From Nostoc sp. KVJ20 (lineage in GTDB: Bacteria > Cyanobacteriota > Cyanobacteriia > Cyanobacteriales > Nostocaceae): DNA of 30,338 nucleotides. The notes under the pieces are model-generated. The model saw only the letters and a list, made by a program, of their open reading frames with translations, did no database searches and was not told the DNA's origin. The position numbers and the translations under genes are program-made. The stretch spans positions 1-30,338 of the forward strand of contig NZ_KV757576.1 of NCBI RefSeq assembly GCF_001712795.1, given 5' to 3'. This document shows positions 1 through 30,338 of the stretch, one piece after another (the stretch's first letter is position 1; every line of letters begins with the position of its first letter).

Positions 1-69
1 TTGTGATATTCCACCTGACAAGTATGTATCCAATATTTTTTGGCGAAAGTCGAGGGAATATGGTTTCAT
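1..69 (-). mobile_element. IS630-family transposase, first 23 codons only (gene runs off the left edge)
   Basis: The reverse complement of 1-69 starts with ATG (67-69) and reads MKPYSLDFRQKILDTYLSGGISQ. I recognise this as the typical N-terminus of IS630/Tc1-like transposases common in Nostocales. It is too short to appear in the ORF track. Confidence 0.5.
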
Positions 70-303
70 TTTTACCCTTGAGTAGATGCACTGAATTTAT
101 CTTAATTAGTGTACTTTATTAGACTGGTAAACGCCATATCTTTGAATCATATCGAGAAGAACTAATACCACCGAACGAAATAGAATTTTAATTATCTAGG
201 ACTTACGCATTGACAGAAAATACCAAATATGGATTCTTTGAAAAAGCACGTCTGTCGTAGGGGTAAAGCACAATGCTAAACCCCTACAGATGACTATCGA
301 AGA

Positions 304-495
304 ATGATTAATAAAAGGCTGAAACGACCCATTTTCGGATATGCATTTCTTAAATTAGCTGGTTCACCTATTGGTGCTTATGATGTACTTATAGCAGCCA
401 CCGCAGTAATCAATAATCATATTGTGGTGACATCTAATGTCCGAGAATTTCAAAGAGTACCTAACTTGCAAATCGAAAATTGGCGTTCTGTGTGA
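304..495 (+). pseudogene. PIN-domain (VapC-like) toxin, C-terminal remnant
   Basis: The 63-aa ORF ends ...GSPIGAYDVLIAATAVINNHIVVTSNVREFQRVPNLQIENW, which is the C-terminal third of a VapC PIN domain. The N-terminal acidic motifs (e.g. DTN) are missing, there is no partner antitoxin, and a hairpin repeat (GTAGGGGT..ACCCCTAC, 258-288) sits where the N-terminal part should be. Confidence 0.55.
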
Positions 496-588
496 ATAGC
501 TGACTCCTCCCAAATGCAAAGCTTAAAGCTTCCATAACAAGATGTTATATTTGCTTCTATATTCAAGTATCTGTTCAGCAAGCTAACT

Positions 589-1569
589 TTGTTTAAACTA
601 CTCAGATACATTAGTATTTTTCTCATTACCGCCTGTTTGCTATTTGCTTGTCATACTTCATCACCGACCGAATTAAAACGCCCTCCCTTGAAAGTGCAAT
701 TTGCATCTTTTATTGGAGAGTATCCAGGCATCATTGCTCAAGAAAAAGGATTCTTCAAAGCCCAAGGTGTAGATGTTGAACTAACTTATAAACGATACAC
801 CCAATTGGAAAGAGCAAATTTCAGTGCGGGTAAGTATGATGGTATTACAGCGTCCTTGGGAAGTTTTATTCTCTTGAGTGCCACCAATCCTGATATACAA
901 GGCGTGCTGGTTATAGATGAATCAACAGGAGCAGATGTAGTAGTCGCCCAACCACAAATAAAAACTGTCGCTGACTTGCAAGGGAAAAAGCTAGGTGCAA
1001 ATCTAGGCGGTTTTAGCGAACTTTTCGTGACTGAGATGTTGAAAAGTTCCAACTTCACCAGCGATGATGTGAAATTGGTTAAATTAGAAGCTTTAGAAAT
1101 TCCTCAAGGCCTGAAAAATAATGTTATTCAAGCCGGACACACTTGGCAACCCCATCTTTCTGAAGCTATTAAATCAGGGGGACATATCCTATTTACCAGC
1201 AAACAAACCCCTGGCTTGATTTTAGATATGATTATTTTTCGCAATGATACAATCCGCGATCGCCCCGAAGACGTTCGTGCATTTGTGCGAGGATGGCTGC
1301 AAGCTGCAAACTATTGGAGGGCAAATGTTCAGGAAGGAAACGCGATCGTCAGCAAAGCTTTAAAAATTCCTAGCAATACACTCTCTTTGGACGGAGTCAA
1401 CCTAACTGATTTAGCTGAAAATCAAAAATTGTTTCAATCTAGCAACCCTAACTCTATCTACAAAACTGCCAAGATATATGCAGACTTTTTTATTCGCTCT
1501 GGGAACGTGACGCGCATTCCTGAGCTAGAAAGTTTGTTCAATTCTTCCTTCTTGAACCCTCCCTTCTAG
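589..1569 (+). CDS. Periplasmic solute-binding lipoprotein, NMT1/SsuA/TauA-like (NitT/TauT-type ABC SBP fold)
   Basis: 326-aa ORF with a TTG start. It has a signal peptide with a lipobox (LITACLLFAC), and the overall pattern (KLGANLGGFSELFV, GHTWQP) resembles nitrate/sulfonate/bicarbonate-family binding proteins. No permease or ATPase gene lies nearby. Confidence 0.65.
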   Translation: MFKLLRYISIFLITACLLFACHTSSPTELKRPPLKVQFASFIGEYPGIIAQEKGFFKAQGVDVELTYKRYTQLERANFSAGKYDGITASLGSFILLSATNPDIQGVLVIDESTGADVVVAQPQIKTVADLQGKKLGANLGGFSELFVTEMLKSSNFTSDDVKLVKLEALEIPQGLKNNVIQAGHTWQPHLSEAIKSGGHILFTSKQTPGLILDMIIFRNDTIRDRPEDVRAFVRGWLQAANYWRANVQEGNAIVSKALKIPSNTLSLDGVNLTDLAENQKLFQSSNPNSIYKTAKIYADFFIRSGNVTRIPELESLFNSSFLNPPF

Positions 1570-1578
1570 TTTAAAGCC

Positions 1579-3366
1579 ATGCAGCAGACTTTTTTGGGCA
1601 GCATTCGGACAAAGTTGATCGCCTCGTTTCTGATTGTTGCTTTAATTCCTTTGCTGTTATTGGCATTTATCAACAAACAGACAACTGAAAAAGCACTAAC
1701 TGACAACGCCCGACAAGCCCTATCTGCGGCGGCTAACGAAACCGCTAACAGAATAGATGCCTTTATTGATGGAAATCTCAATGCCGTGCGCGTAGAGGCT
1801 ATTTTACCAGGTTTGGCACGCTATCTCAGCCTAAACCCAAAACAGCGAGATGACAGCCCCGAAATGCAATTGGCAATAGAAACATTAATCCGTCTCAGTC
1901 GCAAAGATATGCTCAATATTCTCTCCTATGCTTTGCTCGACTTAAACGGAAAAAATGTATTGGATACACAGACATCGAACATTGGCAAAGATGAATCAGT
2001 TGAAAATTATTTTAAAAAACCACTGGAAACTGGGTTATCTTTTGCTTCTACCATGAAGCGATCGCCAACAATTCCTGACCTTGTTACCCTGTTTTTTAGC
2101 AGTCCGGTTCGCAATGCCAAGGGAGATATATTGGGTGTATTGCGTGTTTCATACAATGCTACTGTTGTCCAGCAGTTAGTAACTCGACAAACTGAACGGG
2201 CTGGGGCAAAATCCTTTGCTATTCTTTTAGATGAAAATAATATTTATCTGGCACATAGCACTGCACCAAAACTACTTTTTAAATCAATTGTGCCTCTGCC
2301 TTTGGATGTTGTAACTCAACTACAACAGAAAGGGCATTTGCTTAATTCTCCTCTCAAAGAATTGGCAACTAATGAGTCAAAACTTAAGCAAGCATTAGAT
2401 AATAAACAGTCGTATTTAATTGCATCTTTGTTAGCAACAGGTAATCAGGTTAATCTGATTGCGATCGCTCATTTAAAATATAAACCTTGGTCTGTGTTGT
2501 TCGCACAACCCCTTGCTATTGCCCTAGCACCTGTAGAAAAGCAAATTCGTGACGCAATGTTTCTATTTGCAATTATTGCTTCAGTAGTGACAATTGTCGC
2601 TTTTGTCATTGGGCAACTGCTAACAAAACCAATAATTTACCTTACCAATATAGTTTTCCAATTTACCGCAGGTAACTTAGATATCCGCGCCAAAATTATC
2701 TCACAAGACGAAATAGGTCAACTGGCAGCATCGTTTAACAACATGGCACTTCAGTTACAAACATCCTTGGAAACTTTGGAACAACGGGTACAGGAGAGAA
2801 CAGCAGAGTTAGTAATTGCTAAAGAAACAGCAGAAGATGCAAATCAGAAACTAGAACAACTGGTAAATTTAGATGGTTTGACTCAGGTGGCTAACCGTCG
2901 CTGCTTCAATGCACGACTGCAAGCAGAATGGAAACGCCTTGCAAGAGAACAACAACCCCTGTCACTGATTTTATTCGATGTTGATAAATTCAAATCTTAC
3001 AACGACTGCTATGGTCATCTTGAAGGCGATTATTGTCTAATAAAAATAGCGCAAACAGTTCAACAGACAGTTAATCGTCCTGGTGATCTAGTAGCACGTT
3101 ATGGAGGAGAAGAATTTTCAGTACTCCTTCCCAATACTGATTTAGCAGGAGCAATCAAAGTAACACAAAATATTCAGCAAGCAATTTATGCTCAGTCCAT
3201 TCCCCATGCACAGTCTGATGTCAAGGATATCGTCACAGTTAGTTTGGGTATTACTTCTGTCATACCCATTTGCGACATTAAACCAGATACACTCATCGCT
3301 TCAGCCGATAAAGCACTGTACAATGCCAAACAAAAGGGGCGCGATCGCTATTGTACGTTTGGCTGA
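1579..3366 (+). CDS. Membrane sensor diguanylate cyclase (TM - dCache-like periplasmic domain - TM - HAMP - coiled coil - GGDEF)
   Basis: 595-aa ORF with two hydrophobic helices (LIASFLIVALIPLLLLAFI and FLFAIIASVVTIVAFVIGQLL) flanking about 300 aa. A HAMP-like segment (DEIGQLAASFNNMALQL) follows. The active site is RYGGEEF, and an RxxD I-site (RPGD) sits 5 residues upstream. The ORF starts 9 nt after the SBP stop. Confidence 0.85.
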   Translation: MQQTFLGSIRTKLIASFLIVALIPLLLLAFINKQTTEKALTDNARQALSAAANETANRIDAFIDGNLNAVRVEAILPGLARYLSLNPKQRDDSPEMQLAIETLIRLSRKDMLNILSYALLDLNGKNVLDTQTSNIGKDESVENYFKKPLETGLSFASTMKRSPTIPDLVTLFFSSPVRNAKGDILGVLRVSYNATVVQQLVTRQTERAGAKSFAILLDENNIYLAHSTAPKLLFKSIVPLPLDVVTQLQQKGHLLNSPLKELATNESKLKQALDNKQSYLIASLLATGNQVNLIAIAHLKYKPWSVLFAQPLAIALAPVEKQIRDAMFLFAIIASVVTIVAFVIGQLLTKPIIYLTNIVFQFTAGNLDIRAKIISQDEIGQLAASFNNMALQLQTSLETLEQRVQERTAELVIAKETAEDANQKLEQLVNLDGLTQVANRRCFNARLQAEWKRLAREQQPLSLILFDVDKFKSYNDCYGHLEGDYCLIKIAQTVQQTVNRPGDLVARYGGEEFSVLLPNTDLAGAIKVTQNIQQAIYAQSIPHAQSDVKDIVTVSLGITSVIPICDIKPDTLIASADKALYNAKQKGRDRYCTFG

Positions 3367-3709
3367 TTTACATTTATACCCAGTCTTCGCAGTGTTTTAG
3401 CAGCGATCGCTCCGGGTGTGGTTGTTGAAATCAGAGATTTTTGATGCGTTGGCGCAGCCCAACCTAGCCATCCCTTCATACAACAATTCTATTCTTTGTT
3501 AGGACTGACGCAAAATATTTCTCAAACTCAGATTTCTCCGTGTCCGGTTATTGAGCGAAGTCGAAATACTGCGCCTCTGCGGTTCGTTATTCCCTAAGTG
3601 TAGGAGTAATTAGATTAAATAATAACCTCTAAAGGAGTGCGATTGTAGCAAGCAAAAGTGCGATCGCTTCCAGAGGTTATTTTTATGGTTGTTGAAAACT
3701 ATTTTTAGT

Positions 3710-4228
3710 TTAATTGAGCGTAATATTCTTCGCAACACCGTTGCTATGTTCAAACTTGTTTTGACTTAGCGGTAAAGGCTCTTGAGAAAGGGATTCTAAA
3801 AATTTAACTGCTTTTAGTAAAGATTCTCCCGATAATTCTTCCAGCAGTGTTATTCCTCTTGAGCGAATTTCTTCAGGTGGAGTCATGGGCAAGTTGACCT
3901 TATTTACATCTAGCTTCAACTGTAATCCAAGTTTTTTGTCCTCCTCTCTGCCTAAAGTCTCATCCTTGCAGGTTTCTCTCTGTTGTAACTCTGAGCTAGT
4001 TATGAGCGGGGGAATGGTGGCGACATCATAATCATCCGGTTCTAATAATATTTTGAATGCCTGAAAACATCGAGTGAGAGAGTACCGATCAACTTTGTTC
4101 CTACAGCTAAAAATCTTACACAGGGTATGAGAGTCTAAACCTGTCTGAACACTCAGATTGATGAGTGTAAATCGCTTGTTGCCGTTTTCATTAAATTCTG
4201 TTTGTTGTTTTGCTAACTCAAGCTCAAA
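3710..4228 (-). pseudogene. XRE-like HTH protein remnant lacking a canonical start codon
   Basis: The minus-strand frame is open for 172 codons from the TAA at 4229-4231 to the stop at 3710. It encodes ...NGNKRFTLINLSVQTGLDSHTLCKIFSCRNKVDRYSLTRCFQAFKILLEPDDY..., the HTH module seen at the N-terminus of many cyanobacterial multidomain proteins. The first ATG/GTG/TTG in frame is the TTG at 3919, downstream of the HTH, so the HTH part has no usable start. Confidence 0.35.
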
Positions 4229-4588
4229 TTACACTCCCAGTAGTTTGATTTTAGGAATGTTATTCAACAGTAAATTTTTGATAGTCTCCTATAAATTGTT
4301 CGCGTGGGAAGAAAGAGGATAATAATAACTGTGTAATGAAATCTATTATAGAAGAACTAAGTCCGAGCCAATAGAGAAACAGCAGGACAGTCATTAAGTT
4401 TAGCGATCGCTGTTAAGCTCTCCTTTTGCAGGTGAGAATTCCAGTTATAGGTTTAAAGATGACATCAGGGGCAATATCCAAGCGATCGCACTCTTTTACC
4501 GATTGAATTGAAGAAAGGTAGCAAGATGCCGCAGAGTGCCTACAAAAAGTAAGTCAGACATCAATCACTTTTTTGATTTTTAGCAAAT

Positions 4589-4617
4589 GCGATGCCTGCG
4601 GCGGGCGTAGTGATCGC
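4589..4617. repeat. Small dispersed repeat, copy 1 (GCGATGCCTGCGGCGGGCGTAG... family)
   Basis: gcgatgcctgcggcgggcgtagtgatcgc. Related copies lie at 24973-25003 and 26384-26417. Confidence 0.6.
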
Positions 4618-4859
4618 ACAAAATTGTGCCGCAATAGAACTTTTGGATTTTTTTAGGATAGTAGTATTATTAAATTGTATATACAACTTTATTTTTCCCA
4701 AGTATTGAGTAGCTAACGATAGAATCGTGCTTTGTCGGTGATAAATTATACAGCTTTTTTTATTTGCCTACACGTTTAAACGCTACAACAAGCTAATGTG
4801 CAATTACTCATGATTTTTTGAGTACTACCTCAAAAAAACCTTTATTTAAAAGTTGCGCG

Positions 4860-5435
4860 ATGACACAAACAACTACAGAGCGTCTATACTCTTTTGAAGA
4901 ATATCTCGCTTATAACGATGGTACTGATAGCCGTTATGAATTGGTGGATGGGAAACTAGAACGCATGAATCCACCAACTTTTAGACATTTACTAATTTCT
5001 GACTTTATTCAGGATAACTTTAAGGCAGAAATCAATCGCTTGAGTTTACCTTGGCTATGCTTTAGAGAGGCAGGGGTAAGAACGGGATGGCGGAAGTCAA
5101 GATTGCCTGATGTTTATGTTGTCACAGCTGAACAGGTAATGGAATTCCTTGATGAGTCTGCTGTTTGTCAGTCTGCGCCGATATTAGTAGTGGAAGTTGT
5201 CAGCCCTGATTCAATAAAACGCGACTATCGATATAAACGTTCTGAATATGCAGCGTTAGAGATTTCTGAATATTGGATTGTAGATCCAATAGAGTCAAAA
5301 ATTACGATTTTATTGTTGTCAGAAGGATTGTACGAGGAAAAAGAGTTTAGCGGGAGTCAGCAACTTGTGTCTGCAACTTTCCCGGAAATTGCACTTACAG
5401 TTGAACAAGTATTGTCTGCGGGTAATGTTGGTTAA
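4860..5435 (+). CDS. Uma2-family (DUF820) putative restriction-type endonuclease
   Basis: YSFEEYLAYNDGTDSRYELVDGKLERM..., PDVYVV, ILVVEVVSPDS..D...K...YA...ISEYWIVDP match the Uma2 family pattern. I prefer the ATG at 4860 (MTQTTTERLY) over the ORF-track TTG at 4818. Confidence 0.8.
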   Translation: MTQTTTERLYSFEEYLAYNDGTDSRYELVDGKLERMNPPTFRHLLISDFIQDNFKAEINRLSLPWLCFREAGVRTGWRKSRLPDVYVVTAEQVMEFLDESAVCQSAPILVVEVVSPDSIKRDYRYKRSEYAALEISEYWIVDPIESKITILLLSEGLYEEKEFSGSQQLVSATFPEIALTVEQVLSAGNVG

Positions 5436-5708
5436 AAAATAGACCATCCCTTCTGCTAGTTATCACAAGACTGTAAAACTCTGGGCTTACTTAAATAACC
5501 TAGAGGATTTAATTGGATAAAGTTGTGCTAAGTTACGTAGTTATTTGTAGTCACCCAATGTAAGCGATCGCACAGGAAATACATTCAAAAATCTGGAACT
5601 GTTTAGCGATCGCACTCATTTGACTTTGAAGGCTAGCCTTGGTCATGATGTACTTGTGTCAATTTCCCAGTGCTAGCCATTAGTGGGCGATAGCTGTATA
5701 CAATAACT

Positions 5709-6626
5709 CTATTCTTTTTGATGATGAAACCGAATTCCTAAAAAGATGTCGTAAACAAACTCAAAAAAGTCCTTTTTCTGCAACAATCCTGAAGTTTGAT
5801 AACATCCTTTTTCATCTAAGAGTGGCTTCATGACATAGTATGCAGGTTGGTAATTATACCAAGGAATAGAAGGCCACAAATGATGAATTAAGTGGTAATT
5901 CTGTCCCATAATTAGGATATTGAGAACTTGGTTTGGGTAGACGCGAGCATTTTTCCAGCGATCGCGCTCCGCAAAAGGACGATGAGGCAAATAGTCAAAA
6001 AATAATCCCAGTGCTATCCCTACCACAAAAGCTGGTATAAACCAAAAATTCAGAATGTAACCCAAAAAGTTGTACTGCACTGAGATATAAACAATTACAC
6101 CGACAATTAAGCGGCTGATGAACCATTCCCATAGCTCATATTTACGCCACAGTCGCCGTTGAAAGAAAAATACCTCATGGTACAAAAAACGCACTGCAAT
6201 CAACCATAACGGGCCACCAGTAGAGACATAATGATCTGGGTCGTCTTTAGGATGGTTGACATGTCCATGATGCTGTAAATGCACCCGCGTAAATACTGGA
6301 AAAGCAAAAGCTAGCATCAACGCACTGCCATGCCCTAACATCGCATTCATCACCCGGTTGCGATGGGCTGATTGGTGACAGGCATCATGAATTACTGTTC
6401 CAGCACAATGCAAGGCAAGGGTGTTAACGCTAAAGCACAGCCAGTGCGGCCATTCCCAAAGCCAGTAACCAAAGTTAGATAACACCAGCATTGCTACAGC
6501 TACCAAAAACAGCAGTAGCGTGGGATTAAAATCACCAGGAGGCGCTAAAAATTCCTTGGGTGGGATTGTCAGTGGCTTTTGTGCCTCCGATGTGATCATC
6601 TCTAACATTGACTCCTTCTTAATCAA
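5709..6626 (-). CDS. crtR: Membrane di-iron hydroxylase of the fatty-acid-desaturase superfamily, most like cyanobacterial beta-carotene hydroxylase CrtR
   Basis: Three histidine boxes are present (HDACHQSAH, HLQHHGH, HLIHHLWPSIPWYNY) along with several hydrophobic helices. The HDACH-type first box and the size (305 aa) fit CrtR rather than an acyl-lipid desaturase. Confidence 0.6.
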   Translation of the reverse strand: MIKKESMLEMITSEAQKPLTIPPKEFLAPPGDFNPTLLLFLVAVAMLVLSNFGYWLWEWPHWLCFSVNTLALHCAGTVIHDACHQSAHRNRVMNAMLGHGSALMLAFAFPVFTRVHLQHHGHVNHPKDDPDHYVSTGGPLWLIAVRFLYHEVFFFQRRLWRKYELWEWFISRLIVGVIVYISVQYNFLGYILNFWFIPAFVVGIALGLFFDYLPHRPFAERDRWKNARVYPNQVLNILIMGQNYHLIHHLWPSIPWYNYQPAYYVMKPLLDEKGCYQTSGLLQKKDFFEFVYDIFLGIRFHHQKE

Positions 6627-6979
6627 ACATTACGAATATACGATAAATATTAGGGAACAATAAAGTTTTGTAACTTTTTGTATAGCAATATTTATCCACA
6701 GCTTTGCATATCAGTAGATGAATAACGCTATGATTCCAGACAAGAACTAATCTTTACTGATAAGTGGGGTATGACAATTGGCAAAAAGTTGATGGGATAA
6801 ACTCTTTCGTTGGGAGGATGGATACAAGATTGATGTACTATATCTAGTCTATCCCACAGCCCCCACTCTCCCATAAACCCTCTCTAACTGTTTATATCTT
6901 ATTGATATAGCAGTGACTGAAAAGGAGATGCCACTTAAGTTACGATGACTTCCCAGATAGCTCCCTAACTTCAGCCCCT

Positions 6980-8749
6980 ATGCAATTAAGAGATTCTCTG
7001 CGCCGGACAAAAATTGTCGCTACTATTGGCCCCGCCACTAGCAGTCCTGAAATGCTCAAGGCAATTATTGAAGCGGGAGCCACGACGCTGCGGCTAAACT
7101 TCTCCCACGGAACTCATGCCGACCATCAGCGTAGTATTCGCTTAATTCGGCAAACCGCTTTTGAATTAAATCAGCCAGTGGCTATTCTTCAAGACTTGCA
7201 GGGCCCAAAAATTCGCTTGGGGAAGTTTGACAACGGGTCTATAGTTTTGGCAAAAGGCGATCGCTTCACCTTGACAAATCGTCCAATAGTAGGGACGCAG
7301 GAAATTAGTTGCGTCACCTACGATTATTTAGCCGAAGAAGTCCCAGTTGGTGCAAAAATTCTCCTCGATGATGGACGAGTAGAAATGCTTGTAGAGGAGA
7401 TTAATCGGGACAAAGGTGATTTACATTGTCGCGTCACCGTACCTGGTAAACTTTCTAACAACAAAGGCGTAAACTTTCCCGGCGTTTACCTGTCAATTAA
7501 GGCAATGACCGACAAAGACCGAGAGGATCTGATGTTTGGTCTAGATCAAGGTGTCGATTGGGTGGCACTTTCCTTTGTCCGCAATCCGCAGGACATGATC
7601 GAAATTAAAGAACTAATTTCCAGTACAGGTAAGCAAGTGCCAGTAGTGGCCAAAATTGAAAAGCACGAAGCAATCGAACAAATGGAGGCGATTCTGGCTT
7701 TGTGTGATGGCGTAATGGTTGCCAGAGGCGACTTAGGGGTGGAATTACCCGCAGAAGATGTTCCCGTACTTCAAAAGCGGTTAATTGCCACAGCAAATCG
7801 CTTGGGGATTCCCATCATCACAGCTACTCAGATGTTAGATAGCATGGTGAGCAATCCCCGTCCCACCCGCGCTGAAGTGTCGGATGTGGCAAATGCGATT
7901 TTAGATGGCACAGACGCGGTGATGCTCTCCAATGAAACTGCTGTGGGTAGCTTTCCTGTAGAAGCAGTGGCGACGATGGCACGAATTGCCGAACGTATGG
8001 AGCAGGAAGAATCCCAACACTTAAACTTACGTTCTGTCAGAGATGCTCGGCGCTCTATTCCTAATGCGATTAGTCAAGCTGTCGGTCAAATTGCCGAACA
8101 ACTAGGCGCAGCAGCAATCATGACCCTAACGCAAACTGGGGCAACAGCTCGTAATGTCTCTAAGTTCCGTCCCCAAACACCGATTTTAGCAGTGACGCCT
8201 CATGTGAATGTGGCGCGGCAGCTACAGATGGTGTGGGGAGTAAAACCGCTGTTGGTACTAGGATTACCTTCCACAGGTCAGACATTTCAAGCTGCGATCA
8301 ATGTGGCTCAGGAGCTTAAGTTACTGTCTGAGGGAGATTTAGTCGTGATGACCGCGGGTACACTCCAGGGAATTTCCGGCTCCACAGATTTGATTAAAGT
8401 AGAGGTGGTGACGGCGGTATTAGGTCACGGAATTGGACTAGGACAAGGTTCAGTGAGTGGTCGCGCACGGGTGGCAAATACTGGCATGGATGTGAGTAAC
8501 TTTAATCCCGGAGACATATTGGTTGCACCGCGCACTAGTGCCGATTTTGTCGAGGCAATTCGTAAATCTGGTGGAATTATTACGGAAGATGAAAGTCTCA
8601 CAAGTCACGCAGCAGTAATTGGTTTACGTCTTGGTGTACCAGTGATTGTTGGCGTGAAGCAGGCAACCCAGGCGATTCGGGATGGGGCGATTATAACCCT
8701 GGATCTACAACGGGGTTTGATTTACTCTGGGGCGGTGAGAACGTCTTAG
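6980..8749 (+). CDS. pyk: Pyruvate kinase with C-terminal PEP-utiliser (swivelling phosphohistidine-type) domain
   Basis: RRTKIVATIGPA, LRLNFSHG, MVARGDLGVE and the rest of the PK core are present. An extra tail of about 110 aa contains GGIITEDESLTSHAAVIGLRLGVPVIVG. Confidence 0.9.
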   Translation: MQLRDSLRRTKIVATIGPATSSPEMLKAIIEAGATTLRLNFSHGTHADHQRSIRLIRQTAFELNQPVAILQDLQGPKIRLGKFDNGSIVLAKGDRFTLTNRPIVGTQEISCVTYDYLAEEVPVGAKILLDDGRVEMLVEEINRDKGDLHCRVTVPGKLSNNKGVNFPGVYLSIKAMTDKDREDLMFGLDQGVDWVALSFVRNPQDMIEIKELISSTGKQVPVVAKIEKHEAIEQMEAILALCDGVMVARGDLGVELPAEDVPVLQKRLIATANRLGIPIITATQMLDSMVSNPRPTRAEVSDVANAILDGTDAVMLSNETAVGSFPVEAVATMARIAERMEQEESQHLNLRSVRDARRSIPNAISQAVGQIAEQLGAAAIMTLTQTGATARNVSKFRPQTPILAVTPHVNVARQLQMVWGVKPLLVLGLPSTGQTFQAAINVAQELKLLSEGDLVVMTAGTLQGISGSTDLIKVEVVTAVLGHGIGLGQGSVSGRARVANTGMDVSNFNPGDILVAPRTSADFVEAIRKSGGIITEDESLTSHAAVIGLRLGVPVIVGVKQATQAIRDGAIITLDLQRGLIYSGAVRTS

Positions 8750-8753
8750 ATTA

Positions 8754-8820
8754 GGGATTGGGGACTGGGGACTGGGGACTGGGGAGCAGGGGAGCAGAGG
8801 GCAGGGGGTAAGGGGTAAGG
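8754..8820. repeat. Heptamer tandem array, STRR1-type (GGGGACT = reverse complement rotation of CCCCAGT) decaying into GGGGAGC/GGGGTAA variants
   Basis: gggattggggactggggactggggactggggagcaggggagcag..ggggtaaggggtaagg, directly after the pyk stop. Confidence 0.85.
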
Positions 8821-8837
8821 AGGAGAAGAATTAATAA

Positions 8838-8894
8838 CCAATGCCCAATGCCCAATGCCCAATGCCCAATGCCCAATGCCCAATGCCCAATGCC
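8838..8894. repeat. Heptamer tandem array (CCAATGC) x about 8
   Basis: A perfect 7-bp periodicity runs over 57 nt between the convergent pyk and M61 peptidase genes. The 72-aa ORF 8751-8969 is just a translation of these arrays. Confidence 0.9.
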
Positions 8895-8898
8895 TTTA

Positions 8899-10680
8899 TT
8901 AAACAGTTGCGATCGCAACCCCAAGCCATCCAGCAAAGTTTTGCTGCTGTGTGGAGTCAGGATGCTCAACAGGTTTTACCTGATAGCGAGTGGGATGTGG
9001 TGACGCCAAGGTAATGGAATAGGTACGCAGTTCGTCTTGGTGGAAAACTGCGACTTCGATGGTATCGTTTGGTTGGTAATCTTTCAGGCGATCGCTTAAG
9101 CTATTCCCCGTTACTTTAATCCCATCAATTGCTAGTAACTCATCACCCGCATCAATTCCCCCTACTTGTGCTGGTGAAGCAGTCTCCACAAATTTGATCA
9201 TTTCCCGCCCATTCTCTGTATTTATTCTCACGCCCAAGTAAGGTTCTTCCTGTTGTTCAGCTACCAACTGCAAACCAAAGGGTTCTAAGTACTGATTAAA
9301 AGGCAAATCGTCAGTGCCATCAATGTAGCGTTTAAAGAAATCAGTCAAATCGATTCCGGCGACAGATTCGATAACTTCCTGCAACTGTTCTGGGGTATAG
9401 CCAATTTCATCTTTCCCAAATTGCTGCCACATTTTCAGCATCACGTCATCGAGGGAGCGCTGATTGTCGTGAGTAGAGCGAATCAGTAAATCCAGCAATA
9501 ACGATACCATTTCTCCTTTTAAATAATAAGAAATTTGGGAATTAGCGCTATTGGCATCCGGGCGATAAAGTTTTATCCAGGCATCAAAACTCGACTCGGA
9601 AACGGGTTGTACCTTGCGCCCCGGTGTTGTTTCATATCTGGTAATTTCCTTACCCAAGTTATTCAAATACGACTTAACATCATAAATTCCTGCCCGCAAA
9701 GGAATTAACAAATCATAGTAACTAGTAGTACCTTCACAAAACCACAATGATGGTGTGTAGTTTTCTTGGTCGTAATCAAAAACCTCTAATGCTTTTGGGC
9801 GAATTCGCTTGACATTCCACAAGTGAAAGAACTCGTGTGCAACTAATTGGATAAAGCGATCGTACTTTTCCTGAGTGCGAAATCCAAAACGTTGGTAAAT
9901 CAAGGAGCAAGAGTCTTTATGTTCCAAACCGCCAAAAGCTTGGCTAAATAAATGTAGCAGAAACACATATCGTTCATAAGGCAAACCGCCGAACATCTGC
10001 GCTTCAACTTGGATAATTTTTTGGATATCAGCAATCAACTGCTGAATTTGGTAATTACCTTGCCCCCAGATTGCCAGTTCATGGGGTTTTCCCAAAACCT
10101 CAAATTTATACAATTGGTGGCTACCAATCTCAAAGGGAGTATCAACAAGAGTATCAAAATCGCCAGCCAAGAAAGTATTTGTTTCCTCGGCAACAGATGG
10201 TAGAGCAGTAGTTACTTGCCATTCCGGGCGTGGTGGTAGAATGGTGACGCGAATGGGTTGCTTGTCCCAGCCCGGTATTCTAAAAAATATTGCCGCACCG
10301 TTGAAATAACCGTGAGTGGTATCTAAGTGATTTGTCCGTACCGATAGCTCATTGGCAAAAATACGGTAACGTACAGTTAATTCTGAAACACCCGTTTTGT
10401 CTATCTGCCAGTGATTTTTACTAATCTTCCGCCAAGGTAAAGGCTTATCCTCTGCAAAAGCCTCAAAATCTTGTAAATTCTTGGCGTATTCCCGGACTAA
10501 ATAGGAGCCAGGTGTCCACACTGGCAGTTTTAAATCGAGAATTGGTGAGGGATGATTGACAAGGCGTAAAGTCACCTCAAACAGATGGGTTTCTGGCTGA
10601 GACATTGCCACCAGGTAATGAATCGTTGGCCCAGTTTCCTTGACATAGATATTGGGACGAATTGCTGTTGCTTCAGTCAT
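8899..10680 (-). CDS. M61-family metallopeptidase (glycyl aminopeptidase-like) with C-terminal PDZ domain
   Basis: 593-aa ORF with the zinc motif HEFFHLWNVKRIRP and a C-terminal PDZ-like segment (GGIDAGDELLAIDGIKV). The overall layout fits the M61 family. Confidence 0.75.
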   Translation of the reverse strand: MTEATAIRPNIYVKETGPTIHYLVAMSQPETHLFEVTLRLVNHPSPILDLKLPVWTPGSYLVREYAKNLQDFEAFAEDKPLPWRKISKNHWQIDKTGVSELTVRYRIFANELSVRTNHLDTTHGYFNGAAIFFRIPGWDKQPIRVTILPPRPEWQVTTALPSVAEETNTFLAGDFDTLVDTPFEIGSHQLYKFEVLGKPHELAIWGQGNYQIQQLIADIQKIIQVEAQMFGGLPYERYVFLLHLFSQAFGGLEHKDSCSLIYQRFGFRTQEKYDRFIQLVAHEFFHLWNVKRIRPKALEVFDYDQENYTPSLWFCEGTTSYYDLLIPLRAGIYDVKSYLNNLGKEITRYETTPGRKVQPVSESSFDAWIKLYRPDANSANSQISYYLKGEMVSLLLDLLIRSTHDNQRSLDDVMLKMWQQFGKDEIGYTPEQLQEVIESVAGIDLTDFFKRYIDGTDDLPFNQYLEPFGLQLVAEQQEEPYLGVRINTENGREMIKFVETASPAQVGGIDAGDELLAIDGIKVTGNSLSDRLKDYQPNDTIEVAVFHQDELRTYSITLASPHPTRYQVKPVEHPDSTQQQNFAGWLGVAIATV

Positions 10681-10819
10681 CTTATTTGCTGAGGTAATAG
10701 TAGATGAGTCATTTTTCCCATAATGACAAATTTACCTTTTAATTTTTGACTTTTATATCAAGTCCGGTTAATCACTTATGATTACCGCATCTGTGCAAAA
10801 ATCGGAAAAGTCTCTTTTC

Positions 10820-10847
10820 CCCTGCTCCCTGTCCCCTGCCCCCTGCC
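10820..10847. repeat. Heptamer tandem array (CCCTGYC) x 4
   Basis: ccctgct ccctgtc ccctgcc ccctgcc, immediately 3' of the Crp-family gene. Confidence 0.7.
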
Positions 10848-10852
10848 TCTTA

Positions 10853-11536
10853 TCAAACTTTGCCAGCCAAGTTCATCAACTGTTTGAAGTTCACAAGATA
10901 AGTGATGTTGTTGGCGCTATCAATTTTTATCCACCCTTTTTCATGCAGCTTTTCCATGATTTTGGCGGTTTCTTCAACGCCGATTTCTGTCACCTCTGCT
11001 AAATCTTTAAAGGGAATGTTAAAAATTTCTCTTCCTAAGTCTGATTCCTGACCATAACTTTCGCCTAAACTCACTAGGGTATGGGCGAGTTTGACTGCTG
11101 GTGGTGAAGACCGCATTTGTAGGCGCAGGTTAATTTGTCGCAATCGCCGCACCATCAGTTGCAACATCCGGTGATGTAACTGCGGGTCTTTAAACAATAT
11201 TTGAATAAATCGCTCTCTGGAAATACTCAGCAATTTCACGGATGAAAGGGCAATGACATCAGTTGAGCGTGGAGATTCATCCAAAATTGCCATTTCTCCA
11301 AAAAAATCGCCACGCCCAAAAATTGCCAGAGCTACTGAATCTTCCCCGACGGTACGCCGGACTTTGACCCAACCAGAAACCACAAAGTAAACGGCGTTAC
11401 CCCAGGCATCTTCCATGACAACGGCTCGCCCAGATGGGTATTCATGTTCAATTGCAACGTTGAGCAGCCATTCCAAGGTCTGTGGATTGGCTGTACTCAT
11501 TAAGGGGAAAAGTTCACTAAAAACCTCAGTTAGCAT
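10853..11536 (-). CDS. Crp/Fnr-family transcription regulator (cNMP-binding domain + C-terminal HTH)
   Basis: 227 aa with a cNMP-binding beta-roll signature (FGRGDFFGEMAIL...RSTDVIA) and a C-terminal HTH (FKDLAEVTEIGVEETAKIMEKLHEKGWI). Confidence 0.8.
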   Translation of the reverse strand: MLTEVFSELFPLMSTANPQTLEWLLNVAIEHEYPSGRAVVMEDAWGNAVYFVVSGWVKVRRTVGEDSVALAIFGRGDFFGEMAILDESPRSTDVIALSSVKLLSISRERFIQILFKDPQLHHRMLQLMVRRLRQINLRLQMRSSPPAVKLAHTLVSLGESYGQESDLGREIFNIPFKDLAEVTEIGVEETAKIMEKLHEKGWIKIDSANNITYLVNFKQLMNLAGKV

Positions 11537-11723
11537 GAAATATTTGCAACAAATGGATTTAAGAGTGGGAAACTAACTTTGCTACTATAAGTTTGTTTAA
11601 ACCGTAATCTTACTCAGAATACGATCGCAAAATTTGTATTTATTGAAGATGAATCTCTAAGGTTGATCGGTCTAGAGTTCGATTACAACATAACAATTAT
11701 GTATGTGATCGAAATCAGCGGTT

Positions 11724-12977
11724 TCACTGACAGACTTTTGATTTGCTGTTTGTTGGTGGATTGCTATCTAGTGCCAGTATTTTGATCTGTTGGTCTAAAT
11801 TTTTGACTAGTTGATTCAGGGCGACCATTGCTTCTAATTGCTGAGAATCAAGGCTGGGATTCAGTAAAAGCCTTTCTTGTAGTTCATGTAACTTTAAGCT
11901 TAGTTGCTGAGAAATTCCTAAAGCATCGCGGCCAAGACGCGCCAACTGTTGTTGTTGATAGAACTTTAATGCTGCTCCTCGTAACACTTGGAGTGTTGCC
12001 TCTTCGCCGTAGATTCCCGGCATGACTCGCAAGCGCAATAATAAGCGGTTTTTTTGATATACGTATTCTTTCTCTACCTGTTTTGGTTCTGCAACGCTGG
12101 TGACAGGCAGGGAAGCAAACCGCTTTAATTCATTCAGTACTCCTTGAAAAACCGAGAGCGGCAGTTTGTCTAATACAGACTGTAAAATTCCATTATCACT
12201 CCACAGTATTCTGCCTTCGTAAGCTTGTCTTTCTAAATACAGCCGACCAATTCCCCCAGCCAGGATTCGCCCTAGTAATTCTTCTAGTAATTTCTTCGGT
12301 GGTAGTGTTGTTAGCACCTCAATCGGACTAAGTAATTCGGGAACTTGCGTGGGCAAAATCGGTAAATTGTTTGGTGTCACTTCGGAATTCTCGCTCTCAA
12401 TAGGGGTCAAGAACGTCGTAGTTTGAGATAATTGGTCTAGCTCTGGAGTGGGCGGCAAGTCTACGCGCTGCCCAGAATGTTGACGCTTTTGTGTCTGAAA
12501 CACCATCAATATTGGTTGTTGATTTGATTCCGAGTCTGCATCTAGGAAAGGAACAGGGGTGTCAGCAATGGCCGCTGGGCTATTTGTTGAAGGAGAGTCC
12601 GCTGTTGGCTGATGTATTTGTTGGGCATCTAGCTGAGATGTATTCTTATGGTTGAGGTAGGCTGACAGTATTCTACGGTGAGCATCGGCTGCGATCGCCT
12701 CAATCACCATTGTGCAATTGATACAAGACAAAATGCGACCAACGTAATCTAGCGCCTCACTGTCTTGTGGATGAACCATACCTAGCAAGAGGTTTTTGTC
12801 TTCTAATCCAAAGGGCAAAATCTGGTGGTAGAGGCAAGCTTCAAAGGACAAAAGGCTATCAATCAGTTGAAATATTTGTTCGCGATCGCCTTCTTCCTCC
12901 CACTTAAATTGTGTAGCGGTTAGCACCTGGGAATCATTTACTGTAGTATCTGTTAGTTCGCCCTCTGAAGACAACAT
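11724..12977 (-). CDS. PilB/GspE-like protein with only the N-terminal (T2SSE_N-like) and N2 domains, no ATPase core
   Basis: The N-terminal part (HQILPFGLEDKNLLLGMVHPQDSEALDYVGRIL) resembles the T2SSE_N fold. A Pro/Ser/Thr/Gln-rich linker follows. Next, LLGRILAGGIGRLYLERQAYEGRILWSDNGILQSVLDKLP...LLLRLRVMPGIYGEEATLQVLRG resembles the N2 domain that precedes Walker A in PilB/GspE. There is no Walker A/B. The protein ends in a coiled-coil-like tail. Confidence 0.5.
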   Translation of the reverse strand: MLSSEGELTDTTVNDSQVLTATQFKWEEEGDREQIFQLIDSLLSFEACLYHQILPFGLEDKNLLLGMVHPQDSEALDYVGRILSCINCTMVIEAIAADAHRRILSAYLNHKNTSQLDAQQIHQPTADSPSTNSPAAIADTPVPFLDADSESNQQPILMVFQTQKRQHSGQRVDLPPTPELDQLSQTTTFLTPIESENSEVTPNNLPILPTQVPELLSPIEVLTTLPPKKLLEELLGRILAGGIGRLYLERQAYEGRILWSDNGILQSVLDKLPLSVFQGVLNELKRFASLPVTSVAEPKQVEKEYVYQKNRLLLRLRVMPGIYGEEATLQVLRGAALKFYQQQQLARLGRDALGISQQLSLKLHELQERLLLNPSLDSQQLEAMVALNQLVKNLDQQIKILALDSNPPTNSKSKVCQ

Positions 12978-13202
12978 AGGTTTGATTGCTTGGTGTTTAT
13001 GTATATAATATTTTGCCTCTAATTGAGTAGGTAGTTAATAAAGATACTTTGTTCGATTGTTAAAATTTCAATTATATATACCTAAGTAGACGTAAGTAGA
13101 ATATGAATTTTAGATTATAGACTGTGGATAATATTGAGGATTAGGGCATGGGGCATGGGACATTAGTTATTTCTCCCTCATCTCCCTTATCCCCACTACA
13201 GG

Positions 13203-14378
13203 TTACTCTTGGGTTCTTAAAGCTTGGGCTGCAAGATAGATTTTTGTCCATTCACCTAACACTTGATGAGTTTTGAGTTTTAACTGTTGAGCTATTGTTT
13301 CTATTGAATTACCCGCTTTCCGCAAGTCTAGAATTTGCCGCCCTAGAGGAGTCAATTTTTCATCAAGTTGCTGCCATTGCTTTTGTGTTAACCCTAAGTT
13401 GTGTTCTTGCAAGGAAATTGAGAGCCAGTTGCCTACGAGTTCTGGTTTCCCTTTGAGGGCAAAAACACGCACAGCATGGTAACTAATTTTTTCTCGCAGA
13501 CGGTAGACTTCCTTAGTCTGCTTATTTAATCTCTGGGCTATATCTTCCTGAGACTTACCTTGCAGATACAGTCTTAGCCATTCCACGGCGTCTTTTCCGA
13601 GATTTTCTTGTAAATAATTTTCAAATTCTTTTTGTACTGACTGGCGTAGCGCAAGTTGTTCCTCTAGTTGTTGTGCTTCTTGATATTCTGCGATCGCCTG
13701 ACTATCGACTAAGTTAACTCGATTATCATTATCATCTGTGAGAATTTCTTCTGACACGAGTCGAACCAAGTCACGGCTAGGTACTTGGGTTAAGCCACCG
13801 CGCTGAGTGCGACGCAAATAATTCACAAATCGATAAGCTAATAGGGGTTGATTGCGGACTGGCCGCAAACAATATTCTTCTAAACTGGCAAATAGTAGAG
13901 CATCTCCTAATCGTCTATCGGTTGTATATTTGGCAATGTCAGCCATTTGCTGTTGCATCTGGCTATCGCTTTGCAATAATTCTTGGAGTACTTCTTGTAA
14001 CACATCCATTACGCTGCGCTGGCGATCGCGGCTGAGAGAAACCCAAGTCTGAATCTTATTGCGTAATGTTACTAAACTCCCTAATCGCGTTATCAAGTTG
14101 CGATAAGCACGTTCTCGCCCCAGCCCCAAGTAGCGTTGACGTAAAATTCTCCAGCGATATTCCATCGCTTGCTTGGCGATATCGAGTTCTTTCGGATTCA
14201 ACAGATCAAACCGTTTGGAGTCAGATCCCAACAGCCAGAGAATAATGCTTTCTCTAGTAGCTTCATTTTGCTCTGGACATTCCACAGCCAATCGTTCTTG
14301 CCAATCTATAGCCAGTTTTTCTATATCCGTTTTCATAGCGAGATTGCATTCCTCGAAACTCAATTTTGAAGTTTGCAT
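13203..14378 (-). CDS. HetZ-related protein (cyanobacterial regulator family with sigma-70 region-4-like HTH modules)
   Basis: The C-terminal pattern ...SQEDIAQRLNKQTKEVYRLREKISYHAVRVFAL...WLSISLQEHNLGLTQKQWQQLDEKL...LDLRKAGNSIETIAQQLKLKTHQVLGEWTKIY matches my recollection of the HetZ family. The ATG at 14378 (MQTSKLSF) is preferred over the GTG at 14399. This call rests on memory of the family, not on a search. Confidence 0.55.
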   Translation of the reverse strand: MQTSKLSFEECNLAMKTDIEKLAIDWQERLAVECPEQNEATRESIILWLLGSDSKRFDLLNPKELDIAKQAMEYRWRILRQRYLGLGRERAYRNLITRLGSLVTLRNKIQTWVSLSRDRQRSVMDVLQEVLQELLQSDSQMQQQMADIAKYTTDRRLGDALLFASLEEYCLRPVRNQPLLAYRFVNYLRRTQRGGLTQVPSRDLVRLVSEEILTDDNDNRVNLVDSQAIAEYQEAQQLEEQLALRQSVQKEFENYLQENLGKDAVEWLRLYLQGKSQEDIAQRLNKQTKEVYRLREKISYHAVRVFALKGKPELVGNWLSISLQEHNLGLTQKQWQQLDEKLTPLGRQILDLRKAGNSIETIAQQLKLKTHQVLGEWTKIYLAAQALRTQE

Positions 14379-14916
14379 CACAACCCCCCTTCGTCTCACC
14401 TAATTGTTTAACTGGCAGCTGCCCCGTGTTTCATGAATTTCATGAAAATAGCTCAGTGATTCTACTTTTATTACGTCTTAGTTCACTCAAATTATGCAGA
14501 AACTTTCGACATTGATGTTTTGCTTTTACTTCAAAATGCCCGAAAGCTATACCTATCAACCATTTAGGACAATTATGCTAATTTTAAATTTTCGTAAAGT
14601 TATGTTTTTAACTGAGAACAGAAATTCGCCTAGAGTGGTGAGGATACACCTTTGCACTAGATTTATCGGGGAAATCTGACATTTTGTAACATATACGAGG
14701 AACGAATCTAATTTAACTCAATATCGGACGGTATTTCACCCGTATAAGTTTCAACACTCTATAATCCTTTACTTAGTCAAATACTTAGTTAAATTTCAAT
14801 ATGCTTGGTGTTAATGAGATTTGACCTCGGAAGATTCCCTAACCCCTGTGATAAATTGGCTTAATTCCTTCCTTTTTAAGGAATATCAAGCCTTAAATGA
14901 ATTGTATAGCAGGAGG

Positions 14917-15037
14917 CAGGAGTCAGTATTCAGCAATGTTTTCTGTACGACTGGCGGTGCTTCGTAGTGTTAGCGAGTCCACGTACTTTGTAAGAGTTGC
15001 AAGCTACGCGTAGAGAGCGTCTTAATTCTGACTCCTG
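14917..15037. repeat. MITE-like hairpin element with 14-bp terminal inverted repeats
   Basis: caggagtcagtatt (14917-14930) pairs with aattctgactcctg (15024-15037) at 13 of 14 positions. The interior has further self-complementarity (gtacg...cgtac). A related fragment cattctgacttctgaattc lies at 15062-15080. Confidence 0.4.
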
Positions 15038-15152
15038 TTAGCGGATAGCTAAGGTTTAGCCCATTCTGACTTCTGAATTCTTCTTCAACTTTTTTAAACT
15101 ATAGGACTCATATTTGATTTCTGAAAAAACTTAGGACAACTAAGAAGCCTTC

Positions 15153-15179
15153 TTGCCTATTGCCTATTGCCTATTGCCT
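15153..15179. repeat. Heptamer tandem array (TTGCCTA) x about 3.5
   Basis: ttgcctattgcctattgcctattgcc, in the long gap between the HetZ-related gene and ccmK4. Confidence 0.8.
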
Positions 15180-15480
15180 GCCTACGCAAATTAGTTCAGA
15201 AATCAAAGTGGATTCCTATAGCTTCACTCATAACTACGCCTTTAACATTGACAAGTTATTCTTAACAATGAATAGTCAACAGTCAATATTGATTTTGACT
15301 ATTGACTCTGACTGTTGCTTTCCCTCTGCTTCAAAATTTAACTTATGCAAAATCTAAAAACAGAAAGAATGCATTCCCCTAAAGTTTTGATAGTCAGAAG
15401 CTTGACAAGAAACTTCTCTTTAAATTCATTTATGGAGATTCTTCGTTTGAAATTTTGAATTCCCCCACACGATGTTGAAT

Positions 15481-15828
15481 CTATCGATTGTTTGATCTAA
15501 CAATGGGATTTTCTACAGATTCTCGATACCCTTGGACTTGTTCTGTGTAACCAATTGGCAGAACAGCTTCAACGTTTTCATGGGGACGAGCAATAATTAC
15601 CCAGGATTCAAGTGTACCGCCAAAAACATTTTCTGCGGCTTCAACACCGGCAGCCATAGCGGCTTTTACTTCAGAAACATCGCCACGAATATTAACTGTA
15701 AAGCGAGCGCTACCTACTCTGATATAACCAACCAGGGTGACTCGACCAGCTTTTACCATAGCATCTGCTGCTGCTAGCACCGCAGGAAAACCTTTAGTTT
15801 CAAGTGCTCCAACTGCCTGTAATGACAT
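15481..15828 (-). CDS. ccmK4: Carboxysome shell protein CcmK (BMC-H), CcmK4-like
   Basis: [57 protein letters not shown]... is a canonical BMC-H domain. It is the second gene of a two-gene ccmK satellite locus, as in the ccmK3-ccmK4 pair of other beta-cyanobacteria. Confidence 0.8.
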
Positions 15829-15913
15829 TATTAATCTCCTGTATGAATAAACGATATGGGGGCTACAAGTTAATTGTACGAAGCTTCGCTACAGATTTTG
15901 ATAGCAAAATTGC

Positions 15914-16225
15914 TTAGAACATGCGGAAAGGTTCTGATTCTTCAGTGAAATGGATTGGTAATATGGTTTCCACATTTTCCGGGGGATTAGGAACAACGTA
16001 GTAGGTAATTACTGTACCAACCTTGACTTGCTCTCCAGCTACAATTCCGGCTTCAACAGCTCTATTTACTTCCGAAACGTGTCCCCGGACGGCAACTAAC
16101 AAGCGGGCACTTTCTGCTTGACCATAATACACAATTGTGACTGCGGCAGCTTTGACCATTGCATCTGCTGCTGCTAAGACACTGGGAAAACCTAAAGTTT
16201 CAATTACGCCAACCGCCATTGGCAT
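15914..16225 (-). CDS. ccmK3: Carboxysome shell protein CcmK (BMC-H), CcmK3-like
   Basis: [38 protein letters not shown]...HVSEVNRAV...YYVVPNPPENVETILP. The VYY and YVVPNPPENV features match what I recall of CcmK3. Confidence 0.75.
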   Translation of the reverse strand: MPMAVGVIETLGFPSVLAAADAMVKAAAVTIVYYGQAESARLLVAVRGHVSEVNRAVEAGIVAGEQVKVGTVITYYVVPNPPENVETILPIHFTEESEPFRMF

Positions 16226-16336
16226 GGCATTAGCTCCTGGATTAAGGGATAAGCGATTTTAATTGTACGTGGCTTTAGTCCCCATTTTGACATTTTGGAA
16301 AATTTTCTTTGATGCCATAATTTTTTTGGAGAGTAG

Positions 16337-16383
16337 AGAGGCGATTAATTGTGTCTATCCTGTAAGCGATTAATCGCGTCTGT
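16337..16383. repeat. Palindromic dispersed repeat family (consensus AGACGCGATTAATCGCGTCT), two degenerate copies
   Basis: agaggcgattaattgtgtct and aagcgattaatcgcgtctg. Related copies lie at 17455-17529 on the other side of the hydrolase gene. Confidence 0.5.
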
Positions 16384-16529
16384 TGGGAGTTAGAATATTT
16401 TGATATTACCTGACTTATGTTTTATATATAAATTACAAATAATACTTCAGCATCTTAGGTTGTTGTAACTTTATTGTTTAACAAAATTAGTTATGCGTGG
16501 ATACAGGCTAGTACGATAAACTGAAATTT

Positions 16530-17417
16530 ATGTTTCCGAATTTTCTTCCTACAGCAGTTGGGCAACTCACAGAACCAGCCTCGATCGCACTAGCTCAGAG
16601 TATTCAAACTGCTGCGATCGCTACTCCTTTAACTAATCAAGCAATTACCACAACTTTTGTCAAGCAAGGGAGTGGTGGCACTCCGATTTTATTAATTCAT
16701 GGCTTTGACAGTTCTGTATTAGAATTTCGGCGGCTTTTGCCACTACTTTCAAAAGATAATGAAACGTGGGCAGTGGATTTGTTGGGTTTTGGATTTACAG
16801 ATAGACTCTCAGAAATTACCTATAGTCCAACTGCGATTAAAACCCATCTTTATTATTTCTGGAAAAGCCTGATTAACCAACCTGTAATTTTGGTGGGTGC
16901 TTCGATGGGTGGTGCAACAGCGATTGATTTTACGCTGACTTACCCGGAAGTGGTAAAAAAGCTGGTGTTAATTGATAGTGCGGGGTTGGCGGGTGGTTCA
17001 CCATTGAGTAAATTTATGTTTCCCCCGTTGGATTATTTAGCAACTCAGTTTTTGAGTAATCTGAAGGTGCGCGATCGCGTTTCTCGCATTGGATATAAAA
17101 ATCAAACTCTTGCCTCTATCGATGCGTTATCTTGTGGGGCATTGCACTTACAAATGCCGAGTTGGAATCAAGCTCTGATTTCTTTTACTAAAAGTGGTGG
17201 TTATAGTGCTTTTAGAGTTGAAACAATATCACAAATTGTGCAACCAACGCTAATTTTGTGGGGCGATTCCGATAAAATTTTGGGTACTGGGGATGCCATG
17301 AAATTTAAAATGGCAATTCCACACAGTACTCTTACCTGGATTCAAAATTGTGGTCATCTTCCACACCTGGAACAACCACAAATTAGCGCGGAGCATATTT
17401 TAGACTTTCGAGTTTAA
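16530..17417 (+). CDS. Alpha/beta-fold hydrolase
   Basis: PILLIHGFDSS (oxyanion region), the nucleophile elbow GASMGG, and a C-terminal CGHLPHLEQP (catalytic His region). Confidence 0.8.
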   Translation: MFPNFLPTAVGQLTEPASIALAQSIQTAAIATPLTNQAITTTFVKQGSGGTPILLIHGFDSSVLEFRRLLPLLSKDNETWAVDLLGFGFTDRLSEITYSPTAIKTHLYYFWKSLINQPVILVGASMGGATAIDFTLTYPEVVKKLVLIDSAGLAGGSPLSKFMFPPLDYLATQFLSNLKVRDRVSRIGYKNQTLASIDALSCGALHLQMPSWNQALISFTKSGGYSAFRVETISQIVQPTLILWGDSDKILGTGDAMKFKMAIPHSTLTWIQNCGHLPHLEQPQISAEHILDFRV

Positions 17418-17454
17418 ATCGGTTAAGGTTTTTTGCGTTCAAATTATCACAAAG

Positions 17455-17529
17455 ACGCGATAAATCACAAAGACACGATAAATCGCCGTCTCTACAATAA
17501 TTAGTCTTTCGTTTTGACGGCGATTTATT
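17455..17529. repeat. Palindromic dispersed repeat family, further copies, including a 13-bp perfect inverted repeat
   Basis: gacgcgataaatcacaaagacacgataaatcgccgtctc. The arm ataaatcgccgtc (17478-17490) pairs perfectly with gacggcgatttat (17516-17528). Confidence 0.5.
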
Positions 17530-17616
17530 GGGTATTGAAAAGCCAATCATCTACACCAATAACCCAAGGCATATTATCCTATAGTAGGCATAATACCGAT
17601 CAATTGTGAGTTTGTA

Positions 17617-17645
17617 TAGAAAAAGGGGCTTAAACCCCTTGTTTT
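17617..17645 (-). terminator. Probable bidirectional intrinsic terminator downstream of the ParA/coiled-coil operon
   Basis: The stem AAGGGG (17623-17628) pairs with CCCCTT (17635-17640) around a 6-nt loop. T-runs follow on both strands (tttt on the minus-strand reading, gtttt on plus). It lies about 50 nt after the stop at 17690. Confidence 0.45.
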
Positions 17646-17689
17646 ACAAGTCTGATTTTGTACAGTTTCACAAAGAAATGGTATCGATT

Positions 17690-18340
17690 TTAGTCAAGTA
17701 ACCACATCTCATTAGAACTATCGGGATACTCATTTGGTTGATTTTGAGGTTGAGCTTGAGCAAGTGTTTCCGATGAACGATGTGATTTTTTGTAGTTAAG
17801 TGGATTGTAGTGGTCTTTTACGGGTTTTATCGCACTAGTTTCTTTTACAGCTACAGCTAGTTTAGATTTATCTTCTGCTTTTTGTACTGCTTTTTGTACT
17901 GCTTCTTTTTTGAAAGAATTAATTTCTTCTATCAGCAGGGAATTTGCTTCTGCAAGTTGCAGTGCTGTTTTTTTTGTTTCGTCAAGTTCTTTTGTTAGCT
18001 GTTCTAGTAATGATTTTTGTTCTGATGCAAAGGTTTTTTGTTTAGATAATTTTGATTGCAAATCAGTAATTTCTTGTCCAAGAGATGCTTCTTTTTTGTG
18101 GCTTGTTTCTAGATTAGTTGTCAACTCTTTGACAGTTGCTTCTAAATCAGCCTTAGTAGGACTGCGTTTAGTAGAAGCTGGTTCAAGTGGTTGTCCTAAC
18201 GATTCCTCATCAGATGCAGCTTGTTCTTCGACAATTTTTTCTGCTGTAACTTCGATCGCAGATTCACCTTCTGGGGGTGTAAATTTTTGCGCCTCTTCTT
18301 GTAGTAAGTCAGAGAGACTTTGTTTCCTAGCCATTATCAT
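17690..18340 (-). CDS. mcdB: Coiled-coil ParA partner protein, McdB-like (candidate carboxysome-positioning adaptor)
   Basis: 216 aa counted from the ATG at 18340, which overlaps the ParA stop as ATGA. The N-terminus is charged ([17 protein letters not shown]). The centre is heptad-rich (about [10 protein letters not shown]...[19 protein letters not shown]). The C-terminus is Q/P-rich and ends NEMWLLD, with Trp at position -4. I see no recognisable DNA-binding fold. The gene lies about 1.5 kb from ccmK3. Confidence 0.5.
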
Positions 18341-18969
18341 TTTCTCCAATCACGCTGTAATTCATCAGCTGCACGGCGGTAGTCTAATTCCGCCTCCCGT
18401 GCGTTTCCTCCTCGCCATTGAGTAATCGCTACACCTTCAAGTGCTGCTCGTTCATGAGCTTTATAGGCACGGATGAAGGTATTACAAGTAGGAATACCTA
18501 AGCGAGTCAGAGTATTTTTTGCTTCTTGTGCTTCCCCCAGACTGCGCGTATCGACTTTGGTGAGCAATACCCGATGGGGGGTTCCCAAAGGGATGACGGC
18601 TTCCTTGACTGTTTCCACGAGGATTGCTAAATCCATTGCAGATGGGGGTGTAGGCAAAACTAGATAATCTGCGATCGCAACTACCGCTATTAATGCTTCA
18701 GAGCGCAAGGCGGGAGGCGTATCCACCACTACTAAATCGTAACCTGTTATCTTACCTAAATTACCTAAAAGTGTTGGATCTGTTTCTTGAGATAAATCAA
18801 ATCCCATTCCCTGCTGACTGCGCCCAAACCACCAACTGGCAGAACCCTGAATATCTGCGTCAATCAGCAGCACCTTTTTTTTCTTCGCAAAGTTTGCAGC
18901 CAGATTGACTGCGGTAGTCGTTTTACCGACTCCTCCTTTACCGTTGAGAATAGCGATGATTTTTGGCAC
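18337..18969 (-). CDS. mcdA: ParA/MinD-family ATPase, McdA-like (type with signature lysine)
   Basis: Deviant Walker A with the signature lysine ([10 protein letters not shown]), A' box [10 protein letters not shown], Walker [10 protein letters not shown]. It is 210 aa and has no ParB-type partner. The ParA-family call is confident. The McdA assignment is inferred from the partner gene and the neighbourhood. Confidence 0.7.
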
Positions 18970-18986
18970 TGCTTTAGCTAGAAAAA

Positions 18987-19010
18987 GGGAGTAGGGAGTG
19001 GGGAGTAGGG
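18987..19010. repeat. Heptamer tandem array (GGGAGTR) x about 3.5
   Basis: gggagta gggagtg gggagta ggg, just upstream of the ParA start. An inverted, related block (cccactctctactcc...cccactgtctactc) lies at 19105-19142. Confidence 0.7.
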
Positions 19011-19230
19011 AAAAAAATCTGTTTTATGTTTGGTTGTGGGATTTTTCGATGAAGGATGAGTAGTGAGTTATTCATTAGGAGTTAATTAGTTATTATCCTT
19101 TTTTCCCACTCTCTACTCCCCTGTGCCCACTGTCTACTCTCCATTGATGAATATACCGCTTTCTGTGTCCCTAAATAACATGAAAACTCGTAACAATAAA
19201 ATTCATCAGCCATCAATTCCACAAATTCCT

Positions 19231-20613
19231 ATGACAGTAACTTACAATTTGCCTGATGGGCCTCAAATGCCGCGCTGGCTAAGGATGATCAAGTTTATTA
19301 GTCAGCCAGTGAAATATATAGATGATTTTGCCAAAATCTATGGTGACACTTTCACAATTAGGAGTAGTCGGTCTGATAATCATATTGTGTACTTTAGTCA
19401 ACCCCAAGCCCTTGAGCAGATTTTTACTGCTGATTCCAGCCATTTTGAGGTTGGCAGAGGGAACATAGGGCTAAAATTTTTGCTTGGCGATCGCTCCTTT
19501 ATGTTATCAGATGGCGATCGCCACCAGCGCCAACGGCAACTATTAGCTCCTCCCTTTCATGGCGAAAGGATGCGGGCTTACGGCGAGGAAATTCGGGAAA
19601 TCACCCGACAGGTGACTAATGAATGGCAAATTGGCAAGCCTTTTAAGATCCGTGAGTCGATGCAAGAAATCACCTTGCGTGTTATTCTGCGGGTTGTATT
19701 TGGTTTGAATGATGGAGAAGTGTTTGAGGAACTGAGGCGATCGCTAAGTGACTTACTAGACTTCATGACTTCGCCCGTAATGTCCAGCACCTTGTTTTTC
19801 CGGTTCATGCAAAAAGATTTCGGTGCGTGGAGTCCGTGGGGTTGGATTCTCCAACAACGGCAAAAAATTGATCAACTGATTTACGCTTTGCTTCAAGAAC
19901 GTCGGGCTGAATCTGATCAAAATCGCCAAGATATCCTCAGTTTGATGATGGCTGCTCGTTATGACGATGGTCAAGGGATGTCAGATGAAGAATTACACGA
20001 CGAGTTGATGACGTTGCTAGTTGCAGGACATGAAACTACCGCTTCTGCATTGACATGGGCTTTTTACTGGATTGACCATTTACCGGAGGTGCGGGAGAAA
20101 TTGCTACAAGAACTTAACACCCTTGGAGTTAACCCGGATTTAAGTAGTGTAGCTAAATTGCCTTATCTGACAGCAGTTTGCCAAGAAACATTGCGAATCT
20201 ACCCAATTGCCATGAATGCTTTCTGGCGGGTTGTGAAGATTCCAATTACCATTATGGGCTACGAACTGCGAGAAGGGACAGCAATAATTCCCAGTATTTA
20301 TTTAGCCCATCATCGAGAAGAAGTTTACCCACAATCAAAGCAATTTAAACCAGAACGCTTTTTAGAAAGACAATATTCACCTTATGAATATTTACCTTTT
20401 GGTGGCGGTAATCGTCGCTGTATTGGGATGGCATTTGCTCAGTATGAAATGAAAATCGTCTTGGCAACTGTTCTGTCAGAATTTCAAGTATCGCTAGTGA
20501 ATAAACGTCCTATCCGTCCTGTGCGCCGTGGTTTAACTTTAGCCGCACCCGCCGGAATGCGGATGATTGCAACACCTCAAGTCAAGCGTGCGAATACGCC
20601 AGCATTGGTGTAA
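19231..20613 (+). CDS. Cytochrome P450 (CYP110-like)
   Basis: Heme-binding loop FGGGNRRCIGMAFAQYEM, I-helix LVAGHETTA, and an ExxR motif (ETLR). I prefer the start at ATG 19231 (MTVTYNLPDGPQMP). The ORF-track GTG at 19123 lies inside a heptamer repeat block, and ATG 19180 is another option. Confidence 0.85.
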   Translation: MTVTYNLPDGPQMPRWLRMIKFISQPVKYIDDFAKIYGDTFTIRSSRSDNHIVYFSQPQALEQIFTADSSHFEVGRGNIGLKFLLGDRSFMLSDGDRHQRQRQLLAPPFHGERMRAYGEEIREITRQVTNEWQIGKPFKIRESMQEITLRVILRVVFGLNDGEVFEELRRSLSDLLDFMTSPVMSSTLFFRFMQKDFGAWSPWGWILQQRQKIDQLIYALLQERRAESDQNRQDILSLMMAARYDDGQGMSDEELHDELMTLLVAGHETTASALTWAFYWIDHLPEVREKLLQELNTLGVNPDLSSVAKLPYLTAVCQETLRIYPIAMNAFWRVVKIPITIMGYELREGTAIIPSIYLAHHREEVYPQSKQFKPERFLERQYSPYEYLPFGGGNRRCIGMAFAQYEMKIVLATVLSEFQVSLVNKRPIRPVRRGLTLAAPAGMRMIATPQVKRANTPALV

Positions 20614-20669
20614 TAACAAGTAGGTTGGGCACATTAATGCCTACCTACCAGCTATAGGATAATAATTAT

Positions 20670-20725
20670 GAATTACGAATTACGAATTACGAATTACGAA
20701 TTACGAATTACGAATTACGAATTAT
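20670..20725. repeat. Heptamer tandem array (GAATTAC) x 8
   Basis: A perfect 7-bp periodicity runs over 56 nt between the convergent P450 and acetyltransferase genes. It overlaps the last codons and the stop of the acetyltransferase. Confidence 0.9.
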
Positions 20726-21308
20726 CCTGACTCTCTTGTTTGTTGGCGAGTTTTTCATAATGTTCTTTGTCGCGATATTTAATTGTTCTCATCCGTTGAT
20801 TTCCAACAATTGCTAAAGGTTCAACATTAGCAGTTACAACCGTCCCCGCCGCCACAATTGCACCATCTCCAATGGAAACTCCTGGAACAATTAGGACATT
20901 TCCACCAATCCAAACATTGCGACCGATAACTACAGGTTTATGAATATAGACATTATGTTCATAAGGCAAATCATTACTTTGATAATCGTGATTTGCAGAG
21001 AGAATAACAACGTTAAATCCAAGTGTTGTATTGTCGCCAATTGTAATTCCGCCACGTCCATCTAATATGACATCTTGTCCAATGTAGACTTTATTTCCCA
21101 GAGATACATTTTGCGGGTGTTCAATTCTCAAGTCTCGCTTAAATCGCAGACCTGAGCCACTAAATTTTAATTGACTCTTCAGTTCTTGATGTTTATAGCG
21201 CCTGATTTTGGTTTCTAGATATTCTCCCCACCGTACCAGACGAGGTACTAACCATTGTTCCAATAGTCGTTCTAATTTATTCGTAATTTTATTTTTGATC
21301 TCTTTCAT
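20715..21308 (-). CDS. Hexapeptide-repeat (left-handed beta-helix) acyl/acetyltransferase
   Basis: Repeated [LIV]G-type hexads (VYIGQDVILDGRGGITIGDNTTLGFNVVILS...VVIGRNVWIGGNVLIVPGVSIGDGAIVAAGTVV), typical of maltose/galactoside/WbbJ-type O-acetyltransferases. Confidence 0.8.
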   Translation of the reverse strand: MKEIKNKITNKLERLLEQWLVPRLVRWGEYLETKIRRYKHQELKSQLKFSGSGLRFKRDLRIEHPQNVSLGNKVYIGQDVILDGRGGITIGDNTTLGFNVVILSANHDYQSNDLPYEHNVYIHKPVVIGRNVWIGGNVLIVPGVSIGDGAIVAAGTVVTANVEPLAIVGNQRMRTIKYRDKEHYEKLANKQESQDNS

Positions 21309-21825
21309 AAAACCTCACGGAAGTTTAGGAACCCTCTGGCTTTCAACCAATGAGGGAAAACGACGCGGGTACTTTAGCACCCTTCACATTTATTAGTTTT
21401 CCCCAATTAGAGTATTTTCTCCCGTGTGAATACCGTTTTTATAAAAGCGGGGTGAGGTATGGTGGCGTTGTCAAGGTAAACTAAACATTACGAGTTTTGC
21501 TCTCGGAGTTTGGATTCTCAAGATACAACTGTTTGGGAAATGAAAGGGACTAAAGAAGTACCCCAAGAATTCAACTACCATATCAGTAGTAAGTTAAATG
21601 GAAAGGGAAGTGGTTTACCTTGGCATCTACATAATATTGTTTACCATTTTCTCCCAGGGATTTACTATTAATTCGAGGTAGCAGTTGGGTATCAAATTGC
21701 ATCAGTTTTTGTAAAAGTCAACTTAACGTTAAAAACCGTGTCTATACAGACATAATTAGGAAATGTGGCAATCAGGCTAGGCTAGAATAGCTTTCAGTGG
21801 AATTTCGGTTGTTATTCATAAAATT

Positions 21826-22260
21826 ATGGAACCTGTAACACTAACGGCTGTTGCAACTGCGATCGCTACTATAGTTTTAACTAAAGCTCTAGAAAAAACT
21901 GGCGAAAAGCTTGGGGAAGCAGGGTTAGAAGCAAGCAGTAAATTAATCGCACAGCTACGTAATAAAAATAAGTTGCCCTTATTAGCAGAGGCGACACCAG
22001 AAAATACACAGCAGCCGTTAGATTATGGTAAAGCGCTACTAGAGTTGAAAGCCGCAGCAGACACAGATACCGAAATTGCTCAATCAGTGCGGGACGTGGA
22101 AGCCGCAGTAAACGCCGATCCTCAAATAGCGTCAAAAGTCCAAGCTTTAGCAAATGGGCTGAACTCACAACCAGCAACCATCATTAATTCTACAAAGTTA
22201 GCTGACTCTATTAAAAACGTCTTTCAAGGAAATATTTTCACTGGTACTAATATTTTCTGA
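21826..22260 (+). CDS. Small helical protein with N-terminal hydrophobic helix and G/N/T-rich tail. It looks like the detached N-terminal effector module of the downstream STAND NTPase.
   Basis: 144 aa: MEPVTLTAVATAIATIVLTKAL (hydrophobic/amphipathic helix), then an Ala/Glu/Lys-rich segment predicted to be helical, then the tail ...IKNVFQGNIFTGTNIF. It is in the same frame as ORF 22321-24648 and is separated from it only by the TGA at 22258-22260. Confidence 0.5.
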   Translation: MEPVTLTAVATAIATIVLTKALEKTGEKLGEAGLEASSKLIAQLRNKNKLPLLAEATPENTQQPLDYGKALLELKAAADTDTEIAQSVRDVEAAVNADPQIASKVQALANGLNSQPATIINSTKLADSIKNVFQGNIFTGTNIF

Positions 22261-22320
22261 CTGCATTCGCCTGGAGGAGAACAGGTAAAGTCAAATCTCG
22301 CTACCGAAATACCGCAAAAT

Positions 22321-24648
22321 TTGCCCTTAAGTGGGGTGGTGGAGTTTGTTGGACGTGAAGTGGAATTGCAAAATCTCCATCAGCTTTTGCAGGAAAATGA
22401 ACAAGTGGCTATAGCTGCTGTTGCTGGCATGGGTGGAGTTGGTAAAACTGAACTTGCCCTACAATATGCCAGAAATCACCGCGAAACTTACAAGGGTGGA
22501 ATTTGCTGGTTGCTGGCAAAAGTTAGTGATGTGGGCATTCAAGTTGTACAGTTTGCCAGAACTCATCTTGATTTAAAAATACCAGATAATTTAACAGAAG
22601 ATCCTAACCAAAAATTACTCGCGCAAGTCCAATATTGCTTTCGGCATTGGCCTGGAGAGGTTGATGTTCTGCTGGTGCTGGATGATGTTGTGGAATACAA
22701 GGAAGTTAAGCCCTACTTACACTCGCTATCTTCTCGGTTTAAAGTGCTGATGACCACAAGGGAAAAATTACAGCCGCCGATAATGCGATTAGACTTGGGT
22801 TTGCTCAAACCGTTGGCGGCAATGAACCTATTAAAATCGCTGGTGGGTAGAGAACGATTGCGACGTGAACCTTGGATTGCTAGAAGACTTTGTAAGCATC
22901 TCGGTTATTTGCCTTTGGGTTTGGAATTAGTCGGGAGATATCTGGTACTTGATGAGGATTTATCTCTAGCAGAAATCTTGCAGCAATTAAAAGATGAGGG
23001 TCTGACGAATGAAGCAATAGACGAAGCTCCACAAGAAATGACCGCTAAACTAGGTGTAGCTGCTGCTTTTGAGTTAAGTTGGCGGCGTTTGCAAAAAAAC
23101 GCCCAAGTTTTAGGTTGTTTTTTGAGCTTATTTGCCTTGGCTCCGATTTCTTGGAAATTGGTGGAAGGCAATGAAGGTAAAGAGCAAAAAAAAGCTAGAC
23201 GCGATTTGTTAAAGTTCTATTTACTCCAACGCAAAGGTGAGGAAACATACCAACTTCATCCACTGCTAAGAGAGTTTTTCCAAAATAAGCTTACAGGTTT
23301 AGAACAGGCAGAGGAATTAAAGCGATCGCTTTGTGGGGTAATAGTAGCAGTTGCAAAGGAGATTCCTGAAACACCCACTCTTGAGCAAATCAACGCCGTC
23401 TCCTTTGCCATACCTCATATAGCTGAAGTAGCGAATAATCTCATTGAATATATCAGCGATGATGATTTGATTTGGGCATTTGTTGGCAATGCTCGATTTT
23501 ACGAAGGCCAGGGATTGTATGATAAAGCAGTATCTTGGCGTGAGCAGCGTCTAGAAATAACTAAACAACGTTTGGGAGAAGAACATCCAGATGTCGCCAC
23601 TAGCCTCAACGACCTAGCGCAACTCTACCGTTCCCAAGGTAGATACAGCGAAGCCGAATCTGTTCACGTCCAAGCTTTGGCACTTAGGCGCAACCTGCTG
23701 GGAGATGAACATCCAGATGTCGCTACTAGCCTCAACAACCTTGCGGTACTTTATCGTTTACAAGGCAGATACAGGGAAGCTGAACCCCTTTACATCCAAG
23801 CTTTGGCACTTAGGCGCAACCTGCTGGGAGATGAACATCCAGATGTCGCTACTAGCCTCAACAACCTTGCGGTACTCTATAGTTTCCAAAGCAGATACAG
23901 CGAAGCCGAACCTGTTCACATCCAAGCTTTGGCACTCAGGCGTCAACTGCTGGGAGATGAACATCCAGATGTCGCAGAAAGCCTCCACAACTTAGCGGGA
24001 CTCTACAACTACCAAGGCAGATACAGCGAAGCCGAACCCTTTGCTATCCAAGCTTTGGCACTCTTTCGTAAGTTGCTGGGAAAAGAACATCCATTTGTCG
24101 CACAAAGCCTCAACAACCTAGCGTTAATTTACAGCTTCCAAAGCAAATACAGCGAAGCCGAACCCCTTTTGATCGAAGCTTTAGAACTCACGCGCAAGTT
24201 GTTGGGAGATGAACATCCAGATGTCGCACAAACCCTCAACAACCTCGCATTACTCTACAACTACCAAGGCAGATACAGCGAAGCCGAACCCCTTTACATC
24301 CAAGCTTTGGAACTCAAACGCAAGCTGCTGGGAGATGAACATCAAGATGTCGCCACTAACCTCAATAACCTAGCGTATCTCTACCGTGACCAAGGCAGAT
24401 ACAGCGAAGCAGAAACCCTTTTCATCAAAGCTTTGGCACTCAGGCGCAAGCTGCTGGGAGATGAACATGAAAATGTCGCACACAGCTTCAAGAACCTAGC
24501 GGCACTCTACTGTGACCAAGGCAGATACAGCGAAGCGGAACTTTTGTACATGCAAGCATTAGATATTTTTGAGCGACGGTTAGGTGCAAATCATCCTAAT
24601 ACTGCTGCTGTACGTCAAAGTTTAGAAGATTTGCGCGATTTTCTTTAA
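22321..24648 (+). CDS. NB-ARC (STAND) NTPase with C-terminal array of 42-aa TPR units (NLR-like)
   Basis: P-loop GMGGVGKTELA, Walker B LLVLDDV, the MTTRE (TTR) motif, and a GLPL-like LGYLPLGLELVG. Eight 42-aa units of the type LLGDEHPDVATSLNNLAxLYxxQGRYSEAEPLxIQALALRRK follow. The only candidate start is TTG 22321, and the frame is open upstream to 22261. Confidence 0.85.
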   Translation: MPLSGVVEFVGREVELQNLHQLLQENEQVAIAAVAGMGGVGKTELALQYARNHRETYKGGICWLLAKVSDVGIQVVQFARTHLDLKIPDNLTEDPNQKLLAQVQYCFRHWPGEVDVLLVLDDVVEYKEVKPYLHSLSSRFKVLMTTREKLQPPIMRLDLGLLKPLAAMNLLKSLVGRERLRREPWIARRLCKHLGYLPLGLELVGRYLVLDEDLSLAEILQQLKDEGLTNEAIDEAPQEMTAKLGVAAAFELSWRRLQKNAQVLGCFLSLFALAPISWKLVEGNEGKEQKKARRDLLKFYLLQRKGEETYQLHPLLREFFQNKLTGLEQAEELKRSLCGVIVAVAKEIPETPTLEQINAVSFAIPHIAEVANNLIEYISDDDLIWAFVGNARFYEGQGLYDKAVSWREQRLEITKQRLGEEHPDVATSLNDLAQLYRSQGRYSEAESVHVQALALRRNLLGDEHPDVATSLNNLAVLYRLQGRYREAEPLYIQALALRRNLLGDEHPDVATSLNNLAVLYSFQSRYSEAEPVHIQALALRRQLLGDEHPDVAESLHNLAGLYNYQGRYSEAEPFAIQALALFRKLLGKEHPFVAQSLNNLALIYSFQSKYSEAEPLLIEALELTRKLLGDEHPDVAQTLNNLALLYNYQGRYSEAEPLYIQALELKRKLLGDEHQDVATNLNNLAYLYRDQGRYSEAETLFIKALALRRKLLGDEHENVAHSFKNLAALYCDQGRYSEAELLYMQALDIFERRLGANHPNTAAVRQSLEDLRDFL

Positions 24649-24697
24649 TCACAATAGCAAAATTCAAGTTCCCAACCTCATCAATCAAGCTTTAATC

Positions 24698-24907
24698 TCC
24701 AAGTTTCGCCTTCTGAACTCGAAGTTTCATGTTTAAAACAAGAACGTTTCTGTTTTAAGTGAGAACGTTCCTGTTTTAAACGAGAATGTTCGTGTTTCAA
24801 GTGAGAACGTTCCTATTTCAAACGAGAATGTTCTTGTTTTAAGTGAGAACGTTCGTGTTTCAAATGAGAATGTTCCTGTTCTGAGGTGGAATGATGGTGT
24901 TCTGAGG
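24698..24907. repeat. 21-bp tandem repeat array, about 10 units, with a 42-bp super-period. Each unit carries GAACGTTC or GAATGTTC.
   Basis: The units start at 24698, 24719, 24740, 24761, 24782, 24803, 24824, 24845, 24866 and 24887. The core units are gagaacgttcctgttttaaac / gagaatgttcgtgtttcaagt in alternation. The array begins about 50 nt after the NB-ARC/TPR stop. Confidence 0.9.
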
Positions 24908-24972
24908 GCGATCGCTCCACTTAGATTGTAGAATGATGTGCGATCGCTTTTATGTGTTCGTTGATAATGGAG

Positions 24973-25003
24973 AGCGATGTCTGCGACGGGCTACGCCTAC
25001 GCC
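24973..25003. repeat. Small dispersed repeat, copy 2
   Basis: agcgatgtctgcgacgggctacgcctacgcc, related to 4589-4617 and 26384-26417. Confidence 0.6.
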
Positions 25004-25019
25004 GATTACAAAATAAGCA

Positions 25020-25409
25020 TTATTCAAGTAAATTAAATCCCTGTTCGCTTCTTAACTTTCTGTCAAAAGTTACTGTTGAACTACAACTATTATGTTGAGC
25101 AATCGCGCCGATTAAATAGTCGGATAAATCTGCTTTTCCCTGATGAAATCGCTGTAATGCTTGATAAACTAAAGAGCGATTTTCTAACTCAAACACTGAA
25201 CATTGCAACATTAACTCTATAGTGTTGCTAATTTCTTCCTTACTAAATTCATAGGGCTTTCCCCGTAAAACCCAAACCAACTCACAAAGAACTATATTTG
25301 CTACAAAACATTGCTCTCCTGCTTCGATAATTTCAGCAGCTTGTTTCCACTGCTTTTCATCATCTTTTGTGATGTAGCGCACTAAAATATTTGTATCAAC
25401 TCCAATCAC
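25020..25409 (-). CDS. vapC: VapC toxin (PIN-domain ribonuclease)
   Basis: MIGVDTNILVRY... (the first acidic motif), 129 aa, GTG start. It overlaps the upstream antitoxin gene by 14 nt. Confidence 0.85.
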   Translation of the reverse strand: MIGVDTNILVRYITKDDEKQWKQAAEIIEAGEQCFVANIVLCELVWVLRGKPYEFSKEEISNTIELMLQCSVFELENRSLVYQALQRFHQGKADLSDYLIGAIAQHNSCSSTVTFDRKLRSEQGFNLLE

Positions 25410-25641
25410 TTGCGCCTTCTTGGATTGCTGCTTCCATTTCTTCTAAAGTTGCACTTTTCATCGCCGGACGATGTAGAATGCCGGACAGAGTTTGAACAGG
25501 AACATTGAGTGGAATTAGTTTAACTGTCCCATTTTCATCAATGACAAAATCAACCTTACTACCTATATCAAGATTAAGATAATCCCTAATTTCTTTAGGA
25601 ATAATTACTTCTCCTTTGGTGGTGATGGTGACGCTAGCCAT
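25396..25641 (-). CDS. vapB: VapB antitoxin, AbrB/MazE/SpoVT-type DNA-binding domain
   Basis: MASVTITTKGEVIIPKEIRDYLNLDIGSKVDFVIDENGTVKL is a swapped-hairpin AbrB-type fold signature. ATG 25641 is preferred, and ATG 25656 is also possible. Confidence 0.8.
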   Translation of the reverse strand: MASVTITTKGEVIIPKEIRDYLNLDIGSKVDFVIDENGTVKLIPLNVPVQTLSGILHRPAMKSATLEEMEAAIQEGASDWS

Positions 25642-25753
25642 TACGTTTCCTGACATAAATTATTTACCTAAATATAACGTTTCTTGGCAGATCAACACAG
25701 CGAGCGGTATAAATAGAGTCTTTTCTCTGCGTACCTCTGCGCTTCCCTCCGCG

Positions 25754-26182
25754 TTAAAAAACAATCTCCTCCCTCATCCTCTCTTCCAACACATCCAATA
25801 ACCCATCCACATCCTTACCAGCTTGCTCAAAACAAATCGGTGGTGCTGGTTCCGGTGCAAACTGAATTAACTTAATTTCCCCCTTCCCAATCCCAATCAT
25901 CACAACTTCCACATCCGGTTTGTGATTCTCCACAATTCCCAAAATTTCCTGAAGCCGATTTTCAACTCTAATATTTAAATTCTCTATCTGTTCTTTCGGA
26001 CAATAAACAAAATGCGGCGTTGGTTGCAAATCAATACCAACAGTACCCTTACTGTCACCATTTGCTAACCACAATCCCCAAAACAGCGCCGCCAATTCTT
26101 GCTGATTTGCTTTGACAAACTTATCCAACTGGCGACGCCACTTAGTATCACCTGATTCTGGTTGACTATTACCAAAAAACAT
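25754..26182 (-). CDS. Conserved-looking hypothetical protein (family not recognised)
   Basis: 142 aa from ATG 26182 (MFFGNSQPESGDTKWRRQLDKFVKANQQELAALFWGLW...). The longer ORF-track start at 26227 translates the heptamer array (NYELRITNYEL) and is unlikely to be real. Confidence 0.45.
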   Translation of the reverse strand: MFFGNSQPESGDTKWRRQLDKFVKANQQELAALFWGLWLANGDSKGTVGIDLQPTPHFVYCPKEQIENLNIRVENRLQEILGIVENHKPDVEVVMIGIGKGEIKLIQFAPEPAPPICFEQAGKDVDGLLDVLEERMREEIVF

Positions 26183-26185
26183 AAA

Positions 26186-26217
26186 TAATTCGTAATTCGT
26201 AATTCGTAATTCGTAAT
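26186..26217. repeat. Heptamer tandem array (GTAATTC, the reverse complement of GAATTAC) x about 4.5
   Basis: taattcgtaattcgtaattcgtaattcgtaatt. This is the same heptamer as at 20670-20725 in opposite orientation, and it abuts the start codon of the hypothetical gene. Confidence 0.85.
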
Positions 26218-26240
26218 TAAAACACAAAGAAGGGGGAAAG

Positions 26241-26693
26241 TTATCTTAAGCCTGACTGTACAAGCCAGAGGCCGGAATAGATTCCGTCTTTCTCCAGCAA
26301 TTGCTCGTGGGTTCCCGACTCTACTAATTTCCCATGTTCCATGACATAAATGCAATGGGCATTGCGGATGGTGTAAAGACGATGAGCAATGCCTACGGCG
26401 GGCTTTGCCTACGCAATTGTAGTTTTATCTACTGTAATCCGTTCTAGCGATCGCTGGATTGCCACTTCTGTTTCATTATCCACCGCCGAGGTAGCTTCGT
26501 CTAAAATCAAAAATGTATTGAGGATAGAATAAGTAGTCGCCAGCCAAATTTGTTTACGATACTGGTGTCCATACTCAAGTAAACGCCGGAGAGGATGCGT
26601 TGAATGTTTACGCCTTCTTAATACCCAATGAGATTTGAATACAGTAGCCACGGCTTTTTGCTGTTTCGTGTCACTGATATTACCACGGAACAA
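26241..26693 (-). pseudogene. ABC exporter nucleotide-binding domain remnant, 5'-truncated and interrupted by a stop-bearing repeat insertion
   Basis: The minus strand reads LFRGNISD...(degenerate signature [14 protein letters not shown])...[33 protein letters not shown]-[*AKPAVG]-IAHRLYTIRNAHCIYVMEHGKLVESGTHEQLLEKDGIYSGLWLVQSGLR*. Walker B, the D-loop and the H-loop are recognisable. Walker A and the transmembrane domain are absent. Confidence 0.7.
26384..26417. repeat. Small dispersed repeat, copy 3 (inside the ABC pseudogene)
   Basis: gagcaatgcctacggcgggctttgcctacgcaat. On the coding strand it contributes the in-frame TAG. Confidence 0.6.
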
Positions 26694-26694
26694 A

Positions 26695-26885
26695 GTTCTG
26701 AGTCCTGAGTTCTGAGTCTGAAGATTGATTCAAACAGACTAATGAGACACTTAAATTGGGGACTGGAGACTGGGGATTGGGAATTGGGGACTGGGAATTG
26801 GAGACAATAAGTAGAATAATCACTCCTAACTCCTAACTCAGCACGGGCTAAACGCCCCGCTACGGCTAACAGCACTCAGCACTCA
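26695..26885. repeat. Cluster of several different heptamer arrays (CTGAGTY, GGGGACT/GGGAATT variants, CTCCTAA, AGCACTC)
   Basis: gttctgagtcctgagttctgagtctg; ttggggactggagactggggattgggaattggggactgggaattggagac; actcctaactcctaactc; agcactcagcactca. Confidence 0.8.
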
Positions 26886-26902
26886 ATATTGGAGAGAAGA
26901 AC

Positions 26903-27751
26903 TTGAAAAATCAGGAATTCGGAAATTGGCAAACCACAGTTTTGGGAATTGTGTTAGCAATACTAGTCATTATCGGGTTAAACTCCTTTATCATTATTAA
27001 CCCAGGACAAGCAGGAGTGATAAGTATCTTGGGTAAAGCCAGAGATGGCGCTTTATTGGAAGGTATTCACGTGAAACCGCCTTTTATCACCGTGATAGAT
27101 GTGTATGATTTAACAGTGCAAAAATTTGAAGTACCAGCAGAGAGTTCTACTAAAGATTTGCAAAACTTATCTGCGAGATTTGCGATTAACTTTCGCCTTG
27201 ATCCGATAAAGGTAGTTGAGGTGAGAAGGAAACAAGGAACATTGGAGAATATTGTATCAAAAATCATTGCCCCTCAGACACAAGAAGCATTTAAAATTGC
27301 CGCAGCTAGAAGAACAGTAGAAGAAGCGATTACCAAAAGAAGTGAATTGAAAGAAGATTTTGATCAAGCGTTAGGCGATCGCTTAGACAAATATGGGATA
27401 ATTGTATTAGATACTAGTGTAGTTGATTTAGCATTCTCACCAGAATTTGCCAGAGCAGTCGAAGAAAAACAAATTGCTGAACAACGGGCGCAAAGAGCCG
27501 TTTATGTAGCACGTGAAGCTGAACAAGAAGCACAAGCAGACATTAATCGCGCCAAAGGTAGAGCAGAAGCTCAAAGACTCTTAGCAGAGACACTCAAAGC
27601 CCAAGGAGGGCAGTTGGTTCTGCAAAAAGAAGCAATTGAAGCTTGGAGAACTGGCGGCGCTCAAATGCCCAAAGTCCTCGTAATGGGTAGCGACTCCAAA
27701 AACGGCGTCCCCTTCATATTCAACCTTGGGAATGTCCAAAATCAGCCGTAA
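26903..27751 (+). CDS. SPFH/Band 7 prohibitin-family membrane protein
   Basis: An N-terminal transmembrane helix (TTVLGIVLAILVIIGLNSFIII) is followed by the PHB core (NPGQAGVISILGK...GIHVKPPF...) and a C-terminal Ala/Glu/Gln-rich coiled coil. TTG start. Confidence 0.85.
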   Translation: MKNQEFGNWQTTVLGIVLAILVIIGLNSFIIINPGQAGVISILGKARDGALLEGIHVKPPFITVIDVYDLTVQKFEVPAESSTKDLQNLSARFAINFRLDPIKVVEVRRKQGTLENIVSKIIAPQTQEAFKIAAARRTVEEAITKRSELKEDFDQALGDRLDKYGIIVLDTSVVDLAFSPEFARAVEEKQIAEQRAQRAVYVAREAEQEAQADINRAKGRAEAQRLLAETLKAQGGQLVLQKEAIEAWRTGGAQMPKVLVMGSDSKNGVPFIFNLGNVQNQP

Positions 27752-27921
27752 AAGGGAAGTGGGCATGAGATAACAAGCTCTAAAATTATGTAATTTGCTC
27801 TGAGATCAGAGAAACTTTACAACACTTGGACTATTGCCAATCTAAGATCCAAGACTGTATAAATTGAGCTAGTCCCAACTCCAACACAACAGAAAAACCA
27901 ACCAGACAATAATCGAAGTTT

Positions 27922-28338
27922 ATGTCAACCTCCAATCCTCAAAATCTCACCGCCGAAGAAGCGAAAAAATTACTGAACAAATTCAACTGTCTAGACATTG
28001 CCCCTATCCTCAACTCATCAGAAAAAGTAGTGATTCGTAATGCCTTAATTTTGATCACCAAACTTGCTGATTACCAAATTTTAGGAATTTGTGCTGATAC
28101 AGCAGAAGAAGGAATATTGGCAATGAAAACCTATTCTCTGGCGTTGGGTTATGAACCACCCAACAATTTATCTACACCTGAAGGCCCAGTTTATATCAAA
28201 TTAAATGGCAAAAATGGTTTGTGTTATCTAGATTCCTATGATGGACATCATCGCGGTGTATTAGTATCTTGCCAGTCTTATGACGAAGATGGAATCAACG
28301 AAATGTATGGACACCTTCCCTTGGACTTATTTGCATAG
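27922..28338 (+). CDS. Small conserved cyanobacterial protein (possibly DUF1824-like; family assignment uncertain)
   Basis: A clean 138-aa ORF with an ATG start and non-repetitive composition. The family name comes from memory only. Confidence 0.4.
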   Translation: MSTSNPQNLTAEEAKKLLNKFNCLDIAPILNSSEKVVIRNALILITKLADYQILGICADTAEEGILAMKTYSLALGYEPPNNLSTPEGPVYIKLNGKNGLCYLDSYDGHHRGVLVSCQSYDEDGINEMYGHLPLDLFA

Positions 28339-28409
28339 AATTCGGCAAATGTAGGTAGGGTATTGCCTTGCCTACTCACTAATGAAAAATAATTAATGAC
28401 TTCAATCTT

Positions 28410-30338
28410 ATGAGTATTATTACACTACAGTCAGTTAAAAAAGACTTTGGCATCAAGGAAATTTTAAAAGATGCTAGCTTTAGCCTCGATGCTACCGATA
28501 AAGTTGGTTTAATTGGTACTAACGGTTCGGGGAAATCAACCCTATTAAAAATGATCGCGGGGTTAGAATCGATTGATAGCGGACAAATTTTAATCAACTC
28601 CGGTTCTAAAATTATCTACTTACCGCAGCAACCAGATTTAGATGAAAATCACACAGTTTTAGAGCAAGTTTTTGCTGACAGTGGCGAACATATTGCTATA
28701 GTGCGTGAGTATGAAGAACTCTCAGATAAATTGGCTCACTATCCAGATGATAGCCAACTGATGTCTCGCCTTTCCGTGGTGATGCAACAGATGGATACAA
28801 ATGATGCTTGGGAACTAGAAACTAATGCCAAAATCATCCTGACAAAATTAGGAATTTCTGACTTTGATGCCAAGATAGGCACTTTATCTGGAGGCTATCG
28901 CAAACGCATTGCTTTAGCATCAGCCTTGCTATCAGAACCAGATGTTTTGCTCATGGATGAGCCGACAAACCATCTTGATGCTCTTTCTGTAGAATGGTTA
29001 CAAAGTTACTTAAATCGTTATCGCGGCGCACTTTTTCTGATAACTCACGATCGCTATTTTCTAGATCGCGTTACCAATCGGATCATTGAAATCGACCGAG
29101 GCGACATTTACACTTATACAGGTAACTATTCATATTACCTCGAAAAGAAAGCTTTAGCTGAAGAATCTGCTGTAAGTAGTCAACGTAAACACCAAGGCTT
29201 ATTGCGCCGCGAGTTGGAATGGCTCAAAAAAGGGCCAAAAGCCAGAAGTACCAAGCAAAAAGCGAGAATTGACCGCGCTCACGCTTTGCGGGATACTGAA
29301 TTTAAACAAGTTCAGGGTAAAGTAGATATTTCGACAGTTGGTCGTCGCATTGGCAAAAAGGTTATTGAATTAAATAACGTTTCCAAAGCATACAATGGAC
29401 GCACCCTGATTAATAATTTCACCTACGAATTTAGTCCAGAAGACCGCATTGGCATCATCGGCGCTAACGGTGCTGGTAAATCCACTTTAATGGATATTAT
29501 TACTGGTCAGATTCAGCCAGATTCAGGTGTTGCAGAAATTGGGACAACAATTCACATCGGTTATTTTGACCAGCATTCTGAAGAATTGCTCACAGCATTG
29601 AATGAAAATCAGCGCGTGATTGACTACATCAAAGAAGAAGGAGAATTTATCAAAATTACCGATGGAACTCAAATTACTGCTTCGCAAATGTTAGAGCGGT
29701 TTTTGTTTCCTGGTAATCAACAATATGCCCCAATTAGTAAACTTTCCGGTGGTGAAAAACGCCGTTTATTTCTGTTGCGAGTTTTGATGAGTGCGCCCAA
29801 TGTCTTGATTTTAGATGAACCGACAAACGATTTAGATGTGCAGACATTGGCAGTATTAGAGGATTATTTAGAAGACTTTGTCGGGTGTGTAATTGTAGTT
29901 TCTCACGATCGCTACTTTCTCGATCGCACCATCGACACAGTATTTTCCTTTGAGGAAGGCGGTAATCTGCGGCAATATCCAGGTAATTACTCGATTTATC
30001 TGGACTATAAGAAGGCTGAAGAGGCACAGCTACAGGCTGCGAACGCTAAGGAGAAGCCTAAAAATGTTGAAGTGCAAAATGGTGCGGCTTCACCCAAGGA
30101 GGTAGATAATACCAAGCGGCGGAGATTATCTAATTGGGAAAAGAAAGAATTTGAGCAGTTGGAAGGTAAAATTGCCGAGTTAGAGGCTGAGAAAGAAGAA
30201 ACCGAGAAAACGCTGGCGAATGTATCACCGGGGAATTATAGCCAGGTGCAAAAACTGTATGATCATGTGGAAAAGCTCAAGCACGCGATCGATGTGGCGA
30301 CTGAACGGTGGTTAGAATTGGCAGAGATGGAGTCTTGA
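28410..30338 (+). CDS. ABC-F family ATPase (Uup/EttA-like, two NBDs plus C-terminal coiled coil)
   Basis: Two Walker A motifs (GTNGSGKST, GANGAGKST), two signatures (LSGGYRKR, LSGGEKRR) and two Walker B motifs (LLMDEPTNHLD, LILDEPTNDLD). There is no transmembrane domain. The C-terminal tail is Lys/Glu-rich. The stop is at the last 3 nt of the window. Confidence 0.9.
   Translation: MSIITLQSVKKDFGIKEILKDASFSLDATDKVGLIGTNGSGKSTLLKMIAGLESIDSGQILINSGSKIIYLPQQPDLDENHTVLEQVFADSGEHIAIVREYEELSDKLAHYPDDSQLMSRLSVVMQQMDTNDAWELETNAKIILTKLGISDFDAKIGTLSGGYRKRIALASALLSEPDVLLMDEPTNHLDALSVEWLQSYLNRYRGALFLITHDRYFLDRVTNRIIEIDRGDIYTYTGNYSYYLEKKALAEESAVSSQRKHQGLLRRELEWLKKGPKARSTKQKARIDRAHALRDTEFKQVQGKVDISTVGRRIGKKVIELNNVSKAYNGRTLINNFTYEFSPEDRIGIIGANGAGKSTLMDIITGQIQPDSGVAEIGTTIHIGYFDQHSEELLTALNENQRVIDYIKEEGEFIKITDGTQITASQMLERFLFPGNQQYAPISKLSGGEKRRLFLLRVLMSAPNVLILDEPTNDLDVQTLAVLEDYLEDFVGCVIVVSHDRYFLDRTIDTVFSFEEGGNLRQYPGNYSIYLDYKKAEEAQLQAANAKEKPKNVEVQNGAASPKEVDNTKRRRLSNWEKKEFEQLEGKIAELEAEKEETEKTLANVSPGNYSQVQKLYDHVEKLKHAIDVATERWLELAEMES

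Follow-up and report, generated by a model that had tools for sequence, protein, structure and literature searches.

An in-frame UGA and an RNA hairpin conserved between Bell-like effectors and NLR-like proteins of filamentous cyanobacteria: a candidate programmed read-through signal

Introduction

Filamentous bacteria encode Bell/BASS-NLR gene pairs that act by amyloid signalling (Dyrka et al. 2020, bioRxiv 10.1101/2020.01.06.895854), to which the Bab/Agp antiphage system is related (bioRxiv 10.1101/2024.11.07.622273). The Bell effectors described by Dyrka et al. 2020 have about 120-140 aa, of which about 100 form a helical domain resembling a five-helix bundle, and they start with a hydrophobic helix whose residue 2 or 3 is negatively charged; the reference points for the family are an HMM seeded on ONI86675.1 in the same study and the crystal structure of Bab. 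The published Bell-BASS/BASS-NLR systems have two separate copies of the motif, one at the C-terminus of the effector and another at the N-terminus of the NLR, a collinear NB-ARC or NACHT protein encoded close by and bearing TPR, WD, or HEAT repeats, and stop codons and read-through are never mentioned in that work (Dyrka et al. 2020). Other NLRs are all-in-one proteins, where a Bell, HeLo, TIR, or lipase domain is fused to the NOD.

Programmed read-through in chromosomal bacterial genes is, to our knowledge, rare, and hairpin-stimulated read-through is not established on bacterial ribosomes; we also know of no earlier read-through case in a prokaryotic immune or cell-death system. The recoding site of prfB, which encodes RF2, reads CUU UGA C. 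The context UGA-C is reportedly a weak one for RF2, as Poole and co-workers are said to have found in 1995. Viral type II read-through signals consist of UGA-CUA or UGA-CGG with an RNA structure from position +12, as in alphavirus nsP3/nsP4 and coltivirus, and MuLV gag-pol has an 8-nt spacer followed by a structure (PMC13517186). In phage Q-beta, ribosomes occasionally pass the UGA between coat and A1, so that a small amount of a longer protein is made (PMC13517186).

Here, we describe a locus of Nostoc sp. KVJ20 in which a small effector-like ORF and an NLR-like gene share one frame interrupted by one UGA. The window analysed is a contiguous stretch of 30,338 nucleotides (contig NZ_KV757576.1), and its junction was compared with those of homologous loci.

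Results

Two genes in one frame

The ORFs at 21826-22260 and 22321-24648 have a common reading frame, and the TGA at 22258-22260 is the sole stop between them, with a C at 22261 (Table 1). None of the next 20 codons (22261-22320, LHSPGGEQVKSNLATEIPQN) is a stop, nor is there an in-frame ATG, GTG, or TTG among them; the earliest in-frame ATG after the UGA, at 22429, falls within the P-loop GMGGVGKT, and the annotated start, TTG 22321, is codon 21. An earlier note on this DNA had described the two ORFs joined by a single UGA-C, the run of sense codons devoid of ATG and GTG, and the first ATG inside the P-loop, all of which we confirmed in the window, where TTG is also missing from the run. It had also taken TTG 22321 for the sole candidate start, but GTG 22336 and GTG 22339 are in frame as well. 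Pfam finds NB-ARC (7.3e-15, residues 35-249), TPR_10 (7e-115), and TPR_12 (1e-114) in the 795-aa translation after the stop, placing an NB-ARC and TPR protein directly downstream of the effector ORF on the same strand. The body of this NLR also scores 303.3 bits against NCBIfam NF040586 (FxSxx-COOH system TPR protein; cut-off 300), which most likely reflects a generic NB-ARC-TPR resemblance. In such a system, a precursor peptide and a radical SAM maturase would be encoded nearby; the window ORFs that were scanned include no radical SAM gene, and the C-terminus of the small ORF has no FxSxx ending.

Table 1. Features of the effector-NLR junction and of the flanking genes in the window.
Feature	Position	Strand	Description
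Small ORF (144 aa, ATG start)	21826..22257	+	Bell-like predicted membrane-targeting helical effector module; N-terminal hydrophobic helix with Glu2 encoded at 21826-21900
Tail motif, effector C-terminus (residues 129-144)	22210..22257	+	IKNVFQGNIFTGTNIF; N/Q/G-rich, predicted disordered, BASS7-like
In-frame UGA, then C and Leu codon	22258..22260	+	Leu codon is CUG in the window; conserved among junctions
RNA cassette	22258..22293	+	Outer helix candidate, inner hairpin, and purine-rich loop
Outer helix candidate	22258-22262 with 22289-22293	+	UGACU with AGUCA; 97.4% paired
Inner hairpin	22269-22273 with 22282-22286	+	GCCUG with CAGGU; covariation
Purine-rich loop	22274-22281	+	GAGGAGAA
Linker after the stop (codons 1-25)	22261..22335	+	LHSPGGEQVKSNLATEIPQNLPLSG; open in frame, without conserved start
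GTG-GTG (codons 26-27)	22336..22341	+	Just before the FVGRE onset of the NB-ARC domain
NLR-like STAND NTPase body	22261..24648	+	Pfam NB-ARC and TPR; stop codon at 24646-24648
NB-ARC	~22363-23007	+	P-loop GMGGVGKT at 22426-22449
TPR_10/TPR_12 repeats, about nine	~23460-24645	+	Pfam

The effector ORF and its tail

The 144-aa ORF is a member of a family of free-standing proteins, typically of 139-152 aa: it has 220 homologues, and the best 120 of the 220 are all short (~87-199 aa). The N-terminus (M-E-P-V-T-L-T-A-V-A-T-A-I-A-T-I-V-L-T-K) is a hydrophobic helix with an acidic residue at position 2, a glutamate present in 25 of 30 aligned members, while the remaining five begin with MVTV; M1, L6, A12, I13, T15, T19, K20, E23, G26, and E27 are invariant in the N-terminal part of alignment A1. 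The AF2 model, of moderate confidence (pLDDT 61.8), is all-helical, with 6-7 helices across residues 6-134 (6-25, 31-46, 67-80, 82-97, 99-113, 122-134), and leaves the tail disordered (pLDDT <50 at residues 134-144). The tail motif is kept in alignment A1, and other N/Q/G-rich tails take its place on the same domain in relatives. The [IF]QGNxF half of the window tail matches BASS7 pairs in Table S2 of Dyrka et al. 2020, and both BASS5 and BASS7 pairs of that table match tails within the effector family; RCJ37669.1, from a Nostoc punctiforme relative, is absent from the supplementary files of the same study.

These features and the BASS-tailed relatives, rather than a profile or a confident fold match, are the grounds on which the ORF resembles the Bell effector family and its tail resembles an amyloid-type, BASS-like signalling motif. 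The earlier note had placed the effector in no characterised family. This holds in so far as the 144-aa part matches no Pfam, NCBIfam, or PADLOC model, among which there is no Bell model, and fails in so far as the protein fits the published Bell description and has relatives carrying BASS5 and BASS7. The structure prediction that the note had proposed for residues 1-144 returned the expected helices; neither Foldseek of the model against PDB nor a profile search of the sequences in PDB gave a match for the effector. We infer that the protein is a putative membrane-toxic cell-death module, and that its tail putatively forms amyloid.

The locus thus resembles the Bell/BASS pairs in its helical effector of ~140 aa, which begins with a hydrophobic helix and is acidic at position 2, in the variable C-terminal N/Q/G-rich motif of ~20 aa, in the collinear adjoining NB-ARC/NACHT repeat protein, and in its restriction to filamentous cyanobacteria. 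Unlike in those pairs, the NLR of the window has neither its own motif copy nor a conserved start, and it is in frame with the effector via a conserved UGA and a hairpin.

Conservation of the junction

We gathered 84 unique homologous junctions, 83 of them with an intact small ORF, which share descent and recombination, so that the counts over the 83 are not of independent events: the stop is TGA in 82, spanning Nostocales and Microcoleus, and it is followed by C in 80 and by T in 3. Leu is encoded directly after the stop in 80 (CTA 40, CTG 35, CTC 2, TTG 2, TTA 1), and UGA is followed by CUA or CUG at 75 of the 83 junctions. At 72 junctions, the frame of the small ORF runs on into an NB-ARC or NACHT protein for 200 codons or more without a further stop. 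As a background, the ordinary long ORFs of the same genomes (n=223) end in TAA (107), TGA (65), or TAG (51); TGA-C ends 6 of the 223, with C after TGA in 6 of 64 cases. The window contains a single instance of a 34-nt pattern of the cassette, where 100 shuffles give an expectation of 0.00, and there are several cassette copies per genome.

No homologue has a sense codon in place of the UGA. Long proteins make up 3 of the 150 best cluster representatives, and none of them consists of the tail, a sense codon, and the LxSP linker. The arrangement is present in more than 70 independent genome assemblies and in about 84 metagenomic contigs. As far as sequence comparison can tell, the succession of effector, UGA, and NLR is conserved, not accidental, at well over a hundred cyanobacterial loci. 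Aligning orthologues, as the earlier note had suggested, therefore revealed a conserved UGA and never a sense codon; together with the free-standing nature of the effector family, this refutes the first of its three options, a very recent nonsense split.

Starts and coding constraint downstream of the UGA

The linker has 24-28 codons among relatives, and all its length differences are multiples of 3; the frame is therefore maintained. Over the first 100 codons after the UGA, frame 0 contains 22 stops, against 427 in frame +1 and 520 in frame +2. No start codon of the downstream ORF is conserved among the loci. Codon 21, the annotated TTG of the window, is TTA in 24 of 40 relatives, TTG in 11, CTT in 3, CTC in 1, and CTG in 1, and the earliest in-frame ATG, GTG, or TTG lies anywhere from codon 1 to codon 138 across loci. 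The only semi-conserved potential independent start in the NB-ARC class is GTG-GTG, with GTG at codon 26 in 36/40 relatives and at codon 27 in 30/40; because most members have it, an independent start of a domain-less NLR is possible in this class. GTG-GTG is missing from the NACHT-class loci, whose first start is found at codons 24-138.

Codons 14-70 of the NACHT class have a pN/pS of ~0.5, similar to that of the NACHT body, and this includes six loci with the first possible start at codon 72-138. Judging from these substitutions, the stretch ahead of every possible start is evolving like protein-coding DNA. Directly after the UGA, pN/pS is 0.8-1.5 over the first 14-20 codons, so that the constraint demonstrable there is at the level of nucleotides and not of the protein.

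A covarying RNA hairpin

The inner 5-bp hairpin starts at +12 from the U of UGA, i.e., 8 nt past the UGA. Its helix is paired in 97.1% of the cells of the alignment, against at most 42% in slid registers, has compensatory changes (CG/UA, GC/CG) in three of the five pairs, and is recovered unprompted by RNAalifold; none of 500 shuffles reached its observed score. The outer helix is paired in 97.4%, but its changes are one-sided and none is compensatory. Folding of the window RNA forms both helices at an MFE of -11.2 kcal/mol, which, for this sequence taken alone, is no better than shuffles (z = -1.09). Synonymous divergence falls to 0.12-0.25 across the cassette, and the compensatory changes suggest that RNA structure is under selection rather than merely homogenised. 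A search of Rfam with the cassette gave no match.

Cassette-less relatives and module exchange

Two loci, L069 and L071, are the only ones devoid of the cassette and the only ones with a second motif copy; the base after their TGA is T. In L069, the NLR starts at an ATG of its own and carries a second copy of the tail motif (score 47, 11/22 identical), and L071 has a second copy with score 36. Second-motif scores are at most 30 throughout the loci with the UGA cassette, and a six-frame scan of the window for a second tail-motif copy found none (best score 25, which is noise). By these scores the cassette and the NLR-side motif copy are mutually exclusive, and L069 and L071 are, from their motifs, canonical BASS5-type pairs. 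The NLR of L069 is 97% identical to the post-UGA ORF of locus L067 from TPINWHEICRQ onward, a segment that in L067 lies upstream of the first possible start.

The same cassette follows Bell-like, TIR (TIR_2), and alpha/beta-hydrolase (DUF676/PGAP1-like) ORFs, and the bodies after it are NB-ARC-TPR, NACHT-HEAT, NB-ARC-phycobiliprotein, or TM-PPC proteins.

Discussion

The best explanation of these observations, to which we give a probability of roughly two in three, would be that the locus is one translational unit with a programmed leaky UGA. Most ribosomes would terminate at UGA 22258 and release the 144-aa effector with its C-terminal amyloid-type motif, while a fraction would pass the UGA, helped by the weak UGA-C(UR) context and by the hairpin at +12, and continue in frame into the NB-ARC/TPR protein. 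The result would be a low dose of an effector-motif-NLR fusion of ~940 aa (~105 kDa), with the junction peptide NVFQGNIFTGTNIF-X-LHSPGGEQVK. Upon sensing a trigger, the NLR would oligomerise, the clustered motifs of the fusion (and its effector domains) would nucleate, and the abundant free effector would be recruited via the identical motif, leading to membrane attack and cell death. As the fusion and the free effector share the motif, a single copy could serve both as the receptor-side and as the effector-side element. We infer that read-through may occur at UGA 22258. The comparative evidence favours the second option of the earlier note, a leaky UGA-C giving a rare fusion and an excess of effector, because the frame is conserved, the start is not, the hairpin covaries, and the cassette excludes a motif copy on the NLR. 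Its third option, an uncharacterised pair, is right for the junction and wrong for the partners: the Bell/BASS and NLR type has been described (Dyrka et al. 2020), whereas the UGA/hairpin junction has not, and we found no report of such an effector-NLR junction in the searchable literature.

The proposed signal shares with the viral type II signals the UGA followed by CUA/CUG, the 8-nt spacer, the structure from +12, and a proposed outcome in which a short product and its C-terminally extended form are made in a fixed proportion. It differs from them in residing on a bacterial chromosome, with 70S ribosomes and RF2, so that the resemblance would be convergent, and in having a minimal hairpin of 5 bp, or perhaps 10 bp if the outer helix is included, instead of an extended stem-loop or pseudoknot. 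By analogy, such a small hairpin would favour read-through by bacterial ribosomes. Q-beta is alike in that a bacterial UGA is passed at low frequency to yield a minor extension, but its context is UGA-A and it has no known structure; prfB shares the weak UGA-C, but undergoes a +1 frameshift; and neither Q-beta nor prfB represents a family of cellular immune genes. Read-through would yield a protein with the architecture of the all-in-one NLRs, and the same effector classes precede the cassette (Bell-like, TIR_2, DUF676/PGAP1-like hydrolase), except that, owing to the conserved stop, most of the product would be free effector. The Bell-like family itself is seldom fused directly (the 3 of 150 representatives), and these fusions lack both tail and linker.

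The most serious alternative, which we regard as unlikely, is that two polypeptides are made, the NLR starting independently at GTG 22336/22339, at TTG 22321, or at a near-cognate codon. The cassette would then be another RNA or DNA element, acting in mRNA processing or stability, in translational coupling or attenuation, or as a recombination junction that shuffles modules, and the open frame would be a by-product of fused ancestry. The semi-conserved GTG at codons 26-27 of the NB-ARC class, the window included, is in its favour, as are the nucleotide-level, not protein-level, constraint over the first 14-20 codons and the position of the cassette exactly at the boundary of module exchange, which fits a recombination hotspot. 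What it leaves unexplained is the preference for UGA-C, never UAA or UAG, and the restriction of indels to multiples of 3 with frame 0 alone free of stops; nor does it account for the coding constraint 50-120 codons upstream of any start in the NACHT class, for the presence of an ATG and a motif copy on the NLR in exactly the cassette-less loci, or for compensatory changes that indicate selection on RNA structure. Termination followed by reinitiation at the adjacent Leu codon (CUG, UUG, CUA) or nearby, giving a free effector and a motif-less NLR that begins in the LxSP linker, is more improbable still. Codon +1 is CUG or UUG, which are weak bacterial starts, at 37 of 83 junctions, and the purine-rich loop of the hairpin is Shine-Dalgarno-like; but the same codon is CUA at 40 of 83, and elsewhere CUC, CAG, or CCA, which are not known start codons, the loop lies downstream of the restart codon, and no Shine-Dalgarno-like sequence precedes the stop. 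Reinitiation would moreover need no conservation of frame, and the resulting NLR would have no coupling to the effector, unlike the motif-bearing two-gene relatives.

That the UGA encodes selenocysteine, the hairpin being a bacterial SECIS element, seems very improbable. The general shape is right, in that a stem-loop follows immediately, with the in-frame UGA at its base, but homologues have neither Cys nor another sense codon at this position, which is in a variable interdomain linker and not in a redox centre; the apical loop begins just 13 nt past the UGA and has no conserved G/U, Rfam gives no match, several copies exist per genome, and no Sec-decoding trait is on record for Cyanobacteria in the literature. 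A recent nonsense mutation, a pseudogene, or an assembly error in the Nostoc sp. KVJ20 genome, for which the bare look of one stop in an open frame is the only argument, is ruled out by the recurrence of the same arrangement in the independent assemblies and metagenomic contigs counted above.

Beyond this locus, we see an even balance for and against the broader proposal that filamentous cyanobacteria possess a portable bacterial read-through signal of ~36 nt, made of UGA-CUR, an 8-nt spacer, and a hairpin, which would be set between Bell-like, TIR, or lipase-like death-effector modules and many NLR bodies and would provide a hard-wired ratio of free effector to fusion with a single dual-role motif. 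Since competition with RF2 would set this ratio, the state of termination in the cell could tune the dosage of the immune receptor. If programmed read-through holds, it would 1) add to the few examples of programmed stop-codon read-through known from cellular genes of bacteria; 2) provide a compact and defined cis-signal, testable and reusable; 3) constitute a third architecture of NLR-effector coupling, between the all-in-one fusions and the two-gene amyloid pairs, where two motif copies need not co-evolve and the sensor-to-effector ratio is fixed; 4) lead to a corrected annotation for a large class of NLR genes in cyanobacteria; and 5) explain why motif-pair screens missed these loci, since the one of Dyrka et al. 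2020 requires the motif on both proteins and is blind to UGA-joined loci. At present, such NLRs carry arbitrary TTG/GTG starts and seemingly no N-terminal domains, and their effectors are listed as hypothetical orphan proteins.

Layout of the window locus

The 144-aa ORF and the NLR-like NB-ARC/TPR NTPase had been described in the earlier note as one reading frame with TGA-C as its sole break and 20 sense codons between the two ORFs, and the same was seen again in the window sequence (see table). The 20 codons directly after the TGA hold no in-frame ATG, GTG or TTG, and the frame then runs on to 24648. The companion claim that TTG 22321 is the only candidate start of the NLR had to be given up, since GTG 22336 and GTG 22339 are also in frame. 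Promoter-like and terminator-like sites showed no excess over shuffled sequence, with none between the two ORFs, and an Rfam scan of 21700-22500 returned a chance match to U8 snoRNA only (E = 4.3).

Features of the effector-UGA-NLR junction in the window
Feature	Position	Strand	Remark
Small ORF, ATG start, 144 codons	21826-22260	+	Ends in TGA, then C
Inner helix, 5 bp	22269-22273 with 22282-22286	+	Junction alignment A2, 68 unique junctions
Candidate outer helix, UGACU with AGUYA	22258-22262 with 22289-22293	+	Stop itself plus two bases
Post-stop frame, NB-ARC and about nine TPR_10/TPR_12 units	to 24648	+	Pfam on the translation

In NCBIfam, the window NLR (22261-24648) scores 303.3 bits with NF040586, whose cut-off is 300, and would be named 'FxSxx-COOH system tetratricopeptide repeat protein'. 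The window ORFs scanned include no radical SAM maturase and the small ORF lacks an FxSxx terminus; the label is probably over-specific. The near-identical TPR units produce repeated spurious ORFs in other frames (23705-24373, both strands, e.g. MNIQMS...STT at 23705-23995 and 24209-24373), and an antisense ORF of 98 aa (21881-22177) overlaps the small ORF; none of these shows signs of being a gene.

A family of short proteins with exchangeable tails

Searches with the 144-aa protein gave 220 homologues, of which the best 120 are without exception short proteins (139-152 aa where intact), and the genera among the homologues listed are Nostoc, Anabaena, Nodularia, Scytonema, Calothrix, Tolypothrix, Fischerella, Brasilonema, Aetokthonos and Microcoleus. 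In their alignment (A1), a conserved N-terminus, MEPVTLTAVATAIATIVLTKALEKTGEKLGE, precedes a helical body and a C-terminal tail that is conserved within classes and swapped between them (IKNVFQGNxFxGxxxF, EKGAMVAQQITIxEQHNTYN and others); the tail peptide of the window protein is SIKNVFQGNIFTGTNIF. A profile search of 1.84 billion cluster representatives yielded 405 relatives, and among the best 150 only three are long proteins, in none of which does a sense codon replace the stop and lead into the linker and an NLR. No family was assigned to the 144-aa protein by Pfam, PADLOC or NCBIfam searches, the sole Pfam match being a sub-threshold VRP1 (E = 0.02). Its AF2 model is of moderate confidence only (pLDDT 61.8) and had no Foldseek match in the PDB at an E of 0.001 or better, and a profile search of PDB sequences with the small ORF found nothing.

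The UGA junction is conserved

We assembled 80 genomic loci from different species, and three more from an exact protein look-up, and followed each small ORF to its stop and then on in the same frame, which gave 84 unique junctions; the loci share ancestry, and the junction counts are therefore counts of non-independent events. TGA ends 82 of the 83 intact small ORFs, and the base after the stop is C in 80 junctions and T in three. The next codon is CTA (40), CTG (35), CTC (2), TTG (2), TTA (1), CAG (2) or CCA (1). The background from ordinary long ORFs of the same DNA is quite different, with TAA, TGA and TAG ending 107, 65 and 51 of them and C following TGA in only 6 of 64 cases. The possibility, raised previously, that the window carries a recent nonsense split is contradicted by this conservation of TGA and by the short, free-standing nature of the family.

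The frame after the stop stays open for at least 200 codons in 72 junctions and runs off the contig end in one. Summed over 83 junctions, the first 100 post-stop codons contain 22 stops in frame 0, against 427 and 520 in frames +1 and +2. Nine TGA junctions close within 200 codons: two canonical two-gene loci (L069 and L071), one NLR split by a transposase (L013) and six apparently decayed copies with 55-146 open codons. At L013 (Nostoc sp. DedSLP03, 4786-5925), a transposase-like ORF of 379 aa interrupts the NB-ARC region in a locus that is 94% identical apart from this insertion; the NLR is split, and the small ORF and the cassette (the UGA-C, Leu codon and hairpin) are intact. The genome of [Scytonema hofmanni] UTEX 2349 (NZ_KK073768.1) has at least three cassette loci (L038, L052, L042), two of them separated by only about 5 kb (2398948-2407376 and 2403937-2412347 on the contig), which suggests tandem arrays of effector-UGA-NLR units. 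Nostoc sp. NIES-4103 (AP018288, 1.195 Mb) is another strain with the locus.

Coding constraint begins upstream of possible starts in the NACHT class

Past the stop, an in-frame ATG, GTG or TTG first appears anywhere from codon 1 to codon 138. The start chosen by the gene caller, TTG 22321 (codon 21), corresponds in 40 relatives of the NB-ARC class to TTA (24), TTG (11), CTT (3), CTC (1) or CTG (1). Between the stop and the FVGR motif lie 24, 25, 26, 27 or 28 codons, so that the length varies only by multiples of three nucleotides. For codons 14-70 of the post-UGA frame in the NACHT class, pN/pS is about 0.5, equal to the ratio further downstream (0.44); in the six loci of this class where a start first becomes possible at codon 72-138, it is 0.46. 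Judged by these sequences, the downstream ORF is without a start of its own, apart from the NB-ARC class, where a GTG-GTG at codons 26-27 is mostly conserved, window included.

The first 14-20 codons after the UGA have a character of their own: synonymous divergence is 0.12-0.25, against 0.44-0.60 in the flanks, and pN/pS reaches 0.8-1.5, with third positions almost frozen. We attribute these frozen synonymous sites to an RNA element, seen in alignment A2.

A small hairpin follows the stop

In the inner helix of this element, 97.1% of cells are paired, and sliding the register never gives more than 42%; compensatory changes are seen at three of the five pairs (CG/UA in 26 and in 12 sequences, GC/CG in three). 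The score of the helix was reached by 0 of 500 shuffles, and RNAalifold, unprompted, gives the same helix. It starts at +12 from the U of UGA, i.e., after an 8-nt spacer. The outer helix is compatible in 97.4% of cells, with variation that is one-sided only (G-C/G-U), and is thus consistent but unproven. The hairpin is small, and the window RNA by itself folds no better than shuffles (z = -1.09); the window has a single match to the cassette pattern, where chance would give 0.00.

Other roles for these nucleotides were considered and set aside. The purine-rich loop is unlikely to serve as a Shine-Dalgarno sequence for a downstream start, as the rightly spaced codon is GUA or ACA, neither of them a start, and GTG 26-27 is about 55 nt away. 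Editing of UGA to UGG (A-to-I, by TadA) was rejected as well, since this enzyme acts on UACG in a tRNA-like loop and the sequence here is UGACU.

Relation to Bell/BASS amyloid-signalling systems

Bell-domain proteins are described as short, with an N-terminal hydrophobic helix and an acidic residue at position 2-3, and their C-terminal motif (BASS1-10) recurs at the N-terminus of the adjacent NLR (Dyrka et al. 2020, bioRxiv 10.1101/2020.01.06.895854). Exactly this two-gene layout is found at L069 and L071, where the effector ends in KLAEKIGQVVVGGTGSIQNQSF-TGA-T and an ATG 18 nt later opens a NACHT-HEAT protein beginning MPEDTGKFAEKIGVVAHNSTVNIHNQNIG; effector end and NLR start match the BASS5 pairs of Dyrka et al. 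(Table S2). When each locus was scanned in six frames for another copy of its own tail, only L069 (score 47) and L071 (score 36) had one; the read-through-type loci all score 30 or less, the window 25.

The L069 NLR and the post-UGA frame of the read-through-type locus L067 are 97% identical from TPINWHEICRQ onward, a segment that in L067 lies upstream of any possible start, and homology between the two architectures starts precisely where the cassette ends on its 3' side (alignment A3). A degenerate cassette around the NLR ATG of L069 was considered and dropped, as A3 has no convincing homology upstream of ACTCCCATCAAC. BASS7 (NENWQGINF...ISGNTFNF) stands directly before the UGA cassette in L050 and L103, and the window tail shares with it the [IF]QGNxF half. 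Given the L069/L067 identity and the BASS tails, two layouts share their NLR bodies and published motifs, one with an ATG and a second motif copy, the other with UGA and hairpin, joined to the effector ORF.

By description and association, with no profile or fold match, we class the small ORF as Bell-like. The earlier view that it belongs to no characterised family thus holds as far as Pfam, PADLOC and NCBIfam models go, but it fits the Bell description and has relatives with BASS5 and BASS7 tails. The relative in Nostoc punctiforme NIES-2108 (RCJ37669.1) differs from the Bell example of Dyrka et al. (RCJ33357.1), and neither accession was found in the accessible portion of their supplementary text.

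The cassette precedes diverse bodies and follows diverse modules

The bodies after the cassette include NB-ARC-TPR, NACHT-HEAT-NCC-H, another NACHT type, NB-ARC-DUF7779-phycobiliprotein and, in Microcoleus, TM-PPC. Scanning metagenomes with the cassette nucleotide pattern, in which TGACT was fixed and which is thus uninformative on stop-codon identity, gave 93 matches: 66 after ORFs with the Bell-like profile and many different N/Q/G-rich tails, about ten after modules of other kinds, a TIR_2 domain and DUF676/PGAP1-like alpha/beta hydrolases among them, and about nine that are GC-rich chance hits. The ORFs that are not Bell-like, on metagenome contigs (L119:201-869, L095, L121, L134, L142 and L154), encode a TIR_2 protein or GxSxG alpha/beta hydrolases, each in frame into an NLR body.

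In Aetokthonos hydrillicola CCALA 1050 (L049:4436-6421), the post-UGA NLR-like protein consists of NB-ARC, DUF7779 and a phycobilisome-protein domain (PF00502, E = 1.9e-36), the latter in the C-terminal sensor position, where there are no repeats. In Microcoleus sp. ARI1-B5 (L004:5001-6389), a Bell-like ORF with 49% identity is closed by TGA-CTG, and its frame goes on for 319 codons that encode a transmembrane segment, a Pro/Thr-rich linker and a PPC domain, with no NTPase; the cassette hairpin is not evident there.

Proposed read-through and its rivals

The simplest reading of these sequences is programmed low-level read-through of UGA 22258. Termination would yield the free effector as the major product, and read-through would yield an effector-motif-NLR fusion as the minor one, with the junction peptide NVFQGNIFTGTNIF-X-LHSPGGEQVK (X being the residue at the UGA, for which Trp would be expected and Cys or Arg would be possible). 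A single motif would then couple free and fused forms, as two copies do in canonical pairs; amyloid formation by the tail and toxicity of the effector would be part of this scheme, as we infer. The classic type II viral read-through signal is UGA-CUA or UGA-CGG with a structure from +12 (PMC13517186), the distance at which the cassette hairpin also begins.

Selenocysteine insertion at the UGA is unlikely, because the trait is reported in the literature to be absent from Cyanobacteria, no homologue has Cys at this position and the site falls in a variable linker. Nor is reinitiation after termination likely, because codon +1 is mostly CUA and conservation of the frame would be needless. The main rival is a non-translational role of the cassette, with the NLR initiating independently, especially in the NB-ARC class, for which the GTG-GTG pair speaks; it leaves unexplained the UGA-C bias, the conserved frame and the mutual exclusivity of the two layouts.

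No earlier description of a stop codon or read-through at effector-NLR junctions was found in the searchable literature, including term searches of Dyrka 2020, Kaur 2020 and a 2026 STAND survey. On this basis, the effector/NLR amyloid-signalling system and the type of recoding are each known, and what is new is their combination and the host, neither described before.

Genomic surroundings

A cytochrome P450 gene lies upstream of the cassette in the window (19123-20613) and in Nostoc sp. DedQUE04 (L001:1190-2572). Between it and the small ORF are a hexapeptide acyltransferase in the former and HigB and RelB-like genes in the latter, so the immediate upstream flank is variable. About 370 nt downstream of the window NLR gene is a toxin-antitoxin pair (25020-25656, - strand), made up of two overlapping ORFs, one for a PIN-domain (VapC-like) toxin (25020-25409) and one for a MazE/AbrB-type antitoxin (25396-25656). 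Toxin-antitoxin genes (HigB, RelB-like, HicA and MazE among them) adjoin the cassette at other loci too.
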